Below are positions 1 to 64,000 of a stretch of DNA of 64,000 nucleotides, piece after piece. The stretch is from a virus (Duplodnaviria > Heunggongvirae > Uroviricota > Caudoviricetes). The stretch's first letter is position 1. Each line of letters opens with the position of its first letter. The stretch lies in IMG/VR virus record IMGVR_UViG_2595698869_000001, positions 107,214 through 171,213 of that record, one strand, 5' to 3'. The notes beneath the pieces are model-generated. The model was given only the letters and a program-made list of their open reading frames with translations. It ran no database searches and was not told the origin of the DNA. The position numbers were made by a program, and so were the translations under genes.

Positions 1-540
1 CACGGTCTCGCGATAGCGCGTCTCGGCGATCCCGACGCTCAGGCCCTTGCTGCACCAGAGCAGCCATTCGCGCCGCCAGTTCTCCTTCAGCGAGGCGGGG
101 ACCACCACCAGCACGCGGCGGATTTTCTTGATCGCGTTGGAGACGCCGATCGCCTGGATCGTCTTGCCCAGACCCGGCGGATCGGCGATCAGGGTGTCGC
201 GCCGCCCCGGCAGGGTGGCGAAGTCGATCCCGGCCCGCTGGAAGGGCTTGAAGTCCCAGCCCTTGGCCTCGACCGCCTTGGAGATCGGCGGCCAGAAATC
301 ACAGTCGGCCTTGTAGGACAGCGCCCGGCTGATATTGGCCAGATGCTCGCGGCGCCCCAGTTCGTCAAGCGCGTTGCTCTTCCAGACCACGCCGGGCACC
401 GCCAGGGCTACGGCCGGGTTGTGGGTGATCAGCGCCCGGCGCGGCGGGCTCCAGGTGAAGCCGGCCTCCTGGAACCGCTTGCGGTCTTCCCATTCGGTGA
501 CGGCCCAGAAGTAGCCGTCGCGATAGTCGATAAAAGCCAT
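1..540 (-). CDS. SNF2-family DEAD/DEAH helicase, N-terminal part (gene continues past window start)
   Basis: Reverse translation from ATG at 538-540 gives MAFIDYRDGY...DPPGLGKTIQAIGV...VLVVVPASLKENW (helicase motif I/Ia); high GC3; no stop before position 1. Confidence 0.75.
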   Translation of the reverse strand, partial: MAFIDYRDGYFWAVTEWEDRKRFQEAGFTWSPPRRALITHNPAVALAVPGVVWKSNALDELGRREHLANISRALSYKADCDFWPPISKAVEAKGWDFKPFQRAGIDFATLPGRRDTLIADPPGLGKTIQAIGVSNAIKKIRRVLVVVPASLKENWRREWLLWCSKGLSVGIAETRYRETV

Positions 541-606
541 GGGCGCCGCACGTGGTTAACGCGCGGACTGTCGCCCATCACGACACTAGATGTCAAGATT
601 CATGAC
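541..606 (-). promoter_or_regulatory. Promoter for SNF2 helicase with GAATC (GANTC) abutting -35 TTGACA
   Basis: minus strand reads tcatGAATCTTGACAtctagtgtcg; same GAATCTTGACA arrangement as at 6639 and 9057. Confidence 0.45.
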
Positions 607-678
607 TTGACCCAAGGCGTTAACCATGTCACGTTCGCCGCACGGCCGAGAGATCGGCCGGTCACAAGGAGAACTATC

Positions 679-978
679 ATGACCCTGATCGTCAAGATCA
701 TGTCGGGCGAGGACCTGCCCGACACCGCGCCCGAAAAGCGCTTCACCCTCCACGCCGGCGTCAAGTCCTTCCATCCGGTGGTCCAGCCCCCGGAGGCTCC
801 CGGCGGCCAGCCCTACTGCTATGTCCGGCTCTACATCGCCGACCCGGTCAAGACCGCCGCCGTGCCCGGCTTTGTCGAGCATGAGGTCACGGTCGAGGCG
901 CCGGGCAACGTCTATGTGATGAACGAGGCCGGCAAGACCATCGCCACCTGGACCCCGCCCTGCGGCAGGCCGAACTAG
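679..978 (+). CDS. hypothetical protein (100 aa)
   Basis: ATG preceded by AAGGAGaactatc; high GC3; convergent with leftward genes. Confidence 0.5.
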   Translation: MTLIVKIMSGEDLPDTAPEKRFTLHAGVKSFHPVVQPPEAPGGQPYCYVRLYIADPVKTAAVPGFVEHEVTVEAPGNVYVMNEAGKTIATWTPPCGRPN

Positions 979-1211
979 GTTTCGCCAGCTTCCGAACCCG
1001 GCGCGTCATCCCAGGCCGCCGGGTTCTTCTGCCAGCCCATCCGCTCCAGGACGGCTTGACAGTTCAGAGGCGCACTACCGTCCTTGGGCTCGTCCCCCAG
1101 GACCAGGAAGACGAACCGCCGTCCCTTGGGGGCTCGGTAACGCAAGCGCAGGTCCCCGTCCTCCGAGACGATCTCGCAAGACGTCATATTGACGACTTCA
1201 CCAGCACGCAT
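975..1211 (-). CDS. hypothetical small protein (78 aa)
   Basis: Start overlaps upstream stop (TGATG), AAGGAAG SD; tail of ORF 975..1880, rest of that ORF is R/P-rich junk. Confidence 0.45.
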   Translation of the reverse strand: MRAGEVVNMTSCEIVSEDGDLRLRYRAPKGRRFVFLVLGDEPKDGSAPLNCQAVLERMGWQKNPAAWDDAPGSEAGET

Positions 1212-1783
1212 CACGCAGCTTCCTTGATTTCCCGAGCCCGCTCGGTCCAGATCATCAGATCGTAGTCGGCCGGGCTCATCCCGGCGCGATCGGCCAGCGC
1301 CAGGAAGGCCTCCTCCAGCCGCCGGTAGACCTTGGCGTTGCCCGGCGTGGCCTTGGGGACCTCGATCCCGTGTTCGGCCAGATGCGCCAGGATGTGGGTG
1401 TCGAGCGCCGCCAGCCGCTGGTTGGGGCGCGAGTGCATCAGGAACATTCGGGCCGTCTTCGGTCCGACGCCGTGGATCGTCTCGAACTTCTCGACCGGGT
1501 CGGCGCGCAGGTCCAGGCCCCAGACGCTCTGGGTGAAGCAGGCCTCCAGGCGCCCGTACTGACCGATGCCGAACATCTCCATGTAGCGCCGCAGCTTGTC
1601 TTCGTGGATGGCGCACCGCAGCTTGTCGAACGGCGAGACGCCGGTCATGGCGTAGAGCATGCGGTCGAGCTTGGCGGCCTGGACGTCGGCGGTCTTGCCC
1701 GCGACGATGCAGGAAAACAGCCAGAATTCCTCCAACTCGGCGTCGGTGCGGTCGAACTTGGTGACGTTGCGCGGGTCGATCAT
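1211..1783 (-). CDS. HhH-GPD superfamily DNA glycosylase-like protein
   Basis: Helix-hairpin-helix motif ...IHGVGPKTARMFLMH...; start ATG overlaps upstream stop (TGATG). Confidence 0.6.
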   Translation of the reverse strand: MIDPRNVTKFDRTDAELEEFWLFSCIVAGKTADVQAAKLDRMLYAMTGVSPFDKLRCAIHEDKLRRYMEMFGIGQYGRLEACFTQSVWGLDLRADPVEKFETIHGVGPKTARMFLMHSRPNQRLAALDTHILAHLAEHGIEVPKATPGNAKVYRRLEEAFLALADRAGMSPADYDLMIWTERAREIKEAA

Positions 1784-2262
1784 CAGGGGGCCTTTGCGGC
1801 GGGGGTGGTCTTGTACTTCTTGGCGTGGCGCAGGCCCTTCCACGAGGCCTTGTAGCCGTCGAGGTTGCGCCAGCCGCCACAACAGGGCGCGCCGCAGGAA
1901 CAGCGCATGTAGGCCTTCTCGGCGTGCCCGCGATTGACTAGGACCTTCATCGCCGAGGCGGTGTATTCGTCCGGCGTGGGAAAGACCTTCTCGGGGTCGG
2001 CCGCCATCTCGATCAGCAGCCGCTTGGGGCCGTCGTTTTGGCACCTGCGGCAGTAGGCGACCTCGTCATAGGCCAGGGCCTCGGCCTCTAGCTCGGCCTG
2101 GGCCTTGACCTCCTCGACGAGTTCCTCGTAGGTCTGAGCCCCGCTCAGGTAACGCGAGACCTCGTGGGTCCTCGGGAGCGCCTTGGCGCAATCCCGACAA
2201 TGGACGGTGTAGGTCGCCGTCCAGGCGGCGCGCTCGATATCGTCGAGATCGTAGGCTGTCAC
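1783..2262 (-). CDS. Cys-rich hypothetical protein (GTG start)
   Basis: High-GC3 C-terminal part of ORF 1783..2490; GTG overlaps upstream TGA (GTGA); CRDC/CRRC/CSCGAPCCGG motifs. Confidence 0.45.
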   Translation of the reverse strand: MTAYDLDDIERAAWTATYTVHCRDCAKALPRTHEVSRYLSGAQTYEELVEEVKAQAELEAEALAYDEVAYCRRCQNDGPKRLLIEMAADPEKVFPTPDEYTASAMKVLVNRGHAEKAYMRCSCGAPCCGGWRNLDGYKASWKGLRHAKKYKTTPAAKAP

Positions 2263-2711
2263 AGGTGCGGAGCCAGTTCGCGGTCCATGCGGTCGAGTTC
2301 GCCACGCTTGTGGAGTTCGGCGACCCGGTGCAGGGCGATCAGTTTCTGCTCGATATAGGTCATGGTCGCGGGCGAACGGGTCGGGAGTTCCGACAGGCCC
2401 GTACCGATGCCGTCCGAGGGCCAGACCACGATGCCGCCTTTCTTGACGTGGGTGAAGAGCCGGCGGAAGTCCTCGTCGATCGTCCGGCACTGGGCGTCGA
2501 CCGCCACCGGATCGTCGCCGAAGAAGTCGGTGTCGTGCATGCCCGGCGTGCGCTTGGTCGCCACGCCCACGGCGTTGGGCTCCCCGCGCATGTGCCCGGC
2601 TTGGCCGCCCATGCCCTTGCGGATCATGTTGTCGCCGAACACGTAGAGCACGTCGGGATTGCGGCGCAGGTCTTCGCGGAAGATGCGGTGTTGGTAGATG
2701 AGGGGCATCGG
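2259..2711 (-). CDS. hypothetical protein (150 aa)
   Basis: ATG with AAGGA SD directly after terminator hairpin; motif VFGDNMIRKGMGGQAGHMRGEPN; N-terminal part of ORF 2259..2879 is junk. Confidence 0.55.
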   Translation of the reverse strand, partial: PMPLIYQHRIFREDLRRNPDVLYVFGDNMIRKGMGGQAGHMRGEPNAVGVATKRTPGMHDTDFFGDDPVAVDAQCRTIDEDFRRLFTHVKKGGIVVWPSDGIGTGLSELPTRSPATMTYIEQKLIALHRVAELHKRGELDRMDRELAPHL

Positions 2712-2720
2712 GCGATCCTT

Positions 2721-2750
2721 GAAAAGGCGGGGACCGGCGAACCGGTCCCC
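2721..2750 (-). terminator. Rho-independent terminator after rIIB
   Basis: GGGGACCGG-ttcg-CCGGTCCCC stem followed by U-tract on minus strand. Confidence 0.55.
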
Positions 2751-2766
2751 TGGAGGTGGGGTTCTG

Positions 2767-4395
2767 TTAGGCGCCGTGCGCCGCGACATAGGCCTTGGCG
2801 TAGGCCTCGCGGTAGGCGGCCTCGTGGACCACGCCCGCTTCGTCGGTGAGGTCCTCGAACGCCTCGTAGTGGACGCCATTGGAGGCGTCCAGGTCGAAAA
2901 CGCCGTCGAGCCGGGCCTGCTGGGCGTCGGCGCGGCCGTCGATGTCGCCCACGAGCTTGGCCCAGGCCGCGTATTGCGCCTCGACCACCGCGTCGAAGGC
3001 GGCGATGTAGGCGTTGCTCATCGCCGCCTCGCTGTCGAGCGGCGATTCGGTGACGTCGTTGTAGCGCTCGCCCTCGAAGCCGTCGAGGATATCGACGATC
3101 GCGTCGGCCAACGCGTCTTCGTCGGTTTCGGCCATCGCCTCGGCGATCGCCTTATGGGCGTCTTGCTCGCCCCAGGTCCGAGCGATGCTCTCGCCCAGGA
3201 CCGCGTCCTCGGTCGGGAAGCCGTTCTCGTCGAGCACCGGATCGGTGCTTTCGGCCGTTTCTTCGTCCTCGGCTTCGGGGCCGGGGTCGGTTTGCTCGGC
3301 GTCAGCCTTGCCGGCGGCGAAGGCCTCGCCATAGCCGCGCACATAGCCCTCCGAGTAGGCTTGCCGGGCCGAATCGGGGCCGTCGCTGAGTTCGCCCGGC
3401 ATGTCGAAAGACGCGTCATACTCCCAGCCGTTCTCGGCGTCGGCGGCCCCGGCCTTGCGACCAGCTTCTTCGCCGGCCTTGTCCCAGTTGGTCTCGACGT
3501 CGTCGAACGACACCGACACCTCGGCGGTGGTCGCGGCTTCCGGCGCCGAGGCCGTCACGGTCACGCCGTCGGCGGCCGTGGCGTCGGTGGCGTCTTCCGG
3601 GTCCTCGACCGGCGCGGCGGCCTTCTCCTCGGCGAAGCGCCGCTCGACGGCGGCCGAGAAGTAGTTCTTGGCGTCGGCCTCGGGGATTTCGGCCAGCACT
3701 TCCATCTTGCAGCAGCGCAGCTTGGCTTGGTTGTAGTCGGTCGGGATCGCCGTCACGTCGCTCGGATTGATCTCGACGATGATGATCTTGCCGACGCCGT
3801 TGTGGAACTGGAGCAGGTAGTCGAACGAGCAGGCGTGCAGGCCACGCGAGCAGAGCGAATTGCGGTTGGGGTCGCACTTGTCGCGGTCCATCTCGACCGT
3901 CGAGCCGATCTTGTATTCGACCGTGCCCGAGTGGTGGTCGAAGAAGTCGGCGCGCACGCGCTTGAAGGCGTGGAAGTTGCCGTCCGGGGTCAGGGGCAGG
4001 CGACCCTTCTCCAGGAAGGCGTAGAGGTCAGCCGCGATCGACTTGTCGGGGTTGAGGTGAACCTTCTCGATGAACTTGGTCAGCGGCTCGATGTCGAAGC
4101 CTTCCGACAGCACGCGCTTGAAGGTGCCGGCCGCCACGTAATCGATCACGTGGCCGTCCAGGCGCAGACGGTCGCGGTCATCGAGGATGACGCGCCCGAA
4201 CGACTGGGCCGCGACATAGGCGGCGACGTCGGCGATCAGGCGGATTTCGTCGATGTCCTGCGGCACCTTGCGCAGGGCTTCCTCCAGCTTCTTGGCCTGG
4301 GCCGAGGCGCGGGGGAACACGCGGTAGCGACCATCGAGCGTGATCGAGATCACGTCGTTGGTGATCGTCGACGCGATCTTCTTGGGGGTGGTCAT
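2767..4395 (-). CDS. rIIB: rIIB-like protein
   Basis: Blocks matching T4 rIIB: ISITLDGRY, FHAFKRVRADFFDHHS, CSRGLHACSFDYL, INPSDVTAIPTDYNQAKLRCCKMEVL; acidic low-complexity tail; AAGGAGA SD. Confidence 0.8.
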   Translation of the reverse strand: MTTPKKIASTITNDVISITLDGRYRVFPRASAQAKKLEEALRKVPQDIDEIRLIADVAAYVAAQSFGRVILDDRDRLRLDGHVIDYVAAGTFKRVLSEGFDIEPLTKFIEKVHLNPDKSIAADLYAFLEKGRLPLTPDGNFHAFKRVRADFFDHHSGTVEYKIGSTVEMDRDKCDPNRNSLCSRGLHACSFDYLLQFHNGVGKIIIVEINPSDVTAIPTDYNQAKLRCCKMEVLAEIPEADAKNYFSAAVERRFAEEKAAAPVEDPEDATDATAADGVTVTASAPEAATTAEVSVSFDDVETNWDKAGEEAGRKAGAADAENGWEYDASFDMPGELSDGPDSARQAYSEGYVRGYGEAFAAGKADAEQTDPGPEAEDEETAESTDPVLDENGFPTEDAVLGESIARTWGEQDAHKAIAEAMAETDEDALADAIVDILDGFEGERYNDVTESPLDSEAAMSNAYIAAFDAVVEAQYAAWAKLVGDIDGRADAQQARLDGVFDLDASNGVHYEAFEDLTDEAGVVHEAAYREAYAKAYVAAHGA

Positions 4396-4416
4396 GGTCG
4401 TCTCCTTGAGACCGGC

Positions 4417-6540
4417 TTAGCTGAACGCCAGGGTGAGCGGGATGGCCTTGATCAGGCCCGGCAGGGCCTTGATGCAGGCGGTGATCTGCGCCTCGGTCGA
4501 GGCGTGGTTCATCATGTCCAGGTATTTCCGGACCGGGTGGTTGTAGTGCTTGTAGACCTTCTGGTGGCCCTCTTCGATGATCTGGATCGTCTTGCTCTTG
4601 GGCGGGGCCTTGTAGGAGCCGTTCTCCTCATAGAGCGACTTCAGGTAGGAGCGCTCGCGCTCGGTCCATTCGGCGATGTTCGCCGCCAGGAACGGCTTGA
4701 GCGCCACGAAGAAGGCCGCCAGCGGCGAGGAGGTCATGCGGCCCAGGGCGTCGTATTCCGCCGGGCAGTGCTTGACCGCGCGGGTGAAGAACCCGAAGGC
4801 CGTCGACGAGGAGGAGAACTTCCCCAGCAGGTTGACGCACTCGTCGAGCGCGATCTTGTGCTTGGCTTGCAGGGCCGCGTCCACGGCCGCGCGCAGCGAC
4901 GGGATGTTGGCCTCCTCGACGTGCTTCTGGGCGGTCGGCGAGGCGATGTAGATGTGCTTGATCCCGAACTTGTTGGCCACCACGAAGGTGTCCTCGGGCT
5001 TCTTGCGGTACTGGTCCGACGAGACCCAGGCCACGCCGCCATCGAGATTGGTCTCGACCTCGACCACCGCCCGCTGCTCGCCCGCCCGCTTGGCCAGGGC
5101 CAGACCCCGGATCGGCGGGGTGTAGACCGCCTGCGGCTTCTTGCCCTCGACCCGGCGCGGCACCACGCCGCGCAGGTCGTCGATGTCGACCTCGACGAAC
5201 TTGGCCTTCGGCAGGGCGCATTTCCAGAACTTGGCGGGCTTGTCGAACGCCAGCAGGAAGTCGCCGGACTTCACCTTCAGCTTCTCCTCCAGGTAGAGGC
5301 GGAAGAGCCGGGCCAGACGGCGGGTCTCGCTCTGGCTGAACTCGCTCTGCGTCGAGGCGTCGCGCGAGGGGTCCATCAGGTCGGAGACGTCGCGGATCAC
5401 GTAGAAGGTTCGCTCGGCGTCATTGTCGAGAGACAGGGTCTTCTCGATGCGGTAGCCCCAGCGCTCGCGGTACTGGTCGAACGTGGCCTTGTAGATGCAC
5501 GACACGCCCGAGAAGGAGATGCTGGAGGTGGTCAGACCCGTCGCCGGATGGGTCACCGACTTGTTGAGGAACTGCGGCTTGAGCTTGTTGTAGGTCTTGA
5601 AGAACTCGACCACCGGCTCGATGTCCTTGACCTTGTCCCAGATCACCATCTCGACCTCGGTGGTGATCTCGCCGATCTTCTTGATCAGGGCCTCGACCGC
5701 GTCGGGCTTGTACTGAATCTCTTCCCGCGACGGGATCGGCTCCACCGTGCCGATCGGCACCGTGATCAGCCATTTGCGGCCCATGTCATGCGGCAGCGTC
5801 AGCCCGCCCTTGTTGGCCAGCGGATAGATCACGCAGCCCTGGCGCACGTTCCAGACCGAGGGCAGGGCCGAATTCTCGTAGGCCGCCCAGGTGCCGTCGG
5901 CGGCCTCGAACTGCGGGGTCCCCAGGCCCTGGCCCAGGTCGATGTTGGTGTCGAACATCGGCGAGTAGCCGAGCGCGACGTTGCGGATTGCCTTCTCGAA
6001 GGCGGGGAAGTCCTTGGCCGCCACGCCGACCGTGACGCGCACCCCGACCGGCTCGGCGCACTCCTCGGTGCCCTGGAGCATGATCCGGGGCCGGCCGCCC
6101 TCGCCGATCGCGGCGGTATAGTGACGCACCACGTCGCCGTCATAGCAGGACACCGAGAACTGGCTGGTGTAGGCGAACGGGCTCTTGGAGCCCAGGCCGA
6201 AGGCGCCGACCAGATCGTCGGTCTGGTCCTTGTCCGACTCGAACAGCGTCGAGTAGAGGAACATCACCTTCTCGTGGCTCATGCCGACGCCATAGTCGCG
6301 GACGTAGAATTCCGGGCGCAGTTCGTTCGGAGCGTGGACGAAGAAGGTGCCCTTGTAGCCCGAAACCAATTGGGAGTCGTAGGCGTTGGTGGTGACTTCG
6401 CGCACCATCGAGCCGATCTTGTCCGAATAGAGACCGTCGATCAGCATCCGGAAGGCCTTGCCGGAGGCCTTGATCGTGAACTCCTGCTCCTCCTCGACCC
6501 CGATGGTTTCAAGGATGACGGGCTCGGCTCCAAGACGCAT
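4417..6540 (-). CDS. rIIA: rIIA-like protein with N-terminal HATPase_c (GHKL) domain
   Basis: N box VREVTTNAYDS, G1 box DYGVGMSHE, G2 box GAFGLGSKS; immediately upstream of rIIB; start ATG at 6540 with GGAG SD downstream of cassette promoter. Confidence 0.8.
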   Translation of the reverse strand: MRLGAEPVILETIGVEEEQEFTIKASGKAFRMLIDGLYSDKIGSMVREVTTNAYDSQLVSGYKGTFFVHAPNELRPEFYVRDYGVGMSHEKVMFLYSTLFESDKDQTDDLVGAFGLGSKSPFAYTSQFSVSCYDGDVVRHYTAAIGEGGRPRIMLQGTEECAEPVGVRVTVGVAAKDFPAFEKAIRNVALGYSPMFDTNIDLGQGLGTPQFEAADGTWAAYENSALPSVWNVRQGCVIYPLANKGGLTLPHDMGRKWLITVPIGTVEPIPSREEIQYKPDAVEALIKKIGEITTEVEMVIWDKVKDIEPVVEFFKTYNKLKPQFLNKSVTHPATGLTTSSISFSGVSCIYKATFDQYRERWGYRIEKTLSLDNDAERTFYVIRDVSDLMDPSRDASTQSEFSQSETRRLARLFRLYLEEKLKVKSGDFLLAFDKPAKFWKCALPKAKFVEVDIDDLRGVVPRRVEGKKPQAVYTPPIRGLALAKRAGEQRAVVEVETNLDGGVAWVSSDQYRKKPEDTFVVANKFGIKHIYIASPTAQKHVEEANIPSLRAAVDAALQAKHKIALDECVNLLGKFSSSSTAFGFFTRAVKHCPAEYDALGRMTSSPLAAFFVALKPFLAANIAEWTERERSYLKSLYEENGSYKAPPKSKTIQIIEEGHQKVYKHYNHPVRKYLDMMNHASTEAQITACIKALPGLIKAIPLTLAFS

Positions 6541-6615
6541 GGCAAACTCCGAAAGGCAGGCTTGAGTGAATGTGTTGCCGATCCTTCTAGCGAGGCGTTC
6601 TGGCTCTGTCAACAC
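6541..6615 (-). promoter_or_regulatory. Cassette promoter + leader for rIIA/rIIB
   Basis: GTGTTGACA-N16-CTAGAAG on minus strand (TGTCAACAC at ~6607-6615 on plus). Confidence 0.55.
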
Positions 6616-6638
6616 ACTCCAGCCTGCCGGGATGTCGT

Positions 6639-6680
6639 GAATCTTGACGTTCCGCGACGCCTGAGGCATGCTCGTATTCA
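6639..6680 (+). promoter_or_regulatory. Rightward promoter with GAATC abutting -35 (TTGACG)
   Basis: gtGAATCTTGACGttcc; diverges from rIIA promoter. Confidence 0.4.
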
Positions 6681-6775
6681 TGCGGAACATCACGGCTGAA
6701 GCGACGGGCAAGACCCGCACTTGCACGTCCGAGGATTATCCCTGGCCCCCGCGCGGGTCCGAGGGATGCGATTGC

Positions 6776-6919
6776 ATGGAAAAGTCCAGCAACCCCAAGC
6801 GCGACTTCATGCTGATCGCCGACCGCACCGGTGTAATCGTATGGTACGCGAGGATGACATGCCCGATTCACGGCCCGAAGATCAAGACGTCGGACGTCGC
6901 AACCGAATCCACGACCTGA
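6776..6919 (+). CDS. possible small ORF (47 aa)
   Basis: Moderate GC3, GAGGGA upstream; overlaps 6859 gene in another frame; uncertain. Confidence 0.25.
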   Translation: MEKSSNPKRDFMLIADRTGVIVWYARMTCPIHGPKIKTSDVATESTT

Positions 6920-7266
6920 TCGTCGGCGACCCTCGGGAGGACGCCCGCTACGCCCGCAAGCTCAGCAACCGCGACAAGACGATGTTCGTCTGCGGGGTCC
7001 TCAACCATCCCGCCTCGGCTTTCGATCTCGATCTCCCGTTCCCGATCGAGGACTGGATCGCCTCGGACGACAATTCCCTGGTCTGCGCCGGGCTCTACCT
7101 GACCGATCTGCGCCTCCAGTTCTACGAGGCCCTGGCGCCGGCCCAGGACGACGAGCAGGCCTTCGTCCGCCAGGGCGAGGCCGAGTTCTGGTATCACCGC
7201 TTCAACGTCATGATCGAGCGGCGCGCCCACGGCGTGCTGGTCACCGACGGGCGCGTCCTCCATTGA
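6859..7266 (+). CDS. hypothetical protein (start uncertain)
   Basis: Very high GC3 from ~6920 on; ATG 6859 has GAGGA SD but first 20 codons have low GC3; true start may lie downstream. Confidence 0.45.
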   Translation: MPDSRPEDQDVGRRNRIHDLIVGDPREDARYARKLSNRDKTMFVCGVLNHPASAFDLDLPFPIEDWIASDDNSLVCAGLYLTDLRLQFYEALAPAQDDEQAFVRQGEAEFWYHRFNVMIERRAHGVLVTDGRVLH

Positions 7267-7637
7267 GCAGCGATCTGCCCCTCTACGATGGCGCGCTGAC
7301 GGGCAAGCTCGTCGGCCGCTTCGTGCGCGCCGGGCAGGCCTTCGACGTCGTGCGTCCCGGCTTCGACGCCCAGGGGATCAAGCGCCAGACCTGGACCCAG
7401 ATCGTCCATGGCGGCGTTCCCGTCTTCGAGGTCAAGGTCCGCACCGATCTCGACAACGTGATCGACCGCTTCGACGAACTGTGGGAGCGCCATATCGGCG
7501 AGGACGAGGACCTGCTCGCCCGCGCCCTGGCCTCGGTCAAGAAGGAGCGGACCGCCAAGTTCCGGGATGGCAAGTCGGGGGTCACGCCGGCCCCGACCGT
7601 CCACGACGTCCGCATCCCCACCGCCTATAGCGGTTGA
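7263..7637 (+). CDS. hypothetical protein (TTG start overlapping upstream stop)
   Basis: Very high GC3 throughout; TTGA overlap with upstream gene. Confidence 0.5.
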   Translation: MSSDLPLYDGALTGKLVGRFVRAGQAFDVVRPGFDAQGIKRQTWTQIVHGGVPVFEVKVRTDLDNVIDRFDELWERHIGEDEDLLARALASVKKERTAKFRDGKSGVTPAPTVHDVRIPTAYSG

Positions 7638-7716
7638 CATTTTGTTGGCGTTCGAGGGTTGACAGCCCGGATTTCATGACTTAGATGCCTCCTCGACGAC
7701 AACGAAGGAGGTTCTC
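7634..7716 (+). promoter_or_regulatory. Tandem TTGACA boxes + CTTAGAT -10 + GACGACAACGAAGGAGG leader for recombinase gene
   Basis: ggTTGACAttttg...gggTTGACAgcccggatttcatgaCTTAGATgcctcctcGACGACAACGAAGGAGGttctcATG. Confidence 0.5.
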
Positions 7717-8343
7717 ATGCCCAAGCGGATCAAAGGCAAGCGCATCGCCCTGCACCGGGCCAAGGTGCTCGACGCCGACGAGTTCAACAACCTGATCGAA
7801 GGCGTGTCCCGCCGCGAGCACGGTCTGCGTGACCGCGTGCTCTTCAAGCTCTCCTTCTATTGCGGCCTGCGCGTCGCCGAGATCGCCGGCCTGGAGTGGC
7901 GCAAGCACCTGCTGGACGCCAGCGGCCGTCTGCGTCCCGCCATCCACGTCACCCACGACATCGGCAAGAACTCGGTCGAGCGCTTCATCCCGATCGAAGC
8001 CTCGCTGGCCGAGGACCTGCGCACCCTGCGCAAGACCTGCCGCGACAAACGCTTCGTCATCTACCCCCTGCGCGTGACCATGCGCGGCGGCCCGGAGAAG
8101 ACCGACGCCAACACCCTGGCGCAATACATGCGCCGGACGTTCCTGGAGTTCGGCCTGGACGGCGCCTCGTCGCACTCGGGCCGCCGCACCTTCATCACCG
8201 ATCTCGCGCGGAAAGCGAACCTCGTGGGTTGCTCGCTCCGGGACATCCAGGGCATGGTGGGTCACAAGCGGATCGAGACCACCGGCAGCTATATCGAGAC
8301 CAGCCGGCAGCAGGACCAACTTGTCGCCCTGGTCCTGCGATAG
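7717..8343 (+). CDS. Tyrosine recombinase, catalytic domain only (208 aa)
   Basis: Box [18 protein letters not shown] (H-x-x-R), [13 protein letters not shown] (catalytic Tyr); no N-terminal core-binding domain. Confidence 0.7.
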
Positions 8344-8352
8344 GAGGGCGCG

Positions 8353-8766
8353 ATGACCTATGTCTGCACCGCCGAGACCGACGAGATCATCAACGCCCAG
8401 CCCGTCGATCTGGACGCGGCCGAGGCCCTGCTGCGTCCGCGTCCGAACTTCGCCAAGGCCAGGGGCGTCTGCCGCGAGTGCGGCGCGCCCAAGAACGAAC
8501 GGCGCCTGGGTGCGGACTTCTGCTCGACCCGCTGCCGCTCGGATTTCCACAACCGGGCCAAGATCGAGGGCGCGTCGCTGATTCACATCGTCAAGCGCTG
8601 GCGGCGCTATCGTCGCCCTGGCGACTTCGCCCTGATGACCAAGATGGCGGACGACCTGATCCGCGCCGACAAGCTCGCCAACCGCAACTTCTATCCCGAC
8701 CCGCCGGCCACGGCTCACGCCAAGGTCGTCGCCACCAACATCGCCGGGCGCCGCAAGGCCCGCTAG
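8353..8766 (+). CDS. Zn-ribbon protein, hypothetical
   Basis: AGGAGGgcgcgATG; CRECGAPKNERRLGADFCSTRC motif. Confidence 0.55.
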   Translation: MTYVCTAETDEIINAQPVDLDAAEALLRPRPNFAKARGVCRECGAPKNERRLGADFCSTRCRSDFHNRAKIEGASLIHIVKRWRRYRRPGDFALMTKMADDLIRADKLANRNFYPDPPATAHAKVVATNIAGRRKAR

Positions 8767-8780
8767 TCCAGGAGTACAGT

Positions 8781-9035
8781 TTGACCACACCGAACCAAGT
8801 CCCCGTCCACACCGTCGAGAGCGGTGGTCACCTCTTCCAGGTCTATGCGGCCCCGGAGAACCACACCCACCGCTACCTCGGCTATTGCGACGGGGCGATC
8901 AGCGTCAGCGGCTCCAGCGTTGACGTCGTCCTGCGGGCCTTGGTGACCAAACATCCGGCGGTGCGGCCCAGCGGCGAGGTGATCGATTTCACCGCCTATC
9001 GCCTCAAACGCCTGGGCGAGGAGTTCGCCGCCTGA
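8781..9035 (+). CDS. hypothetical protein (TTG start)
   Basis: AGGAG + 7 nt + TTG; high GC3. Confidence 0.45.
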   Translation: MTTPNQVPVHTVESGGHLFQVYAAPENHTHRYLGYCDGAISVSGSSVDVVLRALVTKHPAVRPSGEVIDFTAYRLKRLGEEFAA

Positions 9036-9056
9036 CGTCGTGATTTAACACTGTCA

Positions 9057-9126
9057 TGAATCTTGACACCTGTCGGGATTGGAGGCTAGATGGCTCCCGC
9101 CTTTCACCCCCGTCCCGACAGGCTTC
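9057..9126 (+). promoter_or_regulatory. Promoter for primase gene: GAATC-TTGACA-N16-GCTAGATG
   Basis: tcatGAATCTTGACAcctgtcgggattggagGCTAGATg matches host sigma73 consensus TTGACgS/GCTANAWC; GANTC at -35 edge. Confidence 0.55.
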
Positions 9127-12100
9127 ATGTCCCACTCTTTCGATTTCCTCGCCGCGCTGTTCGCGGCGCATGAAGGCCCGATCGCCTTCGAGCACAACAA
9201 CAAGACCGTCAAGACCCGCGATCCCGCGTTCGTGGAAGAGCACGACGGCGAACTCTATGTCTCTCCGACGACCCCGGACGGCCGCGTGGCCTTCGTGTTC
9301 GGCACGGACCAGGACGTCGACGCCGATGTCTGGGAGGCGTTTCGCCTCAAGCCGACCGTCGTCCTGTACAAGGAAAAGACTGGCGACATGATCGTGGCCT
9401 GGGCCTTCGAGGAGACCCAGGAGATCGACGACGTGCGCCGCCTCGCCGAGGCGCTGGGCATGGCCGATCTGGAAGAGCCGATCCCGCTGCCCGGCACCAA
9501 CGGCTGGTCGCTGGTCCGCGCCGAGGAGAGCGACTACTACCTCCTCGACGAGGTCGAGCGCGTCTATGCCCCGGCCAAGAAGACCGGCTACGACGACCCG
9601 CCGAAGAACCGGCAAGAAAATCGGCAATTTTCTGACACGCAATCGGCGCAAGCTGCGGAAAAGGCTGGCAAAAAAGCCTCTTCCAAGACCGGCAAAAAGA
9701 CCGGCGCCGACGCGCCGCCGTGGGACGAGGACCTCGGGACCTACGCCGACGCCGTGATCAAGCGTCCCTATGACGAGGGCGACCCGGCGCTGGCCCAGGA
9801 GATCATCGTCTCCGTCGGGGCCAACAGCAAGTCGATGAACTGGCAACCCAAGGCCATGCCGCTGGGCGCGTTCGTCGCCCAGTTCTGCCAGCACCGCGAG
9901 GGCGCCAAGGACGGCGTCTCCTTCGTGCTGGGCGACATGGTGCCGGGCCAGCGCAAGAAGACGGCGATCAAGGCCCTCTACGCCGTGGGCCTGGACGTCG
10001 ACGTGGGCATGTCCTCGGCGGCGATCGACGCGGCCCTGGCCAAGTTCGGGCGCATGGCCGTCCGCTATACGACCCATTCCCACCTGAAGGCGGTCACCGA
10101 CGTCAAGAAGGACGTCCTGATCAAGTGGTGCGAGCAGGAAGCCGACGGCGCCGACTACGAGGAGGACGAGGTCCTCCAGCGCTACTTCCTGGCCAAGGAA
10201 CTGATGACCCCGGACGTCGCCAAGACGGTCGAGTTCAACGGGACCGAGCACAAGGACGGCGGCATCATGGTCACCGTCAAGCACGCGCCGATCGCCAAGC
10301 ACCGGATCATCGTCCCCCTGGCGGCGGCCTTCGACATCTCCAAGGTCGCGCCGACCCAGAAGGAGGCGATGGACAAGTGGGCCAAGGTCCCGACCGCGCT
10401 CGCCCGCGAACTGGGCGTGCCGCTGGACAAGTCGTGCCTGGACCCCTCGCGCCTGTTCTATCTGCCGCGTCACGCCAAGGGCAAGCCGTTCGAGATCAGC
10501 CTGTTCGGCGGCGACCTGTTCGACTGGAAGAGCCTGACCCTCGACGATCCGTTCGAGGCCGAGATCGCCAAGCTGACCAAGGGGACCAGCAAGTCCAAGA
10601 CCGAGGCCGGTCGCAACCTGGGCCGCTGGTCGATGAAGGCCGCCCACGGCTTCCAGGTCGTCCAGGTCATGGAGGAGCACTGCCCCGACAAGCTGCGCCA
10701 CCAAGTCTCGGCCGGCTACGAGATCGAGTGCCCGTTCGACGAGCTTCACTCCAACGCCGGCGACACCGAGGATCGCGCCTGTCTGGCGGTCAACGCCGGC
10801 GATGGTCCGAGCGAGTGGTTCACCGTCCGCTGCCAGCACGAGTCCTGCCGCGAGTTCACCAATCTCGACATGCTCGGCAAGATGGTCGAGGACGGCTGGT
10901 TCGACCGCGACGTGCTCGACGACGAGACCTACAACATCGTCGAGGCCGAGAACGCCCCCAACCCGCAGGCGGCCAAGAAGATCGAGAAGGAGGACAAGGC
11001 CAAGGAAGCCTATATGCAGGCGATCTTTGACCTCCCCGAATCCGACTTCACCGACGACGACGTTGAAAAGGTCCTGCGCGTCTGCTGCGAGGCCAATCTG
11101 GGGACCCTGGCCGAGAACAAGGCCAAGGAAGCCCTCAAGGCGCGCCTGGGCGTCACCGGCACGGTGATCAACAAGATGTTCAAGGACATGAAGGCCACGG
11201 TCGCGCGCGAGCAGAACGCCGAGGGCGCGGTCAAGGACCCGCTGGGCCGCAGCATCTTCGCCTATGCGGGCGAGTTCAACTTCGACGAGGCCTTCGCCTG
11301 CTGCTTCCGCGCGCTGGTCAACACCAACCGCGAGAAGGACCAGCCGATCTTCTCCTGCTTGCAGGACAAGCCCGTGCGCATGGCGCCCGAGCCGGATGGT
11401 CGTCTGAAGTTCACCGAGATCGGCACGGCCGCCTCCATGGGGGCCGAACTGAACGAGCTTGTCACCTTCGTGCGCAAGAACGAGCAGGGCCAGGGCGCGC
11501 GCGGAAGGGTTCCCGACGACGTGGCGCGCCACGTGTTCGAGAAGGCCTACACCCGCCTGCCGCGCACGCCCGAGATCATGTACACCCCGATCTATACGGC
11601 CGAGGGTGACTTGATCCGCAAGCCCGGCTGGTATCAGAACCTCGACATCCTGATGGCCGACATCGGCTTCGACGTTCCGAAGGTGTTCAGCGATCCGACG
11701 CCCGAGGAGGTCGAGGACGCCGTGAAGCTCCTGACCGACGAGGTCCTGATCGACTTCCCGTTCCTGGACTACGACACCGCCGGCAACGAGCGGCGCGAGC
11801 CGTCCATGGCCAACGCCCTGGCGATGCTGATCACCCCGTTCATGCGCCGCATGATCGATAGCTGCACGCCGGTGTTCTTCGTCTCCAAGCCGACGCCGGG
11901 CACGGGCGGGACCTTCCTGGGGATGGTGCCGATCATCCTGTTCGACGGCGAGGAGCCGGCCCCGATTCGCTACACCCAGAACGAAGAGGAAATGCAGAAG
12001 GCGCTTTTGGCTTCTCTCATGAATTCAAAGGCTTACCTCTTCTTCGACGACGTCAAGGAGTTCAACAACCGGGTGTTGCTGATGGCGATCACCTCGCGTT

Positions 12101-12783
12101 ATATTGGTGGTCGCGTCCTCGGCTCCTCGAAGAACATCGAGATGCCGAACAACTCGATCTGGATCGCCACGGGCAACAACCCGCTGATCTCCTCGGAAAT
12201 GGCCCGGCGGGTGGTCGACATCCGCCTCAACGCCAAGACCTCGGACATCCAGAAGCGCACCTACAAGCACCCTGACTACGTCCAGTGGCTCAAGGCCAAT
12301 CGCGGCGAGATCGTCCACGCGATCCTCACCCTGATCGCCCATTGGATCAACTGCGGCATGCCGAAGTTCACGGCCCGCAAGCGCGCGTCGTTCGAGGACT
12401 GGTCCGAGAAGGTGGGCGGCGTGCTGATGTGCGCCAACATCGAGGGCTTCCTGGACAACCGCCGCTCGGTCGCCGCCGACATGGACGAAGCCGCGATCAA
12501 GCAACTGGTCCGCGACTGGCTGCTCAAGTGGGGCGAGAAGACCCAGGTCAAGATCGCCGACCTGTGGAGCTACGCCTACGACATGGAACTCGACATCGTT
12601 TCGGGGGCCAACGACGACCAGAAGAAGGCCCGCTTCATGCGCATCCTTCCGACCCTGGACGGCCGGACGTTCAAGATGCCGCGCGGCGACTGCATGGTCC
12701 GCGCCGGCTCCGACGCCGACGGCAATGTCACCTATCATCTGGAGCGCCTGAGCGCGACGGAGGAGGTCCTGGAGACTGCCTGA
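9127..12783 (+). CDS. DNA primase / SF3 (D5-, P4-alpha-like) helicase replication protein
   Basis: Zn-binding CPFDELH...CQHESCREF; C-terminal helicase-like VFFVSKPTPGTGGT (degenerate Walker A), YLFFDDV (Walker B), NSIWIATGNN (sensor); K-rich linker; ATG 9127 chosen on GC3 over the track's TTG 9079. Confidence 0.65.
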   Translation: MSHSFDFLAALFAAHEGPIAFEHNNKTVKTRDPAFVEEHDGELYVSPTTPDGRVAFVFGTDQDVDADVWEAFRLKPTVVLYKEKTGDMIVAWAFEETQEIDDVRRLAEALGMADLEEPIPLPGTNGWSLVRAEESDYYLLDEVERVYAPAKKTGYDDPPKNRQENRQFSDTQSAQAAEKAGKKASSKTGKKTGADAPPWDEDLGTYADAVIKRPYDEGDPALAQEIIVSVGANSKSMNWQPKAMPLGAFVAQFCQHREGAKDGVSFVLGDMVPGQRKKTAIKALYAVGLDVDVGMSSAAIDAALAKFGRMAVRYTTHSHLKAVTDVKKDVLIKWCEQEADGADYEEDEVLQRYFLAKELMTPDVAKTVEFNGTEHKDGGIMVTVKHAPIAKHRIIVPLAAAFDISKVAPTQKEAMDKWAKVPTALARELGVPLDKSCLDPSRLFYLPRHAKGKPFEISLFGGDLFDWKSLTLDDPFEAEIAKLTKGTSKSKTEAGRNLGRWSMKAAHGFQVVQVMEEHCPDKLRHQVSAGYEIECPFDELHSNAGDTEDRACLAVNAGDGPSEWFTVRCQHESCREFTNLDMLGKMVEDGWFDRDVLDDETYNIVEAENAPNPQAAKKIEKEDKAKEAYMQAIFDLPESDFTDDDVEKVLRVCCEANLGTLAENKAKEALKARLGVTGTVINKMFKDMKATVAREQNAEGAVKDPLGRSIFAYAGEFNFDEAFACCFRALVNTNREKDQPIFSCLQDKPVRMAPEPDGRLKFTEIGTAASMGAELNELVTFVRKNEQGQGARGRVPDDVARHVFEKAYTRLPRTPEIMYTPIYTAEGDLIRKPGWYQNLDILMADIGFDVPKVFSDPTPEEVEDAVKLLTDEVLIDFPFLDYDTAGNERREPSMANALAMLITPFMRRMIDSCTPVFFVSKPTPGTGGTFLGMVPIILFDGEEPAPIRYTQNEEEMQKALLASLMNSKAYLFFDDVKEFNNRVLLMAITSRYIGGRVLGSSKNIEMPNNSIWIATGNNPLISSEMARRVVDIRLNAKTSDIQKRTYKHPDYVQWLKANRGEIVHAILTLIAHWINCGMPKFTARKRASFEDWSEKVGGVLMCANIEGFLDNRRSVAADMDEAAIKQLVRDWLLKWGEKTQVKIADLWSYAYDMELDIVSGANDDQKKARFMRILPTLDGRTFKMPRGDCMVRAGSDADGNVTYHLERLSATEEVLETA

Positions 12784-12810
12784 CGGGGGTGAGTGCTCCA
12801 GGCCCACGAG

Positions 12811-12842
12811 AAAGGCCCCAGGATCGCTCCTGGGGCCTTTTG
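12811..12842. terminator. Bidirectional rho-independent terminator
   Basis: aaaGGCCCCAGGatcgctCCTGGGGCCtttt between convergent genes. Confidence 0.6.
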
Positions 12843-12861
12843 AGTGTCTGAGGCTGGCCGA

Positions 12862-13209
12862 CTAGAGCCAGATGATCTGAGGGGCCTTGCCGCGCTTCCT
12901 GACGATCTGCACGAGGCCTTCGGCGACGAGCTTGCCATACAGGCGGTCGAGCGAGGCGGTCTTGGTCCGGCCTTTGTCCCCGGCTTGCTGGCGCCGGCGC
13001 GCCTTGCGGTTCTGCGCCTCCCGTCCGTAGGTCATCTCGATCCCGGTCTGGAGGTCCTGGCGCGTCAGCTTGCCGCTGGCGAGGGCTTGATCGAGCACCG
13101 CCACGGCCTCGGGCGGGTACTTCTCCCGCGCGGCCTTCAGATAGGCCGCCTTCTCCTCGGGCGACAGGGTTTCGACGGGGTCTTGTTCGGGGGTCGGCGC
13201 GGTCATGAA
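12862..13209 (-). CDS. hypothetical small basic protein (115 aa), possible DNA-binding
   Basis: GGAGattttcATG; real tail of ORF 12862..13686. Confidence 0.5.
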   Translation of the reverse strand, partial: FMTAPTPEQDPVETLSPEEKAAYLKAAREKYPPEAVAVLDQALASGKLTRQDLQTGIEMTYGREAQNRKARRRQQAGDKGRTKTASLDRLYGKLVAEGLVQIVRKRGKAPQIIWL

Positions 13210-13321
13210 AATCTCCAGGCGCGGGAATGTCACCCCTGATGACACACCCAGCACGAGACGTAAAGTGTTGACAGACGACACTCGAAGCCGGTATTGAAAC
13301 TCCTGTACGGTAAGGGAAAAC
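13201..13321. promoter_or_regulatory. Divergent control region with inverted repeat TGTCA-N7-TGACA and cassette -35 GTGTTGACA
   Basis: aaTGTCAcccctgaTGACAcaccc...aaaGTGTTGACAgacgacactcg between divergent genes. Confidence 0.45.
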
Positions 13322-13921
13322 ATGATCGACGACGATTCAGACTGGCAGGAAGGCGAGCTTTCGCCGCCCCGCGCCCCGATCACCACCAAGGACCTGACGG
13401 CCGCCGCCCAGAGCGTCGCCGGCGGGCGCATGGCGGCGATGCGGGCGGCCGGAGAATCCCATCGACGCGATTTCCTGATCCTGCGCGGGCCGCTGGGCGT
13501 CGTCCGGCTCTCGTTCGCGCATGTTCCGGTCCTCCAGGCGCTTTGGCGTGTCTGGGCTCGCAAGCGGCTCCAGCGGATCGATGATCCCGGCGCCAATCTT
13601 GCAGAGATCGGAGCCGAGATGGGTTTGGAGGTCAGCGCGGTCCGCCCGGTGATCACCAGCCTGCACAAGAACCGACTGATCCGCACGCGCCGCAGCCACC
13701 ACGGCTGGCAGGGCGTGCGGGCGACCTACTACCCGTCGGAGATCGCCGTCCAGGCCCTGGGCTTGGCGGAGGTCCTCGGCCCTGGTCACGCCGTCCAGGT
13801 GGGGCGTAACGCCTCGGCCTGGGCGAGCCGCAGCCAGACCGAGCCCGGCAACCTGTTCCAACACGCCGCGCTGTTGCGGGGCGGGGCTCATGCCAGGGCC
13901 TACGATTCGGAGTATTCATGA
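13322..13921 (+). CDS. winged-helix (MarR-like) transcriptional regulator, putative
   Basis: ANLAEIGAEMGLEVSAVRPVITSLHKNRLIRTRR HTH-like segment; good GC3. Confidence 0.45.
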   Translation: MIDDDSDWQEGELSPPRAPITTKDLTAAAQSVAGGRMAAMRAAGESHRRDFLILRGPLGVVRLSFAHVPVLQALWRVWARKRLQRIDDPGANLAEIGAEMGLEVSAVRPVITSLHKNRLIRTRRSHHGWQGVRATYYPSEIAVQALGLAEVLGPGHAVQVGRNASAWASRSQTEPGNLFQHAALLRGGAHARAYDSEYS

Positions 13922-13922
13922 A

Positions 13923-14339
13923 ATGCCGCAAACCGCGAAAGACCTCAAAGCCGCCGACGTCCAGCCCGCCGGGGCTAAGGGAAGCGCGCAGCCTGGAGGT
14001 GCTGAAGGGGCGGCCTCCACGGGTGCGGTCCTTCTGAGCAAGGAGGCCATCGGCCAGATCGGCGAAGCCCTCGGCGGCCGGACCCATTGGCAGGCCTCGA
14101 TCGCGCGTCGGGTCGGCGTCTCCAAGTCGCAGATCACCCGCTATCTCAACGGCGATCGCACGCCCAACACCGCCCTGGGCGACATCTTCATGGACCTGAT
14201 CGTCGGGAACATCGAGGAACTGTCCGACCTCCTGAGCACGCCCGGCCTGCCCGAGGCCGAGGGCGCGGTGGTCGCCGAAGCCCAGCGCCACATCCAGCAA
14301 GCCGTGCAGTTGCTGCGCGACAAAATCCTGTATTCCTGA
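13923..14339 (+). CDS. XRE-family (Cro/CI-type) HTH DNA-binding protein
   Basis: HWQASIARRVGVSKSQITRYLNGDRTPN HTH_XRE signature. Confidence 0.6.
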   Translation: MPQTAKDLKAADVQPAGAKGSAQPGGAEGAASTGAVLLSKEAIGQIGEALGGRTHWQASIARRVGVSKSQITRYLNGDRTPNTALGDIFMDLIVGNIEELSDLLSTPGLPEAEGAVVAEAQRHIQQAVQLLRDKILYS

Positions 14340-14347
14340 GGTCCCGC

Positions 14348-14818
14348 ATGTCCCTGATCGAGAAGCTCAACAACGACGCCCTGGCCGCCCGCAAGGCGGC
14401 GATGCGCAAGGAAGCCGGCGGCGAGCACGCCGTTCTCCTGGCGACGGTCGCGGCGGACGCCGCCATGATCGCCAAGAACGACCGCCAGAACCCCGGCCGC
14501 GACGTCACGGACGAGGACGTCGTCGCCACGCTGAAGAAGCACATCGGCGGCATCGACACCACCCTGGCGGAACTGACCAAGCGCGGCCGGTCCGAGGAGG
14601 AGCAGTCGCGCTTCATCGTCGAGCGCCGGCGCCTGGAGGCCTATCTGCCCCAGACCCTGTCGGGCGGCGATCTGACCGACGCGATCCACGCCACGGCCGC
14701 CAAGCTCGGCGTCGACCTGCACGTCAAGAGCACCAAGGCGATCGTCGCCGATCTGCAAGAGCAGTTCCCTGGCCAGATTGATTCTTCGGAAGTCGCGCGC
14801 TATCTTAAGAACGTCTGA
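14348..14818 (+). CDS. GatB/YqeY domain protein
   Basis: MSLIEKLNNDALAARKAAMRKE...KRGRSEEEQSRFIVERRRLEAYLPQTLSGGDL resembles YqeY family. Confidence 0.6.
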   Translation: MSLIEKLNNDALAARKAAMRKEAGGEHAVLLATVAADAAMIAKNDRQNPGRDVTDEDVVATLKKHIGGIDTTLAELTKRGRSEEEQSRFIVERRRLEAYLPQTLSGGDLTDAIHATAAKLGVDLHVKSTKAIVADLQEQFPGQIDSSEVARYLKNV

Positions 14819-14845
14819 TCCCAGACGAAATCCCAGTCAGAACTT

Positions 14846-14878
14846 AAAAGGCCCCGGAGCGATCCGGGGCCTTCTTCT
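14846..14878. terminator. Bidirectional rho-independent terminator
   Basis: aaaaGGCCCCGGagcgatCCGGGGCCttcttct between convergent YqeY and ligase genes. Confidence 0.6.
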
Positions 14879-14896
14879 ATGCGTGGATCGGAAGTC

Positions 14897-15967
14897 CTAC
14901 GCCGCTTCCGTCTCGGGACCATCCTCGATCCAGGCCGCATAGAGGTCCTCCAGGACCTTGACGCGGGCCGGGTCCATGTCGGACGGATCGCGGATGCCTT
15001 CGAAGACCCCATGGCGCGGCAGGTCATAGTCGCCGGCCAGGGCGTAGCTCATCTTGATGAACTTCCCCAGCGGCGGGTTGTCATAGAACTCCGCCTTCTG
15101 CTTGGCGTTGAGCCCCGAGGCGACCCTGGCGACCTTGCCCGGCCATTCGGGGAACAGGACCAGGAGCCCGCCGGCGATCCCCTTGGCGACCTTGCCGGCC
15201 TTGTGGGTCGAGCGCTTGGTGTAGCCGCGCTCGTCGAGCGTGGCCTCGTTGGTGTTGGCCTTCTCCTCGTAGCGTCCGATGCAGACACCCTCCAGGTCGG
15301 CCTTGTCCTTGGCCTTGACGTTGAACCCCTCCAGGACGGTCGAGCGGCCGGGCTTGTAGGGCGCGTCCAGCGAGCAGAAGATCAGACCCTCGTCGTCGTT
15401 TTCGAGGGCCTCGTAGAACATCGCCACTGCCTCCTGGGCGTTCTTGAGCAGGCGCTGCTCCAGGATGACCACCCAGGACGGCAGCGACAACTCCAGGGCC
15501 TTCAGGGCGTCCAGACGCTCGGTCTTGCCGCCCGGCGCCAGGAAGTGCTCGAAGACATAGTAGCGGATGTCCGGCTCGCCTTCCTGGGTCATGACCGCCG
15601 AGGTCGACCCCCGGAAGTTCAGCTTGCCGTCGGTCAGGATGCCGATCTCGCCGTCCAGGCCGTGGGGCAGGGTCGACAGCAGCCGCCGCACGTGGTGATT
15701 GGGGATGTACTTCAGCGACCGGGTGATCCCGTGGCCGATCTCGTCGGCCTCCAGGGTGATCCAGCCGGCCTCGGTGTGGACGAGGGAGGTCTCGATCTTG
15801 TCGGGGTGGACGGGCGACACGCTGGCCCGCACCCCGTCCTTCTTGAACGAGGCGTAGCAGGGGAACTGGATGCGGGCCTCGAACTCCTCGGGACGCACCG
15901 AGTCGGTGTCGGCCAGGGCGATCCGGAACCGCTTGTAGGGCTTGAAAGGCTTGGGTTTCTTGGTCAT
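14897..15967 (-). CDS. ATP-dependent DNA ligase (minimal, phage-type)
   Basis: Motif I KKDGVR, III LDGEIGIL, IV EGLIFCSLD, V EGFNVKAKDK; GGAAG SD. Confidence 0.75.
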   Translation of the reverse strand: MTKKPKPFKPYKRFRIALADTDSVRPEEFEARIQFPCYASFKKDGVRASVSPVHPDKIETSLVHTEAGWITLEADEIGHGITRSLKYIPNHHVRRLLSTLPHGLDGEIGILTDGKLNFRGSTSAVMTQEGEPDIRYYVFEHFLAPGGKTERLDALKALELSLPSWVVILEQRLLKNAQEAVAMFYEALENDDEGLIFCSLDAPYKPGRSTVLEGFNVKAKDKADLEGVCIGRYEEKANTNEATLDERGYTKRSTHKAGKVAKGIAGGLLVLFPEWPGKVARVASGLNAKQKAEFYDNPPLGKFIKMSYALAGDYDLPRHGVFEGIRDPSDMDPARVKVLEDLYAAWIEDGPETEAA

Positions 15968-16416
15968 CTCAACTTCCCCTCGATCAGTTTGAGGCCGGGC
16001 TGGTCCCGGTTCATTTGGTAGACGATGTAGCGATCGCCGCTGAACTCGACGCTGTAGACCGTCATGCCGGCGTCGAGGCACTGCATCCACATGTGCCGCG
16101 TCCCCGGCCCGCCGGGGAAGGCCACGCAGACGTTGGCCCCGCTCTCCACGCGCATCCGGGTGTTGCGGTTCTTGGGCGCGTCGTCGCCCTCGCCATCCAG
16201 GAGCGGATCGACCTTGTAGACCTCGGTGGCGAAGCCCCACTTCTCGGCCCAGGCGCGGCAGAGCCGGTCGTAGCCCTCGGCGTCGCCGTCGACCCAGACC
16301 ATGTCGCGCGGCCAGCGAAGCATCGAGACCAGGGCCGACAGGACCAGACGCGGGGCCTGCTCGACGACCCCGACCCGGCCGCCGCAGACCACCGCCTTGA
16401 ACGGATCAGGCTTCAT
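15964..16416 (-). CDS. SLOG-family (DUF2493/YspA-like) protein
   Basis: VVCGGRVG...WVDGDAEGYDRLCRAWAEKWG...VCVAFPGGPGTRHM; ATGA overlap with ligase. Confidence 0.55.
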   Translation of the reverse strand: MKPDPFKAVVCGGRVGVVEQAPRLVLSALVSMLRWPRDMVWVDGDAEGYDRLCRAWAEKWGFATEVYKVDPLLDGEGDDAPKNRNTRMRVESGANVCVAFPGGPGTRHMWMQCLDAGMTVYSVEFSGDRYIVYQMNRDQPGLKLIEGKLR

Positions 16417-18040
16417 CGCCGAAAATCTCCGGATCGAGCACGTCTTCCTCCATGTCGATGAACCCCTGTAGCGGCTGGCGCGGCTCGACGCGCCTGTTCT
16501 CCAGCATGATCTCGTCATGCACCCGCATCTGCGGGATGTAGTCGTACTCGAAGCGCCGCTGCCGGCGTCCGAGCGCGTCGAGGCTCAGATGGCTCCCGTG
16601 ATGGCGCTGGGCGTCGGACAGGAATTCCTGATAGGCGGTCCGCGTCGAGGCGGCATGGGTGGTGGCGGCGGACAGCGCGACGGTCAGGGGCTTGAACGAG
16701 GTGGCCCCGTCGCTCATCTCGGTGATGGTGTCGAAGAAGGGCTCCAGGTCCGCCACCCCGCGCGGGCCGATCCCCAGCCATCCCGCCAGCCGCTCGGGCT
16801 TGACGTCGTAGCACGAGCCGTCGATCGCCCAGGCGCCCTCCTTGGGGTCCCAGGTCCAGGGCGCGTCGTTCATCGTCGCCAACACCCCGAAGGCGTCGCA
16901 GCGGTCCTTGCCGTCGCGCAGCACCCCGTAGCCGAACTTGGCCTTGCCAAGCATCGTGGTCCATTCGAGCAACACCGTCGGCTCGATGTTCAGCGCCGAA
17001 AGATGCCGGGCCAGACGGCGCGTGTTGGCGGAGGCCGGCGAGGAAATGCCCAGCACGTCGTGCTCGAAGATCGCCCAGTCCTCGTAGTCGGCGAACCGGC
17101 AATGTTCGGGATAGTCCTCGAACACGCGGTCGCGGTCGTATTTCGGATCGTAGATGTCGCGGAAGTCGTAGTGCCGCCCGCCGCCGCGAATCAGGGTGGG
17201 GTTCGTGTTGAGCCTCAGGGCGTAGCCAAGTTCGATGTAGCGATTTTGGCGCTCGGCCGCGCGTCCCAGCGTCGAGGAATCAGGCATCCAGCACCCGGTC
17301 CACTCCCCTTCCGGTCCCCAGATGAACAACTGCGCGATCTCCGGGCGGATGTTACGAAGGTGCGGCTCGGTGGGCGGCAGATAATAGGCCAGATCACCGA
17401 TCTTGAACCGCATGCTCTGGACGTGCTGTTCGTAGCGGCGCACGGCGTCGTTATAGCGACCGCCTGAAAAAGGCTCGATCATCCTGGTCGCCATCGCGTA
17501 GTCCTTACTCATCAGCCAGTCCATGGCTTGCTTCTGATAGGGGTAGGGCTGAAAGGCCTTGACCATCTTCTGGCTTATGACCGTCTCGGACTTCAGTATC
17601 TGAGCCATGGTCTCCTGGAGGCGCGACTTGCCGGCTTGCCGGGGCGCGACGAGGAGGTCGCCCAGGCCCAGGGTGGTGTCCTCGATGATCTTGAGATCGT
17701 TCCAGGACGTCGCGTGCGCGGTGACGCTTCCCACGGGCGAAGCGGGGTCGACCCCGAGGATCATCTTGCCGATCTTGTGGTCGAACGCCGCCACGATCTG
17801 CTCGATCTTCGAGAGCGGCGCGGTGTCGTCGAGGGGATAGGCCACATCGAGCGTGCTCGCCGGCAGCGGCGGCTTGGCGTAGGCTTCCCGCAGCTTCATG
17901 AGCGCGTCGGCCGCCTTGCCGGTCGGGGCGATGACCTGGGCGATCGCCGTTTCCGGCGGACGGGCGGTCTTGCCGCCCAGGCCCAGATTGCTCAGGAAGG
18001 CCGGCTCAGGCGGAACGGAGGGGGACGACAGGCTGATCAC
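16406..18040 (-). CDS. P-loop NTPase-like hypothetical protein (start uncertain)
   Basis: Walker A APRQAGKS; high GC3 from ~18000 down; candidate starts GTG ~18040 or ATG ~17899; overlaps next gene by 11 nt. Confidence 0.45.
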   Translation of the reverse strand: MISLSSPSVPPEPAFLSNLGLGGKTARPPETAIAQVIAPTGKAADALMKLREAYAKPPLPASTLDVAYPLDDTAPLSKIEQIVAAFDHKIGKMILGVDPASPVGSVTAHATSWNDLKIIEDTTLGLGDLLVAPRQAGKSRLQETMAQILKSETVISQKMVKAFQPYPYQKQAMDWLMSKDYAMATRMIEPFSGGRYNDAVRRYEQHVQSMRFKIGDLAYYLPPTEPHLRNIRPEIAQLFIWGPEGEWTGCWMPDSSTLGRAAERQNRYIELGYALRLNTNPTLIRGGGRHYDFRDIYDPKYDRDRVFEDYPEHCRFADYEDWAIFEHDVLGISSPASANTRRLARHLSALNIEPTVLLEWTTMLGKAKFGYGVLRDGKDRCDAFGVLATMNDAPWTWDPKEGAWAIDGSCYDVKPERLAGWLGIGPRGVADLEPFFDTITEMSDGATSFKPLTVALSAATTHAASTRTAYQEFLSDAQRHHGSHLSLDALGRRQRRFEYDYIPQMRVHDEIMLENRRVEPRQPLQGFIDMEEDVLDPEIFGDEA

Positions 18041-18644
18041 CTCGGAGATAGAGGGGATGGCGCGGGTGGCCGTCCTTGGACTTCCCGAGGCACTTGACCT
18101 CGACCCCCGTGATTTCCGCCTGCTGGACCGCGCCATAATCCTGATCCTTGAACTCTCCATGCACGCCCCAGGCGGCGATCACGTCGGCGCCGGCGGTCAT
18201 GGCATATTCGAACACGTGCTGGAGGACGCGGGCGTTCATCGGCCCGATCGGGTCCTCGGCCGCCTTCATCTCCGCCGGCGAGGGCGAGCGGAAGGCGAAG
18301 AGATTGGCGACGATGATCCCGCCATAGTCGTCCCGACGCGCAAAGCCCATGCAGCGGCGGATCGTCGGATCGTCCAGCCGCGCCGTCGCGGTCGACGGGT
18401 TCAGCATCAGGAAGATCAGCAGCGGCTTGCCGGGGTCCCAGACCCGCATGAGGAGGTAGCGGAAGGTCTCGCACCGCGACAGCAGGGCGGCCTTGATCAC
18501 GCCTTCCTCCATCACCGCGTCGCCGTAGACGTCGGTCAGGTCGGGATCGAACACGGCCTCCAGCGAGGTTCCGTCCAGGACCTGGAGCAGGCCTTTCCAG
18601 GTGGCTTCCGCCACCTCGGCGTCGATCTGGGGTGCTGTCGTCAT
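18006..18644 (-). CDS. DUF1643 family protein
   Basis: LIFLMLNPSTA hallmark; downstream of variant cassette promoter. Confidence 0.55.
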   Translation of the reverse strand: MTTAPQIDAEVAEATWKGLLQVLDGTSLEAVFDPDLTDVYGDAVMEEGVIKAALLSRCETFRYLLMRVWDPGKPLLIFLMLNPSTATARLDDPTIRRCMGFARRDDYGGIIVANLFAFRSPSPAEMKAAEDPIGPMNARVLQHVFEYAMTAGADVIAAWGVHGEFKDQDYGAVQQAEITGVEVKCLGKSKDGHPRHPLYLRGDQPVVPLRSA

Positions 18645-18683
18645 TCCTGACATTTGCCCTGAAACGCCAGGGCCTGTCAACGC
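18645..18683 (-). promoter_or_regulatory. Variant cassette promoter (GCGTTGACA)
   Basis: minus strand caagCGTTGACAggccctggcgtttcagggcaaATGtcaggaATGACGACAGCACC. Confidence 0.4.
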
Positions 18684-18690
18684 TTGAAAT

Positions 18691-18723
18691 CAAAAGGGCC
18701 GCCCCGGCGGGACGGCCCTTTCT
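18691..18723. terminator. Rho-independent terminator
   Basis: caaaAGGGCCGccccggcgggaCGGCCCTttct; ends the leftward operon arriving from 26.8 kb. Confidence 0.5.
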
Positions 18724-18942
18724 CGATCTTGTCGAACTTCGCCGATCCGAAACCGGGGCTTCCCGGCGACCGCCTCGGAGTTCGACCTTGTAGCGCCTTT
18801 AACGCTTGCCCCGCGTCGCGGCTTGGGAGCACCGAGCCTTGACGCTGATCTAGTGGGCGGCAGGTGATCGCGGCGGTCATTGCCTCCTTCAAGGGCGAGG
18901 CCCTCTCATGCCCGCGCAGCTTAGGCGGCGGCGCGGATCACG

Positions 18943-19305
18943 TCAATCCCCCGGATAGCTGGCGCAGACCTCACGCAGGATCGAGCGCAGCGGCTCGCCC
19001 GGCACCGCCAGGGGCTTGAGCTTGCGGCTCTCGTCCCAGGCCATGGCGTTGGCGTGCAGGAGCCAGAGGACGAAGGCGCGCAGGTCCTTGGCCCCGTCGG
19101 GCAGCGGGATGCCGCGCGCGGTGGGGACGTGGAAGACTCGCCCATCATCCGTGTACGCGAGAACCTCGTCGAGCACCGTGGCCCGCTTCTTGGCCTCGGC
19201 GAGGACAGCGACACCTTTCTGGAACTCACTGACCTGGATGAGCGCCCGACGCTCCTTAGGGAAGTGGGTCTTGGTCCACCAGGAGGGCTTGCTGTTTGAG
19301 GACAC
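18943..19305 (-). CDS. hypothetical protein (GTG start; overlaps upstream gene ~50 nt)
   Basis: High GC3 in this frame from 19326 down; GGAG + 7 nt + GTG. Confidence 0.4.
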   Translation of the reverse strand: MSSNSKPSWWTKTHFPKERRALIQVSEFQKGVAVLAEAKKRATVLDEVLAYTDDGRVFHVPTARGIPLPDGAKDLRAFVLWLLHANAMAWDESRKLKPLAVPGEPLRSILREVCASYPGD

Positions 19306-19519
19306 GGTTACGCTCCAGGAGGGCACGCAGCGAGGGGATGTCGCCGTCCGCCATCTGGTAGAGGCGGACGAACTCGTCGTAGTCGTACTCGTTGATGAGG
19401 TCCCGCATCGCCTGCGGGAGCTTGTCGATGGTCTTGAAGAGCCGGCGCCGATAGCGCTGGGCCTCCATGCGCCGGCGGATGGCGGCGTGGCGCGTCTTGG
19501 CCGCCCGAACGCGCCGCAT
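19256..19519 (-). CDS. hypothetical protein (87 aa)
   Basis: TGATG overlap with upstream gene; GC3 falls in last 15 codons where the next gene's frame takes over. Confidence 0.45.
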   Translation of the reverse strand: MRRVRAAKTRHAAIRRRMEAQRYRRRLFKTIDKLPQAMRDLINEYDYDEFVRLYQMADGDIPSLRALLERNRVLKQQALLVDQDPLP

Positions 19520-20028
19520 CAGGCCGCCGGGGCGATCCAGTCCTCGCGGTCGTCGGCGTAGAGCACCGCCGCCAGCTTCCCCGTGCCGATGTCGCACTTG
19601 GCCGCCGCCTCGACCGCCTGGGGCGCGGTGGCCCCCATGTGGAGCGCGCCCAGGGCCGACCACGTGCCCGAGCCGAAGGCGTAGAACGGCGCGCGCATGG
19701 TGTAGGCCGGCGCGCCGCTCTCGAACCGCAGGCAAAGACCATCGGGCAGGATGATGTAGCCGTTGGTCTCCTTGTCCGGCTTCTCGGGGCGCCCCATGTC
19801 GCAATAGGCGTCGCGCCCGCCGCTGGCCAGCCACTCGTCGAAGGCCGGCGAGCGCACCCAGTCGTTGAAGATTTGGACGTAGGCCGATTCACCCGCCGCG
19901 CCGAACAGCAGCGTGCCGCCAGGACCCTTGCGCTTGCCGATCTTCTGGACATTCCCGCAGGGCGTCCAGAGGTCGAGAACCCGAGCGTCAGCGGCCAGCA
20001 CGCCGTCGCGATAGACGATACACGTCAT
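19519..20028 (-). CDS. HslV/proteasome beta-like Ntn peptidase
   Basis: MTCIVYRDGVLAAD (Thr right after Met), QKIGKRKG, FGAAGESAY, YAFGSGTWSALGAL align with HslV catalytic blocks; GAGGAG SD. Confidence 0.55.
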   Translation of the reverse strand: MTCIVYRDGVLAADARVLDLWTPCGNVQKIGKRKGPGGTLLFGAAGESAYVQIFNDWVRSPAFDEWLASGGRDAYCDMGRPEKPDKETNGYIILPDGLCLRFESGAPAYTMRAPFYAFGSGTWSALGALHMGATAPQAVEAAAKCDIGTGKLAAVLYADDREDWIAPAA

Positions 20029-20058
20029 ACGTCCAAACTCCTCAAAAGCAACTTCAGA

Positions 20059-20751
20059 TCAGCGCGGGGCTTGCGGCAGGCGCTTGGCCGCCGGGTTCCG
20101 GGCCGAGCCCGTGGTCGGACCCGCCAGACGCCCGACCTTCTCGGCCTTGAAGCCCTCGGGGCGCAGGGGCGTGCGCGACTTGCCCGACGCGGCGGACCGC
20201 TCCTTGACGAGGTCATCGCCGCCCTGGGTCTGGGGCGTGGCGCCCTTGATCACGCCGCCCTTGCGGTTGACGTTCGGGGAGTTGACCGACTGGACCTGCC
20301 CGTTGGTGCCAGCCGCGATCTGACGCGTCGTCAGATCGACCAGGGCGTCGGCGAAGGCCGACAGCAGGGCCAGGGCGGAGTCCTCGACCGGCTTGGCCGA
20401 GACGCCGGTGAAGCCGGTGTCCTCGTGCTTGGCCTTGCCGCTGATCCGCACCGAGATCAGCCGGGTCTTCTTGTTGCGGAACAGGCCCGAGACCTCCTCG
20501 CGGGTCGAGACGTCGACGCGGGCGCCGGGCGCGACCGTTTCCAGAAGGGCCAGGGTCGCGTAGTAGCTGTTGACGAAATTGAGGGCCGAGCCCTTGGGAT
20601 GGCCGACGGCGGCGGCGATCTTGGCGAAGCCGTTGTCGATCACGGTGCTGGCGAGGCTGGTCGGATAGGACTCGGTCAGCAGATTGTTGACCTGGGTCTT
20701 CAGGGTCTTCAGTTGGTTGATGTCCAGGGTGAGGGCGCGCTTGGCGACCAT
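20059..20751 (-). CDS. hypothetical protein with basic C-terminus (230 aa)
   Basis: AGGAGAAAG SD; coherent composition. Confidence 0.55.
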   Translation of the reverse strand: MVAKRALTLDINQLKTLKTQVNNLLTESYPTSLASTVIDNGFAKIAAAVGHPKGSALNFVNSYYATLALLETVAPGARVDVSTREEVSGLFRNKKTRLISVRISGKAKHEDTGFTGVSAKPVEDSALALLSAFADALVDLTTRQIAAGTNGQVQSVNSPNVNRKGGVIKGATPQTQGGDDLVKERSAASGKSRTPLRPEGFKAEKVGRLAGPTTGSARNPAAKRLPQAPR

Positions 20752-20761
20752 GGTCTTTCTC

Positions 20762-21295
20762 CTAGTCCTGCTCGTCGATCTGGCGAGCGCGTTGAGTGTT
20801 ACCGTGGCGATAATCGTTCCAGTGGTCCATCTTGACGAACTTCCCGCCCACCGTGCGTTGGACGAAAATCCCGTCCGGGGAGATCAGCCCGTATTTCTCG
20901 TCCGCCTCGTTGATCATGCGGAAGAACTCCGCCTGCCAGGGGATCGGCATCTCCTGGAGCGACACGCGCGGCAGGCAGAGCCAGGAGGCGTAGGAGAGCC
21001 CGAAGAAGTAGCTCGACGGGGTGTCATGCAGCGGCACGTCGCCGGCGTAGTGCGTCACGTGCCCGGTCTCGGGATTGCGCGCCGAATGGCTCCAGGCGGC
21101 CCAGAGATCGCGGCGGCTGGCCTCGGCGTCGGCCTGACCCCGGATGATCGCCTGGACGTCTGGCGTATAGCCCGAGAAGGCGGTGGTGTCGTTCTCGTCC
21201 AGGCAGTCGGCCAGGGCCGCGCGCAAGGCCGATCGCAGCTTGTCCTCGGTCAAGGTCGCGTCGGCGGCGATCTGGGCGATACGGTCGCGGAAGGT
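20762..21295 (-). CDS. hypothetical protein (177 aa)
   Basis: Real C-terminal part of ORF 20762..21580; TGATG overlap. Confidence 0.5.
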   Translation of the reverse strand, partial: TFRDRIAQIAADATLTEDKLRSALRAALADCLDENDTTAFSGYTPDVQAIIRGQADAEASRRDLWAAWSHSARNPETGHVTHYAGDVPLHDTPSSYFFGLSYASWLCLPRVSLQEMPIPWQAEFFRMINEADEKYGLISPDGIFVQRTVGGKFVKMDHWNDYRHGNTQRARQIDEQD

Positions 21296-21723
21296 CATTG
21301 GCAGACGTCCTTGGCGTCGCGCGCGGTCACGGGCGACATGTAGGTGTCGGGGTCCCAGGCGCCGGGCGTGCTGCCGCCATAGACATAGTCGCCCGGCGCG
21401 GGCGGCGTCATCGACCCGCCGTTGCTGGCGACCTTGCCCGGATTGGCGTAGGCCGAGAGCCACAGGCGCCCGTCGCTGCCGCGCAGGACGAATTGGCCGT
21501 TCTGGCGGCAGACGCGAGCGATGGTCATGCGCCATGCGTAGTTGAGCTTGGCCTTCTTGGCGGCCTCGTCCCGCAACCACTGCTCATGCCCCAGACGCGC
21601 CCAGCGCGCCTTCTTGGCCACGAGGTCCTTGTGCTCCTGCGACCAGAGGGGGTGGTTGTACTCGTCGCACGCCGAGAGGCTGATCCCGGCGACGACGAGC
21701 AGGAGGAGAGCGCCGCGCCGCAT
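21295..21723 (-). CDS. lipoprotein (142 aa)
   Basis: Signal peptide plus lipobox MRRGALLLLVVAGISLSAC; TGATG overlap with nadV. Confidence 0.55.
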   Translation of the reverse strand: MRRGALLLLVVAGISLSACDEYNHPLWSQEHKDLVAKKARWARLGHEQWLRDEAAKKAKLNYAWRMTIARVCRQNGQFVLRGSDGRLWLSAYANPGKVASNGGSMTPPAPGDYVYGGSTPGAWDPDTYMSPVTARDAKDVCQ

Positions 21724-23153
21724 CAGGCGATCTCGTAGCCGGCCGCGACCCGCTCGCGGATTTGGTCCAGGGTCGCCGGCTCCAGCACCTTGCCGGTGTT
21801 GAAGACCTCGTCCAGCAGGTCGTGCTCGACGACGTCGCCCTCGTGGACCGTGATGGTCTCGAAGCGGCCGTCCTCGGTCGTCACCAGGGCCAGCTTGCCC
21901 TTCTTGGAGACCTTGCCCGGATCGGTGATCGGGTCCTTGTAGATTTCGACCCACTCGCCGTTGATCTCCTGGGCCGAGGACTTCATCGCCCACTTGTTGG
22001 TGTCGCGGTCCAGGTCGCCCGTCGCCAGACCGCCGCCGGCGGCCGTGATGATGCTGTCGGGCGCGACGCCGATGTTGCGGGCCAGGATGAACGGGTCCAT
22101 GTGGGTGTTCTCGTTCATGCCGTCGCCCTGGAGGGCCTTGGCGCCCAGGTTCAGCACGTCCAGGCCGTGGCTGTTCTTCTGGGTCCCGAAGCCGGCGGCC
22201 AGGGTCTGGACGACCGGCGGGATGACCTTGAAGAGGTCGCCCGAATCCGGGCGGCAGACCGGGGTCAGGTTCTTGTTGGCGATCAGTTCCTTGCGCTCGG
22301 TCAGCTTGCCGGCGAAGCGGAAGATGTCCCAGGTGTCGCCGACCAGCGAGAAGATCGAGCCGGGAGGCGCCTTGTTCAGGCAGTGGTCGATATAGTCGTC
22401 GTCGTTGTCGCGCCCGAACGAGCACGAGATCGAGTGCTCCGAGGCCAGGACCGAATAGCCCGACATCTCGCTGAAGTAGTTGATATTCGCCGCCCGCACG
22501 CCGGGGACGTTGTCCGAGCCCTGGAAGTGGAAGAGGTGGGCGATGCCGGCCAGGACCGAGTGGTCATAGCCCATGGTCCCGCGCGAGGAGAAGTCGAGGA
22601 AGGCGAACGGCGACATCGGGGTGTCGCTGTTGGCTTCCCAGAAGCTCTTGATCCGCGTGGCGATGCCGTTGACGCGCGCGGCGATCGTCGAGGCCGTCCA
22701 GACGTCGCGCAGGATCATGGTCTCGAAGTAGGAGGTCAGCCAGGGCAGGCGCGGGTCGAGGTTCTCGACCGAGATCAGCGCGTTGCGGATCGGGATCATC
22801 ACGCCCTCGGGCGCGGCCTTGATCCGCAGCGGGAGATAGCCGCCGTACTCGTTCAGGATGATCTCCCAGCCGTCGCGGTTGAACGGCAGGCCGTGGGCCG
22901 GCACGAACGCGGCCATCTCCTCGACGTCGGCGCGGGTGACCGGCTTGCCGAGCTTCTGGAAGAGCAGGCGCTGGAACGCCGCCAGCATCACCTTGGGATA
23001 GCGCCCGCCCCGGCTCTCGATGTAGCTGTAGACGGTGGTGCAGCCGTCGCGATAGAGCACCCAGTGCCCCAGCTTGTAGCTGTCGGTGTCGGCGATCAGG
23101 TTATAGGTCTCGACGGGCGGCGTGCCGTCCCAGTTGGCGAGGTCAAAGGCCAT
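21723..23153 (-). CDS. nadV: Nicotinamide phosphoribosyltransferase (NadV/NAMPT)
   Basis: N-terminal hallmark NLIADTDSYKLGHW; length 476 aa; AAGGGGGA SD. Confidence 0.8.
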   Translation of the reverse strand: MAFDLANWDGTPPVETYNLIADTDSYKLGHWVLYRDGCTTVYSYIESRGGRYPKVMLAAFQRLLFQKLGKPVTRADVEEMAAFVPAHGLPFNRDGWEIILNEYGGYLPLRIKAAPEGVMIPIRNALISVENLDPRLPWLTSYFETMILRDVWTASTIAARVNGIATRIKSFWEANSDTPMSPFAFLDFSSRGTMGYDHSVLAGIAHLFHFQGSDNVPGVRAANINYFSEMSGYSVLASEHSISCSFGRDNDDDYIDHCLNKAPPGSIFSLVGDTWDIFRFAGKLTERKELIANKNLTPVCRPDSGDLFKVIPPVVQTLAAGFGTQKNSHGLDVLNLGAKALQGDGMNENTHMDPFILARNIGVAPDSIITAAGGGLATGDLDRDTNKWAMKSSAQEINGEWVEIYKDPITDPGKVSKKGKLALVTTEDGRFETITVHEGDVVEHDLLDEVFNTGKVLEPATLDQIRERVAAGYEIA

Positions 23154-23167
23154 GATGAGGTCCCCCT

Positions 23168-24409
23168 TTAAGCGTTGAGGCTGAGCATGCGGTCCACGAT
23201 GAAGGCGTGGTCCTCGAAGGTGTCTCCGGGGTCGATCTCCGAGATCGGGTCCCAGTCGGCGGCGGCGGCGTCGTCATGGCCCTGCACGTGCGGCAGACCC
23301 AGGCCCAGAGGCGGGGGCGGCAGGACGAAGTGGTAGGCCGTGGAGATGATGTGGGCGCGCCGCGAGCGGTGCGGGTCGTCGAACACCTGCGGATCGCCAA
23401 TCTGATAGCGGCGCAGCAGGTGCATCGCCTTCAGCACGCAGTCGGGCGCCGGCGGGGCGGCGGACTTGGTCTTCTCGGCCGCCTTGCACGCTTCCAGCCA
23501 CGCGCGGTACTCCGGCAGATGGGCGGGCGGGATGAACAGCGCCGTCTCCTCGATCACCTCGCGCAGGCAGTTGTCCATCAGCGAGCGACCGGCGTTGACG
23601 AAACCGCCCGGCAGGGCCTTCATTCCAAAGCCCTCGGGGCCGCCGCGCCGGATGCGCAGGATGTGACCGGCGCACTCGACGACCGCGTCCACCGCCAGGA
23701 AGGGGCCAGCGCCCCAGCGTTCGCGATAGGCGTCCTCGGCCTTCTTCTGCGACATCAGATAGGCGTATTCCGGGCGGTCCCGGAACCGTTCCAGGAAGTC
23801 GATCGTGCTCGGGTAGAGGAGATCGGTCCAGGCGTAGCCGTTGTCGCTCCACGAGGTGTCGCGGAAGTTGACGGCGCCGGCGAAATAGGCCTTGCGCAGG
23901 GCGGTGGCGTTGACCCCGTTGTCCTCGACCGGGGTGTAGGGCCATTGCGGGAACCACGTCAGATATTCGCTGGTGGCGTCGCGGATGTTGCCGATCAGGG
24001 TGACGCGCGGACGCAGGACCTTGGAGGCGTTCTTGACGTGCTGCTGGACCTGGGCGATCCACTCGTTCTTCCCGTAGGGGCCGGTGTCATTGAGCGCGAT
24101 CACCTCGGTGCGGCTCAGGAGGTCGAGCACGAGGGCGGCGTGATCGTCCACTCGGCTCTCGACGGTCTCGGCCTCGCGGCCGGCGTCGGCCTCTTCCTGG
24201 GCCAGATCGCTGAGCCCGTTCAGGATCATCTCCTGGCGCTCGCGGAAGGTGAAGGGGTTGCGGGTGTCGCGGGCGAGATTGGCCGAACCGACGAACCACA
24301 GGACCTTGCGGGCCTTGCGGCGCGCGGCCTGGAAGAGGCGGAAATGACCCATCCTGGTCACCAACTGCCCCCGCGTGATCAGCACCGCGATGTCGTATTC
24401 GAAGTCCAC
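23168..24409 (-). CDS. natV: Bifunctional NMN adenylyltransferase / Nudix hydrolase (NatV/NadM-Nudix)
   Basis: N-terminal cytidylyltransferase-like fold DIAVLITRGQLVTRMGHF; C-terminal Nudix box GGFVNAGRSLMDNCLREVIEETAL; adjacent to nadV. Confidence 0.7.
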   Translation of the reverse strand: MDFEYDIAVLITRGQLVTRMGHFRLFQAARRKARKVLWFVGSANLARDTRNPFTFRERQEMILNGLSDLAQEEADAGREAETVESRVDDHAALVLDLLSRTEVIALNDTGPYGKNEWIAQVQQHVKNASKVLRPRVTLIGNIRDATSEYLTWFPQWPYTPVEDNGVNATALRKAYFAGAVNFRDTSWSDNGYAWTDLLYPSTIDFLERFRDRPEYAYLMSQKKAEDAYRERWGAGPFLAVDAVVECAGHILRIRRGGPEGFGMKALPGGFVNAGRSLMDNCLREVIEETALFIPPAHLPEYRAWLEACKAAEKTKSAAPPAPDCVLKAMHLLRRYQIGDPQVFDDPHRSRRAHIISTAYHFVLPPPPLGLGLPHVQGHDDAAAADWDPISEIDPGDTFEDHAFIVDRMLSLNA

Positions 24410-24837
24410 TATCGCTTACCCCTCATTCTGAAGCCGGGCCGGATGCGCCGGATCGGCTTGTTCTCGTCCAGGGAGCGACCCCCATAGCCGCTCAACTCGC
24501 TGAAACCGTTCATGCGCACCGCGAACCGGCGCGTCTTGACGGTCAACTGGTCGCGCTCGAAACCGCGCTCGACCAGCGTCAGGTCGATGACGTCGCCGAA
24601 CACCTCCCCGTGGAAGATGCGCCGCCGCGCCCAGGCGATCGCCGCCCCGAGGTGCGGAAATTCCCGGTGCCGCTCGGCGTCCCGGATCGAGACGCCGTCG
24701 GCATAGCTGGCGTCGACCCAGTCCAGTTTGACCTCGCGGCGCGGCGCGGTCACCTTCTTGAACTCGATCGGCGGCGACGGTTGGCCCAGGCCACCCGTCT
24801 CGATGTCAAAAACCGCGTAGGTGATTGTCTCCGTCAT
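24409..24837 (-). CDS. hypothetical protein
   Basis: First gene after cassette promoter at ~24870; weak FDIETGGL motif. Confidence 0.45.
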   Translation of the reverse strand: MTETITYAVFDIETGGLGQPSPPIEFKKVTAPRREVKLDWVDASYADGVSIRDAERHREFPHLGAAIAWARRRIFHGEVFGDVIDLTLVERGFERDQLTVKTRRFAVRMNGFSELSGYGGRSLDENKPIRRIRPGFRMRGKR

Positions 24838-24878
24838 GCCTCGCGACACTACGCTTTGGGTTCTTGTATTGTCAACAC
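24838..24878 (-). promoter_or_regulatory. Cassette promoter (short leader)
   Basis: GTGTTGACAatacaagaacccaaagCGTAGTGtcgcgaggcATG on minus. Confidence 0.45.
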
Positions 24879-24879
24879 A

Positions 24880-25353
24880 TCACTTCAGGAGCTTGAGGGC
24901 GGGGGCGTGATATTTGAACCCCGCCTCGCTGATCGGCCCCACGCCCACGAAGGTGATGGTCGGCTTGCCGAACACCGTGCGGCCCGCGTCGAGGACGAGG
25001 GTCGCGCCGGCATGGTCGCGGAACCGCTCATAGAGGGCTTCCAACTCGGCGTTGGTCCCGGCGTGGAGCGCGATCTTCACGGCCGACTGCGAGTAGCGGT
25101 ATTGCCGCGCGATCCTGGGGAACCGCTCCATGGCGTCCCACCACGCATGGAGGTAGGCGTGGCCGGCCTGAGCCGCGAGCTTGCCCAGGTTGAGGGATTT
25201 CTCGTCCGGCTTGCGGCGGTTCTTGGCCACGGTCATCGCGTCGAGCGCTTCCTGGCTCACGACGGCGTAGAGGCGCAGTTCGGCCTTAGGCTTGCCGGCG
25301 AAGACCGCCATCAGAGAGTCCCAGGCGTTGCGCCAAGCGTCGATCACGTTCAT
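24880..25353 (-). CDS. Peptidyl-tRNA hydrolase, PTH2 family
   Basis: KLAAQAGHAYLHAW and VLDAGRTVFGKPTITFVGVGP match PTH2 signature blocks. Confidence 0.6.
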   Translation of the reverse strand: MNVIDAWRNAWDSLMAVFAGKPKAELRLYAVVSQEALDAMTVAKNRRKPDEKSLNLGKLAAQAGHAYLHAWWDAMERFPRIARQYRYSQSAVKIALHAGTNAELEALYERFRDHAGATLVLDAGRTVFGKPTITFVGVGPISEAGFKYHAPALKLLK

Positions 25354-25793
25354 GAAAAGCGGCTTTCGTAGGAGGCCTCCAGGGCGATCGCCGCGTCGAA
25401 GGCGACGTCGATGAGGTCCTCGTGCATGAGAACATCGAAGGAGCGGTCGACCCGGAGGGCGAACTGGGCTTCCATCGAGCGGTTGAAGGCCAGGAGGTCC
25501 TTGTGGAGCCCTGCCATGCGGTCCAGGAGCTTGATCGCGTAGACGTCCGGCCCGAAGGTCCCTCGCGTCTGATGCAGGCGCTTCTTGACGTCGTTGATCG
25601 TCTCCCAGGACTTGACCTTCAAGTCCTCCATGAGGTCGGCCTGCTGCTCGACCCGGATCAGGTGACGCAGCAGCCGCCGGAGCCGGGCCTGGATTTGATC
25701 AGGCGGGGCCGACGGCGGAGGAGCGCGACACTCCTCCGCCTCGGTGGCGATCATCTGACGCGCCCGGTTGACGCAGTCGAGGATCGAAGCCAT
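25350..25793 (-). CDS. hypothetical protein
   Basis: ATGA-coupled to both neighbours; high GC3. Confidence 0.5.
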   Translation of the reverse strand: MASILDCVNRARQMIATEAEECRAPPPSAPPDQIQARLRRLLRHLIRVEQQADLMEDLKVKSWETINDVKKRLHQTRGTFGPDVYAIKLLDRMAGLHKDLLAFNRSMEAQFALRVDRSFDVLMHEDLIDVAFDAAIALEASYESRFS

Positions 25794-26218
25794 CAGCCCT
25801 CGGCGGCCGGCGCTTCCGGCTCAGCGGTGGTCTTGCCCTTGCCCTTGCTCGCCGGCGCGGCCTGGGCTTCTTCCGCCGCCGGCTCGGCGATGGGCGCGGG
25901 GGCTTCCACCACCGGTTCGGCGTCCGCAGCCGCCTCGACCGGCGTGTAGTCGGCCTCGAACGCGGCCGGCTTCAGGATGGCGATCTCGTAGGTGTCCTCG
26001 CCGCGCGGGATGCGGACGATGTAGTCGTCCTGGGTCGCCGAGGCGATCTGGCCGTTGATCGGGACCAGGAGCTTGCCGACGGCGTCCTTGCCGACGTGCA
26101 TGGTCCCCATGGCGGTGTAGCCCGAGTGCTGGGTCAGCCACGCCGGCAGGTCTTCCAGGCGCTGGAAGCTGTACTGGACAGCGTCCACGGTCACCGGTTG
26201 GCGGATATACTGGGTCAT
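25793..26218 (-). CDS. hypothetical protein with Ala/Glu/Pro-rich tail
   Basis: AGGAGA SD, ATGA overlap. Confidence 0.5.
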   Translation of the reverse strand: MTQYIRQPVTVDAVQYSFQRLEDLPAWLTQHSGYTAMGTMHVGKDAVGKLLVPINGQIASATQDDYIVRIPRGEDTYEIAILKPAAFEADYTPVEAAADAEPVVEAPAPIAEPAAEEAQAAPASKGKGKTTAEPEAPAAEG

Positions 26219-26817
26219 GCGGTCTCCTGCTGGAGGTTAGCCGGCGCCGGGATGGCGTCGGAAAGGGCTTGCTCGACCAGGACCAGGATGTCCATGACGA
26301 GCTTGGGATTGAGGTCGGGCTCGGTGAGCGCGGCGGCCAGGGCGTTGATCCGGAACCACGTCGGGTCAGCGTGCGGGATCAGATTGAGATTGTGCAGGTG
26401 CAGCAGCGTCGAGCCGTGGGAGGCGGTCCGCTCCGAAAGCTCGCGCAGCACGCGGGCGCCGGCGAGTTGGTCGGCCAGGACCTTGATCACGCTGCCCGAG
26501 GGAGCCAGGAGCAGGCGCATCCAGTCGCCGTTCGGATCGTCGGCTTGGCGCAGGTCCGGATGGTCCAGCGTCTTGCCCCAGATCACCTCGTGCGCCTTGG
26601 CGGCCAGCGAGCGGCGGCGGCGGGCGAGGTCTTCGGCGTCCTTGGCGGCGCGCAGGCTGGAAAGCGTCGTGGCGATCAACACCGAGGGAAAGAGCGCGAC
26701 GACGAAGAACGCGGCGCGCTCAAGTGGCGAGGCGTGCGAAGCCACGATATTCATGGCCGTGCCGATCAGCACCGTCGGATAGATCAAGCCGCCGTGGCGC
26801 TGGATGAACGAGATCAT
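26215..26817 (-). CDS. membrane protein (2 predicted TM)
   Basis: First gene after cassette promoter 26873; hydrophobic N-terminal segments. Confidence 0.5.
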   Translation of the reverse strand: MISFIQRHGGLIYPTVLIGTAMNIVASHASPLERAAFFVVALFPSVLIATTLSSLRAAKDAEDLARRRRSLAAKAHEVIWGKTLDHPDLRQADDPNGDWMRLLLAPSGSVIKVLADQLAGARVLRELSERTASHGSTLLHLHNLNLIPHADPTWFRINALAAALTEPDLNPKLVMDILVLVEQALSDAIPAPANLQQETA

Positions 26818-26881
26818 GAAAAGGGCCTCCGGCGTTGTCGTCGAAGGCCCTTCTAGCGAGTCGGTGTCAGGCTGTCAACAC
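26818..26881 (-). promoter_or_regulatory. Cassette promoter + leader
   Basis: GTGTTGACAgcctgacaccgactcgCTAGAAGggccttcGACGACAACGccGGAGGcccttttcATG. Confidence 0.55.
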
Positions 26882-26894
26882 ATGTCAGCCAAGA

Positions 26895-27506
26895 TCAGGC
26901 GGCGTTCGTCACCAGGGTTTCCAGGCGATCAAAGCCCAGATCGAGGCGACCCCACATCGACGAGGGCGTATGCGGCTTGACCACCTCGGTGAACCGCGCG
27001 CGCTCCTTCAGATACATGCGGGCCATGGGGATGTTCGGCTGGCCGGTCGCCGGGTCCTTGATCGAGGCCTCGACATTGGCGATCCGGTCGGCGAGCTTGA
27101 GGATGCAGGCCTTGGGGTGCTCGCCCAGCTTGCGATAGATGTCCTCGTTGCGGGCCTTGCGGTTGGGGCCAATGCCCGAGACCGCCCAGACCAGCGCTGC
27201 GACGTCCTCGCCGAACTTTTCCTTGATCATCTCCAGCCGCTGCTCGGGCGTCATGTCGAGATGGGTGTCCTCGATCACGTCGTGCAGCTTGGCGGCGGCC
27301 GTCCAGGTAAAGCCCAGGAAGCCGTAGTCGTCGAGGATGCGCTCGACCTTCTGGAGATGGTAGAGATAGGGCTGGCCGGCGTACTGCTGGTCCCCGTGGG
27401 CGGCGATGGCGAATTCCGTCGGGTCTTCCTGGCGCAGCGGCGCGCCCGGCGCCGTCGGAAGGCCCGTCAGGATGGAGGCGAGTTGGTCGAGCGAGGCGTC
27501 AGACAT
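26895..27506 (-). CDS. HD-domain phosphohydrolase, small alarmone hydrolase (Mesh1/SpoT-like) candidate
   Basis: AIAAHGDQQYAGQPYLYHL...AAKLHDVIEDT matches (p)ppGpp hydrolase HD signature. Confidence 0.6.
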   Translation of the reverse strand: MSDASLDQLASILTGLPTAPGAPLRQEDPTEFAIAAHGDQQYAGQPYLYHLQKVERILDDYGFLGFTWTAAAKLHDVIEDTHLDMTPEQRLEMIKEKFGEDVAALVWAVSGIGPNRKARNEDIYRKLGEHPKACILKLADRIANVEASIKDPATGQPNIPMARMYLKERARFTEVVKPHTPSSMWGRLDLGFDRLETLVTNAA

Positions 27507-27912
27507 GGGGCTTCTCGGAGATCGGGGTGAAGACTTCCAGGCCGTCGACGATCTGCATCAGATGCGTCGGCGGGTGGGCGGGATTGTAGCGGATGTAGCC
27601 GGCGAGGCCGCCGTCGATCATCGCCCCGCCCCGCTCCTTGTAGTCGTGCCGGAAGCGCGAGACCAGGAATGAGCCGTCGGGCATCTCGATCGCCGAGAAC
27701 TGGGCCTGTCGGATCGAGGCCGCCGAGGTGATGTAGAGCCCGCCGCCCAGCGGATGGGTGAAGAGCCCGAAGTAGTTGTCGTGGCCCTTCTCGCGATCCG
27801 GCGTCTCGGTGTAGAAGACGTGGAACGGCCCCTCGCGGTCGGGCAGGTCGTAATAGCCGACGTACTTGGCGTTGTAGTGCTTTTCGGCCCCGGCGATGTT
27901 GATGCTGCTCAT
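27499..27912 (-). CDS. hypothetical protein (137 aa)
   Basis: GAGGG SD; ATGA overlap with HNH gene. Confidence 0.5.
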   Translation of the reverse strand: MSSINIAGAEKHYNAKYVGYYDLPDREGPFHVFYTETPDREKGHDNYFGLFTHPLGGGLYITSAASIRQAQFSAIEMPDGSFLVSRFRHDYKERGGAMIDGGLAGYIRYNPAHPPTHLMQIVDGLEVFTPISEKPHV

Positions 27913-28412
27913 GCGACCCTCAGGAATTCTCCCCAGGCGGGGAGGGCGTGCTTCAGATAGGCGGCGTGCGCCTCGTCCGGCGTCGTGTAGCACCCGAGAT
28001 AGCGGTACACCCCGTTGATCGTGACCTGGGCCTGGAACGGCTTCGTCTTGCTCCGGCTCTTGGTCACGCCCTTGGGAAGCGCGCCGACGTTCGGGCGGTT
28101 CACGAGGTTCTGGGACCGCGTCGCCTTCCGGAGGTTCTTGATCCGATTGTTGCGTCGGTTCAAGTCCTTGTGGTCGACATCGTGATCGGGCATCACCCCG
28201 TGGTGGATCGCCCAGGCCACCTTGTGGGCGGCGATTTGAATTCGCCGGCCGCCATAGGAGACCTTCATCACCCGATAGCCGTCCTTGGTCACCGAGCCGC
28301 AGCGCTTGCGGGACTTGGAGCCCCGCACGGTGATGGCGCCGGTGGCGGGATCGTACTTGTAGCGCGCCCGGAGGAAGTCGACCGGGATCGAAAACTCTGC
28401 ATCCCCCGACAT
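27909..28412 (-). CDS. HNH homing endonuclease with AP2-like DNA-binding domain
   Basis: AHKVAWAIHHGVMPDHDVDHKDLNRRNNRIKNLRKATRSQN (HNH_3); C-terminal GVYRYLGCYTTPDEAHAAY (AP2). Confidence 0.7.
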   Translation of the reverse strand: MSGDAEFSIPVDFLRARYKYDPATGAITVRGSKSRKRCGSVTKDGYRVMKVSYGGRRIQIAAHKVAWAIHHGVMPDHDVDHKDLNRRNNRIKNLRKATRSQNLVNRPNVGALPKGVTKSRSKTKPFQAQVTINGVYRYLGCYTTPDEAHAAYLKHALPAWGEFLRVA

Positions 28413-28416
28413 AGGA

Positions 28417-28656
28417 TTAGTCCTTCTGGGCGTGCCGCTTGAAGAGGAGGTAGAAGCCGTAGGCGACGAGCACCGGAATCCAGAGCAGGATCAGGGCCAC
28501 GGTCTGACCGAGGGTCATGAAGAAGAACGCGGCCTTCCAGTCGTTGTTGTACTGGTTGTCGCGCACCGCGTGGACTTTCGGATAGTCGATCGCATAACGG
28601 TAGCCGGCCCGCGCGAGACCCAGCAGCATCCCGATGATGAAGTAGAGATCGGTCAT
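28417..28656 (-). CDS. small membrane protein
   Basis: GGAGAAG SD; two hydrophobic segments. Confidence 0.45.
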   Translation of the reverse strand: MTDLYFIIGMLLGLARAGYRYAIDYPKVHAVRDNQYNNDWKAAFFFMTLGQTVALILLWIPVLVAYGFYLLFKRHAQKD

Positions 28657-28659
28657 GGC

Positions 28660-28926
28660 TTACTTCTCCGAGGCCTCGATCATCTTCTGGACGCCGGCGT
28701 TCAGCTTCTTGCGCAGGACCCAGAAGACCGGAATCCAGAACAGGGCGAACAGGCTGGCGGGCCAGAGGGCGCCGAGGACCAGACCGGTGATGAAGACGAA
28801 CCAGCCGTAGATACCGAATTCGTCGAGGGTTCTGATCCCCACCTCGCGGACGAAGGTCGGGACGATGGTCGCGCCGGCGACCCACCATCCGATGGCCAGG
28901 AAAAGGCCGACGAGCCAGTAGAACAT
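28660..28926 (-). CDS. small membrane protein
   Basis: GAAGGAAC SD; Trp-rich hydrophobic helices. Confidence 0.45.
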   Translation of the reverse strand: MFYWLVGLFLAIGWWVAGATIVPTFVREVGIRTLDEFGIYGWFVFITGLVLGALWPASLFALFWIPVFWVLRKKLNAGVQKMIEASEK

Positions 28927-29228
28927 CAGGGTTGTTCCTTCTCAAGACCCACGTCAGGGTCGTATTTCAGGATGACGCCGTCCTCGTTACGGTGCTCCAT
29001 CAGCGGGAACCCCGAGACGAACTGCGGCACGAAGAGGTCGCGGCGCGGCTGCTGGAGCCAGATCAGGCCGGTCTCGGCGACCACCGCGCGCTCGGCCGGG
29101 GTAAGCTCCCAGCAGGAGATCACGCCCTCGGGGCCGGTGTAGGTGTGGAGCGGCGCGACCGTGTCCTCGTTCCCCGGAGCGGGGTTCCAGACCTTGTTGG
29201 CGCCGGCGAAATTACGAGGAACGGCCAT
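28926..29228 (-). CDS. hypothetical protein
   Basis: TGATG coupling; high GC3. Confidence 0.45.
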   Translation of the reverse strand: MAVPRNFAGANKVWNPAPGNEDTVAPLHTYTGPEGVISCWELTPAERAVVAETGLIWLQQPRRDLFVPQFVSGFPLMEHRNEDGVILKYDPDVGLEKEQP

Positions 29229-29463
29229 CGGCGTTCTTGCCCTTGTTGACGAAATACCAGATCGCCAGGGCGATCAGGAAGCCGGGGACGCCCAGCGGCC
29301 ATGCGATGGCCATGCCCAGCGCGGTGAAGAAGCCCAGCGCCACCGCGCCCGCCGCGTCGGCGAGCTTCAGGACCCCGTTGCGGCTTTCGTGCTTGATCGT
29401 CCAGATGGTCGCAACAAGGCCGCTGACCACGCCCAGGATGATCGAGAAGATGATGTAATTCAA
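29212..29463 (-). CDS. small membrane protein (TTG start, uncertain)
   Basis: Hydrophobic tail of ORF 29212..29796; no ATG in frame. Confidence 0.35.
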   Translation of the reverse strand: MNYIIFSIILGVVSGLVATIWTIKHESRNGVLKLADAAGAVALGFFTALGMAIAWPLGVPGFLIALAIWYFVNKGKNADGRSS

Positions 29464-29843
29464 AGCAGACCCGCCGCCTGCTTGGCGGCCTCCTTGGCGC
29501 GGACCTTGTCGGGAGACAGGCTCTTCACGCGGTTGATCTCGTCGGCCTCGCAGCCGTCGGCGCTGATGCCGAGATTTTCGCAGAGGGTGTAGAGTGACAG
29601 CAGCAGCCCGCCGACCTCTTCCTTGACCTCGCCGACCGGGCGGCTGTAGGTCCAGTGCGCCTGCCGGATCACGTCCTCCAGGCTCAGGCCCTGGGTCTGG
29701 ACGAGTTCCATGCACTCCTCCAGGGTGCGGAAGGCCTGGATGCGTCGGTTGAAGACGCGGCCCGTCAGGACCTCCTCGACCCACTTCCAGCACCACGTCT
29801 GGCGCTTGGCCCGGTGCTCATGACAGGCGTCGACCTCGGTCAC
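29460..29843 (-). CDS. MazG-like nucleotide pyrophosphohydrolase
   Basis: EEVGGLLLSLYTLCENLGISADGCEADEI resembles MazG EExxE/GDLL core; GGAGAAA SD + GTG. Confidence 0.45.
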   Translation of the reverse strand: MTEVDACHEHRAKRQTWCWKWVEEVLTGRVFNRRIQAFRTLEECMELVQTQGLSLEDVIRQAHWTYSRPVGEVKEEVGGLLLSLYTLCENLGISADGCEADEINRVKSLSPDKVRAKEAAKQAAGLL

Positions 29844-29986
29844 GATTTTCTCCAGTCGAACAGCGCCCAGAAGGCTTGGCGGGTGTCCCTGGTCCAGGAC
29901 CAGGGACGGATCGCCAGGATGGAAAGGACGAGGGCGGCGGCGAGATAGATCAGCGCCGCCCGCGCCACGATGTCGAGGAATCCCAT
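29840..29986 (-). CDS. tiny membrane protein (48 aa), not in ORF track
   Basis: GAAGGG SD + ATG; MGFLDIVARAALIYLAAALVLSILAI; stop overlaps next GTG (GTGA). Confidence 0.35.
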   Translation of the reverse strand: MGFLDIVARAALIYLAAALVLSILAIRPWSWTRDTRQAFWALFDWRKS

Positions 29987-29989
29987 GGC

Positions 29990-31222
29990 CTAGCCCTTCA
30001 CGCAGAGGACTTGCTTGAGGGTGTGGACGATGTCCACGAGGTCCTTCTGGGCCTCCATGACCGCGTCGATGTCCTTGTAGGCCATCGGGATTTCGTCGAT
30101 CACGCCGGCGTCCTTGCGGCACTCCACGCCCTCGGTGGCCTTGATCTGGTCCTCCAGAGTGAAGGTCGCCTTGGCCTGGGTCCGCGACATCGTCCGGCCC
30201 GCGCCGTGCGAGCACGAGCAGAACGAGTCCGCATTGCCCTTGCCGCGCACGATGTAGGACTTGGCCCCCATCGAGCCGGGGATGATCCCGAACTGGTCCT
30301 TCTGCGCCGACACCGCGCCCTTGCGGGTCACGAAGACCCACTCGTCGAAGTGGAATTCCTTCTGGACGTAGTTGTGGTGGCAGTTCACCGCTTCCTTGTC
30401 CGTCTTGAACGGCGGCAGGCCCGACGCCCGCATGGCCTCCAGGACCCGGACCATCATCATCTCGCGGTTGATCCGCGCGAAGTCCTGGCCCCAGGCGACG
30501 GCTTCCACGTAGTCGTGGAACTCCGGCTCGCCTTCGCAGAGCCAAGCAAGGTCCTTGTCCAGCGGCTTGCGCCCGTCACGGCGCAGCATCATCTCCTTGG
30601 CCTTCTCGATGAAGATGCGGCCGATGGTGTTGCCGACGCCGCGCGAGCCCGAGTGGAGCATCACCCAGACGCGCTGATCCTCGTCGAGGCAGACCTCGAT
30701 GAAGTGGTTGCCGCCGCCCAGGGTGCCCAGTTGGACCACGCTGTTGGCGTTCTTCAGCGCCGGGTACTTCTCGCAGAGCTTGTCGAACCGCGCCTCCAGG
30801 CCCGAATCGACCCACTTGCGCAGGATCGAGTTGGGGATGCCGCTGCGCCCGTTCCAGCCGCCCGACGGACCCGGCCCGCCGTGCGGGACGGCGTGCTCGA
30901 TCAGCGAGCGAAGCTTGGACAGGCTGTCGGGGAGGTCCGACGCGGTCAGGCTGGTGCGGACCGCCATCATGCCGCAGCCGATGTCGACGCCGACGGCGGC
31001 CGGGATGATCGCGCCCTTGGTCGGGATCACCGAGCCCACGGTCGAGCCGATGCCCATGTGGACATCCGGCATCAGGGCGACGTGCGAGTGGATGAAGGGC
31101 AAGGCCGCGAGGTTGTGGGCCTGGACCTGAGCCGGTTGCTCGAAGTTCACGCCGCGAACCCAGGCCTTGATCACCCCGCCATTCCAGCCGTTGATCTCTT
31201 CGTAATGGGTCTCGGCGGACAC
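29990..31222 (-). CDS. rtcB: RtcB-family RNA ligase
   Basis: VGVDIGCGM, GGGNHFIE, CHHNYV, CSHGAGR metal/GTP-binding blocks; AAGGAG SD + GTG. Confidence 0.8.
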   Translation of the reverse strand: MSAETHYEEINGWNGGVIKAWVRGVNFEQPAQVQAHNLAALPFIHSHVALMPDVHMGIGSTVGSVIPTKGAIIPAAVGVDIGCGMMAVRTSLTASDLPDSLSKLRSLIEHAVPHGGPGPSGGWNGRSGIPNSILRKWVDSGLEARFDKLCEKYPALKNANSVVQLGTLGGGNHFIEVCLDEDQRVWVMLHSGSRGVGNTIGRIFIEKAKEMMLRRDGRKPLDKDLAWLCEGEPEFHDYVEAVAWGQDFARINREMMMVRVLEAMRASGLPPFKTDKEAVNCHHNYVQKEFHFDEWVFVTRKGAVSAQKDQFGIIPGSMGAKSYIVRGKGNADSFCSCSHGAGRTMSRTQAKATFTLEDQIKATEGVECRKDAGVIDEIPMAYKDIDAVMEAQKDLVDIVHTLKQVLCVKG

Positions 31223-31288
31223 GGCGGGCTCCTTCTGTGGTGTCGTGATTTACGACTTTTGACCATGCTCCTCGGACGGTGTCAACAC
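31223..31288 (-). promoter_or_regulatory. Cassette promoter (variant leader GACACCACAGAAGGAG) for rtcB
   Basis: GTGTTGACAccgtccgaggagcatggTCAAAAGtcgtaaatcacGACACCACAGAAGGAGcccgccGTG. Confidence 0.5.
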
Positions 31289-31465
31289 TTCTTCAACGGC
31301 GGTGATCTGAATTTGCAGCAGACTGGCCGCCGGGTGGCTGGGCGGAAGAAGCGCCTCGGCCTGTTTCATCGCGTCCAGGGTGTCTTCCAGCGCGGCGCGG
31401 AAGGTGTTGCGCTGCTCGGTGGTGGCGCGGACGGCGGAGGGAAATTCGAAGATCATGGGGATCAC
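31250..31465 (-). CDS. possible small protein (68-71 aa) whose 3' end contains the rtcB promoter
   Basis: Good GC3 in first two thirds; AGGT upstream of ATG. Confidence 0.35.
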   Translation of the reverse strand: MIPMIFEFPSAVRATTEQRNTFRAALEDTLDAMKQAEALLPPSHPAASLLQIQITAVEEVLTPSEEHGQKS

Positions 31466-31480
31466 CTTGAGGGGTACGCC

Positions 31481-31515
31481 AAAACGAAAAACGCCGGCGA
31501 GGATGGCTCGCCGGC
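31481..31515 (-). terminator. Rho-independent terminator after SPFH operon
   Basis: minus strand AAACGCCGGCGAGccatcCTCGCCGGCGTTTTTCGTTTT. Confidence 0.65.
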
Positions 31516-31550
31516 GTTTCCTAGTCCAGGGCGGGGCTAGAGCCGCCGCC

Positions 31551-32384
31551 TTACTTCACGTTGATGAACGGAATCGCGCCGGCACCCATGGTCGAGGGCA
31601 GGTGGCCGTCCCATTTGTCGATCGCCCGCAGTTGGGCGACTTCCGGCGACGAGCGAACCGATTCAGCCAGCAGACGGTTGGCCTCGGCGGTGCCGCGCGC
31701 TTCTTCGATCTTGGCGTCAGCCTCGGCCTTGGACACCTGCACCCGCGCCTGGGCGGCCACGGTGTCGGCGTCGGCCTTGGTCTTGGCCTGGATCGAGTCG
31801 AGGATCACCTGCGGATAGCGGATGGCTCCGATCCAGTCGAGTTGGCTGATCGTCACGCCTTCCTTGGACCATTTGCGCTGCACCGTGGCGAGCGCCTTCT
31901 GGATCACGGCCTGCCGCCCGCCCTTGTAGAGGTACTCGACCGACACGAGTTCGGTTTCCTTGGCGATCGCCGAGCGGACGTCGTTGCGGATCGGCCCTTC
32001 GAACAGTTGATCGAAGGTCAGGCGGTACTTCTTGTACAGCGCCGGAGCGGCGGCCGATTCGACGCGCATGACGAGTTGGACGTCAGCGGTCATCGGCAGG
32101 GCGTTGTTGTCCGAGAACGTGACTTCTTCGTTCTCGGCGCCGCGCTCGTCGGTCTCGCGGGTGTAGGTGTAGGTGCGCTGGATCGCCGGGTAGTCGACGA
32201 TCTTCTCGCCCAGGCCGTTGAAGTGCATGCCCGAGGCCAGCGGCGTCGGATCGACGCCCGAGCCGCCCATGGTGCGAATCTTCACACCGATATTGCCCGG
32301 CTCGACGGTATGGAAACCGCAGGCCGACATGGTCGCCGCCATGCCCATCAGGGCGACGGCGGTCAGGAAGGACTTAATTTTCAA
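31551..32384 (-). CDS. SPFH/band-7 (prohibitin/HflC-like) domain lipoprotein
   Basis: Lipobox MGMAATMSAC; SPFH-like core; AAGGAG SD + TTG. Confidence 0.6.
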   Translation of the reverse strand: MKIKSFLTAVALMGMAATMSACGFHTVEPGNIGVKIRTMGGSGVDPTPLASGMHFNGLGEKIVDYPAIQRTYTYTRETDERGAENEEVTFSDNNALPMTADVQLVMRVESAAAPALYKKYRLTFDQLFEGPIRNDVRSAIAKETELVSVEYLYKGGRQAVIQKALATVQRKWSKEGVTISQLDWIGAIRYPQVILDSIQAKTKADADTVAAQARVQVSKAEADAKIEEARGTAEANRLLAESVRSSPEVAQLRAIDKWDGHLPSTMGAGAIPFINVK

Positions 32385-32724
32385 GGGGTTGCTCCTTGCT
32401 TTGTTTCGGGGATTTGTGGAACGCTTTTGCGATGTCGCCAGCCAGCTTCATCGCGAACATCACGACCGTCGGCAGGCCCACGAACAGGACCGCGAAGGCC
32501 GCGAACGAGGCGCCGAGGAAGTGGGCTTCGGTGAGGGTCCAGGCAAAGCCCATGATGACCAGCGCGCCGGCCATGATCACGAGCATCGGATAGACCGAGA
32601 GGCGGTAGAAGAGCCCCGGAAGGCGCTTGTCCTTGAGGGCCGCGCTGGGACCGCCCAAGGCGTTCACCAGGAAGAAGACCATCAGGATCAGATAGATCGG
32701 GAAGAGCGGAAGGAAGAGCCTCAT
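32374..32724 (-). CDS. membrane protein, possible SPFH partner (NfeD-like)
   Basis: Three hydrophobic helices; ATGA overlap upstream, overlaps SPFH start. Confidence 0.5.
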   Translation of the reverse strand: MRLFLPLFPIYLILMVFFLVNALGGPSAALKDKRLPGLFYRLSVYPMLVIMAGALVIMGFAWTLTEAHFLGASFAAFAVLFVGLPTVVMFAMKLAGDIAKAFHKSPKQSKEQPLEN

Positions 32725-33458
32725 TGGGCGCGGCCTTTCAGGAGTTCGTTGACGCGATTGCGCAGGCTGTCGACCTTGTCCTGGCCCCCGAGGATGTCGG
32801 CGAGCAGGGTTTCGTCGACGCGGCTGAGCGCCCAGGCGAGATCGACCATCAGCGTCGTCTTCTGCTCGGTCGCGATGGCGACCTGCTCCTCGATCGCCTC
32901 GACGATCGCGGTGACGAGGACTTCCTGGCGCACGCGCCAGCAGCCGTCGTCGCCGGCATAGAACCAAGTCGAGATGATGTTGTCGGCGCGGCTGTTGTCG
33001 GCGATCTTGCGGGCGGCGTGGTAGGGGCCGTCATCGCGGCCGAGCACCGTGCCCAGGGCCAGGGCCGCCTCGATGTCCCTGAACCGGTTGGCGACCATGG
33101 GGAACCACGACTCGCGGTCCTTGAAGTCGTCGCGGGCGTTCTGGATGATCTGGAGGATCAGGGCCACGCGCTTGTCCGAGATCGGCCGGTCCTCGACCAG
33201 CCGGCGGGACGCCCACTTGACGCGTTCGAGTGGCGTGACCACCACCGGCGCGCCGGCGTTGAGCAGCAGCTTGGCGACCTCGTTCTCGTAGGACTCGTAC
33301 TCGCGGCAGCGCGCTTCCAGGCGACGGATCGTGGCGCGGTCCTCGATCGCCTGCTTGGTCATGTCGTCCATGGCCTCGGTGGCTTCCCGAAGTTGCTCCT
33401 CCAGGGCCGCCACGCGCTGAACGACGCCGAGCGCCAGAGTTTCGGTCGCGTCGGGCAT
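32721..33458 (-). CDS. hypothetical protein (245 aa), coiled-coil N-terminus
   Basis: Real part of ORF 32721..33806; TGATG coupling. Confidence 0.5.
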   Translation of the reverse strand: MPDATETLALGVVQRVAALEEQLREATEAMDDMTKQAIEDRATIRRLEARCREYESYENEVAKLLLNAGAPVVVTPLERVKWASRRLVEDRPISDKRVALILQIIQNARDDFKDRESWFPMVANRFRDIEAALALGTVLGRDDGPYHAARKIADNSRADNIISTWFYAGDDGCWRVRQEVLVTAIVEAIEEQVAIATEQKTTLMVDLAWALSRVDETLLADILGGQDKVDSLRNRVNELLKGRAQ

Positions 33459-33745
33459 CAGGCCGCGAGCCCGCGCTGCTTCAAGGCGACGATCTGCTCG
33501 ATCTCCTTGAGGATGTGGTCCGACAGGCGGTCGGTCCGTTCCTTGATGCCGGCGGGGACGCCGATCTTGCACTGACCGATCTCGTGCAGGCGGTCGGAGA
33601 CGGCCTTCAGGTCGATCAGGGTGTCGCTGATCAGCACCTCGGCGAGGCCGATGGCCTCGGTCTGGATGGCGGCGATCCGCTGGGCGGTGGTCTGCGCCGA
33701 TTGGCCCGCGACGAGGGCCAGGGCGGCGTTGTTCTTCTGGGTCAT
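33458..33745 (-). CDS. hypothetical protein (95 aa)
   Basis: First gene after cassette promoter 33798. Confidence 0.5.
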   Translation of the reverse strand: MTQKNNAALALVAGQSAQTTAQRIAAIQTEAIGLAEVLISDTLIDLKAVSDRLHEIGQCKIGVPAGIKERTDRLSDHILKEIEQIVALKQRGLAA

Positions 33746-33806
33746 GGGGTCTCCTTCGTTGTCGTCGGGCGTGACTTCTAGTTGGGTTCCTGGAGGCTGT
33801 CAACAC
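33746..33806 (-). promoter_or_regulatory. Cassette promoter + leader
   Basis: GTGTTGACAgcctccaggaacccaaCTAGAAGtcacgcccGACGACAACGAAGGAGacccc. Confidence 0.55.
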
Positions 33807-34068
33807 TTTCGCTCACCGGCGCGGCGCCGTAGTGCGCGACCAGGACAAGCCGGGCGCCGCAGGCGACCAGCGCGCCGCGCGCGTCGTAGATCAGCCGTCC
33901 GGCCTCCTCGCCGTTCTTGTCCAGGATGATGGCCTCCCTGGCGTAGGTCGGCTTGCCGCTCTTGCCCCGCTGGATGCGGATCGGAGGATCATCCGTGCCG
34001 CGCTTGGTGTTGCGGTCGATGACCTGCCGGTTGATGTTGAGGACGCAGGTCTTGCGGGTGATCTTCAT
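33778..34068 (-). CDS. hypothetical protein (96 aa)
   Basis: ATGA overlap; real C-terminal part of ORF 33778..34281. Confidence 0.45.
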   Translation of the reverse strand: MKITRKTCVLNINRQVIDRNTKRGTDDPPIRIQRGKSGKPTYAREAIILDKNGEEAGRLIYDARGALVACGARLVLVAHYGAAPVSESVDSLQEPN

Positions 34069-34373
34069 TTGGCGGCGGCCTCCATCCTGAGGGTGATGAT
34101 TTCCTGGCGCAGGCGCTCGTTCTCGCTCCGCATCCGTTCGAGAGGATCGGTGATCGCCCGGACGCGCGCGTCGATCAGGGCCTTCTCCTCGGGCGAGCGC
34201 CACTGGTAGCCGTGATAGAGGGCGCTCAGCAGGTTGACCTTGCCGCTGCCGGCGACGATCTTGCCCCGCGTCTTGAGCCATTCCGCCGCCGCCGCCTCAT
34301 GCAGGAGCCAGGGCGTGGGATGCAGGGGAAGCAGGCGCGCCGGGATCGGCGCGCCATGGTGGTCCAGGATCAA
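34065..34373 (-). CDS. hypothetical protein (TTG start)
   Basis: AAGGAG + 7 nt + TTG, TTGA overlap; high GC3. Confidence 0.45.
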   Translation of the reverse strand: MILDHHGAPIPARLLPLHPTPWLLHEAAAAEWLKTRGKIVAGSGKVNLLSALYHGYQWRSPEEKALIDARVRAITDPLERMRSENERLRQEIITLRMEAAAK

Positions 34374-35791
34374 ATCAGCGCTCCTTGGCTCGGATCGGCC
34401 GGCGCGTAGACGGCGCGGTTGATGGTGGTCTCCGGCTCGCCCGAGCGCTTGTTGGCGCCGTGACGCTTGATCGTGGCCCGGATGGCGTAGCGCTTGCCGG
34501 CCTCGGGACGGTACTTGCCGGTGTGGAAGTTCACCACCGCCGAGCCGTCATCGCAGCGGATGGCCACGATGCAGGTCGTCTCGCCGAAGTCGTTGGTGTA
34601 GAGGTTGGTCCGCACGACCTCGCCCACGAAGTCCACACGCTGGCCCTCGGCGGCGTCGAGGTGCTTGGCAGGCGGGCGCTGGGGAGCGTCGGCCTTCTTG
34701 CGGGCGTCCTCCTCGCGCTCCAGGGCGCGGCCGACCGACAGACCGACAGCGGCGACGATCACCCCGATGCGCTTGACCAGGACGAAATCTTCCTGGGCGA
34801 GCACCATCTTGATGTTCTCGTGGAACGGATTGCCCGGCTTCAGCGAGCGGATGTAGTCGGTGAAGCCCTCGCGGTCGAATTCCGGATCGAAGCCCTTGTA
34901 GGAGTCGATGATCTCCTGGTTGCGCTTGCGCTCGTAGTCCGACAGGCCATAGCCCCGGTTGCCGAACATCAGCAGGCCGACATGCTTGCGCGATTCCTCC
35001 TTGCTGTAGCCGCCGAACCGGCGAGCCACGCGGTACGAGGTCCGCAGGAGTTCGCCCAGGTCGACGTACTCCTCGCCCTTGCGCCAGCCGCCCGGATCGC
35101 CCTTGAAGTTGTTCAGGTCATCCCAGAACGACAGCATGCGGACCGGATCGGCCCCCATATAGGCTTTCAGGCACGAGGCCCCGATCATCTTGATCCCGTC
35201 GGCGGTCTCGCAGACGAAGGTGTGTTTGCGGCGCTGGTTGACGCCGCAGTGGGCGCACTCGCCAGCGTGTACACGCATCCCTTCCACGACGTCGTTGGCG
35301 GTCTTGTCGACCAGCTTGAGGTAGTGCCCCGTCTTCTCGGCGGCTTCGTAGATGCCCAGGACGCGGCCCTTCTCGCCGACCATCGGCGGAACCGACAGGG
35401 TGATCTCGATGCGGCGCACCACCATGGCCTCGTCGCTCAGATAGGGCGAGGGAATGTCGACCACCTTGCGCTCCAGGACCTCCAGGGTCTGGGCGCCGTG
35501 GGCGGCCCGCTTCTGGAGCTTGGCCAGCAGGCGCATGAAGCGTTCCTCGACGGCGAAGCCCATCATGAAGGTCAGGACGGCTTGGCCGTCGCGCACGCCT
35601 TCCTGGGCCTCCCACATGGCGGTCCGGTGAGCCTCGCGCTCCTGCTCGTCCTCGAAGATCGACACGCCCCTGGCGGTCACGACCTCGACGCCGTCGACCA
35701 GCACGCTGGCCTGATCGGCGACCGTCTCGGGACGCTCACCGTAGGTTTCCAGCATGTAGTCCTGGTAGCTGCCTTCGAATTCGCCAAACAT
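34370..35791 (-). CDS. hypothetical protein (473 aa) with C-terminal OB-fold-like region
   Basis: First gene after promoter 35844; C-terminus VDFVGEVVR...TTCIVAIRCDDGSAVVNFHTGKY. Confidence 0.55.
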   Translation of the reverse strand: MFGEFEGSYQDYMLETYGERPETVADQASVLVDGVEVVTARGVSIFEDEQEREAHRTAMWEAQEGVRDGQAVLTFMMGFAVEERFMRLLAKLQKRAAHGAQTLEVLERKVVDIPSPYLSDEAMVVRRIEITLSVPPMVGEKGRVLGIYEAAEKTGHYLKLVDKTANDVVEGMRVHAGECAHCGVNQRRKHTFVCETADGIKMIGASCLKAYMGADPVRMLSFWDDLNNFKGDPGGWRKGEEYVDLGELLRTSYRVARRFGGYSKEESRKHVGLLMFGNRGYGLSDYERKRNQEIIDSYKGFDPEFDREGFTDYIRSLKPGNPFHENIKMVLAQEDFVLVKRIGVIVAAVGLSVGRALEREEDARKKADAPQRPPAKHLDAAEGQRVDFVGEVVRTNLYTNDFGETTCIVAIRCDDGSAVVNFHTGKYRPEAGKRYAIRATIKRHGANKRSGEPETTINRAVYAPADPSQGALI

Positions 35792-35852
35792 GATCGGCTC
35801 CTCTCGCTGTCGTGAGGGAGCTTGTACGGACTCATGCCGATGCTGTCAACAC
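35792..35852 (-). promoter_or_regulatory. Cassette promoter (leader variant GACAGCGAGAGGAG)
   Basis: GTGTTGACAgcatcggcatgagtccgTACAAGCtccctcacGACAGCGAGAGGAGccgatcATG. Confidence 0.5.
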
Positions 35853-35873
35853 TCTAACGCCAACAAAGAATCG

Positions 35874-36194
35874 CTAGGCCGCGTCCTCGGGCGCCATTTC
35901 GAGCGTCAGGGTGTACATGTCGTCGACGCCGATCGCCGGCTCGATCCCGACGATCACGCAGGTCCTGATCTTGCCGCTCTGGGCCTCGTAGATCACCGTG
36001 TCGTCCAGGCGCGGACCTTGGCAGTGAACCATCACGCTGGCCCGGTCGATCAGCAGGGGCTTCCTGAACCATCCGCGCTTGACCTTGCGCGGCGGCGCGA
36101 TCTTGAACGTGCTGGCGTGGAGCGCGTGTCCCCAGCCCTGCTTGGCGGGCCGGAAGTCGAAGGTGCGCGGGGCTTTATCGAGGCGCAGGAGCAT
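35874..36194 (-). CDS. hypothetical protein (106 aa)
   Basis: AAAGGA SD. Confidence 0.45.
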   Translation of the reverse strand: MLLRLDKAPRTFDFRPAKQGWGHALHASTFKIAPPRKVKRGWFRKPLLIDRASVMVHCQGPRLDDTVIYEAQSGKIRTCVIVGIEPAIGVDDMYTLTLEMAPEDAA

Positions 36195-36402
36195 GGTGGT
36201 CCTTTTCCAGAGTGCGGCGCTCCAGGCGCCTGTGGCCGATGAAGGTGATCATGTCCTTGGCCTGGACACGCGTGGGCATATAGCCTCCGAACCGCCGCTG
36301 GAGCGGGATGCGCCGGTACTTGGCGTCGAACTTCCAGCGCCAGCGCCACGCGTCGGGGTTCTGCCGCGCGAGGAGGGCGAAGACGAAGGACGGCGGGATC
36401 AT
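36175..36402 (-). CDS. hypothetical protein (75 aa)
   Basis: GGGAGA SD; high GC3; 20-nt overlap downstream. Confidence 0.4.
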   Translation of the reverse strand: MIPPSFVFALLARQNPDAWRWRWKFDAKYRRIPLQRRFGGYMPTRVQAKDMITFIGHRRLERRTLEKDHHAPAPR

Positions 36403-36644
36403 GGATTGTCTCCCGAGAGGACCGAGAAGGTCGCCACCGGCGTCTTGCCGTCCAGCGGATGACCCAGGATCAGTTCGGGGTCCTCGTCGCCCTCGCGGTC
36501 CTTCCAGACCACCTTGCCGTGATAGGTCATGACGCCGGCCGGGAGGTTCTGGCTGACCAGCCGCAGGGTCTCGGCATAGACATGGGTCCAGTCGAATAGG
36601 TTCACCTGGGCCGGATTGTTGGTCACGCTGACGATCAAGGGCAT
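36399..36644 (-). CDS. hypothetical protein (81 aa)
   Basis: Real tail of ORF 36399..37007; ATGA/TGATG couplings. Confidence 0.4.
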   Translation of the reverse strand: MPLIVSVTNNPAQVNLFDWTHVYAETLRLVSQNLPAGVMTYHGKVVWKDREGDEDPELILGHPLDGKTPVATFSVLSGDNP

Positions 36645-37198
36645 CAGGAGGTCGAGCCTTTCAGATGGGTGTGGCCGCGATGGAACATGGTGGCGGCCTG
36701 CTTTTCGGTCCGGCACGGCCCGAACCACAGGCTGTCGCCCTGGCGGCGGGCGGCGATCCCGTATTCCCGCCGGGGCTCTTCGAGATAGGGGAGCGTCGTC
36801 AGGGCGCTCAGGACCTCGTAGGGCGTCTCGTCCGCCTCGATCTGGTCGTCGGTCACGGCGATGTAGAAATAGAGGTCGCGATCGGCCAGACCTAGCGGCG
36901 ACTTGGCCCGGAACGAGCGGTAGCTCGACCAGAACCAGCCTCGCCGCATCTCCAGGCCCCGACGGACGCCGAGCAAGCCCTCCTGGGTCTCGCCCTCGGG
37001 CCAGCACCCGAGGATCGAGGCGCTATAGGTCGCGCCCTCGGGCTCGCCGAGGTCGGCGCGGACAGCCGTCATGGCGATCGCCTTGGCCTCTTCCTCGTCG
37101 GCCGCCGCGATCTCGATCTCGGTGACCAGGGACTGGGAGACCTTGACCAGGAACCGCTCAGTCACGGAGACCTGCGAGTTGGAACGCCGTGGCGCCAA
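36644..37198 (-). CDS. hypothetical protein (start uncertain)
   Basis: Coherent sequence; ATG 37198 lacks SD, alternative GTG ~37165. Confidence 0.45.
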   Translation of the reverse strand: MAPRRSNSQVSVTERFLVKVSQSLVTEIEIAAADEEEAKAIAMTAVRADLGEPEGATYSASILGCWPEGETQEGLLGVRRGLEMRRGWFWSSYRSFRAKSPLGLADRDLYFYIAVTDDQIEADETPYEVLSALTTLPYLEEPRREYGIAARRQGDSLWFGPCRTEKQAATMFHRGHTHLKGSTS

Positions 37199-37850
37199 CG
37201 GCCGCCGCCAGTTCTTGCTTCAGGTGCTCGACGTCCTCCTTCAATTCCTTGAAGTAGGGCGTGTCGGCGAGCAGGTCCTGCATTTTCCAGGCCAGGGTGT
37301 AGGCCCGGTGGACATAGCTCGTCGGATCGTCCTCGACCATCTTGACGACGTCGATCGCCTTCAGTTCGATCAGGCCCTCGGGACCCTTGATGAACACCAC
37401 GTCGTGCGGCTCGATGATCCGAACGCCGCCCGAGGCGAGGTTCTTCAGGACACGCTCGCGGTGCTCGCAGTGGTCGACCACGCCGATCTCGCCGCGCAGG
37501 GCGTGCGGCGGGTTGTGGGTCACCATGACGACCCGATCGCCCGGCTGGAACGCCCAGCGCACTTCGGGGTCGTTGAGGTGGTCGTCGACCATCTGGCGGA
37601 TCGTCGCCAGGGAAGTGTGGCCGTAGCAGTCGCCGTGGAGGACGTAGTGGATGATCTTCCACTCCTTCTTGGTCGGCATCGGGATTTCCTTCCCGTCGCC
37701 GTCGCGGCCGTGATAGTAGGCCGCCGTGCCCAGGCGATGGATGAGTTCGAAGGGTTCGCCCTCGTCGGTGATCTCCGGATGCTCGTCGAGCAGCGCGATC
37801 ATCTTGGCGAGGCTGTAGGTGAGCGGTCGGGTGGCGGGGCGCTGGGTCAC
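37158..37850 (-). CDS. hypothetical protein (230 aa)
   Basis: GGAGAAG + 5 nt + GTG overlapping upstream TGA; His-rich motifs HGDCYGH, THNPPH, VDHCEH. Confidence 0.45.
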   Translation of the reverse strand: MTQRPATRPLTYSLAKMIALLDEHPEITDEGEPFELIHRLGTAAYYHGRDGDGKEIPMPTKKEWKIIHYVLHGDCYGHTSLATIRQMVDDHLNDPEVRWAFQPGDRVVMVTHNPPHALRGEIGVVDHCEHRERVLKNLASGGVRIIEPHDVVFIKGPEGLIELKAIDVVKMVEDDPTSYVHRAYTLAWKMQDLLADTPYFKELKEDVEHLKQELAAAVGATAFQLAGLRD

Positions 37851-38731
37851 AGGTGCTTCTCCAGGCTCAGGTCGTCGATCACCGCCTGGGCGATCGCTTC
37901 CAGATTGAAGTGGCCGTCGATGACCGTGTCCTGCGCATCGTCGGCGTCGACATAGTTGGACGGCGTCGGCGCCGGGGCTTCCAGGATCGCACGCTTCAGG
38001 GCGTCGGCCAGGATGACCGCCGGGGTCCGCTTGACCTTGGCCTTCTTGACCTTCCAGTTGAGGTCCTGGAGGCGCACGACGCGGCGATCGCCGTCGACGA
38101 TCTCCTTGAAGGCGCCGGCCTTGATCAGCCGCTCGACCGTGTCGTCGCTGAAATGCGGGTTGGCCTCGTCGACCGGGAAGGTTGTCCAGCAGTCCTGGCC
38201 CAGTTGGGTCAGGGTGCGCGAGGCGTTGTTCGCCGCGACGATGGCGTGGTACTCGTCGGCGAGCATGAACTGCTCGTAGCCAGGGCCGCAGAGCGTGCCC
38301 CGATCGTTCAGGACCTCGACATAGCAGTTCTCGCCGTTCCAAGAATCGGAGAGGTAGCACTTGACCAGGGTGTAGGTCTTGCCGACGGTGTAGTTCTCGT
38401 TGCCGCCGACATAGACCGCCTGGGCGTTCTGTGGGAACGGCCAGCGATACTGCTCGTGGTCGGGATCGAACGCCTCCAGGACCTTCAGGATCGAGTCCAG
38501 GCTCACCTCGTCGGGGGTGAAGCGCTTGTACTTGCCGTCGGCGTCGCGGCCGTGGAAGAGGTCCTGGCACTCGCGCACGATGTCGTACTCGAACGGCCAG
38601 ATCGCGCCGCCGCGATAGTCCGAGAGGACCTTGTCGAACTCGGCGACCGAGGCGCCCGACGCGGCCATGGCAAGCAGCGTCTGGAGGATTTCGGCCGGCG
38701 GGCGGGCGTAGGCGTGGGGCTGTCGGATCAT
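37847..38731 (-). CDS. hypothetical protein (294 aa)
   Basis: GAAGGTG SD; ATGA overlap. Confidence 0.5.
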   Translation of the reverse strand: MIRQPHAYARPPAEILQTLLAMAASGASVAEFDKVLSDYRGGAIWPFEYDIVRECQDLFHGRDADGKYKRFTPDEVSLDSILKVLEAFDPDHEQYRWPFPQNAQAVYVGGNENYTVGKTYTLVKCYLSDSWNGENCYVEVLNDRGTLCGPGYEQFMLADEYHAIVAANNASRTLTQLGQDCWTTFPVDEANPHFSDDTVERLIKAGAFKEIVDGDRRVVRLQDLNWKVKKAKVKRTPAVILADALKRAILEAPAPTPSNYVDADDAQDTVIDGHFNLEAIAQAVIDDLSLEKHL

Positions 38732-39090
38732 TGGTCCGACACCTTCGCCAGTTGCTTTTCCAGTTCGGCGCGCAGTTCAGCGTCGCTCAGGCCCAGGCGC
38801 TCCTTCATGAACGCCACCGCCTCGGCGGTGGTCTCGAAGGAGCGGGTCTCGGCATCGGTGCTGTCGCGCAGGCCAAGGATTTCGATCACGCCCCAGAACG
38901 TCGCCCAGGCGGTGGCGATCAAGGCCGCCAGCGTGATGGCGAAGCCGAAGTCGAACTGGCGCGCGGCGCTCAGTTCCCCCACCTCGACCGCCGTCCAGGC
39001 CACCGCCACGAGGCTCACCGAGGTGAGGTGAAGCAGGGCGCTCGTGCGGGTGTGGGTCGGGCGGACGGTCAGGGTCATCTTGTCTTGCAT
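38728..39090 (-). CDS. membrane protein (120 aa)
   Basis: First gene after promoter 39145. Confidence 0.5.
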   Translation of the reverse strand: MQDKMTLTVRPTHTRTSALLHLTSVSLVAVAWTAVEVGELSAARQFDFGFAITLAALIATAWATFWGVIEILGLRDSTDAETRSFETTAEAVAFMKERLGLSDAELRAELEKQLAKVSDQ

Positions 39091-39153
39091 GAGGGTCTCC
39101 TCTGCGGTTGTCGTCGCCCGCCTCTTAGGACAAGGCCGCAGCCTTGTCAACAC
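39091..39153 (-). promoter_or_regulatory. Cassette promoter + leader
   Basis: GTGTTGACAaggctgcggccttgtcCTAAGAGgcgggcGACGACAACCGCAGAGGAGaccctcATG. Confidence 0.5.
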
Positions 39154-39155
39154 AT

Positions 39156-40289
39156 TCAAGCCAACGTGACGCCGAGCGTCGCGGCCATCTTCTGGAGCGC
39201 CGCGCGCTGGGTCTTGATCTGCTCGTCGAACTTGTCGAAGGCGGTCAGGACGTCGGTCTCCAGCTTGCCGAGCGCTTCCCACTGCTTCTTGAGTTCGGCG
39301 CCGGCCAATTCCGCCGCCTCGTTGCGTTCGGGGCCATAGACCCGCTCGCGCATTTCGGCGACCCAGGCCCAGGGCAGACCCAGGTCCTCGGCGACCTTCT
39401 TGTCGGTCCAGGTCCCGATGTAGCGCTGCTGGATCGTGTTGTAGTGGACGTCGAGGGCCTCGATGATCCGGCGGTTCTCGGCCGGCGTCGCCGTGCGCGG
39501 CGGATCGGCGAGAGGAACAGGTGTGGCGACGGCGGCTGCGGTGGCGGGCACGGGGGCGATCTCCGAAACAGGGTTGGGGGCGTCCGGGGCAAGCTTGCCC
39601 TGGCGGATCAGACGGGTGCGGGCGGCGTTCTTCTGCCGCTGGGAGCGTTCCTCGGGGGTCATCGACTCCCAGTAGCGGCGGGAGGCCTCGCCCTGCTTGG
39701 CGGCGGTCTCGGCCTTCTTGGCGGCGGCGCGCTCGCGGCGCGTGGCGTGACCCTTGGCGGTGGCGGCCGAGCGCTGTTCGGGAGTCATGGCGCTCTGGAC
39801 CCGGCGCAGGCGCTCGGCGTCCCCGCGCCCGCTCTTGGCCTTGAGGCCGCTCTTGACCATCGCCGCCTCCACGAGGGCGGCGCCGACGGCGGTCGGAGCG
39901 TTGGCGGGATTGGGCTTAGGTTCCACGATCTCTTCCTTTGGAATGATCTCGAATTTCGAAAGGGCGTTCGAGACGGTGTAGACGGCCGCGTCGAGCAGGA
40001 TGTCGTGTTGGTTCTCGGGCGGCTGCGAGGCGGCCTTGGCCAGCCCGTGGCAGGCGGGACAGACGTCCTTGGTGCGCGAGCCGCCGACGGACCAGCCGCG
40101 TTTGCGGAACATCCTGGCGGCGAACTCCGCCGGGATATGAGGCGATCGGGTGGTGATGGGGATGGCGTCCTCGGCCGGGCACTTGCGGCAGACGATGACC
40201 ACGTGGTTCTGTCGCTTGGACAGATCGCCGTTCAGGGGACGCATCTCGACCCGGAACGCATCCCGTGTCGCCAGTTTTGTCGTGCTCAT
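39156..40289 (-). CDS. Zn-finger (CxxC...CxxC) protein, hypothetical
   Basis: CRKCPAEDA...CPACHG N-terminus; Ala/Lys/Arg-rich linker. Confidence 0.55.
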   Translation of the reverse strand: MSTTKLATRDAFRVEMRPLNGDLSKRQNHVVIVCRKCPAEDAIPITTRSPHIPAEFAARMFRKRGWSVGGSRTKDVCPACHGLAKAASQPPENQHDILLDAAVYTVSNALSKFEIIPKEEIVEPKPNPANAPTAVGAALVEAAMVKSGLKAKSGRGDAERLRRVQSAMTPEQRSAATAKGHATRRERAAAKKAETAAKQGEASRRYWESMTPEERSQRQKNAARTRLIRQGKLAPDAPNPVSEIAPVPATAAAVATPVPLADPPRTATPAENRRIIEALDVHYNTIQQRYIGTWTDKKVAEDLGLPWAWVAEMRERVYGPERNEAAELAGAELKKQWEALGKLETDVLTAFDKFDEQIKTQRAALQKMAATLGVTLA

Positions 40290-40298
40290 GCTATGGGT

Positions 40299-40538
40299 TC
40301 ACCGACATGAGAAGCATACCTCATCTTCTAGCTCGGACGGATCGCACCAGTGGTCGCAGACCTCGCACTTCCAGACCTTGCGGTCGAGGAAGGTGAAGAA
40401 GGCGTCCGGGGCGTCGTAGTAGCCGAACGGGAAGCCGGCGTTGTCGACGGCCTCCTGGACGTCGATCGTCGTGCCGATCATCTTCGGCGCCAGACGCAGC
40501 GCCATGGCCATCAGTTCGGGGCCGCCGGGCTCAGCCAT
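40299..40538 (-). CDS. hypothetical Cys-rich small protein
   Basis: GAAGG SD; CEVCDHWC...CFSC. Confidence 0.4.
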   Translation of the reverse strand: MAEPGGPELMAMALRLAPKMIGTTIDVQEAVDNAGFPFGYYDAPDAFFTFLDRKVWKCEVCDHWCDPSELEDEVCFSCR

Positions 40539-40869
40539 GGGCCTTCGCCTTTCTCGGGCGGTTCTCGTCCCACCAGACATGCCACTCGGCCTTGGTCATC
40601 CACGGCTGCTTGCGGCGGTCGTTATAGACCCCGAGGCCCTCGCGCGTGACCTGATAGCGCTTGGAGCCGCGCGTCATGAAGGGCAGGCGCTGCTCGGAGA
40701 TCACGTAGCCGCGCTTCTCCAGCTTGGCCAGCGTCGCCGAGTGGTGCGAGCCGTTCGAGCCCCCGACTTCCATTGGCGTATGCCAGCGGATCGGCTCATC
40801 GCGGAAGGTTGGGATGAGACAGCCCAGAACCTCCCAGTCGCGGTCGGTGAGGGGACGCAGTCGGCTCAC
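40531..40869 (-). CDS. hypothetical protein, possible winged-helix
   Basis: GGAGAG + 7 nt + GTG (GTGA overlap); HSATLAKLEKRGYV. Confidence 0.45.
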   Translation of the reverse strand: MSRLRPLTDRDWEVLGCLIPTFRDEPIRWHTPMEVGGSNGSHHSATLAKLEKRGYVISEQRLPFMTRGSKRYQVTREGLGVYNDRRKQPWMTKAEWHVWWDENRPRKAKAHG

Positions 40870-41039
40870 CGCAGTAGCTCTCCGTCGGCGATCCGGATGT
40901 CGCTCAGGGGATAGTCCTGGAAGAAGGCGCGCAGCCGCTGGCGTAGCATCCCCTCGACAGCCTCGGCGTTGTTCAAGGTCTCGAAGAGGTCCTCGAACAT
41001 CTGGCGCTCATTGGCGCGTAAGGGTCGGGTCTTCGGCAT
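40866..41039 (-). CDS. small hypothetical protein (57 aa)
   Basis: Start follows full cassette leader GACGACAACGAAGGAGacctcgATG. Confidence 0.4.
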   Translation of the reverse strand: MPKTRPLRANERQMFEDLFETLNNAEAVEGMLRQRLRAFFQDYPLSDIRIADGELLR

Positions 41040-41099
41040 CGAGGTCTCCTTCGTTGTCGTCATGCGGCTTCTAGGTCGACTTTGCCGGATTGTCAACAC
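41040..41099 (-). promoter_or_regulatory. Cassette promoter + leader
   Basis: GTGTTGACAatccggcaaagtcgacCTAGAAGccgcatGACGACAACGAAGGAG. Confidence 0.55.
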
Positions 41100-41329
41100 A
41101 TTCCAGCCAGCCGGGCGATGTAGTCCCGCATCGCCGCGCTGGACGCATAGCGCCATGTCCAAGGGACCTGCTCGGGCCGCGCGCCGTTGAACCGGCAGAG
41201 CCAGAGGAAGGCCGCCTCGGAATGGGGCCAGTTCTCGGCGTCGGCCGAGAAACCGGTCATGCGGAAGCACGCCGCGACCTCGGCCGGCGTCAGGTTCGGG
41301 TCGCGCACGGCCTTGAGCTTGACCTTCAC
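41093..41329 (-). CDS. hypothetical protein; stop codon lies inside the -35 box; true start unclear
   Basis: High GC3; coding signal continues ~75 nt upstream of the GTG with no canonical start. Confidence 0.4.
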   Translation of the reverse strand: MKVKLKAVRDPNLTPAEVAACFRMTGFSADAENWPHSEAAFLWLCRFNGARPEQVPWTWRYASSAAMRDYIARLAGMC

Positions 41330-41405
41330 CTCCTCGGGCGGCGCGGGTGGCGGGGGCTCGACCTCGTAGCCGGCCTTTCGCAGGAGCTTGATCGCGGCGG
41401 CGATC

Positions 41406-41654
41406 TCAGGACTCGGTTTCAGGTTTCCACTCCCCGCACCAGGAATTCATGTGGACCAGCGGGAATTCCGCCCAGCCGATCTGGTCGGGCGGGTTGTCCC
41501 CGTGGAAGCTGCCGCCCGTTCGCGCGGGGTGGTAGCGCGACGGGCCGACCTTGATCGAGGGTGGGAAGCGCCGGCAGTCGCCGTGCATCTGGACCGCGCC
41601 CGTCTCAAGGAAGAACCGGCAGGTCTTGCAGGATTGACCTTCGGGCTGTCTCAT
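41406..41654 (-). CDS. hypothetical Zn-finger small protein (82 aa)
   Basis: ATGA overlap; CKTC...HGDC motif. Confidence 0.45.
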   Translation of the reverse strand: MRQPEGQSCKTCRFFLETGAVQMHGDCRRFPPSIKVGPSRYHPARTGGSFHGDNPPDQIGWAEFPLVHMNSWCGEWKPETES

Positions 41655-41917
41655 GCGGGGACCCTGCCGGCGCTGACGGCCGCGCGCCAAGCGGCGACGT
41701 CGCCCAGAACCGCGCCGCCCAGGAAGCGGTCCTCATGGACCGGCACGTCGCCGTCGGCCAGCGCCAGCAGATCGAGTTGGGCGTCGATCCACTGCTGCTC
41801 GCTCATATAGGGCTGGTGGCGCGCCGTGGCGCGGATGCCGTATTGCAGGCGCTTGTCGTAGAGGGTGAGACGCAGGCCCGCGTGGTCGCGCTCGATCCAG
41901 ATGTCAGGCCGCTGCAT
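41651..41917 (-). CDS. hypothetical protein (88 aa)
   Basis: GAGGAGG SD. Confidence 0.45.
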   Translation of the reverse strand: MQRPDIWIERDHAGLRLTLYDKRLQYGIRATARHQPYMSEQQWIDAQLDLLALADGDVPVHEDRFLGGAVLGDVAAWRAAVSAGRVPA

Positions 41918-42935
41918 CGGCGACCTCCTCGACCTCTTCCTCGCTCGGGGCGATCGTCGAGCCCGAATATTCCTGGAGGTGGTCGACCGCCTTCTGGGCC
42001 AGCGACGCGGCGGTGAAGATGAAGCGCTTGTCGCCCTTCAGGACCTTCAGCCAGGAGGCGACATAGGAGGCGTGGTCTTCGCGGACTTCCGGGGTCAGGC
42101 CGAGGATGGCGCAGAGGAAGGCCGAGCCCAGTTCGGCGACCAGTTCCTCGGCGGCGTAGGCCTCGTCACCGAAGCGCTTGCCGAACTCGCGGTTCAGGCG
42201 GTCCTCGCGACCGGTCCAGTGGACGAACTCGTGGCCGAGGGTGGCGTAGTAGCTCTCCTCGTCGCGGAAGGCGTCGAACTGGGGCATCTGGATGAAGTCC
42301 AGGTGCGGCGAGAAGAAGGCCCGATGGCCGCCGTGGCGCACCTCGGCGCCCGTGGCGGCGAAGAACTTCTCGACCGCCGCGTTGCGCTCCAGGACCCGCT
42401 TGGCTTCCTCGGCGGGCGTCGCCGGGGCCGGGGCGGGCTTCTGGTAGAAGCGCTCGGGCAGACCGTCGATCTGCTCGACGTTGAACACCAGATAGGACTT
42501 CAGGAACGGGATCATCCGCTCGACGTCCTTGCCGTTCGAGTCCTTCTCGGTCTTCTTGAACTTGGAGGCGTAGACGATCAGTTCGGACTTCTCGCCCTTG
42601 CGGACCTGACCACCCAGGTCCCTGGCTTGGTTGTAGGTCATCCAGGTTGGGTTGGTGTAACCGCGCTCCTGCGCGGCGGCCCACAGGAGGACCACGTTGA
42701 TCCCGGTGTAGCGCTGGCCCGTCACGCGGCGCGGATAGATCGCCATGCCAGCCGAGGCGCCGCCGGGAGCCGACCACGGCTTCAACCAGGGACGCACGCC
42801 AGCGTCGAGCGCGGCGACGATCTTGTCGGTGATCTTCTGATAGAGGTCGACCTTCACGGTTTCGGTCGAGGCCTTGCCCGTCTCCTTGGTGGAGCGCTTG
42901 GTCGGCTTCTTCTTGGCGGCGGTGGTCTTGGTCAT
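41904..42935 (-). CDS. ardC: ArdC-like antirestriction protein (ssDNA-binding N-domain + HExxH metallopeptidase-like C-domain)
   Basis: LYQKITDKIVAALDAGVRPWLKPW N-terminal hallmark; GHEFVHWTGRE zinc motif; first gene after promoter 42986. Confidence 0.7.
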   Translation of the reverse strand: MTKTTAAKKKPTKRSTKETGKASTETVKVDLYQKITDKIVAALDAGVRPWLKPWSAPGGASAGMAIYPRRVTGQRYTGINVVLLWAAAQERGYTNPTWMTYNQARDLGGQVRKGEKSELIVYASKFKKTEKDSNGKDVERMIPFLKSYLVFNVEQIDGLPERFYQKPAPAPATPAEEAKRVLERNAAVEKFFAATGAEVRHGGHRAFFSPHLDFIQMPQFDAFRDEESYYATLGHEFVHWTGREDRLNREFGKRFGDEAYAAEELVAELGSAFLCAILGLTPEVREDHASYVASWLKVLKGDKRFIFTAASLAQKAVDHLQEYSGSTIAPSEEEVEEVADAAA

Positions 42936-42994
42936 CAGGGCCTCCTCGTTGTCGTCGAGGGGGTTCTAGCCGGCGACCGCGACCTTGTCAACAC
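42936..42994 (-). promoter_or_regulatory. Cassette promoter + leader
   Basis: GTGTTGACAaggtcgcggtcgccggCTAGAACcccctcGACGACAACGAGGAGGccctgATG. Confidence 0.55.
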
Positions 42995-43202
42995 TCTCGC
43001 GCCAGTTCTTAATCGCTTGGCGTTCCGCGAAGGTGGGCTGGCGCTCCCAGCAGGCATACTGCTCCGAGCCTCGGGTACAGTTCTCACGGATGATCTCGCC
43101 ATCCGCGTTGTGTAGCGGCGTGTAGGGCTTCTTCATGCAGTGCCCGAGATACTGCCCCACCCAGGGGTGCCAGAGGCGGCAGTTGCCGCAGACCTGCCTC
43201 AT
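42966..43202 (-). CDS. hypothetical Zn-ribbon protein; 3' end encodes the ardC promoter
   Basis: CGNCRLWH...CTRGSEQYAC; codons GAG AGT GTT GAC AAG spell the -35 box. Confidence 0.4.
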   Translation of the reverse strand: MRQVCGNCRLWHPWVGQYLGHCMKKPYTPLHNADGEIIRENCTRGSEQYACWERQPTFAERQAIKNWRESVDKVAVAG

Positions 43203-43441
43203 CAGGCGCTCATTATCGCCGCGCAGAGGATCATCACCACCAGCCCGCCTACGATCGGGCAGACGATCAGCGACATGCAGAACGTCAAGGTCGGGTGGTC
43301 GATGAAATAGAACAGGTAGGGAGGCGGTTGGGGCTGGTTATAGAGAACGGCCGCGCCCAGCGCCAGCGCGATGGCGCCGATGATCCAGGCCAGTCCATAC
43401 CAGAAGGCGCCCTGGAGAAGCGTTTCGACTTTCGGGTTCAT
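43202..43441 (-). CDS. small membrane protein
   Basis: Two hydrophobic helices; TGATG coupling. Confidence 0.45.
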   Translation of the reverse strand: MNPKVETLLQGAFWYGLAWIIGAIALALGAAVLYNQPQPPPYLFYFIDHPTLTFCMSLIVCPIVGGLVVMILCAAIMSA

Positions 43442-43758
43442 CAGCGGTTGTTCTCCAGGTCCCAGATGCGGTTGCGCAGTTGGCGGATGGTCTCTTCCAG
43501 GTCGCGGACCTTGCGATAATGCTGGTCCTCGGTCTCCTGGGTGTTGCGCTTGTAGCGCCGCTCCCGCTCGTCCATCTCCGTCTGGAGCGGATTGGGGATC
43601 ACGTCATGACCGTGGGCCATGCCGTAGTTCTCGAACGAGCCCTCGATCCCCTCGGCGATCCCCTGGCGCTTTTCCAGTGGGATGCCGTTCCAGAGGTCAA
43701 AGAGGCCTTCGGCGTCAAACGAGGCGTCCAGGCTTTCGAGCCAGTAATCAGTCGCCAC
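43441..43758 (-). CDS. hypothetical protein
   Basis: High GC3, acidic. Confidence 0.45.
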   Translation of the reverse strand: MATDYWLESLDASFDAEGLFDLWNGIPLEKRQGIAEGIEGSFENYGMAHGHDVIPNPLQTEMDERERRYKRNTQETEDQHYRKVRDLEETIRQLRNRIWDLENNR

Positions 43759-44131
43759 GATGCACGCCCTCCCCGGCCCGGACGCATTGGATCGGGCCTC
43801 CGTCGCCCTCTTCGGTGTAGCGCACGAGACTGCCGGCCTTGATCAGCATCTGGACCGTCTCGTCGCTGACCGTAACGTCGCGCCCCGGCGGGCTCCAGGA
43901 GCGGCCGTCATCCATCAGGATCAGACCTTCGCGCCGGATCGCCAGGGACATCGCCTGGGCCGCGCGCTGGGCGGCGCTGGTCGCGCCCTCGACCAGGACC
44001 TTGAGGTCCTCGATCGGGAAGCACTCCAGGAACCGAGTGCGGACCTCCAGGCGCTCGGCCGGCGGCAGGCGCATGATGTCGCCCACCAGGATGTCGGCGT
44101 ACTCCTCGGCGGTCTTGGGGGCGTCGGTCAT
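43748..44131 (-). CDS. hypothetical protein
   Basis: ATGA coupling. Confidence 0.45.
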   Translation of the reverse strand: MTDAPKTAEEYADILVGDIMRLPPAERLEVRTRFLECFPIEDLKVLVEGATSAAQRAAQAMSLAIRREGLILMDDGRSWSPPGRDVTVSDETVQMLIKAGSLVRYTEEGDGGPIQCVRAGEGVHRGD

Positions 44132-44385
44132 GACTTGAGGCTCTGGCAGGCGAACGTGATCACGTCGCCGAGGGTGTTGAAATCCTCGGGGAACTGGACC
44201 GGCTCAGGGACGGCGAAGTCCTCCTCCAGGCACATCATCAACTCGATGATGTCCAGGCTGTCGAGGCCCAGATCATCTTCCAGCCGTAGCCCCTCGTCCA
44301 TATCGTCGAGGGTGTACGACCGGTCGGTGATCGCATGGGCGTAGTCGAAGGTCGCCGCCTTGATCTCGTCGCGCGTGAAGGTCAC
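44128..44385 (-). CDS. acpP: Acyl carrier protein
   Basis: DLGLDSLDIIELMMCLEEDF matches ACP phosphopantetheine-attachment motif (DSL); 85 aa acidic. Confidence 0.6.
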   Translation of the reverse strand: MTFTRDEIKAATFDYAHAITDRSYTLDDMDEGLRLEDDLGLDSLDIIELMMCLEEDFAVPEPVQFPEDFNTLGDVITFACQSLKS

Positions 44386-45116
44386 GGCTCTCCCCCTGGT
44401 GTCGTTTCGGCGCTTCTAGCCCTCCCAAGCAGAGCCGTCAACACATCAGCGCCACGCCAGACCCAGGATAGGCTCAGAACGAGGTCGCGGTCCTCATAGG
44501 CGGCGCTGCGCCCGGTGATCACCTTGATCGCCGAGAGCGGGCCAAACCGCCAGAAGACGACCGTGCGCGAGTCGTTGCGGCCGGGCAGGTGCTCCAGCAG
44601 CACGCGACGCTTGATCGCGAGGTGGCGCTGTTCCTTGTGGAGGACCAGGGCGATCTTGCATGTCGGATCGGACCCGAACCACCGGCGCCAGTAGCCCGGA
44701 TTGTCGATGTTCTCGTAGAGCCGGCCGATCCGTTTGCTGACCGGGCGCAGGCCCGGCTCGCGCCGGCGCACGCTGAGCGGCGGGAACGTGCAGGGCGGCC
44801 ACTCGGCGAGCAAGCTCTGGCGCAGCCGGCGAAATTCCCAGGCCGGCATGGCGTTGTCCTTGGTGTTGTTGCACGCCACGCAGGCCGCCGCCAGATTGCT
44901 CTCGTGGTTCGATCCGCCCTCGGCCTTGGCCTCCAGGTGCTCGATCGTCACTTCGTCGGGCTCCAGCTTGCCGCCACCCCGGCCGATCCGCCGGCGATAG
45001 GCCATCTGCCCCGTGCAATAGGTGCAGAGGCCGCCCGCCTCCAGGAAGAGGCGGTGGCGGCGGTTCGGCGCGGCGGGCGGTAGCGGGTCCTGGACCAGCA
45101 CCTCAGATGAGGACAT
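44382..45116 (-). CDS. HNH endonuclease; ORF reads through the downstream promoter
   Basis: CTYCTGQMAYRRRIG...HLEAKAEGGSNHESNLAAACVACNNTK; last ~30 codons have low GC3. Confidence 0.55.
   Translation of the reverse strand: MSSSEVLVQDPLPPAAPNRRHRLFLEAGGLCTYCTGQMAYRRRIGRGGGKLEPDEVTIEHLEAKAEGGSNHESNLAAACVACNNTKDNAMPAWEFRRLRQSLLAEWPPCTFPPLSVRRREPGLRPVSKRIGRLYENIDNPGYWRRWFGSDPTCKIALVLHKEQRHLAIKRRVLLEHLPGRNDSRTVVFWRFGPLSAIKVITGRSAAYEDRDLVLSLSWVWRGADVLTALLGRARSAETTPGGEP
44386..44444 (-). promoter_or_regulatory. Cassette promoter variant (GTGTTGACG)
   Basis: GTGTTGACGgctctgcttgggagggCTAGAAGcgccGAAACGACACCAGGGGGAGAGccGTG. Confidence 0.5.
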
Positions 45117-45549
45117 AGCCGTCCTTGCCGTTGTCGAAGATCAGATCGGAGAAGCGCAGCGTCTCCAGGGCGGTGTTGAAGGCCGCCTCGGAGCCACCCA
45201 CCCGCGCCCAGACCGTGCGTCCGCCCATGACGACATGGAAGAGGTCCGGCGCCGTCTGGGAGCGCACCACCGAGGCGGCGTTGTCGACCAGCACCCGATA
45301 GGCCGCGCCGGCGACCGTCAGGCGGTCGCGCGTGTCGAGCAGGCCCAGACCCCGCAGGTCGGCGAGATAGTCGCTCAGCCCCTGCACCGTGACGCCGGCC
45401 GCCAGGGCAAGCGTGGTCGGGTTGTTGTTGGCGCCCAAGGCCTTAAGGACCTCGACCCGGCGCAGGATCGCCTCCTCGCGGGTCTCGACCTCGATCTGGT
45501 CGTCGGTCTTCTGGGCGCCCTGAATGGTCTTGCGCAGCGGTTGCAGCAT
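45103..45549 (-). CDS. hypothetical protein (148 aa)
   Basis: AAGGA SD. Confidence 0.45.
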   Translation of the reverse strand: MLQPLRKTIQGAQKTDDQIEVETREEAILRRVEVLKALGANNNPTTLALAAGVTVQGLSDYLADLRGLGLLDTRDRLTVAGAAYRVLVDNAASVVRSQTAPDLFHVVMGGRTVWARVGGSEAAFNTALETLRFSDLIFDNGKDGYVLI

Positions 45550-45558
45550 GGTCGATCC

Positions 45559-45942
45559 TTAACGAATGAGGCTCCAGGCCTTTTGGGTTTTGCCGTAGGG
45601 TTCGGGGAAGATATAGCCTCGGTGGTGGAGGTCGGCCAAGATCGCCTCGGTGTGCGGAAGGTAGGCCTCTTCGCTCCCGGTATAGGGCGTCTCCTGGTTC
45701 CTGGCTCGCCAGAAGAGGCGGTGGTTCAGCCGCAGAGCCGTGCGCTCGAACGCTCGGCGCGGATTGATCTCGCAGGCCAGGATGTGGCAAATCCAGCCCG
45801 CCTCGGTGTGGCGCACCCGCCCGCCCTGCAAGGCGAAGAAGCCCTCGTCCTTAAGCGCCATGAACTCCGCCTGGAGTTCCGGCAGGAAGCGCACGAGGCG
45901 CCCGAACGCGTCATGGAAGACGACGACGCGGCGATCATACAT
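45559..45942 (-). CDS. hypothetical protein (127 aa)
   Basis: High GC3. Confidence 0.45.
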   Translation of the reverse strand: MYDRRVVVFHDAFGRLVRFLPELQAEFMALKDEGFFALQGGRVRHTEAGWICHILACEINPRRAFERTALRLNHRLFWRARNQETPYTGSEEAYLPHTEAILADLHHRGYIFPEPYGKTQKAWSLIR

Positions 45943-46294
45943 CGGCTTGATAGCCCAGGAACGGGCGCAGAAAGCCCATCAGGTCCTTGTCGATGCGGAT
46001 CGCCTTGAGTTCCGAGCAGCGGGCGTTCTCGGCGACGGTGCGTAGCCACTTCGCCCGCTCGTAATAGGTCGGGGCATGATCCCACCAGCGATAGCTGCTC
46101 TGGCGGATAGCCTCGGCTTCCTTCTCGGTCGGCGGGCGTCGCTTGAAACGCCACCACGGCCCGTCCTGGACAGTGTCCATCGTCATGATCTTGGCCAGGG
46201 TCTCGTTGCGGGTCGCATTGCCCAAGGCCTGCGCTTCCTCGGCCGCCTTGAGAGCGGCTTCGAGCAGGACGAGGCGATCGACTTCGGCGGACAT
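45935..46294 (-). CDS. hypothetical protein (118 aa)
   Basis: Real tail of ORF 45935..46606. Confidence 0.4.
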   Translation of the reverse strand: MSAEVDRLVLLEAALKAAEEAQALGNATRNETLAKIMTMDTVQDGPWWRFKRRPPTEKEAEAIRQSSYRWWDHAPTYYERAKWLRTVAENARCSELKAIRIDKDLMGFLRPFLGYQADV

Positions 46295-46296
46295 GC

Positions 46297-46566
46297 TCAC
46301 TTCAGCTTCTCCCCAATATAGACGTCCAGGAACCGCGCTTGCGCATCCTGGTCCTGGAACATCCAGATCGCGTACTTGGTGCGCGGGAACGGCTGGCGGA
46401 AGAACTCCACCGGGCCAAGGAGGTCCTTGGCGCCGTGCGGCGTCGGCGCGACCAGCGGCGTCTTGACCACGAACGGGAAGCGTTCGAGGCGCTTGATCAC
46501 CGCCATCGAACAGTCGCGCTCGCGCGTCGTCTTTTCGGGCAGGTCGCGGGTCCAGGTCGTGGTCAT
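46297..46566 (-). CDS. hypothetical protein (89 aa)
   Basis: TGATG coupling. Confidence 0.45.
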   Translation of the reverse strand: MTTTWTRDLPEKTTRERDCSMAVIKRLERFPFVVKTPLVAPTPHGAKDLLGPVEFFRQPFPRTKYAIWMFQDQDAQARFLDVYIGEKLK

Positions 46567-46865
46567 CAGGCTTGCACCTCGAAGGCGTTGATCTTGTGGG
46601 CGTCATACCACCAGCGCCGGCCCTGGCAGGCCTTGCAGGTGACGTCGTCCCAGCCCTCGGCGAAGGCGAGGGGCTTGAGGGTATGGGCCGGCACCGTCTT
46701 GATCGTCGAGCGCACCCCGCCGTTCTTCAGGTAGGCGGTGCGGCCATGGACCGTCTCGGGCACGGCGATCGTCTTGTCCGGCGACCAGCGATTGCAGACC
46801 GTGTAGCGCCCTTCGCCGCTGTTGCGGAACGGGCGCGGGGCATGGGCGGTGGCGGGCTTAGACAC
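46566..46865 (-). CDS. hypothetical protein (99 aa)
   Basis: High GC3. Confidence 0.45.
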   Translation of the reverse strand: MSKPATAHAPRPFRNSGEGRYTVCNRWSPDKTIAVPETVHGRTAYLKNGGVRSTIKTVPAHTLKPLAFAEGWDDVTCKACQGRRWWYDAHKINAFEVQA

Positions 46866-47016
46866 GGGCCTTCTCCGAGGTCCGGATGATCAGGGCGACC
46901 AGCAGGATCGCGATGATCACCGCCGTCGTCATCGGAGGCTGGCGATTGTAGCCGTCGATGAAGCCAAGCACGGTCCCCGCCAGCATCGCCGCCCCATAGG
47001 CGCTCCAGAACTTCAA
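46858..47016 (-). CDS. tiny membrane protein (TTG start)
   Basis: GAGGAG + 8 nt + TTG overlapping TGA; one TM helix. Confidence 0.3.
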   Translation of the reverse strand: MKFWSAYGAAMLAGTVLGFIDGYNRQPPMTTAVIIAILLVALIIRTSEKARV

Positions 47017-47600
47017 GCCTCGATCTCCTCGAACCGCCCATCCATGAATTCGGCCTCGCGCCGACCCCACATCTGGCCCTCGGCGTCGAGGTAGGTCAGC
47101 AGGGTCTCGTCATCGAGCACCGGGGTCTCGCACTGGATGCGGATCGTCCCGACCAGGGCGTATTCGCCGCCGCGCTTCCTGTGGCGGAAGCGCCGCATGC
47201 CGCGCGGAAGCTCCGCCAGGAAGGCCTTCAGGGCGTCCGCCACCTTGGCGACGCCGTGCGGGAAGTGCGAGCCCGGCCCGCGCACCCATTGATAGATCGT
47301 CGCCAGGGCGAAGCGCCCGGCGGCGATCTCGCCCGTGGGGTCCTTGCGGATCATGTCCGGCGCGTAGTCTTCGAGATAGTTCGTCCCGAGGATCGCCATG
47401 CAGCGGGCCTCCTCCACCGAGGTCGGCAGACGCAGGTGATCGCGATCCAGGCGGTCGGCCTCGGCGAGCGACTTGATCACCCCGACCAGGATCGCCGCCT
47501 TCTCGGCGTGCCACTGCCGTCCGCCCGGCTCTGGGGCGCGCTCGGCGTGGTAGAGGTGGTAGTCCAGTATCTCGTGGACGTCTTCGCTCTGTCGGGACAT
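47013..47600 (-). CDS. hypothetical protein (195 aa)
   Basis: First gene after promoter 47653. Confidence 0.5.
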   Translation of the reverse strand: MSRQSEDVHEILDYHLYHAERAPEPGGRQWHAEKAAILVGVIKSLAEADRLDRDHLRLPTSVEEARCMAILGTNYLEDYAPDMIRKDPTGEIAAGRFALATIYQWVRGPGSHFPHGVAKVADALKAFLAELPRGMRRFRHRKRGGEYALVGTIRIQCETPVLDDETLLTYLDAEGQMWGRREAEFMDGRFEEIEA

Positions 47601-47661
47601 AGGGTTCCTTCCGTTGTCGTCACCCGCGACACTAGATGGTCGGAGGTGTGACTGTCAACAC
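47601..47661 (-). promoter_or_regulatory. Cassette promoter + leader
   Basis: GTGTTGACAgtcacacctccgaccaTCTAGTGtcgcgggtGACGACAACGGAAGGAAccctATG. Confidence 0.5.
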
Positions 47662-47662
47662 T

Positions 47663-48178
47663 TCACGTCAGAGCTAGACGGCGACGATAGAACAGGCGCC
47701 GGCCGTTGAAGAACAGACGGATGCGGAATTCCTCGTCGAGGGTCCCGATGTCGAGGCTAAAGCCCAGGAGGCCCAGGCTGACATAGGCATGGCGCCCGAA
47801 GCTCCCCGGAATGGCGTCCATGCCGCCGGCGACGAACCGGATGAGCCAGAGCCAGCCCAGGTCGAATCGCTTGAAGCCCTGCCATTCGATCGAGCGCCAG
47901 GAGAAGCCGCCGCCCAGCAGGGTGATGTCGATGTCCAGGTTCCAGCCGTCGGCCAGCGGATCGCGGCGGCGGTGGTAGCGCAGGCGAAAGAAGCCGCCGT
48001 CGAGGTCGAAGTTCGGGATCGCGCCAAAAGCCAGACGGCGCAGACGCGCCAGGACATAGCCGACCGGGAAGATCACCAGGGCGTAGAGACTCAGGAGGAA
48101 GACCAGGGCCACGGCGCACCACAGGCCATGCCAGAAGAACCCGAGCATCATCCCAAGCTTTGGCGAATGGTCGGGCAT
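47663..48178 (-). CDS. membrane protein
   Basis: AAGGGGA SD; N-terminal TM helices. Confidence 0.5.
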   Translation of the reverse strand: MPDHSPKLGMMLGFFWHGLWCAVALVFLLSLYALVIFPVGYVLARLRRLAFGAIPNFDLDGGFFRLRYHRRRDPLADGWNLDIDITLLGGGFSWRSIEWQGFKRFDLGWLWLIRFVAGGMDAIPGSFGRHAYVSLGLLGFSLDIGTLDEEFRIRLFFNGRRLFYRRRLALT

Positions 48179-48180
48179 GG

Positions 48181-48819
48181 TCAGGTCCCCTTGGCGAAGT
48201 CACCGGCCCGGCCGATGACATGGAAATAGGCGTAGGCCTCGCCGGGCGTATGCCGGTCGCGATTATCGACGACCGGGAGGTCCTCGGCGTAGCGGGCGAA
48301 CCACGCGGCCTTGCGCGCCGCCCAGGCGGCGGGGTCCTCGTCGTGATCCCAGCCGAACAGTCCGCGCCCGTTTTCCCGACCCTTGCGCAGGTGGGCCACT
48401 GGCTGGTTGGTCCCGATGTAGCGGGTGTAGGCCTCGGGCGCTTCGCCGTGCTGGGTCGGGCGGCCGTCGTCATGGTGGTCGACGAAGGCCAGATCGTTTT
48501 TGGAGAGGTCCTGGGCGATCCAGCCGCGACGGTCCTTGACGAAGGGATCGACCAGGATGGTGATCTCGCGATAGATGTTCGCGCCGACGATCATGGCCCA
48601 GGCCTCGTTATCGGCGCGTTCCTTGCCGCCATCGCGCAGGGAGATCAGGTAAGCGCAGCCGTCCTGGATGGACTTGCCCTCCAGGAGGGCCGCCCAGTTC
48701 ATGCAGATGTCGCCCCACTTCTTGGCGGCCAGGACATCCCAGGCGGTGCGCTGCTTGGCGTCGCGCTCGTAATAGACCCTGGCGGCGTCGCGCAGGTGAT
48801 CGGAGAAGGTCTGGGTCAT
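48181..48819 (-). CDS. hypothetical protein (212 aa)
   Basis: ATG one nt after upstream TAA; track ORF starts at TTG 48858. Confidence 0.45.
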   Translation of the reverse strand: MTQTFSDHLRDAARVYYERDAKQRTAWDVLAAKKWGDICMNWAALLEGKSIQDGCAYLISLRDGGKERADNEAWAMIVGANIYREITILVDPFVKDRRGWIAQDLSKNDLAFVDHHDDGRPTQHGEAPEAYTRYIGTNQPVAHLRKGRENGRGLFGWDHDEDPAAWAARKAAWFARYAEDLPVVDNRDRHTPGEAYAYFHVIGRAGDFAKGT

Positions 48820-48820
48820 G

Positions 48821-49474
48821 TTAGTAGCCGTCCCCCTTGGCGCGATTGAGTTGGTCAAGGACGCGTTCCGCCTCCTCTTCTTTCCGCCAGCGGCCTTCGA
48901 TGGTTTTCATCTTGGCGGCGGCCTCCAGGTGACGGGCGGCCTCCTTCAGCTTCGCCGCCTTGGCGAGAAGCGTCTGGGTCGCCGTCTTGTCGCCGACCAT
49001 GACGAATTCGTCGATGATCTCGCCGGTGCGAATGTCGATGATGCGGAACTTTTTGGGATAATCCCGTTCGCACGGATCGGTGTTGGCGAGATAGTCGCCG
49101 CGCGCCCTGGCGTCCTTCAGCGTGCAGCCGCCGGAGTGATCATACCAGACGGCCGACTTGGTGTAGTTCCGCCCGTAACCCTGGAGGACATAGACCGGCA
49201 GTTCGGTCTCGCCATCCTCGGTCGCGACCTGCCCGGCCATCGTCTCGGGATAGACCACGAGGCCGGTGCGAATGTCGATCACGCGCCAGGACCCTTCGTC
49301 GCCGGGGGTGAAGACGGCGCAGTTAGGCTTGGCCTCTTCCAGCGTCGCGAACGACGAATGGCGCTTCCAGGACCGAGACGAAGCGGGGATGTGTGGGCGA
49401 TCGCCGTAGTAGCGGTTGTTCGGCAGGGGATAGAACCCCTGGAGCCAGTACGGATCGTGAGCCAGCGCGCCCAT
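48821..49474 (-). CDS. hypothetical protein with internal duplication (IDIRTG...)
   Basis: TGATG coupling; repeat VIDIRTGLVVYPETMAG / IIDIRTGEIIDEFVMVG. Confidence 0.5.
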   Translation of the reverse strand: MGALAHDPYWLQGFYPLPNNRYYGDRPHIPASSRSWKRHSSFATLEEAKPNCAVFTPGDEGSWRVIDIRTGLVVYPETMAGQVATEDGETELPVYVLQGYGRNYTKSAVWYDHSGGCTLKDARARGDYLANTDPCERDYPKKFRIIDIRTGEIIDEFVMVGDKTATQTLLAKAAKLKEAARHLEAAAKMKTIEGRWRKEEEAERVLDQLNRAKGDGY

Positions 49475-49767
49475 CAGTCGACCTTCGGTTCGCGCTTGAA
49501 GCGGCCGTTCTCGTCATAGCGGTCCGGGTTGGCGCCGGGGGCGTGGAAGCCCGCCATCGAGCCGATCTCCATGGCCGCGCGCTGCGCCGGCGTGACGCCC
49601 ATGCGCTGGTTCATGGCGGTGACGGCGGCCTCGCCCTGGACCCCGTAGTCGGTCGCGTAGTAGCCGGTCTCATCCTTCTTCAGGATGACCGTCTCGCCCG
49701 TCTCGATGTTGATCGAGTAGCAGAGGTCGGGCAGGGCCGCGAGATTGATCTGGCGTTGGGTCAGCAT
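49474..49767 (-). CDS. hypothetical protein
   Basis: First gene after promoter 49820. Confidence 0.45.
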   Translation of the reverse strand: MLTQRQINLAALPDLCYSINIETGETVILKKDETGYYATDYGVQGEAAVTAMNQRMGVTPAQRAAMEIGSMAGFHAPGANPDRYDENGRFKREPKVD

Positions 49768-49828
49768 GGAGGCCTCCTTGTTGTCGTCGAGGATGGCTTC
49801 TAGCCGGCCCAGGTCACGTTGTCAACAC
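49768..49828 (-). promoter_or_regulatory. Cassette promoter + leader
   Basis: GTGTTGACAacgtgacctgggccggCTAGAAGccatcctcGACGACAACAAGGAGGcctccATG. Confidence 0.55.
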
Positions 49829-50142
49829 TCGACAGCCAAGTAGACGTTGCGACGCGGCTCATAGGGGAGATCGTTGGCGATCGCCATCAGCCAGCCAGCG
49901 TGGCAGCGCTTTGGAGCGCAGTGGCAGACGAGGTGGAAGCCCTTGAAGTTGGCCTTGACCCAGGCGACGAACGCCTCGTCCTTGGACTTCAGGGCGATGT
50001 ACTTGTCGATCACCGTGTCGCGATCGCCATCCTGACCGATGCGGAACTCGTTGCCCGCCGGGGTCCCTCGGCCGACGTACTTGGACATCGGCGGGAGATG
50101 GCCTGGGAACTCGCTTCGGCTGAGAACGCGCAGTTCGATCAT
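49822..50142 (-). CDS. DUF4326-like protein (candidate)
   Basis: YVGRGTPAGNEF...LVCHCAPKRCHAGWL motif. Confidence 0.4.
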   Translation of the reverse strand: MIELRVLSRSEFPGHLPPMSKYVGRGTPAGNEFRIGQDGDRDTVIDKYIALKSKDEAFVAWVKANFKGFHLVCHCAPKRCHAGWLMAIANDLPYEPRRNVYLAVEC

Positions 50143-50783
50143 GCCGCCCGGCTCTCCACGTAGTCGGCGAGGATCGCCAGGGTGTCCTCGGCCGAGGTGT
50201 GGAGGATCGAGAAGCCCCCAGCCCGGTTCCAGGCCACGCAGTTGGCGACGCGGTCGTCGATCAGGATTTGGTGGTCGGAGTGCTTGCGGTGCATGAATTC
50301 CTGCTTCTTGGCCGAGGTCGTGCAGATGAAGCGGTGGTCCTCGATCCGGATGCGATCGGGCACCATGCCGGCCACGGCCTCGTCCCCGGAGAACATCTTG
50401 GCGAACGCCTCGGGCAGAAGCGTCTCCTCGATCCAGCGCCGCTTGCCATAGGCCGCGCCCAGCCAGTAGGGGTGGATCAGGAAGTCCTCGTCCGTCGCCC
50501 CGAACTTGGGCGAGGCGGTCAGGATGATCGGATCGGCCTCGAACACCGCCGTGTAGAGGTCGACGGCGCCGGGCATGAACGGCAGGGTCTCGAAGAAGTT
50601 CGTGCCCTCGATCTTGCGGTACATCCCCTGCTTCCAGAGGTTGGCTTCGTCGTCCATCGCGTGGCTCGACTTGTTGTACTCGGGATCGGGCTCGAACCCG
50701 AGCCGGCGGATGCCCTCGTCGAAATCGGCCAGGACGCCGTCCATGTCGAGATAGATGGCGAAGTTCTTCAGGTTCATGGTCAC
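50139..50783 (-). CDS. HAD-superfamily 5'(3')-deoxyribonucleotidase-like
   Basis: Motif I IYLDMDGVLADFDEG (DxDGV); ILIDD motif. Confidence 0.55.
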   Translation of the reverse strand: MTMNLKNFAIYLDMDGVLADFDEGIRRLGFEPDPEYNKSSHAMDDEANLWKQGMYRKIEGTNFFETLPFMPGAVDLYTAVFEADPIILTASPKFGATDEDFLIHPYWLGAAYGKRRWIEETLLPEAFAKMFSGDEAVAGMVPDRIRIEDHRFICTTSAKKQEFMHRKHSDHQILIDDRVANCVAWNRAGGFSILHTSAEDTLAILADYVESRAA

Positions 50784-50980
50784 TCCGGAAATTGCGCGTG
50801 CAGCCCCATGGCGATGCGCGCCAGTTCGTAGGCGGTCTTGGTCTCCAACTCGCGGGTCGGCGTGCGCTCGATCTTGAGTTGGTCGCTCATCATGTGGATG
50901 GCGTGGATGATGTCGCTCTTGCGCCTCTTCTCGTAGTAGCGGTGCGACGCGGTGGCGCGGATTTCGACGATCGCCATCAC
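50780..50980 (-). CDS. hypothetical small protein
   Basis: ATGA coupling. Confidence 0.4.
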   Translation of the reverse strand: MMAIVEIRATASHRYYEKRRKSDIIHAIHMMSDQLKIERTPTRELETKTAYELARIAMGLHAQFPE

Positions 50981-51339
50981 AGGGCTCCCGCGCAGGCCAG
51001 AGCCATCGCCCAGCCGCGCTCGGTCGGCTCGAAGCGGGCGATTGGCCCCTTGACGTTCGGATCGTCGGAGAAATGCGGGTCGAGCCAGCCCTTGTTGGCG
51101 TGGATCACCTCGTCGAGCGAGCGCGCCTCATAGACCAGGATTTTGCGGCCCTCGTAGTTGAGGGCGTCGGGGTACATGATCTCGACCACCGTGCAGCGGC
51201 CGACCTCCTGGCCCCGGATGAGCCTCCAGCGCGCCGGGTCGGGATCGCCCGGCGTCAGCGTCACGGGAGACTGCCCGCCGGAGAAAAGCCGCATCTTGCT
51301 GGGCTCACGCGCCGAGCGTCCGGTCGAGAACAATCGCAT
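50977..51339 (-). CDS. hypothetical protein
   Basis: Real tail of ORF 50977..51426; GGGTGGGG SD. Confidence 0.4.
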   Translation of the reverse strand: MRLFSTGRSAREPSKMRLFSGGQSPVTLTPGDPDPARWRLIRGQEVGRCTVVEIMYPDALNYEGRKILVYEARSLDEVIHANKGWLDPHFSDDPNVKGPIARFEPTERGWAMALACAGAL

Positions 51340-51346
51340 CCCCACC

Positions 51347-51733
51347 CTAGTCTCCCAGGCCCTGCATGGCGTTGTCGCGACTGTCCTCGGCGTCGGGCCG
51401 AGACGCCAGGGCCGCCAGAAGGTCAACCGAGAGGTGGCGGTTGTAGATCGCCACGCCCTTATACTTGAAAAGCTCGCTGGCTTCGTGGATCAGAGCCCGC
51501 TCAACCGCCGCCCAGGCCGTCTGGACGATCTCGGTGTCGGTGGCGTAGTAGGAGAGCTTCCACTTGCGCCCCTTCCACATCTCCGGCTCGCCGGTGACGG
51601 TGTTGACCCCGTCCTTGCAGACGATCTGGAGCCAGACCTCGGTGCGGCTGGTCCCGAGTCGGAACTCGAAGCCAGGATAGCTCAGGCGGTCGACGATGGT
51701 GCGGATCGATTGGGCGCTGCGACGATTCGCCAT
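51347..51733 (-). CDS. hypothetical protein
   Basis: High GC3. Confidence 0.45.
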   Translation of the reverse strand: MANRRSAQSIRTIVDRLSYPGFEFRLGTSRTEVWLQIVCKDGVNTVTGEPEMWKGRKWKLSYYATDTEIVQTAWAAVERALIHEASELFKYKGVAIYNRHLSVDLLAALASRPDAEDSRDNAMQGLGD

Positions 51734-51735
51734 GC

Positions 51736-52197
51736 TCAGGGCCTCGACTTGATCAGCTTCTTCTTGCGTCGGGGCGGGCGCGGCGCGAGCGGGAAGCCGT
51801 GATCCGCGTACACGGGTTCGGGCGGCGGGGCGGGGAGGTCCGCCGGGCGTTCTAGGCTAAAGGCGTCCGCGTCGAGGTCGTAGATCGACACCCGATCGCT
51901 GTAGCCGTAGCGGTTGTCATGGTAGGTGATCCCGACGTCTCCCAGGCTGGAGACCATGATCACCCGGCAGGCCTTGCCCTTGTAGCGGCCGTAGAGCTTC
52001 GGCATGAAGCCGGCCTCCTCGATCGCCAGGGTCTCGGTGGCGTTGCCGGCGTTCAGCGCCAGGAAGCCCCGCACGATGGCCGGCAGCTTGTAGTCGCAGA
52101 TCGCGCGGCTGTTGCTGACCTCGTAGGGCATGCCGATCTTGCCCTCCATCAGGGCGCCCAGGACCTCGGCGTCGCTCAGGGTTTCAGTCTCGGCCAT
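51736..52197 (-). CDS. hypothetical protein with Pro/Lys-rich tail
   Basis: AGGA SD. Confidence 0.45.
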   Translation of the reverse strand: MAETETLSDAEVLGALMEGKIGMPYEVSNSRAICDYKLPAIVRGFLALNAGNATETLAIEEAGFMPKLYGRYKGKACRVIMVSSLGDVGITYHDNRYGYSDRVSIYDLDADAFSLERPADLPAPPPEPVYADHGFPLAPRPPRRKKKLIKSRP

Positions 52198-52453
52198 AGG
52201 TGATCCTGTACGGGAGCCCGCCGACGCAGATTTTCCCGCGTCGGCCGTCGGCGGTGGTGAAGCGGAAGCCCTGGCGGTTCTTGGTGCCGGCGCAGGACCA
52301 CCATGCGCGGTGGAAGCTGACGACCTCGGCGCCGGTGGCGCGCTCGACCAGATGTCGAGCGTGACGCCCCTCCCAGGTGTAGGCCCAGACCCCGATGGCG
52401 AAGAAGACCAGAGTCAGGGAGCCATAGACGGCCCCTTTGACATAGTCCTCCAT
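52184..52453 (-). CDS. hypothetical small membrane-anchored protein
   Basis: One TM; TGATG coupling. Confidence 0.4.
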   Translation of the reverse strand: MEDYVKGAVYGSLTLVFFAIGVWAYTWEGRHARHLVERATGAEVVSFHRAWWSCAGTKNRQGFRFTTADGRRGKICVGGLPYRITYGRD

Positions 52454-52830
52454 CAGGCCGCCACGAGCCCGGTGATCACGTCGGTGACGATGCGGCGTTT
52501 CTCGGCCGGCATGCCCGCCAGCGCCAGGATCGTCTTGGCGCCGATCTCGGCGACGGCGGTCTCGACGTCGGCCCGGCCGTCGGTCAGGAACGCCGGATCG
52601 TCGACCGGCGGATAGAAGTGCCCGATGTCCTTCTTCAGGAACTGGGCCGCCTCGTAGAGCTTCGAGGACGAGATGCGGTTGTGCCCGCGCTCGTATTTCT
52701 GGACCTGCTGGAAGGTCACGCCGATCGCCTCGGCGAGTTGGCCTTGCGAGAAGCCGGCCGTCTTGCGGGTGTCGCGCAACTTGCGCCCCACATAGACGTC
52801 GACGGGGTGCGGGGTCTTGTCGTCAGCCAT
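52453..52830 (-). CDS. XRE-family HTH transcriptional regulator
   Basis: FSQGQLAEAIGVTFQQVQKYERGHNRISSSKL HTH_XRE core; GGAGGAAG SD. Confidence 0.55.
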   Translation of the reverse strand: MADDKTPHPVDVYVGRKLRDTRKTAGFSQGQLAEAIGVTFQQVQKYERGHNRISSSKLYEAAQFLKKDIGHFYPPVDDPAFLTDGRADVETAVAEIGAKTILALAGMPAEKRRIVTDVITGLVAA

Positions 52831-53809
52831 GAGCGGCTTCCTCCTTCTGCTTCTTGGACCGCAGGTCGCGGCGGTGCTTAAAGGCCGCGCGCAGGGCCTG
52901 GGTGGTGTCGTCGTGCATGCCCAGGTCCGCCCCATCGGGCGCGACCACGCTGTTCTGGAGACCGAACCGATAGCCCTCGGCCGTCAGTTCATAGACCGCC
53001 TGCTCCTCGTGCATCTGGGCGAGGTGGCGATAATATTCGGCCAGCGCCAGTTCGTAGTCGCCCAGGAAAAGGCGCGCGTTGCGCTCGACGCCGGCGACCT
53101 CGGCGCGGAAGGTCAGCAGGAACCGCCCAGGCCCGACATGCGTCAGCTTGTAGCCGTGTTCGGCCAGCACCTCGTCGACGGTCTTGGTGACCGTGTAGAT
53201 ATGGAAGGTGTAGACGGCTTCGATGTGGGTGTCGTCGTAGAGATACTCGGACCGGTTTTGATGCTCGCCGATGTAGGGACCCCACTTGTGGTAGCGCCAG
53301 CCGCCGGACGCGGGCTGGTGCTCACGCCGGACTTCCACCATCGAGATGAAGTAGGGCGTGTCCGGATCGTCGATCAGGTCGGGGATGCAGGCGAGAAGCT
53401 GCTCGGGGCTGTCGCAGACGCCGTAGCTTTCGACCAGATAGGGGATGCGCCTATAGCCCTCGGGGACCGGCGGGACCTCGTCCAGGTACTCGGTGTCGAG
53501 CACCTCGATCTTGTACTTGTCGTGGAGCAGGTTGATCCGCGCCCAGCGGCGGTCTCCGTCGGCCTTGATCCAGGCCCGGACCGCAGCGCTGCGCTCCTCC
53601 TCGGTCTGCCCGCGTTCGTGGGGCGGACCCCACTTGCTGTCACGGTCCTCGATCTTTTCGACGATCTCGTACTCGGGATTCCAGGAGCCCATCGAGTAGA
53701 CGCCCTGGTGGAGGCGAATGGGCTTGCGGGCGCGGTTGTTCATTTCCGCGATCATCTTGGCGATCGGGTCGACTTCCGAGGCGGGGCGCAGGGTGATGTC
53801 GTAGAGCAT
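52823..53809 (-). CDS. hypothetical protein (328 aa)
   Basis: Real part of ORF 52823..53908; TGATG coupling. Confidence 0.5.
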   Translation of the reverse strand: MLYDITLRPASEVDPIAKMIAEMNNRARKPIRLHQGVYSMGSWNPEYEIVEKIEDRDSKWGPPHERGQTEEERSAAVRAWIKADGDRRWARINLLHDKYKIEVLDTEYLDEVPPVPEGYRRIPYLVESYGVCDSPEQLLACIPDLIDDPDTPYFISMVEVRREHQPASGGWRYHKWGPYIGEHQNRSEYLYDDTHIEAVYTFHIYTVTKTVDEVLAEHGYKLTHVGPGRFLLTFRAEVAGVERNARLFLGDYELALAEYYRHLAQMHEEQAVYELTAEGYRFGLQNSVVAPDGADLGMHDDTTQALRAAFKHRRDLRSKKQKEEAAHG

Positions 53810-54090
53810 CAGGCGGCGCCCTGGGCGATTTCGTAGGTGATCTTCGAGACGCCGATGTCGACCACGAACCGGTCGGGCGAGCCGTCGAACACGTAGTTGG
53901 CCTGACACCCAATCGGCATCATCTTGCCGTTGTCCATCCAGATCGCGTCCGGAGTGGCCTCGACCACGCCGCGCACCTGGGCCTGAGCCGGAGAAGGTTG
54001 CATCTCCACGCCGCCCACGGTGATCGCCACGGCCGCGAGACGCGCGCCCGGCTGGTTCAACTTGGCGATCAGGTCCTGGATCGAGTTCAC
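53809..54090 (-). CDS. hypothetical protein (GTG start after cassette leader)
   Basis: GACACAACGACAGAAGGAGGccgcGTG. Confidence 0.4.
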   Translation of the reverse strand: MNSIQDLIAKLNQPGARLAAVAITVGGVEMQPSPAQAQVRGVVEATPDAIWMDNGKMMPIGCQANYVFDGSPDRFVVDIGVSKITYEIAQGAA

Positions 54091-54153
54091 GCGGCCTCCT
54101 TCTGTCGTTGTGTCGACATAAGCTCTAGCCGTGGTTTTCCGGCCTGTCAACAC
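54091..54153 (-). promoter_or_regulatory. Cassette promoter + leader
   Basis: GTGTTGACAggccggaaaaccacggCTAGAGCttatgtcGACACAACGACAGAAGGAGG. Confidence 0.5.
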
Positions 54154-54227
54154 ACAACCGCCAAGGGTCAAAAGAAAACCGCCGCCCCGAAGGACGGCGG
54201 TCATGACAGAGCATGTCAGGAGGGACG

Positions 54228-56351
54228 TCAGACGTCCAGAGCGAAGGCCGGCGGGGAGACGTCCGGCTTCTGAATGATGAATCCCCGATCCAAGAGGGGC
54301 GGGAAGACCTGCTTGAGCACGCCGGCCGCGACCCCGGCTTCCTCGGCGATTTCGGCGAACGTGAAGGCCTCGCGCTGGCCGGCGCTGGCGACAAACAGAT
54401 CGTTGAGCGCCAGGATCACCGCGCCCGCCGGACTGATCTCGTAGGCCATGTCGAAATTCGGGTCTTCTGACAGCCGCAGCAGGCCTTCCGCCTCCAGGTT
54501 CGCGATGAGCGCCTTGAGTTGGTCAACCTTGACCGCGCCAAGATGGGTTTGGATTTCCCAGGGCGCCGCCGGCTCCTCGGCGCGCACGGCTTGCAGCGTC
54601 GCGATCAAGGCGATCGCCGGCATGGCCCGCACGATCATCTCGTCGCCAACCGTCAGGTCCGGGGCGTTGACCAGCAGGTCATTGATCACCGCGTCGCCGT
54701 GGGTCTCGACATAGGTCCGCAGCCGCTTGAGGGCGACCAGGAAATCGTCCTTGGTGATCGGCTCGATGCGGAAGGTCAGGAGCGGGTCGGTCGGAATCTC
54801 CGAGAAGTAGGCCCGACCCCGGTGGCTCCAGCCCTCGACCACATGCAGGAAGAGATCGATCGGCATGGCGACGGCGCCAAAGCCCAGTCGCGCATCGTCC
54901 GTCGCCTCCTCGACCTGCGCCAAGGCGTTGTCGATCGCTTCGAGCGTGAAGCCCCCGACAAGGCCGTTTTCCGCCGCGTCCAGCACGTTGGCCGCTTCTT
55001 CGGTGCCGAGCCCTTCGACGACCATTTCCGAGGCCTCCTGAGCCGTTTCCTGCGGCAGGGCGTCGGCGAGCTTGCTCATCGCCTCGGCGACGCCGCTCGT
55101 GTCGAGTTCCAGCTTCAGGGCCAGCTTCTCGGGACGCGCCGAGTAGGGCACGCCCTGGATCACCACGGCGCCCAGGTCGCCGACGACGCGCTTGGTCACT
55201 TCCAGATAGGCGTAGCGCGAGGCGGCGTTGAGCAGCGACAGCCGTTCGAAGACGATCTGCTGCTCCTGCTCGCGCGACAGGATGCCCGTCTCCAGGATGA
55301 ATAGCGGCTCGGAGCCATCCAGCGGGGGCTTGGCCTCGCCGTCGTCTTCCGGAAGGTCCTCGTCGAAATCGGCGCCGCTGATCGGCTCGCTCTCCGGCGG
55401 GGTGAAGCGGATGCCCGGCTCGCGGGGCGGTTCGGCGGGAGTGGCGTCGTCGAGAGGCATGTCGGTCCTTTGAGGCTTGGAGGTGATGAAGAGCGTGGTG
55501 AGATCGACGTCCCAGACCCCGCGCCCGTCGGTGAAGAGCGCCATGAAGGTCCCCAGGCGCGCATCCCAGCGGATGGTCTGGATCACGCCGTTGACGTCGC
55601 CATAGACGCCGGTCGCCCCCACGAGTTCATCGCGCAGGACCTCCGCATGGTCGTGGCACTCACCAAGCGTCGCCGGACGCACGGCGTGGAACGGGTATTG
55701 CTGATAGGCGCCCGGCGGCGAGACGAGGCGGACATTGACGTAGAGCGGCCCCAGATGGGTGTGGGCGTCGCGCAGGAAGCCGACCACGGTCTCCCCGTCG
55801 TTCTGGGTCGCCACCACGGGCATGCCGGCGCAGTTAGCCGTCAGGACCGCCGGATAGTCCTGGGGATAGGCCACGGCGTACAGGTGGAGATGATCACCCC
55901 GGCGCTGGGCCTTCCAGTCGGCGACACACCAAGCCGCCACCCGCGTGGCCCCGAACTCCGGCGTCTCCTCGATCAAGACGCCGCCGTCCGGAAGGTCCGC
56001 CTGCCCGACGTAAGGAACGACCTCGCTATGGCTGACGCTCCAGGCGGGCTTGGGAAATTGCGGGGTGATCATGAGCTTCTCGGTGAAGGTGAGATTGATG
56101 GCGTCGGCGTAGTGAACATACGGGCCGACCGGGGTGGTCCATGGCGGATCACCCTTGCGGATGTCCGACAGCGGCACCGCGACGTGCCTGCCGTTGGGCT
56201 GGACGATGTCGGCCAGGATGCGCGGCGGCTGGTGCATCAGGGTCACGACGTGCCCCTCGCCCGCCTCGAAGGTGCGGCTCTTGGGCCACCAGACCTTGGA
56301 CCCGGTCCAGTGGATCGACTGGATGACGAGGTCTTGTTCGGTCCCGATCAT
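54228..56351 (-). CDS. large hypothetical protein (707 aa), acidic central region
   Basis: Long coherent high-GC3 ORF; ATGA coupling. Confidence 0.55.
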   Translation of the reverse strand: MIGTEQDLVIQSIHWTGSKVWWPKSRTFEAGEGHVVTLMHQPPRILADIVQPNGRHVAVPLSDIRKGDPPWTTPVGPYVHYADAINLTFTEKLMITPQFPKPAWSVSHSEVVPYVGQADLPDGGVLIEETPEFGATRVAAWCVADWKAQRRGDHLHLYAVAYPQDYPAVLTANCAGMPVVATQNDGETVVGFLRDAHTHLGPLYVNVRLVSPPGAYQQYPFHAVRPATLGECHDHAEVLRDELVGATGVYGDVNGVIQTIRWDARLGTFMALFTDGRGVWDVDLTTLFITSKPQRTDMPLDDATPAEPPREPGIRFTPPESEPISGADFDEDLPEDDGEAKPPLDGSEPLFILETGILSREQEQQIVFERLSLLNAASRYAYLEVTKRVVGDLGAVVIQGVPYSARPEKLALKLELDTSGVAEAMSKLADALPQETAQEASEMVVEGLGTEEAANVLDAAENGLVGGFTLEAIDNALAQVEEATDDARLGFGAVAMPIDLFLHVVEGWSHRGRAYFSEIPTDPLLTFRIEPITKDDFLVALKRLRTYVETHGDAVINDLLVNAPDLTVGDEMIVRAMPAIALIATLQAVRAEEPAAPWEIQTHLGAVKVDQLKALIANLEAEGLLRLSEDPNFDMAYEISPAGAVILALNDLFVASAGQREAFTFAEIAEEAGVAAGVLKQVFPPLLDRGFIIQKPDVSPPAFALDV

Positions 56352-56773
56352 GCGGACGCCGCCGCGCCGGCCGGCGTCAAGCCGTAGATGGTGGGGCCTC
56401 GCGGCGACTTTCCGAGCGCGACCACTTCCAGATAGCCCATATTGTTCAAAGCCTTGGCTGTTTCATGATCGGGGTGATCGTTGAAGACGTTGAGGCGCCC
56501 GCCCTCGCCCATCGCCTGGGCGGCGCGCAGAAGACTCGCCTCGGCTTCGGTCAGGGTGACCAGGGCGACGTCCTCCAGCGCCACGTCGATCACGCAGGTC
56601 TGACCCTGATGAACGAACTCGATGATCGCCAGCCGGCGATAGGTCCCCGGCAGGACCGCGAGACAGACGCCTCGGACCTCGACCTTCTGGCGGGCGGTGA
56701 TCGGGAGATAGAGGCTCGTCTTGACGGCCTTGCCCTTGAGGGACAGATGCTCGTGCGTCGCCAGCGGGATCAT
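56348..56773 (-). CDS. hypothetical protein
   Basis: ATGA coupling. Confidence 0.45.
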   Translation of the reverse strand: MIPLATHEHLSLKGKAVKTSLYLPITARQKVEVRGVCLAVLPGTYRRLAIIEFVHQGQTCVIDVALEDVALVTLTEAEASLLRAAQAMGEGGRLNVFNDHPDHETAKALNNMGYLEVVALGKSPRGPTIYGLTPAGAAASA

Positions 56774-57015
56774 GGCTCGACCTTCCGGACAGTGTAGGAG
56801 AATTCGTCGTGGACGCGACCGTCGAAACTAGCCTCGTAGCCGGGGCCGAGTTCGGCCAGGATGCGCGCCTCGATCTCGGCGAAGTCGATTTTCGCCATCG
56901 CCTGTTCGGCCGCCCGCATCTGCTGGAGGAAGCCGTCCTTGATCTGGCGCCCCGCCTCGGTGCGGATCGGGATGTTCTGGATCGGCGGCTCGGATTTCGA
57001 CAGACGCTCGCCCAT
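56770..57015 (-). CDS. hypothetical protein
   Basis: TGATG coupling with gcrA. Confidence 0.45.
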   Translation of the reverse strand: MGERLSKSEPPIQNIPIRTEAGRQIKDGFLQQMRAAEQAMAKIDFAEIEARILAELGPGYEASFDGRVHDEFSYTVRKVEP

Positions 57016-57563
57016 CAGGCCCTCCGGCGATAGACCCGCACCGGGCGGGTGGGGAGGCGTTTCTCAGGCGGCTTATAGGCGACCAGGGCATGGCTGATGC
57101 AGTAGACGCCTGCCTCGGCGCGGCACCCGCAATGGCCAAAGTCCGGCGAGTTCGGGTCGCCATAGGGCCAGCGGCACATTCCGCGCTTGAGTTCGGCCGT
57201 CGCGAACAGCCGCGCCGGGCGCGGCGGGATGACCGCCGTCCCTTCAGGGACCAGGGCGAGCTTGGGCTTGGCCGGCGGAGCGGGCTTTTCGACCTTCTTG
57301 GGCTTGCGCGCCGTGGCCTTCTTGACCTTGCGGACCTGGATGCCCAGGCCGCGCGTCTTCTTGCGGCGGGCGGTCGGAGGCGGAACCTTCTCGCCCAGTT
57401 CGCCGGCGGCCTTCAGTCGGTCGGCCTTGCCGCAGACGGCGCTCTTGGTGCGCGGCACGCTCAGGCGCTGACCGATCTCCTTGGTCCCGACCGGCTCCGC
57501 CCAGAGCTTCTTGAGCAGGGCGATGTCCTCGTCCGGCCAGTCGGAATTCCGCTTCTTCACCAC
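57015..57563 (-). CDS. gcrA: GcrA-like cell-cycle transcriptional regulator homolog
   Basis: N-terminus SDWPDEDIALLKKLWAEPVGTKEIGQRLSVPRTKSAVCGKADRL and C-terminus CRWPYGDPNSPDFGHCGC...YCISH match the two conserved GcrA domains; AAGGAG SD, GTG start. Confidence 0.75.
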   Translation of the reverse strand: MVKKRNSDWPDEDIALLKKLWAEPVGTKEIGQRLSVPRTKSAVCGKADRLKAAGELGEKVPPPTARRKKTRGLGIQVRKVKKATARKPKKVEKPAPPAKPKLALVPEGTAVIPPRPARLFATAELKRGMCRWPYGDPNSPDFGHCGCRAEAGVYCISHALVAYKPPEKRLPTRPVRVYRRRA

Positions 57564-57570
57564 GCTTGCA

Positions 57571-57750
57571 CTACTCCTTGATCTCGACGCTCTTGGGCGG
57601 ATTGGGATGAGGAACGAAGACCAGGGCCACGTCCTGACCGCCGGTATAGCGCGTGCGTCGGCTATAGAGCCAGCCGCCTTCCACCGCCAACCGCTCGGTC
57701 ACCTGACCATCGGCTTCGTCGATCTTTTCCCACTTGGACTTCTTAGCCAT
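57571..57750 (-). CDS. small protein (59 aa), not in ORF track
   Basis: GAGGGGAAG-ATG; MAKKSKWEKIDEADGQVTERLAVEGGWLYSRRTRYTGGQDVALVFVPHPNPPKSVEIKE. Confidence 0.35.
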   Translation of the reverse strand: MAKKSKWEKIDEADGQVTERLAVEGGWLYSRRTRYTGGQDVALVFVPHPNPPKSVEIKE

Positions 57751-57790
57751 CTTCCCCTCGAATTTGGCGGCACCCTAGAGGAGCGTTCGA

Positions 57791-57885
57791 GTGTTGACAA
57801 GCACCAATGTCGCTGGCTTTCGAGTGTTGACAAGTCCGGTGCTCGTCTATAGGGGAGACCGGGACGACAACGAAAGGAGCCTGCC
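57791..57885 (+). promoter_or_regulatory. Tandem cassette promoters (two GTGTTGACA boxes 33 bp apart) + leader for rightward operon
   Basis: ttcgaGTGTTGACAagcacc...ttcgaGTGTTGACAagtccggtgctcgtCTATAGGggagaccggGACGACAACGAAAGGAGcctgccATG. Confidence 0.55.
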
Positions 57886-58194
57886 ATGCGCTATGTGCTC
57901 GACTATGCCGACGACCGGGACAACCCGGTCTATACCGATTTCCAGGCCGGCGACCGCAAGGCGGCCATCGCCAAGGCCAAGCGCCTGCTCGCCAAGGCGA
58001 TCAAGACCGTCGATTTCTCGCTCCACGGGGCCTACATCTTCGTCGATCCGACGGGCGTCGCCCGCGACGTCGACGACATGATCCCGTTCGGCATGCTGAG
58101 CACGATGGCCTACGCCAGCATCGTCACCCCGTCGATGATCTCGTTCGACGACCGCGACGCCAAGGCGGCGATCGCCGCGAGGCTCGCCCAATGA
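57886..58194 (+). CDS. hypothetical protein
   Basis: First gene after tandem promoters. Confidence 0.5.
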   Translation: MRYVLDYADDRDNPVYTDFQAGDRKAAIAKAKRLLAKAIKTVDFSLHGAYIFVDPTGVARDVDDMIPFGMLSTMAYASIVTPSMISFDDRDAKAAIAARLAQ

Positions 58195-58403
58195 TGGATC
58201 GTCAGGACGTCCAGCCCGGCTTCATCTATCGCGGCGGCAAGAACGGAACCCTGCGTCAGATCGTGAGCTATGGGGCGACCGAGGATTTCGTCTGCTGGGC
58301 CAATCCCCACGACCGCCTGCCCTACGGCGGCTTCATCTCCACCATCTGCACGTCCAGGACGTCGTTCGCCCGCTGGGCCGACAAGATCGAGGAAGAGGTC
58401 TGA
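58191..58403 (+). CDS. hypothetical small protein
   Basis: ATGA overlap. Confidence 0.45.
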   Translation: MMDRQDVQPGFIYRGGKNGTLRQIVSYGATEDFVCWANPHDRLPYGGFISTICTSRTSFARWADKIEEEV

Positions 58404-58684
58404 TGCTGTACAGCATGATCACGGGCGACTCTCCCGAAGACGAATTCGCCGACTATGAGTTCGCCAACGGGACCCAGGTCCACAATTCTCAAGCCGAGGA
58501 CGATGGAACCTTCCGTCGCATGATCACCACGCCCAAGGGGATCAACGTCACCTTCTGGAACGTGATGCCCGTCGAGATCGTGGGCGAGGTCGCGGCCGAA
58601 CTCGATCGGGTCGCGGCGGTCAACTTCGAGCAGGGCAAGCGTGCGAAGGCAGGTGAAATCATTCGCGTGTTGGGGCTCGGATGA
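58403..58684 (+). CDS. hypothetical small protein
   Basis: TGATG overlap. Confidence 0.45.
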   Translation: MLYSMITGDSPEDEFADYEFANGTQVHNSQAEDDGTFRRMITTPKGINVTFWNVMPVEIVGEVAAELDRVAAVNFEQGKRAKAGEIIRVLGLG

Positions 58685-58953
58685 ACACCTTCTTCCTTCG
58701 GCAGACCAAACGGGACGAGCAGGGTCGACGCTACTTTGAGTTCGTCGATCCTGACCTGACCCAGCGCCTCTATGTCCGCAAGCCGCCGGACGACTGGTCC
58801 GAGGGCTTCCCGATCGTCCTGGAGGACTTCGTCGATGGCAAGCCCGCCGGCTCCATCATCTGCCCGGCCGGGAAGAAGCGGGGGCATGGCTTCGCGGCCT
58901 TCTTCAAGGCCAACCCTAAGGATTTCCGCAAGCTCAAGAAAGGTCGCCTATGA
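58681..58953 (+). CDS. hypothetical small basic protein
   Basis: ATGA overlap. Confidence 0.45.
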   Translation: MNTFFLRQTKRDEQGRRYFEFVDPDLTQRLYVRKPPDDWSEGFPIVLEDFVDGKPAGSIICPAGKKRGHGFAAFFKANPKDFRKLKKGRL

Positions 58954-59207
58954 GGATTCCCCAGCCCGTCGAGTTCACCGTGGCCGACCTCATCGCCCAC
59001 CTTGCGACCCTGCCCCAGGACGCCAAGGTCGGCGTGCGCGGCGGGTTCGGGGGCTTCCGGCCGCTCGACGAGATCGCCCCGATCGAACTCGTCACCTTCT
59101 ACGGCGAGACCGACGTCGACCGCATGACGCTGGCGACCGCCGACCCCATCGCCATCAACTGGAAGGGCAAGCGCGGCGAGCCCTTCACGGCCATCATTCT
59201 CGACTAG
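58950..59207 (+). CDS. hypothetical small protein
   Basis: ATGA overlap. Confidence 0.45.
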   Translation: MRIPQPVEFTVADLIAHLATLPQDAKVGVRGGFGGFRPLDEIAPIELVTFYGETDVDRMTLATADPIAINWKGKRGEPFTAIILD

Positions 59208-59216
59208 GAGGACCCA

Positions 59217-59455
59217 TGACCAACCGTGTCTGGATTGAACTCGAACCGTCCGCGTCCGAGGGCCACGCCCGCGCCGCCGCCGCGTCGGCCATGCTGAAGC
59301 GCCTGGGTGTCGACGTCGGCGTCCACAAGCCGGTGTTCTGGCACGAGCGCAATGAGCGCTACTGCTTCACGCTCGACGCCTCGGGCGTCTACGTCGAGGC
59401 CGAGGACCACGGCCACTGGTACAACCTCGATTTCCTGGCGGGCGCCGATGTCTGA
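59217..59455 (+). CDS. hypothetical small protein
   Basis: AGGAGG SD. Confidence 0.45.
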
Positions 59456-59843
59456 GGTCTTCCCGCCGATCCGCCCCCGCGAGGCCAGGGACGAGGAAAT
59501 CCACGGCTTCGTCGTCCGCTACGGCTGGTTCTGGAACGTGACCCTGCTGAACGGCACGATCCTGGCCTTCGATCCCGACGATGTCGACCCCTGCCGCTAC
59601 GGCGTGACGGGCAAGGACGACTTCCGCAACCTCGCCGGCGCGCCCGAGACGATCGCGGCCTACGAGTGCGTCCAGGGCTGGCACGCCAAGGCCAAGCACC
59701 TCTCGGGCTGGACCGAACGTCACGACGACCGGCTCGAAGCCCTGCGGACGGCTTATCGCCGCCTGGAGGAGCAGCGCGAGCGCAACAGCCGCGCCCTGGA
59801 GGAGCACGGCGGCATCTTCAAGTTTCTGGAAGGTCAGGACTGA
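59448..59843 (+). CDS. hypothetical protein
   Basis: ATGTCTGA 8-nt overlap. Confidence 0.45.
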   Translation: MSEVFPPIRPREARDEEIHGFVVRYGWFWNVTLLNGTILAFDPDDVDPCRYGVTGKDDFRNLAGAPETIAAYECVQGWHAKAKHLSGWTERHDDRLEALRTAYRRLEEQRERNSRALEEHGGIFKFLEGQD

Positions 59844-60085
59844 TGCAGAGGACCCTCCATTCGACCGGCCAGGAACTTTCGGTCAAGTTCAAGTTCCCGA
59901 GTGAAAACCTGACCTTGACCGTGCATGCCGAACAGGACAGCCCGATGGCGTTCCTTTGGGTCGAAGGCCGTTCGGTCGACTATTTCGAGAAGCTCCTGAG
60001 CTTCGAGCCGGCCGATCTCGATCTCTTGATCGCCACCCTGTCCGAGGCGCGCAAGATGATCCGCGAGCGCGAGCCGCAGGACTGA
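59843..60085 (+). CDS. hypothetical small protein
   Basis: TGATG overlap. Confidence 0.45.
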   Translation: MQRTLHSTGQELSVKFKFPSENLTLTVHAEQDSPMAFLWVEGRSVDYFEKLLSFEPADLDLLIATLSEARKMIREREPQD

Positions 60086-60086
60086 C

Positions 60087-60341
60087 ATGCTGACCAAGGA
60101 CGAGATCACCTTCGCGGGCCTGATCAAGGCCATGGAGGACGCCCGACGCACCGCCAAGGCGGCGGGCGATCTCGTCAGCACGGCCGAGATCGACCGCTGG
60201 TTCAAGGAACACGCGCCGATCATCCGGGAGGTCCGCGACAAGGCCGAGGCCGACGAATTCGACGCTGGCGCGAGAGTGTTGACAGCCTCTGAGGAAGGGG
60301 CTAAAGACACCCTCGACGACAGCGAAAGGAGCCTGCCTTGA
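60087..60341 (+). CDS. hypothetical small protein; 3' end encodes the next promoter and leader
   Basis: Codons span GTGTTGACA...GACGACAGCGAAAGGAG. Confidence 0.4.
   Translation: MLTKDEITFAGLIKAMEDARRTAKAAGDLVSTAEIDRWFKEHAPIIREVRDKAEADEFDAGARVLTASEEGAKDTLDDSERSLP
60276..60337 (+). promoter_or_regulatory. Cassette promoter + leader inside coding sequence
   Basis: GTGTTGACAgcctctgaggaaggggCTAAAGAcaccctcGACGACAGCGAAAGGAGcctgccTTG. Confidence 0.5.
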
Positions 60342-61357
60342 CCGACTTCCCGATCATCCGCGCCGCCATCTCGCCCCGCCGGACCGCCCAGTTCGACGCC
60401 GCCCTGGCGAACGTGAAAGCCTTCACCGAGGAAGGCGTCCTGATCAAGGCCGAGTGGAACGACATCAAGGACACGTTCAGCCGCGCGATCGCCGAGACCT
60501 GGGACGCGTTCAAGGACAAGGAATACTATCCTCGCGCCCGCCAGGGCGAGCATGAGAACGTCGGCAAGCTCTACTGGGAGCTTCTGAGCCCCTACCCCCA
60601 TGTCCTGGCCGGCTATCTGAAGAAGGTCCAGAACGCCAAGAACATCGAGCCGGCGATCCTGCGCGATTTCCCGATCGCCTTCTTCACCGAGGCCCTGCCG
60701 CTCAACGACATGCTGGTCGCCCTGAAGCCGCTGATCGGCAAGCGCGCGCCGAAGAAGACCAAGGTCCAGATCGAGCGCGAGGGCAAGGAACGGACCTGTC
60801 AGGTCTGCGGTCGCGGCATCCTGGCCGAGAACGGCCGGATCGCCCACCACGGCTATCAGCGCCCCGGCATGGGTTATCAGACCCCCTCGTGCAGCGGCGC
60901 CCTGGAACTGCCCTTCGAGATCAGCCGCGACGCCTTGGGCGCCGACATCGAGAACCTGAAGGCCTACCGCGCCCGCCGCCAGACCTATCGCTCCGACGTC
61001 AACCTGGAACTGGTCAGCCTGCCGGTCAAGTATCAGGTCTCCGAGCAGGACCCGCGCCGCGCGCCGGGCTTCAAGCACGTGGTCGACAAGATGATCCACG
61101 TCACCCGCGCCGACTGGGACGCCCAGAAGGCCGAAACCCCCGAGGCCTTCGCCGGCAAGTACGGGCCGCGTAAGCCCAACTACACCTACGAGCCCTTCAC
61201 CTTCGACGCCCTGAAGACCCAGGTCCTGGGCATGGTCGACGGCGAGATCGAGTTCATCACCGGCACGATCCGGGCGCAGCAGAAGCGCTATGACGACTGG
61301 AAGCAGACGATGGAGTTCGTCGACGGCCAGTATCGGATGCTGGAGGTCGCGGCTTGA
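60338..61357 (+). CDS. hypothetical protein (339 aa) with Zn-binding CQVCG...H motif
   Basis: TTG start overlapping upstream TGA. Confidence 0.5.
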   Translation: MTDFPIIRAAISPRRTAQFDAALANVKAFTEEGVLIKAEWNDIKDTFSRAIAETWDAFKDKEYYPRARQGEHENVGKLYWELLSPYPHVLAGYLKKVQNAKNIEPAILRDFPIAFFTEALPLNDMLVALKPLIGKRAPKKTKVQIEREGKERTCQVCGRGILAENGRIAHHGYQRPGMGYQTPSCSGALELPFEISRDALGADIENLKAYRARRQTYRSDVNLELVSLPVKYQVSEQDPRRAPGFKHVVDKMIHVTRADWDAQKAETPEAFAGKYGPRKPNYTYEPFTFDALKTQVLGMVDGEIEFITGTIRAQQKRYDDWKQTMEFVDGQYRMLEVAA

Positions 61358-61542
61358 CTATCACCGCCCACGCAGAATCCGTCCTGGCGCTCCAGGCGCA
61401 GGCCGCCGACACCCTCAATCGGGTGATCGGAGAGCGCAACGCCGCCACGGGCGCGAAGAAAACGCGCCTGCGCCGCCTGACCCTGATCCTTGAAGACGTG
61501 ATGGGCGCCTGCAACGACGCCGTGGAGGAGATGCGCCGGTGA
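61354..61542 (+). CDS. hypothetical small protein
   Basis: TTGA overlap. Confidence 0.4.
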   Translation: MTITAHAESVLALQAQAADTLNRVIGERNAATGAKKTRLRRLTLILEDVMGACNDAVEEMRR

Positions 61543-61934
61543 TCTTCAGTTCCAAAACCCAGCCCCACTGCCGCTGCTGCGCCAAGCCGATCAAGAAGCA
61601 CACCCGCCGCCACTATTTCGGCTCCAGGGAAGCCAAGGACAACGGCTGGTCGCTCGACCGGATCGAGACCCCGATGTCGGAGGACGAACTGCGTCGGCTG
61701 GTGAACGGTCATATCGTCTCGTTCGCCTGGAGCCACGACGTCACCTACGACGCCAACTACAAGGCCGTGCGGAAGAAGACCCACATCGCCTGGGCCAACG
61801 TCTGGGACGGCGAGACCTACGAGGACGGTTATTTCTGCACCCTGCGATGCGCCGCCGCGTTCGGGAGCATGGTCGCCGAGCACTATCCCGATATCCACAC
61901 CCAGGCCTACGCAGACTTCAAGGGCAAGCGATGA
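61539..61934 (+). CDS. hypothetical Cys-rich protein
   Basis: GTGA overlap; CRCC...C motifs. Confidence 0.45.
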   Translation: MIFSSKTQPHCRCCAKPIKKHTRRHYFGSREAKDNGWSLDRIETPMSEDELRRLVNGHIVSFAWSHDVTYDANYKAVRKKTHIAWANVWDGETYEDGYFCTLRCAAAFGSMVAEHYPDIHTQAYADFKGKR

Positions 61935-62653
61935 ACGACGAGATCAAGAGAACCCACGAGGCCTACGGGACCATCGGCTATAGCCACACTCAGGGCGACA
62001 CCGATCTGGTCGGCGTCGACTACGCCCAGGGCCACTATGTGACCCTGACGATCAAGACGGCCGTCGCCTATGAGGGCGAGACCCATGACCGCTTCCACGG
62101 CGACAAGTACATCTGCAAGGTGGCGATGAGCGAGGTCCAGTGGGCCGCCTTCATCGCCAATCCGAACCGGGGCGACGGCGTGCCTTGCACCTTGCAGTTC
62201 TATCGCGATCCGCTGACCGGCGAGACCAAGCACCCGAAGTATCATCGCGAGCAAATGACCCGCGTCGAGCGCACCCGCGAGGCCGTCACCGCCCGCGCCA
62301 AGGCCCTGTCGACCAAGGTCAAGGAGGCCCAGGCCGAGCTTCAGCGGCTGATGGACGGCGGCCCGATCAAGAAGGGCGATCTGAAGACGCTCAAGGACCT
62401 GCTCTACTTCGCCAACCAGGACATGGAGTCGAACCTCGGCTACTTCGTCGAGCGGGTGGAGGAGACCATCGACAAGGCGGTGGTCGACGCCAAGGCCCAG
62501 GTCGACGCCCACGTCGACTTCGTGGTTCGCGAACTGGGGGTGCGGGCTCTGGGCGCGCGGCTCCAGGAGGCCATCGACGCGGGGCATGATCCTGGCGCCG
62601 TGGGGCAGGCCCTGATCGGGCTCGTGGCGCCGCCGGAGGCAGACCCGACGTGA
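61931..62653 (+). CDS. hypothetical protein (240 aa)
   Basis: ATGA overlap. Confidence 0.5.
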   Translation: MNDEIKRTHEAYGTIGYSHTQGDTDLVGVDYAQGHYVTLTIKTAVAYEGETHDRFHGDKYICKVAMSEVQWAAFIANPNRGDGVPCTLQFYRDPLTGETKHPKYHREQMTRVERTREAVTARAKALSTKVKEAQAELQRLMDGGPIKKGDLKTLKDLLYFANQDMESNLGYFVERVEETIDKAVVDAKAQVDAHVDFVVRELGVRALGARLQEAIDAGHDPGAVGQALIGLVAPPEADPT

Positions 62654-62895
62654 GCCGCCGGTTCCTCAACCGCTGGGCCGAGGCGGTCGACGGCTCGCCC
62701 CAGTCCAAGCCCTTCCGGACCAAGGGCCTGTCGTTCGCCCATGCCCGCAGGACGGCGCGGGAGACCCAAGGGGTCGTCGCCGTCGAACACCAAGAACCCG
62801 TCAGCGACGCCTCGCCCAACTGGGCGGTGATCGAGCGCTGGGAATTCTATCCCGACGGCCGTGAGCGCCGCACCCTCAAGCTGGAGACCGTCTGA
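62650..62895 (+). CDS. hypothetical small protein
   Basis: GTGA overlap. Confidence 0.4.
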   Translation: MSRRFLNRWAEAVDGSPQSKPFRTKGLSFAHARRTARETQGVVAVEHQEPVSDASPNWAVIERWEFYPDGRERRTLKLETV

Positions 62896-62896
62896 C

Positions 62897-63391
62897 ATGA
62901 CCCGCAGCACCGCCGACATCATCGCCCGCATCAAGGCCCTGGAGGAAGACCCCAGCGACTTCTTCGGCTTCCAGACCAATGATCTGGTCTGCTACCTGCC
63001 GTTCGAGGACGCCAAGCCCTGGCTGAATGAAAACGCCACGCCCGAGGTCTGGACGCCCAACGTCAAAACCCCCGAGGCGATCAAGCAGGTCATCCTCGAC
63101 TACATGGAGTTCGCCTGGGACAAGGCCAACAACCGGCGCGGCCTGTCCGCCGGCCGCTCGCTCGATCACATGAAGGCGTGGCTCTGGATGCTGGAGGAGG
63201 ACGCGGCCTGGGTCGCGGCCCTGAAGCTCTCCGACTATACCCACTACGGCAAGCCGCAGCTTCGCGCGATCTGCAAGCGCTTCGGCTGGGACTGGACGCA
63301 GTGGGACGACGGGCGGTGGTCCAGCCGCGAGTTCGGCGATGATCACGCGCCCGAGGACGTCGAGGAAGTCGGGATCATCGAGCCCGCCTGA
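62897..63391 (+). CDS. hypothetical protein (164 aa)
   Basis: ATG one nt after upstream TGA. Confidence 0.45.
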   Translation: MTRSTADIIARIKALEEDPSDFFGFQTNDLVCYLPFEDAKPWLNENATPEVWTPNVKTPEAIKQVILDYMEFAWDKANNRRGLSAGRSLDHMKAWLWMLEEDAAWVAALKLSDYTHYGKPQLRAICKRFGWDWTQWDDGRWSSREFGDDHAPEDVEEVGIIEPA

Positions 63392-63409
63392 GTCTTTCCT
63401 GGCGCGAAA

Positions 63410-63470
63410 GTGTTGACAGCCTGAAGGGACTCCTCTACACCCACGCTCGACGACAACGAGAGGAGTTCCC
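63410..63470 (+). promoter_or_regulatory. Cassette promoter + leader
   Basis: GTGTTGACAgcctgaagggactcctCTACACCcacgctcGACGACAACGAGAGGAGttcccATG. Confidence 0.5.
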
Positions 63471-64000
63471 ATGGCCGAGACCATGTCCCTGAGTTTCCGG
63501 ATCGAAGGCGCCGCTCTGGTGGAGCGGGCGCGCGATCGCGTCATCGAAGGTAACTGGGAGCACGGCCTGCGCATCCTGGTCGAGGGCCTGCACGGCATGT
63601 CCTACGAACTCGCGATCGACATCCTGCTTGGCAAGCACACCCTGGGCGGCTGGTCCTCGGACCCCGAGGGCGTCTATCTCACCGACCAGGACCCGGAGGA
63701 CGAGACTTTCAAGCGCTACAAGGAAACCCTCGACTACCAGTTCGCCGGCGTCTTCAAGCTGGACGACGGCCGGATCATGCGCCCCTACGCGGTGGTCGAC
63801 AGCTTCTCCAAGATCGACTTCGACTCTAGGGTCCGCTTCCTGCGGCTGGCCCAAGGCTCGGACCCGGTGTTCTCGCGCCCCAAGCGCTATCACGACCCCC
63901 GCGCCGAGATCAACGGCGAGGAGATCGACTGGGCCTATCGCGCCCTGCACTACGCCGACGAGCCGACCCAGGACATCGTCCGTCTGGTCCGCATGGAGGG
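63471..64000 (+). CDS. hypothetical protein, 5' part (runs off window)
   Basis: ATG after full cassette leader; high GC3; no stop before window end. Confidence 0.5.
   Translation, partial: MAETMSLSFRIEGAALVERARDRVIEGNWEHGLRILVEGLHGMSYELAIDILLGKHTLGGWSSDPEGVYLTDQDPEDETFKRYKETLDYQFAGVFKLDDGRIMRPYAVVDSFSKIDFDSRVRFLRLAQGSDPVFSRPKRYHDPRAEINGEEIDWAYRALHYADEPTQDIVRLVRME

Follow-up and report, generated by a model that had tools for sequence, protein, structure and literature searches.

A predicted nicotinamide salvage gene pair of the NARP2 type in the Caulobacter phage CcrKarma

Two adjacent genes of a Caulobacter phage raise the question whether the phage carries its own route from nicotinamide to NAD+, and whether such a route would act against host defence by NAD+ depletion. 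The DNA analysed here, called the window throughout, is a stretch of 64 kb. Sequence comparison showed it to be 100% identical to CcrKarma JX100811, the genome of which (JX100811 / NC_019410) is 222 kb. An initial annotation of the window had described the two genes as adjacent, co-directional and nearly abutting. Both open reading frames were found in this arrangement on the minus strand, separated by 14 nt. The genes and the upstream limit of the block in which they lie are as follows:

21723..23153, minus strand: nadV (CcrKarma gp164), predicted nicotinamide phosphoribosyltransferase, 476 aa, ATG start
23168..24409, minus strand: natV (CcrKarma gp165), predicted NadM-type NMN adenylyltransferase-Nudix fusion, 413 aa, GTG start
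26823..26850, minus strand: rho-independent terminator predicted in the GenBank annotation (JX100811 / NC_019410), upstream limit of the gene block

The spacer between natV and nadV includes a Shine-Dalgarno-like site, AGGGGGA. The gene order is constant, nadV being situated directly after natV in all Dolichocephalovirinae loci, and in all related metagenome contigs, of sufficient length. According to the GenBank annotation, both genes are included in a minus-strand block extending from gp170 down to gp153. Across this block stop and start codons overlap as a rule, the junctions gp166/natV and gp163/gp162 being two of many examples. The promoter scan detected no sigma-70-like promoters and the terminators annotated in GenBank were not recovered by a simple terminator scan, and the limits of the operon therefore depend on the GenBank annotation.

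On the basis of its family, domains and residues, gp164 is a predicted nicotinamide phosphoribosyltransferase. The Pfam domain NAMPT_N (PF18127, 76.3 bits) is followed by the TIM barrel of NAPRTase (PF04095, 84.7 bits). Family searches agreed with the initial annotation: the protein scored 409.4 bits against the NCBIfam equivalog NF006629, above the curated cutoff of 405, and matched phrog_448 (E 2e-140) as well as the NAMPTs present in the PDB (E 1e-94 to 1e-66; 1.6e-94 for NAMPT 7yqo). Also the hallmark peptide reported for NadV, NLIADTDSYKLGHW, was recovered as residues 18–31.

No loss of catalytic residues was seen in NadV, as all 19 checked catalytic and substrate residues were conserved in the alignment to human NAMPT (4o1c). 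The first set of these comprises Y26, R48, F188, R191, D214, E239, H240, S269, D273 and R301, equivalent in the same order to the human Y18, R40, F193, R196, D219, E246, H247, S275, D279 and R311. The second set comprises D303, G343, D344, G373, G374, R383, K391, K406 and K414, equivalent to D313, G353, D354, G383, G384, R392, K400, K415 and K423. In the human enzyme His247 is the phosphorylated histidine, Asp219 confers specificity, Tyr18 and Phe193 sandwich the ring, and the checked Arg, Asp and Lys residues include those binding phosphate and ribose. The putative phosphorylation site of NadV lies in the following segment:

22431..22442, minus strand: SEHS segment of NadV, E239 and H240 corresponding to E246 and the autophosphorylated H247 of human NAMPT (4o1c alignment)

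The reading of gp165 as a fusion of a NadM-type NMN adenylyltransferase with a Nudix domain of the ADP-ribose pyrophosphatase type, both activities being predicted, is supported by sequence comparison and structural modelling. As the initial annotation had anticipated, NatV matched NadM-Nudix models, phrog_395 (E 2e-83) and PDB 2qjo across both domains. The matches to the NCBIfam NadM-Nudix models, the cutoffs of which span 354–449 bits, reached at best 223.3 bits, below the cutoff of 397; other models gave 177 against a cutoff of 354 and 172 against 409, and the remainder scored lower. Since all these scores are below the equivalog cutoffs, NatV is, judged by sequence, a divergent relative of NadM-Nudix proteins and not a curated equivalog. 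Of the Pfam families, CTP_transf_like was matched with a score of 19.8, below its cutoff of 21, and NUDIX with 26.3 bits, above its cutoff of 21.1.

The phmmer alignment with 2qjo (E 1.4e-40) consisted of three stretches spanning both domains. The AF2 (AlphaFold) model of NatV had a pLDDT of 95.5 and matched 2qjo and 2r5w over the full length (Foldseek E about 1e-30, TM normalised to target 0.85–0.89). Both phmmer and AF2/Foldseek recovered the two-domain architecture, with an N-terminal NMNAT fold and a C-terminal Nudix fold. The alignment and the model include altogether two lineage-specific helical inserts, one of them within the NMNAT domain at about residues 67–105 according to the alignment and the AF2 secondary structure. 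The domain and the motifs considered below are located as follows:

23735..24409, minus strand: NMNAT (HIGH-superfamily nucleotidyltransferase) domain of NatV, residues about 1–225, from the 2qjo/2qjt alignments and AF2
24344..24376, minus strand: variant of the GRFQPFHxGH active-site motif, TRGQLVTRMGH, NatV residues 12–22
23894..23914, minus strand: second NMNAT motif (ISxTxxR type), VNATALR, NatV residues 166–172
23537..23605, minus strand: Nudix box of NatV, residues 269–291, GFVNAGRSLMDNCLREVIEETAL, with Pfam NUDIX above cutoff

The catalytic residues of NatV were retained in part. In the NMNAT domain R13, G21, H22, T169 and R172 are present, and the Nudix box (consensus Gx5Ex7REUxEExGU) retains its metal-binding core R283, E284, E287 and E288, but the first His of HxGH and the Glu of Gx5E have been replaced. 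The latter position is occupied by R275 in NatV and by Glu in 102 of the 120 homologues. The penultimate Gly of the box is Ala, at a position that varies among the homologues. The peptide given as the Nudix box in the initial annotation, GGFVNAGRSLMDNCLREVIEETAL, was confirmed as residues 268–291.

The first nucleotidyltransferase motif differs more. It contains one extra residue, R19 stands in the place of the first His with T18 one position earlier, and in the GRFQP segment G, F and P have become T, G and L, respectively. Of 120 homologue clusters, 103 have H at the first HxGH position, 11 have Q, three have T, one has R (Karma) and one has K (BL10), and the extra residue together with the replaced first His was found solely in Karma and BL10. 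In close relatives the motif reads T-K-G-H and T-R-G-H, in agreement with the (H/T)xGH consensus of the superfamily; these sequences suggest a tolerated drift of the first motif position. In the second motif T169 is present in 110 of the 120 homologues and R172 in all of them. The PDB includes R11A/K, H19A and R136A mutants of M. thermoautotrophicum NMNAT, and we take R11, H19 and R136 to be equivalent to the retained R13, H22 and R172 of NatV.

In the comparison of Karma and BL10 natV, dN/dS was 0.17 in the NMNAT core, 0.24 in the N-terminal 66 residues and 0.29 in the whole NMNAT domain, 0.96 in the NMNAT helical insert, and 0.30 in the Nudix domain. The NMNAT domain is thus under purifying selection, and no other part of the protein is as constrained as its core. 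A pseudogenised NMNAT domain was rejected on the values of the domain (0.17–0.29). The motif variant of Karma and BL10 is an observation in its own right, a unique active-site form within a strongly constrained domain.

It could be argued that the NMNAT site of Karma and BL10 has been lost or changed, so that NatV would act mainly as a Nudix ADP-ribose pyrophosphatase or as a regulator, and a host adenylyltransferase would make NAD+ from the NMN produced by NadV. The unique one-residue insertion, the missing first His, the GRFQP changes, the scores under the curated family cutoffs and the two helical inserts all point in this direction. We consider this reading improbable, however, as the NMNAT core is more constrained than the Nudix domain, the five NMNAT residues listed above are retained, the T-K-G-H and T-R-G-H forms of close relatives fit the superfamily consensus, and the confidence of the fold model is very high. 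Because the NMNAT motif is atypical, NAD+ synthesis by Karma NatV is nevertheless something that we infer from the sequence. For the reading as NadV together with a NadM-Nudix NatV, support comes from the agreement of the domain, catalytic-residue and fold tests.

The genes flanking the pair were considered as possible further members of the module. The downstream neighbour is the following:

21295..21723, minus strand: gp163, putative lipoprotein, 142 aa, MRRGALLLLVVAGISLSAC..., lipobox LSAC; phrog_12433

The initial annotation had regarded this gene as translationally coupled to nadV. The overlap itself was confirmed, the ATG of gp163 sharing the A of the nadV TGA stop (TGATG, one base), but gp163 did not prove to be a conserved partner: it is a lineage-specific neighbour and separated from nadV in CcrBL10. 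Of the six Dolichocephalovirinae phages compared, only those of Shapirovirus and Poindextervirus (Karma, CcrBL10) had the gene. The CcrBL10 homologue is set apart from nadV by an 80-aa gene, and its N-terminus lacks a Cys in the lipobox position. The corresponding position is occupied by an unrelated conserved gene in Colossus, Bajun and Bambus, and by other small genes in C1. A working role of gp163 in the salvage module, such as nicotinamide uptake, is favoured by the one-base overlap with only a weak Shine-Dalgarno-like sequence upstream. Such overlaps are the norm throughout the block, however, and together with the restricted distribution they make this role highly improbable; on synteny gp163 was rejected as a member of the pathway. 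A 376-aa GTG-initiated open reading frame lying over nadV (21295–22425) was discarded as a high-GC artefact of the ORF listing.

The upstream neighbour, absent from the initial annotation, is a gene consistently coupled to the nadV–natV pair:

24409..24849 (GenBank start 24837), minus strand: gp166, orphan protein, 146 aa, from the junction sequence and the family survey

The TAG stop of gp166 overlaps the GTG start of natV (TAGTG). Its tblastn matches were confined to 38 Caulobacter/Brevundimonas phage records, and 31 relatives were found in 1.84 billion representatives. The family, detected by profile or as a member, was situated directly upstream of natV at nine of the nine sites where it was found. 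Five of these sites are in phages (Karma, BL10, Colossus, Bajun and Bambus) and four in metagenome contigs, the protein being the same in two of the contigs (L017/L018). The conserved core reads W..D..ER.R.F.H.GAAIAWARR, and the AF2 model (pLDDT 85.5) gave no significant fold match. A far-reaching proposal is that the NARP2 of Dolichocephalovirinae is a three-gene cassette, with this tightly linked orphan as a dedicated partner of NatV/NadV that might regulate the enzymes or bind molecules derived from NAD, and, separately, that Karma and BL10 NatV use an undescribed T-(R/K)-x-G-H loop; we regard it as speculative and rather unlikely. The two side observations, on the motif variant and on gp166, are incremental and could refine the picture of module variation between phage lineages.

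Very probably, gp164 and gp165 are transcribed together and form a NARP2-type pair for nicotinamide salvage, with predicted enzyme activities and a putative anti-defence role in Caulobacter. NadV would convert nicotinamide and PRPP to NMN, a reaction probably boosted by ATP-dependent phosphorylation of His240 as in other NAMPTs, and the N-terminal domain of NatV would form NAD+ from NMN and ATP. The Nudix domain would most likely hydrolyse ADP-ribose (possibly NAD(H)) to AMP and ribose-5-phosphate, a step that would clear the other NADase product and lead carbon back towards PRPP. With these reactions, NAD+ would be expected to remain available during infection, also under cleavage by host TIR, SIR2 or SEFIR effectors.

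The NARP2 reading of the Karma pair is supported and was already known from GenBank names and a published NARP2 table. Both enzymes are named in phiCbK GenBank records; the phiCbK genome paper contains no discussion of nadV or natV. In Supplementary file 2 of Osterman et al. (bioRxiv 10.1101/2024.02.11.579819), Karma JX100811_00189 (nadV) is given as 'Nmnat-associated', the Nampt class named NARP2 in that study. NARP2 is recognised by homologues of the KVP40-type Nampt and Nmnat in one phage genome, and in the window these are adjacent. The same study showed, for the KVP40 genes only, that the pair restores NAD+ and overcomes type I Thoeris and DSR2. Iyer et al. 2022 likewise interpreted phage NadV and NadM as a counter to NAD+ depletion, and the statement of the initial annotation that such pairs rebuild NAD+ after immune depletion thus agrees with both papers. 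The present result has confirmatory value: phiCbK-like phages, which serve as a standard tool in work on Caulobacter, have an apparently intact gene pair for NAD+ salvage.

The KVP40 pathway also raises NAD+ to excess in cells without a defence system (bioRxiv 10.1101/2024.02.11.579819), and defence evasion need therefore not be its sole selected function. The Karma pair might accordingly be a general metabolic booster that lifts the NAD+ supply of a 222 kb phage regardless of host immunity, with defence evasion at most a side benefit. Its location in a long housekeeping-type block with PTH2, YqeY, RtcB, an HD phosphohydrolase, an HslV-like peptidase and a DNA ligase is consistent with this, as is the similar neighbourhood of NatV, PTH2 and YqeY in Sinorhizobium phage phiM19. 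On the other hand, the window revealed no enzyme recognisable as consuming NAD+, and anti-defence activity of the homologous KVP40 pathway has been demonstrated experimentally. The gp153 ligase of the block resembles ATP-dependent ligases and not the NAD+-dependent LigA, by which a supply of NAD+ to a ligase of the same block was rejected. We regard the booster as possible, though on the doubtful side; it and the anti-defence reading are not mutually exclusive.

NadV aligned end to end with bacterial 7YQO, human 2GVG and other solved NAMPTs (E 1e-94 and 1e-66), shares the nicotinamide-specificity Asp and the phospho-His with them, and showed no notable difference. NatV has the full two-domain fold in common with the NadM-Nudix proteins of Synechocystis (slr0787, 2QJO) and Francisella tularensis (2R5W/2QJT) at 25–30% identity, and also the second NMNAT motif and the Nudix REx2EE core. 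Unlike these bacterial proteins, it has a different first nucleotidyltransferase motif, is encoded by a phage beside nadV, and is about 70 residues longer because of the two inserts.

NARP1 (Adps and Namat) and NARP3 (PnuC and NadR) have the same outcome as NARP2, a phage-driven rebuilding of NAD+. The Namat of NARP1 is a homologue of NadV, but NARP1 starts from ADP-ribose via ADPR-PP and requires a Prs-like Adps, and NARP3 imports nicotinamide riboside. The 125 features annotated in the window include neither Prs- or Adps-like genes nor PnuC or NadR genes. The Karma nadV was classed as Nmnat-associated and not as Adps-associated, and no phage was reported to have both NARP1 and NARP2 (bioRxiv 10.1101/2024.02.11.579819).

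The closest comparison is the NARP2 of Vibrio phage KVP40, the NadV and NatV biochemistry of which is attributed by citing papers to Lee et al. 2017. Both systems have the same two enzyme families, the same predicted reactions and the same NMNAT-Nudix fusion. Karma NadV is about 34% identical to that of the KVP40-like phage Va3, used for this figure in place of the KVP40 Nampt, and Karma NatV is 28% identical to the experimentally validated NatV of the KVP40 species, in which the motif is canonical (GRFRPFHNGH). Karma NatV differs from the KVP40 type by its non-canonical HxGH, the Arg in place of the Gx5E Glu and the two helical inserts. Also the loci differ: the KVP40-species genome compared has no NAMPT gene within 3 kb of natV and its locus lacks gp166, while in Karma the two genes are 14 nt apart and natV is preceded by the coupled gp166.

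The 21200-24900 region, covering the putative NAD+ salvage genes and their flanks, was 100% identical to Caulobacter phage CcrKarma (Karma; JX100811 / NC_019410), and phiCbK, Magneto, Swift and other Shapirovirus phages were 98-99.5% identical to it. When record coordinates are converted by subtracting 107213, the annotated genes are placed in the window as follows:

21295-21723, minus strand, gp163: putative lipoprotein (GenBank)
21723-23153, minus strand, gp164 (nadV): nicotinate or nicotinamide phosphoribosyltransferase (GenBank)
23168-24409, minus strand, gp165 (natV): 'NUDIX hydrolase domain protein' (GenBank Karma record)
24409-24837 in GenBank, 24409-24849 as a 146-aa ORF, minus strand, gp166: hypothetical (GenBank)
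24880-25353, minus strand, gp167: PTH2-type peptidyl-tRNA hydrolase (GenBank)

In one phiCbK GenBank record the gp165 equivalent is named 'bifunctional NMN adenylyltransferase/nudix hydrolase'. The nadV and natV reading frames were found in the orientation described in the initial annotation, almost abutting with a 14-nt spacer, and both peptides quoted there are present in the two proteins. Also the proposed assignment to the NAMPT and NadM-Nudix families held, the matches in homology searches being overwhelming. A GTG-initiated ORF of 376 aa in another frame across the 3' half of nadV (21295-22425, minus strand) was rejected as a high-GC artefact, the true gene in this region being the 142-aa lipoprotein with its ATG at 21723.

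NadV carries NAMPT_N and NAPRTase domains, passes the NCBIfam equivalog model (409 bits, cutoff 405) and aligns end to end with solved bacterial (7YQO, E 1.6e-94) and human (E about 2e-66) NAMPTs. Key residues were mapped through an alignment with 4o1c, whose chain index follows human NAMPT numbering; among these D219 is the nicotinamide-specificity Asp and H247 the phospho-His.

Human NAMPT residues and their NadV equivalents (4o1c alignment)
Y18, F193, R196, D219: Y26, F188, R191, D214
E246, H247: E239, H240
S275, D279, R311, D313: S269, D273, R301, D303
G353, D354, G383, G384, R392: G343, D344, G373, G374, R383
K400, K415, K423: K391, K406, K414

All the mapped residues are conserved, and therefore the lack of catalytic residues, named in the initial annotation as evidence against its reading, is not seen in NadV.

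NatV is a full-length relative of solved NadM-Nudix enzymes (2QJO, E 1.4e-40; 2QJT/2R5W, E 2e-25). Its AlphaFold model, built from 98 homologues, is very confident (pLDDT 95.5, pTM 0.91), and both of its domains superpose on 2QJO and 2R5W (TM normalised to target 0.85-0.89; Foldseek E about 1e-30). The NCBIfam scores were at most 223 bits, far under the curated cutoffs of 354-449, and the Pfam CTP_transf_like score was slightly under threshold. NatV is therefore a divergent member of the NadM-Nudix enzymes.

The divergence includes the first nucleotidyltransferase motif (24344-24376, minus strand), which reads TRGQLVTRMGH in place of GRFQPFHxGH. It is one residue longer, with R19 replacing the first His and T18 one position earlier, and it keeps R13, G21 and H22. 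In an alignment of 120 homologue clusters, 103 have H at the first motif position, 11 have Q and three have T; R is peculiar to Karma and K to CcrBL10. The extra residue is likewise limited to these two, giving the variant T-R/K-x-G-H. Brevundimonas phages, phiM19, Xanthomonas phage X1 and the KVP40-species genome VH1_2019 have the canonical motif, while Colossus and C1 have QxGH. The superfamily consensus is (H/T)xGH, which the TKGH and TRGH of two metagenomic relatives both fit. The second motif of NatV is intact (VNATALR, T169, R172), as is the Nudix core (R283, E284, E287, E288), and Arg275 stands at the Glu of Gx5E in the Nudix box.

The NatVs of Caulobacter phages also have lineage-specific inserts in both domains (approximately residues 67-105 and 296-335), modelled as helical hairpins. 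Nei-Gojobori dN/dS between the natV genes of Karma and CcrBL10 was 0.17 for the NMNAT core, 0.24 for the N-terminal 66 residues holding the variant motif, 0.29 for the whole NMNAT domain and 0.30 for the Nudix domain, and 0.96 and 0.57 for the NMNAT and Nudix inserts, respectively. The inserts evolve almost neutrally and the catalytic cores are constrained. Decay of the adenylyltransferase domain is ruled out by its low dN/dS, and this domain is the most constrained part of NatV. Most likely it is active, the first position of its motif having drifted. The atypical motif is the one soft spot of the NAD+ salvage mechanism. One homologue cluster, a 628-aa metagenome protein, matches both PF01467 (NMNAT) and PF18127 (NAMPT_N) and has a degenerate Nudix box; either a fusion of natV with nadV or a frameshift in the gene call may account for it.

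The lipoprotein gene does overlap nadV, by one base at stop and start (TGATG), but overlapping neighbours are typical of the gp170-gp153 block. gp163 is not a conserved partner of the pair. Among the other Dolichocephalovirinae loci examined, a gp163 homologue (69% identity) was present only in CcrBL10 (L007 6413-6874), where an 80-aa gene lies between it and nadV. This homologue has a hydrophobic N-terminal segment without Cys at a lipobox position, and the family may be membrane-anchored periplasmic proteins rather than obligate lipoproteins. In Colossus, Bajun and Bambus (L003 6092-6532, L005 6057-6434 and L006 6065-6421) the position just downstream of nadV is occupied by a different conserved small gene, of about 118-146 aa and ending in AAG(E/K/P)DPF, and in C1 by other small genes.

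The pair lies within a minus-strand block that reaches from gp170, just below a terminator predicted in GenBank (26823-26850), to gp153 at 14897; its genes mostly overlap or abut. Besides gp156 (DUF1643), the block includes:

19519-20028, minus strand, gp160: HslV/20S-proteasome-like peptidase homologue (phrog_1040, E 8e-42)
15964-16416, minus strand, gp154: weakly YAcAr/SLOG-like (Pfam YAcAr, SLOG family, 27.2 bits, cutoff 28.2)
14897-15967, minus strand, gp153: ATP-type DNA ligase, adjoining gp154

No partner ATPase was noticed near gp160. Supply of an NAD+-dependent ligase by the pair is argued against by the ATP type of the gp153 ligase. In the literature, SLOG domains are associated with the sensing of nucleotides derived from NAD and ADPR. 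An unrelated metagenomic phage contig (L015 8016-9113) has the same combination of YAcAr and ligase genes, a few kb away from natV-nadV. Genes of translation or RNA-repair type surround the Karma pair: PTH2 (gp167), a YqeY-like gene (14348-14818, plus strand) and an RtcB ligase (29990-31222, minus strand). Sinorhizobium phage phiM19 has PTH2, YqeY-like and macro-domain genes within 3 kb of NatV, which suggests a recurrent neighbourhood.

The TAG stop of gp166 overlaps the GTG start of natV. Its tblastn matches (38 records) were all in Caulobacter and Brevundimonas phages, and when 1.84 billion representatives were searched exhaustively with HMMER, 31 small relatives were recovered that share the core W..D..ER.R.F.H.GAAIAWARR.IFHG.VFGD, with W73 and R75 invariant. 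In CcrBL10, Colossus, Bajun, Bambus and two metagenome contigs, the ORF immediately preceding natV is matched by the family profile, and two further members occupy this position with 1-4 nt overlap. At all nine places with a member, it is directly upstream of natV; none was detected there in the C1, L015, KVP40-type, phiM19 or X1 loci. The AF2 model of this orphan protein is confident, but neither a fold nor a family match was found. Apart from the gp166-natV linkage, the analysis brought no non-trivial new observation.

Module composition differs between lineages, since Xanthomonas phage X1 has a NAD(+) synthase (NadE-like) gene about 2 kb upstream of natV-nadV (L012 253-1083) and a 459-nt gene between natV and nadV. 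No experiments on the Caulobacter phage genes are reported in the searchable literature. The predicted NAD+ salvage mechanism is supported by strong homology and by experiments with a homologous pair of 28-34% identity: in Osterman et al. (bioRxiv 10.1101/2024.02.11.579819), Nampt and Nmnat of KVP40 rebuilt NAD+ and abolished defence by type I Thoeris and DSR2. The authors named this pair NARP2 and detected it in about 1.1% of phage genomes. In supplementary file 2 of that paper the NadV sequence of the window stands under the entry 'JX100811_00189, Caulobacter virus Karma, Nmnat-associated', and phiCbK is entered likewise. The NARP2-type reading of the initial annotation is supported. That phage NadV and NadM reconstitute NAD+ against NADase effectors was already stated by Iyer et al. 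2022 (PMC9503650, section 3.6), and the 2026 NARP3 paper gives the same account of NARP1 and NARP2. The nadV-natV pair of Karma thus belongs to a known system and has already been catalogued.

Follow-up and report, generated by a model that had tools for sequence, protein, structure and literature searches.

Results

Organization of the gp234 operon

The window, that is, the whole 64,000-nt stretch of DNA analysed here, is 100% identical to Caulobacter phage CcrKarma, and the GcrA-like gene that it carries is gp234 of that phage. The gene matches positions 164228-164776 of JX100811.1 at 100% and is annotated there as 'putative GcrA-like cell cycle regulator'. It occupies the second position in an operon of five genes that is conserved across two phage genera and that, together with its control signals, is organized as follows.

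54202..54177, minus strand: intrinsic terminator closing the operon
54228..56773, minus strand: the remaining operon genes gp232 (141 aa) and gp231 (672-707 aa), with no assigned function
56770..57015, minus strand: gp233, an 81-aa stand-alone family A DNA polymerase fragment (PF00476, 45 bits, profile positions 120-170 of 381)
57015..57563, minus strand: gp234 (AFU87751.1, CcrKarma), GcrA-family protein (182 aa, GTG start)
57017..57015, minus strand: TGA stop codon of gp234, inside 57015..57563
57571..57750, minus strand: gp235, a 59-aa ORF, first gene of the leftward operon, matched by phrog_14288 only and syntenic in four lineages
57574..57579, minus strand: gp234 Shine-Dalgarno sequence AAGGAG, within the last gp235 codons and 10 nt 5' of the GTG
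57772..57800, minus strand: predicted leftward sigma73-type promoter of the gp235-gp234 operon (TTGTCA 57800..57795, 17-nt spacer, TAGGGT 57777..57772)
57827..57855, plus strand: divergent rightward promoter, gp236 onward (TTGACA 57827-57832, 17-nt spacer, TAGGGG 57850-57855)

The ORF of the original prediction was confirmed on the minus strand of 57015..57563; it starts with GTG and, stop included, accounts for a protein of 182 aa. The GC content by codon position in this frame (0.67/0.53/0.88) identified it as the coding frame, and the long plus-strand ORFs 57090..57581 and 57187..57471 were rejected as mirror-frame shadows. The Shine-Dalgarno sequence that had been claimed as gp234's own was also found: the AAGGAG at 57579..57574, 10 nt before the GTG, is common to four phage lineages, and AGGAGTAG-N7-8-GTG is kept in Karma, Rogue, BL10 and BL57. 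The position assigned to the gene needed correction. It does belong to the leftward block and a divergent promoter region (57751..57885) does lie nearby, but gp234 is the second gene and gp235 (59 aa), for which a Pfam search gave no match, intervenes. Downstream, gp234 and gp233 overlap in a TGATG that couples their translation, and this overlap is kept in the four lineages.

Footprinting across four diverged phages showed that CTTGTCAACAC and CT(C/T)TAGGGTGCCG are constant while their flanks are variable, and the leftward sigma73-type promoter is predicted to be active. Whereas the host GcrA promoter is a CtrA-repressed cell-cycle promoter, gp234 has a phage sigma73-type promoter, TTGTCA-N17-TAGGGT, instead. 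Control of the gp234 operon by CtrA was rejected because there is no CtrA box; a TTAA-N7-TTAA box with at most one mismatch was found nowhere in the window, and GANTC was not found in gp234's own promoter region. The leader GGACGACAACGAAAGGAG comes after the rightward gp236 promoter. As a DNA site for gp234, the conserved leader GACGACAACGAAGGAG was found to be unsupported, since a variant is present in the GcrA-less Colossus and a role in RNA or translation is simpler.

gp234 is a diverged member of the GcrA family

With the Pfam profile PF07750 (GcrA), whose cutoff is 26.9, gp234 scored 89 bits; the match runs from residue 8 to residue 168 and takes in profile positions 2-150 of 155. The profile phrog_12262 matched at 395 bits. 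A PDB sequence search retrieved 7ye1_G GcrA with E = 8.5e-19, and the significant PDB matches, both by sequence and by fold, were GcrA chains only. The Pfam and PDB scores far exceed what chance would produce. The two blocks quoted in the original prediction are present in the protein, WPDEDIALLKKLWAEPVGTKEIGQRLSVPRTKSAVCGKADRL at residues 9-50 and CRWPYGDPNSPDFGHCGC...YCISH at residues 130-158. When gp234 was aligned with Caulobacter GcrA, the similarity lay outside the low-complexity region, the opposite of the outcome that had been named as refuting the assignment; PF07750, the PDB, this alignment and AlphaFold/Foldseek all placed it in two folded domains, with the linker excluded. Judged by its sequence and predicted structure, gp234 is a genuine phage-borne GcrA homolog with both functional blocks. 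In contrast, to describe it as a copy of the host master regulator was an overstatement of this family membership, because identity to host GcrA is 30%, the NCBIfam equivalog NF050816 scored 83.4 bits, far under its cutoff of 280, and four residues that read the bases and the methyl group of GANTC are changed. The low identity and the far sub-cutoff equivalog score are the reasons why we read the gp234 sequence as that of a diverged phage lineage and not of a recent host copy.

Four regions were distinguished along the protein.

57408..57539, minus strand: helix-turn-helix (HTH) DNA-binding domain (DBD), residues 9-52, aligning to GcrA DBD 5yiu_A
57195..57407, minus strand: basic, low-confidence linker, residues 53-123 (pLDDT 53-78)
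57066..57194, minus strand: C-terminal sigma-interacting domain (SID), residues 124-166, with CCCH zinc ligands C130, C145, C155 and H158
57018..57065, minus strand: C-terminal basic tail, residues 167-182, EKRLPTRPVRVYRRRA, with 7 K/R in 16

The sigma-interacting domain is well conserved

AlphaFold modelled residues 111-160 of gp234 with a pLDDT of 93-97, and Foldseek matched the SID to 5yix_B (TM 0.90, rmsd 0.7 Å, 47% identity), with GcrA entries alone being significant; 5YIX, the reference for this fold, is the crystal structure of the GcrA SID with sigma70 domain 2. The zinc spacing C-X14-C-X9-C-X2-H is that of host C118, C133, C143 and H146, and the ligand positions are invariant in 152 GcrA family members. 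The list of host contacts with sigma70 region 2 comprised W120, K119, D124, P125, F130, F132, Y142, V149, A150 and Y151. By sequence inference, eight of these are identical in gp234 (W132, D136, P137, F142, Y154, V161, A162 and Y163), and mutation of, or contact by, the host counterparts of these eight residues has been documented (PMC5887438). Host K119 is replaced by R131, R being the majority state among the 152 family members, and host F132, whose alanine mutant breaks the two-hybrid interaction (PMC5887438), is replaced by H144, a rare state found in 5/152. Residue D141 corresponds to the host interface mutant G129D; as an argument against sigma binding it was rejected, because D is the family majority at this position (152 members). 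The basic tail is the equivalent of the basic patch of host GcrA (host residues 157-173; PMC5887438). By sequence and model, the sigma-binding half of gp234 appears intact and looks fully competent, and the protein is predicted to bind sigma73.

The DNA-binding domain is altered at base- and methyl-reading residues

The DBD was predicted to form three helices (residues 11-21, 27-33 and 40-52) with a pLDDT of about 95. It retains W9, W21, T39, G45, K46 and R49, and the host residues that mark the N-terminal three-helix HTH (W3, W15, G38, K39 and R42) thus have counterparts in W9, W21, G45, K46 and R49. The recognition helix, TKSAVCGKADRL, keeps the G45 methyl pocket, and both G-contacting basic residues (K40 and R49) are present. 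However, the base- and methyl-contacting residues of cellular GcrA, R33, N34, I37 and H41 in the host, are replaced by K40, S41, C44 and D48 (R33K, N34S, I37C, H41D), minority states that occur in 12, 30, 10 and 8 of the 152 members, respectively. In Rogue and BL10 the equivalent of the essential host K39 is M, and the contact residues of the recognition helix are still drifting within the phage clade. Because of the four replacements and this M, DNA reading may be weak or quite different.

No similarity was found when the gp234 linker was aligned with that of host GcrA. The phage linker is 9 residues longer, contains more K/R (19/71 residues vs 8/62) and carries clade motifs, RRKKTRGLGIQVRKVKK and KPKLALVPEG, that are kept in Karma, Rogue, BL10 and BL57.

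gp234 is kept across two phage genera

A word-indexed homolog search returned 4 proteins only, and it was an exhaustive representative search that exposed the family. The gp234 protein has matches at 98.9% or above in 17 deposited records of the phiCbK group and matches at 57-62% in nine records from six other Caulobacter phages. The gene is intact in 26 phage records from two genera, with the same start, Shine-Dalgarno sequence, stop/start overlap and promoter, and the five-gene synteny around it is common to Shapirovirus and Poindextervirus. Overall dN/dS is rather relaxed (0.45-0.65); relative to Karma the DBD gives 0.36-0.43 and the SID 0.27-0.55, with neither domain reaching 1, and these codon comparisons show gp234 to be under purifying selection. 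A gp234-type gene is absent from Colossus-type relatives; our homolog searches detected no GcrA homolog in CcrColossus, and neither did Gill et al. 2012.

GANTC sites and phage promoters

The original prediction had envisaged that the virus has GANTC-type promoters of its own. This is borne out in part, by about 21 promoters with an invariant GANTC by the -35 box, but the motif is absent at the gp234 promoter, is depleted genome-wide and occurs in 3/25 early-type promoters. In the window, 67 GANTC sites were observed, where composition predicts about 202 and a third-order Markov model 131, and an enrichment was rejected since the sites are rarer than expected; over the whole genome, too, they are depleted and not enriched. 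CANTG, CTNAG and TANTA are depleted in the window as much as GANTC, so the depletion is non-specific. The three early-type promoters with a GANTC in the spacer compare with 0.67 expected, a weak signal chosen post hoc, and the sites are centred at -17/-18, off the host phase. One example of an early-type promoter is located at window position 49826.

The class 2 promoters of CcrKarma, about 21 in number, share an invariant GANTC that abuts the -35 box, TGTCGTGAATCTTGACA; one of them precedes the tail-tube gene, at position 56904 of the record. YTGAC directly follows GANTC 22 times in CcrKarma against 1.3 expected. The class 2 sites lie between genes and have the orientation of the genes downstream, which include structural, lysis and replication genes; at orthologous positions in Rogue their core is kept. 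No part of the element varies less than the GANTC, which is located at about -38; for host GcrA, boxes are found at -20 +/-1, -30 +/-2 or +5 to +30 and never at -38 (PMC9976885). The phage GANTC stands in the context TGAATCT / AGATTCA, which departs from the YGAKTCG preferred by the host protein. The element is dyad-symmetric, and TGTC-N9-GACA shows an enrichment of its own (19 at spacing 9 vs 1-4 at other spacings), with seven intergenic copies that lack GANTC. The GcrA-less CcrColossus carries TGCCAGGAATC(T/C)TGAC elements upstream of orthologous genes, which argues against gp234 as the exclusive reader of the class 2 GANTC. We found no paper describing an element in which GANTC abuts the -35 box.

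Other phage genes

An RNA polymerase gene is annotated nowhere in the phage, which uses dozens of consensus sigma73-type promoters and has a replication and nucleotide module of its own (T7-like DNA polymerase, helicases, NrdAB, ThyA and dNMP kinase). One of its methylases, gp126, is a C5-cytosine enzyme. The other, gp129, is a small gamma-class amino-methyltransferase (motifs EPFAGNG and NPPY); as a phage writer paired with gp234 as reader it was rejected, because it is also found in GcrA-less phages, namely CcrColossus, CcrSC, CcrBL9, CcrPW and Brevundimonas and T5-like phages.

Discussion

Phage GcrA genes have been recognised since 2012, and gp234 is already known and annotated. A dedicated section on the phage GcrA-like gene is found in Gill et al. 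2012 (PMC3556154, BMC Genomics 13:542), where phiCbK gp222 and its orthologs in CcrMagneto, CcrSwift, CcrKarma and CcrRogue are the same gene as gp234, without difference at the gene level. Host reprogramming by the phage GcrA-like protein was proposed in that paper, and binding of phage GcrA homologs to RNA polymerase (RNAP) by Haakonsen et al. 2015 (PMC4647560). A virus with its own version of a host cell-cycle sigma cofactor represents regulatory piracy, an idea in print since 2012, and the finding of gp234 is therefore not new in itself. What is added here is a residue-level comparison with the GcrA structures of 2018 and 2023, the anatomy of the operon and its promoters, and the GANTC and promoter statistics. 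The sharpened picture is that of a protein whose sigma half looks competent and whose DNA half is changed at exactly the residues that recognise GANTC and its methyl group, with about 21 promoters as candidate targets.

We consider it likely that gp234, taken as a whole, docks on sigma73 and acts as a sigma-tethered factor that biases promoter choice. This model is built on what was observed: gp234 belongs to the GcrA family, its domains are intact, its operon and promoter are conserved, and it is under purifying selection. From these we infer sigma binding, expression timing, DNA specificity and target genes. Host RNAP, the only one available since none is listed in the phage annotation, would transcribe gp234 from the conserved sigma73-type promoter; because this promoter lacks a CtrA box, the protein would be expected in swarmer cells, where phiCbK-like phages infect and host GcrA is nearly absent. 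The C-terminal CCCH zinc domain would then dock, in monomeric form, at region 2 of the primary sigma factor of the host, like host GcrA does, and equip the polymerase with an HTH tethered through a long basic linker. The gp234-bound holoenzyme would be biased to promoters bearing the site that this HTH prefers. The site is probably GANTC-like, since gp234 retains the glycine pocket, the backbone lysine and the two basic residues that read G, and its flank, central base and methyl preferences are probably unlike those of the host, since four contact residues are changed.

Several more specific explanations can be weighed against this sigma-tethered model. In the host-directed proposal of Gill et al. 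2012, which we regard as possible but rather unlikely, gp234 would replace host GcrA in G1 swarmer cells and activate the GcrA regulon of S phase, with its genes for replication and nucleotide supply, so that a non-replicating cell becomes permissive for phage DNA synthesis. Phages of the phiCbK type do infect swarmer cells, which are without GcrA (PMC3556154; PMC4647560). An intact sigma-binding domain and the retention of K40, R49 and the G45 methyl pocket fit such a mimic. The chromosome of an infected Caulobacter cell, moreover, bears methylated GANTC sites. Against this stand the 30% identity and the equivalog score of 83 vs 280, the four changed base and methyl contacts that drift within the phage clade, and the phage's own replication and nucleotide-metabolism module. 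As a likely target, Gill et al. named the gene for pol III epsilon, which we equate with host dnaQ (CCNA_00005). RNA-seq of phiCbK infection showed this gene to be flat throughout, in a mixed culture in which most cells already contained GcrA (PMC10688885). Phage promoters could instead be the targets, with sigma-tethered gp234 reading the class 2 GANTC at about -38 (TGTCGTGAATCTTGACA) and making these promoters fire independently of host GcrA and cell-cycle stage. The 21 CcrKarma sites, intergenic and co-oriented, the excess of GANTC followed by YTGAC, the conserved core in Rogue and the invariance of GANTC itself all favour this, as does the TGAATCT / AGATTCA context, whose departure from the host YGAKTCG parallels the altered recognition helix; the longer and more basic linker could also reach past the host limit of about -32 (PMC9976885). 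We nevertheless judge it unlikely, because -38 is outside all host GcrA box positions (PMC9976885), dyad symmetry and the enriched TGTC-N9-GACA suit a dimeric factor whereas GcrA is monomeric, and CcrColossus, in which no GcrA homolog was detected, bears TGCCAGGAATC(T/C)TGAC upstream of orthologous genes. That gp234 has co-evolved with a phage GANTC code and, bound to sigma73, is enabled by its altered recognition helix and its longer, basic linker to read the GA(A/T)TC just upstream of the -35 box of the ~21 promoters (TGTCGTGAATCTTGACA) seems to us distinctly unlikely. If true, the phage would carry its own reader of an epigenetic site and would uncouple its main transcription programme from the host cell cycle, and the sites of GcrA-less phages like CcrColossus would wait for host GcrA or another factor.

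It is very unlikely, in our view, that gp234 is purely a competitive blocker, one that fills the GcrA docking surface on sigma73 and excludes host GcrA, with no productive DNA reading, so that the host cell-cycle programme is frozen or diverted; 'stalling' by a phage GcrA has been mentioned as speculation (PMC7987155). The SID is indeed better conserved than the DNA-contact residues, with a helix that drifts even at the K39 equivalent (Rogue, BL10), and the Kd of host GcrA for RNAP is below 15 nM (PMC4647560), so occupancy would be competitive. Yet a pure blocker would have no need of a DBD, and that of gp234 is under purifying selection (0.36-0.43 vs Karma), folds confidently and keeps W9, W21, G45 and R49; host GcrA is, in addition, already scarce in infected swarmer cells (PMC4647560). 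Finally, the relatively high overall dN/dS (0.45-0.65) and the absence of the gene from Colossus-type relatives could be read as signs of a decaying passenger with no role in infection. We hold this to be extremely improbable, given a gene that is intact in 26 records of two genera with start, Shine-Dalgarno sequence, overlap and promoter, that keeps all zinc ligands and most interface residues, and whose dN/dS is below 1 in both domains.

The phage GcrA bears on how phiCbK-type phages handle non-replicating swarmer cells. Among the closest known systems is also GcrA of Caulobacter crescentus (CCNA_02328; 5YIX, 5YIV/5YIW, 7YE1/7YE2), a sigma70 cofactor and reader of m6A-GANTC; host mutants in gcrA or ccrM survive on minimal medium (PMC3885167). 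gp234 resembles host GcrA in the order of HTH DBD, disordered linker, CCCH zinc SID and basic tail, in its zinc spacing, in most contacts with sigma70 region 2 and in the overlay of the SID (0.7 Å). It differs in overall identity (30%), at R33K, N34S, I37C, H41D and F132H, and in a linker that is longer, much more basic and marked by clade-specific motifs. The same family includes GcrA-like proteins of Brucella phages Tb/Pr/R-C/Y17, Agrobacterium phage Atu_ph08 and Synechococcus, Brevundimonas, Phaeobacter and Rhizobium phages, several of which match the DBD alone or the SID alone and which are presumed, like gp234, to manipulate host transcription; in the literature searched, we found no functional tests of them and no experiments on phage GcrA homologs in general. 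The Caulobacter-phage clade is set apart by the signature MCRWPYGDP..FGHCGC plus linker RG(L/Y)GIQ, also seen in a few metagenomic proteins (P0004-P0006). Beyond this family, T4 AsiA/MotA (sigma appropriation), E. coli Crl and mycobacterial RbpA are small sigma binders that alter the promoter choice of the host polymerase; AsiA acts on sigma region 4, but the targets of a GcrA-type SID are region 2 and the non-conserved region. A comparison of GcrA with other sigma-remodelling factors has been made (PMC5887438), and with AsiA/MotA, Crl and RbpA gp234 would share an analogy of mechanism, its sequence and fold being unrelated to theirs.

GcrA-family membership of gp234

The whole 64-kb window was placed exactly in the record of CcrKarma, a 222-kb phiCbK-like siphophage, starting at record position 107214 (window coordinate = record coordinate - 107213), and bases 55000-60000 were 100% identical to JX100811.1. 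The original prediction of a 182-aa protein at 57015..57563 was confirmed on the minus strand, with a GTG start, both quoted peptide blocks and its own Shine-Dalgarno sequence (AAGGAG, 10 nt 5′ of the GTG and within the final codons of the upstream gene). GC content by codon position, 0.67/0.53/0.88, shows that this is the coding frame; the long ORFs opposite it on the plus strand are mirror-frame shadows, typical for a 66% GC genome. The protein, gp234, is deposited as AFU87751.1, "putative GcrA-like cell cycle regulator", and tblastn found it in 26 Caulobacter phage records, 17 at ≥98.9% and nine, from six further phages, at 57-62%.

Its identity as a phage-encoded GcrA homolog was borne out. 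[quoted passage not shown] BLASTP alignment to Caulobacter crescentus GcrA (host GcrA) gave 30% identity over 162 residues, confined to both folded domains with no contribution from the linker, so the similarity is not one of low-complexity sequence. An AlphaFold model built from 68 aligned sequences contained an N-terminal domain of three helices (pLDDT ∼95), a 60-residue linker of low confidence and a C-terminal domain made up largely of loops with a single short helix (pLDDT 93-97). Significant Foldseek matches in the PDB were GcrA entries only, the SID model superposing on 5yix_B with a TM of 0.90 and an rmsd of 0.7 Å. Calling gp234 a copy of the host regulator goes too far: it scored only 83 bits (cutoff 280) with the NCBIfam equivalog model of cellular GcrA, and four contact residues were changed.

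These residues emerged when gp234 was compared with the contacts and mutants of Wu et al. 2018 (PMC5887438) and with 152 representatives of the family that an exhaustive HMMER search had collected. In the SID, all four zinc ligands, invariant among the 152, were kept at host spacing, and host W120, D124, P125, F130, Y142, V149, A150 and Y151 were unchanged; K119 was replaced by R, the family majority state. G129D is a disruptive host GcrA mutant (PMC5887438); as D occurs naturally at this position in gp234 and in 77/152 members, it is no argument against sigma binding. The sole unusual SID change was host F132 to H144 (5/152). In the DBD, scaffold and backbone contacts were kept (host W3, W15, T32, G38, K39 and R42), the Rogue and BL10 homologs carrying M at the K39 equivalent. 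Host R33, N34, I37 and H41, which read bases and form methyl pockets (PMC5887438), correspond to K40, S41, C44 and D48 in gp234, each a minority state among the 152. Judged from these residues, gp234 belongs to the GcrA family and its sigma-binding half looks competent; it is probably not equivalent to host GcrA in DNA reading.

The closest relatives of gp234 came from other Caulobacter phages, with a few from metagenomes; members of its clade have in common the signature MCRWPYGDP..FGHCGC and, in the linker, a basic motif, RKKTRG(L/Y)GIQ, and K/R content of the gp234 linker was 19/71 residues versus 8/62 in host GcrA. Cellular GcrAs were all at a similar distance, so gp234 was not recently acquired from the host. 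Comparing Karma with the diverged lineages Rogue, BL10 and BL57, dN/dS was 0.45-0.59 for the whole gene, 0.36-0.43 for the DBD and 0.27-0.55 for the SID; Rogue versus BL57 gave 0.65 overall, 0.63 and 0.57. Together these values indicate moderate purifying selection. Among the family representatives, two metagenomic GcrA-like sequences, P0007 (319 aa) and P0008 (410 aa), carried three and five tandem N-terminal HTH copies, respectively, and one C-terminal sigma-interacting domain each, which suggests sigma cofactors that may read several DNA sites.

The gp234 operon and its promoter region

The leftward block at whose end gp234 had been placed was recovered, with gp234 as its second gene rather than its first:

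gp235, leftward, gene 1, 59 aa
gp234, 57015..57563 (-), gene 2, GcrA-like gene
gp233, 56770..57015 (-), gene 3, 81-aa stand-alone family A DNA polymerase fragment
gp232, leftward, gene 4
gp231, 54228..56351 (-), gene 5, followed by an intrinsic terminator

The gp233 ATG overlaps the gp234 stop (TGATG), coupling the two translationally. gp233 matches positions 120-170 of the 381 in the PF00476 profile, contains a motif-A-like DFAEIEARILA and is kept in four phage lineages despite a full T7-like polymerase, gp125, elsewhere in the phage. The gp231 frame extends to 707 aa, the deposited annotation and phrog_12845 beginning at residue 36 (672 aa), and no Pfam domain was found in it. CcrRogue, CcrBL10 and BL57 keep gene order, GTG start, Shine-Dalgarno sequence and the gp234/gp233 overlap.

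Alignment of the 135-bp divergent intergenic region across the four lineages revealed two conserved CTTGTCAACAC boxes, a conserved leftward putative promoter (TTGTCA-N17-TAGGGT) and a likewise conserved rightward promoter and leader. A direct repeat of CGAGTGTTGACAAG (57788-57801 and 57821-57834, +; 33-bp spacing) has a palindromic core, TTGWCAA; the -35 boxes of the two promoters appear to be supplied by these copies, that of the leftward gcrA-like promoter by copy 1 read backwards and that of the rightward promoter by copy 2. No GANTC was present in the 135-bp region, and no CtrA box anywhere within the 64-kb window.

GANTC sites and two promoter classes

gp234 had been proposed to let the virus fire its own GANTC-type promoters at any host cell-cycle stage. 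Overall enrichment was not observed: the window holds 67 GANTC sites versus ∼202 expected from base composition, and the composition-matched palindromes CANTG, CTNAG and TANTA were equally depleted. An early-type promoter class, (a/g)GTGTTGACA-N17-TAGAAG with leader GACGACAACGAAGGAG, agrees with the consensus of sigma73, the Caulobacter primary sigma factor; the conserved leader, also written cGACGACAACGAaGGAG, contains the ribosome-binding site. GTTGACA occurs at 34 genomic sites, 20 of them in the window (position of first G):

6613, 18681, 24876, 26879, 31286, 33804, 35850, 39151, 41097, 42992, 47659, 49826, 54151 (-), GTTGACA
7633, 7658, 13267, 57793, 57826, 60278, 63412 (+), GTTGACA

Only 3 of 25 early-type promoters with a usable -10 had a spacer GANTC, centred at -17/-18, off the host GcrA phases of -20 ± 1 and -30 ± 2.

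A GANTC-bearing class was nevertheless found when all 297 GANTC sites of CcrKarma were placed on the annotated genome. Of 48 intergenic sites, ∼20 lay within an element (class 2) consisting of aTGTCGTGAATCTTGACA, 16-17 nt and a (C/G)TAG-type -10; its ∼21 copies precede structural, lysis and replication genes and lie mostly outside the gp234 coordinates:

597-601 (-), class-2 GANTC in the window
6639-6643 (+), class-2 GANTC in the window
9058-9062 (+), class-2 GANTC in the window
19600, 22543, 25624, 30594, 33340, 47512, 53244, 56910, 65804, 78501, 87077, 88034, 94147, 101831, 206318, among others, class-2 record positions

The GANTC is invariant and abuts the -35 TTGACA, YTGAC directly following GANTC 22 times versus 1.3 expected. 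Sites are co-oriented with the downstream genes, 46-194 bp upstream of portal, tail tube, tape-measure chaperone, tail proteins, endolysin, NrdA, exonuclease, methylases and helicase. CcrRogue keeps the core at orthologous positions with drifted flanks, and many copies have a CtrA half-site, TTAACCAT, downstream. We found no description of the element in Gill 2012, Mascolo 2022 or the phiCbK-promoter-GANTC literature, and this promoter class is the single potentially new item.

Outside the window, adjoining a T5 A1-like gene, gp129 (204 aa; record 101106-101720, -) belongs to the gamma-class amino-methyltransferases, with EPFAGNG as motif I and NPPY as motif IV, and is widespread among phages of Caulobacter and Brevundimonas and T5-like phages of E. 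coli; it matched nothing in Pfam, NCBIfam or PDB.

Possible targets of gp234

That gp234 reads the class-2 GANTC is attractive, and we consider it unlikely. No part of the element varies less than GANTC, which persists between phages whose outer half-sites differ, and the GANTC context departs from the host-preferred YGAKTCG in parallel with the changed gp234 recognition helix. Moreover, host ccrM mRNA persists, up 1.3-1.5-fold, in phiCbK-infected mixed culture, in which host dnaQ (CCNA_00005) is unchanged (S3 Table, PMC10688885), so GANTC methylation is possible during infection. However, the class-2 GANTC occupies about -40 to -36, positions at which no host GcrA box occurs. The element also has dyad symmetry (GTCrTGA-A-TCtTGAC), and TGTC-N9-GACA is over-represented alone (19 copies versus 1-4 at other spacings), with 7 intergenic copies lacking GANTC; dyad and excess point to binding by a dimer, but GcrA is a monomer. 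Finally, CcrColossus, in which neither phage nor host query detected a GcrA homolog, has TGCCAGGAATC(T/C)TGAC upstream of rIIa, methylase and NrdA genes, its outer half-sites differing. Most likely, gp234 would act as a sigma73 cofactor that the phage supplies whatever the stage of the host cell cycle and whose DNA preference has shifted; it could target host S-phase genes, phage GANTC promoters, or neither.

Relation to known phage GcrA homologs

Our literature searches turned up no phage GcrA homolog whose function had been tested. With host GcrA as query, tblastn found GcrA-like genes in 74 phage records, and such genes are likewise on record for Agrobacterium and Brucella phages. Haakonsen et al. 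2015 (PMC4647560) suggested that phage homologs may bind RNA polymerase like GcrA, and the idea was taken up again in PMC7987155, PMC9437464 and PMC13459779. Neither the phage GcrA-like gene nor its interpretation is new, because gene and proposed role have been published since Gill et al. 2012 (PMC3556154), who devoted a section to the phiCbK ortholog, gp222, noting its Pfam membership and the absence of the gene from CcrColossus, and proposed that in swarmer cells, which lack host GcrA, gp222 switches on replication functions of the host.
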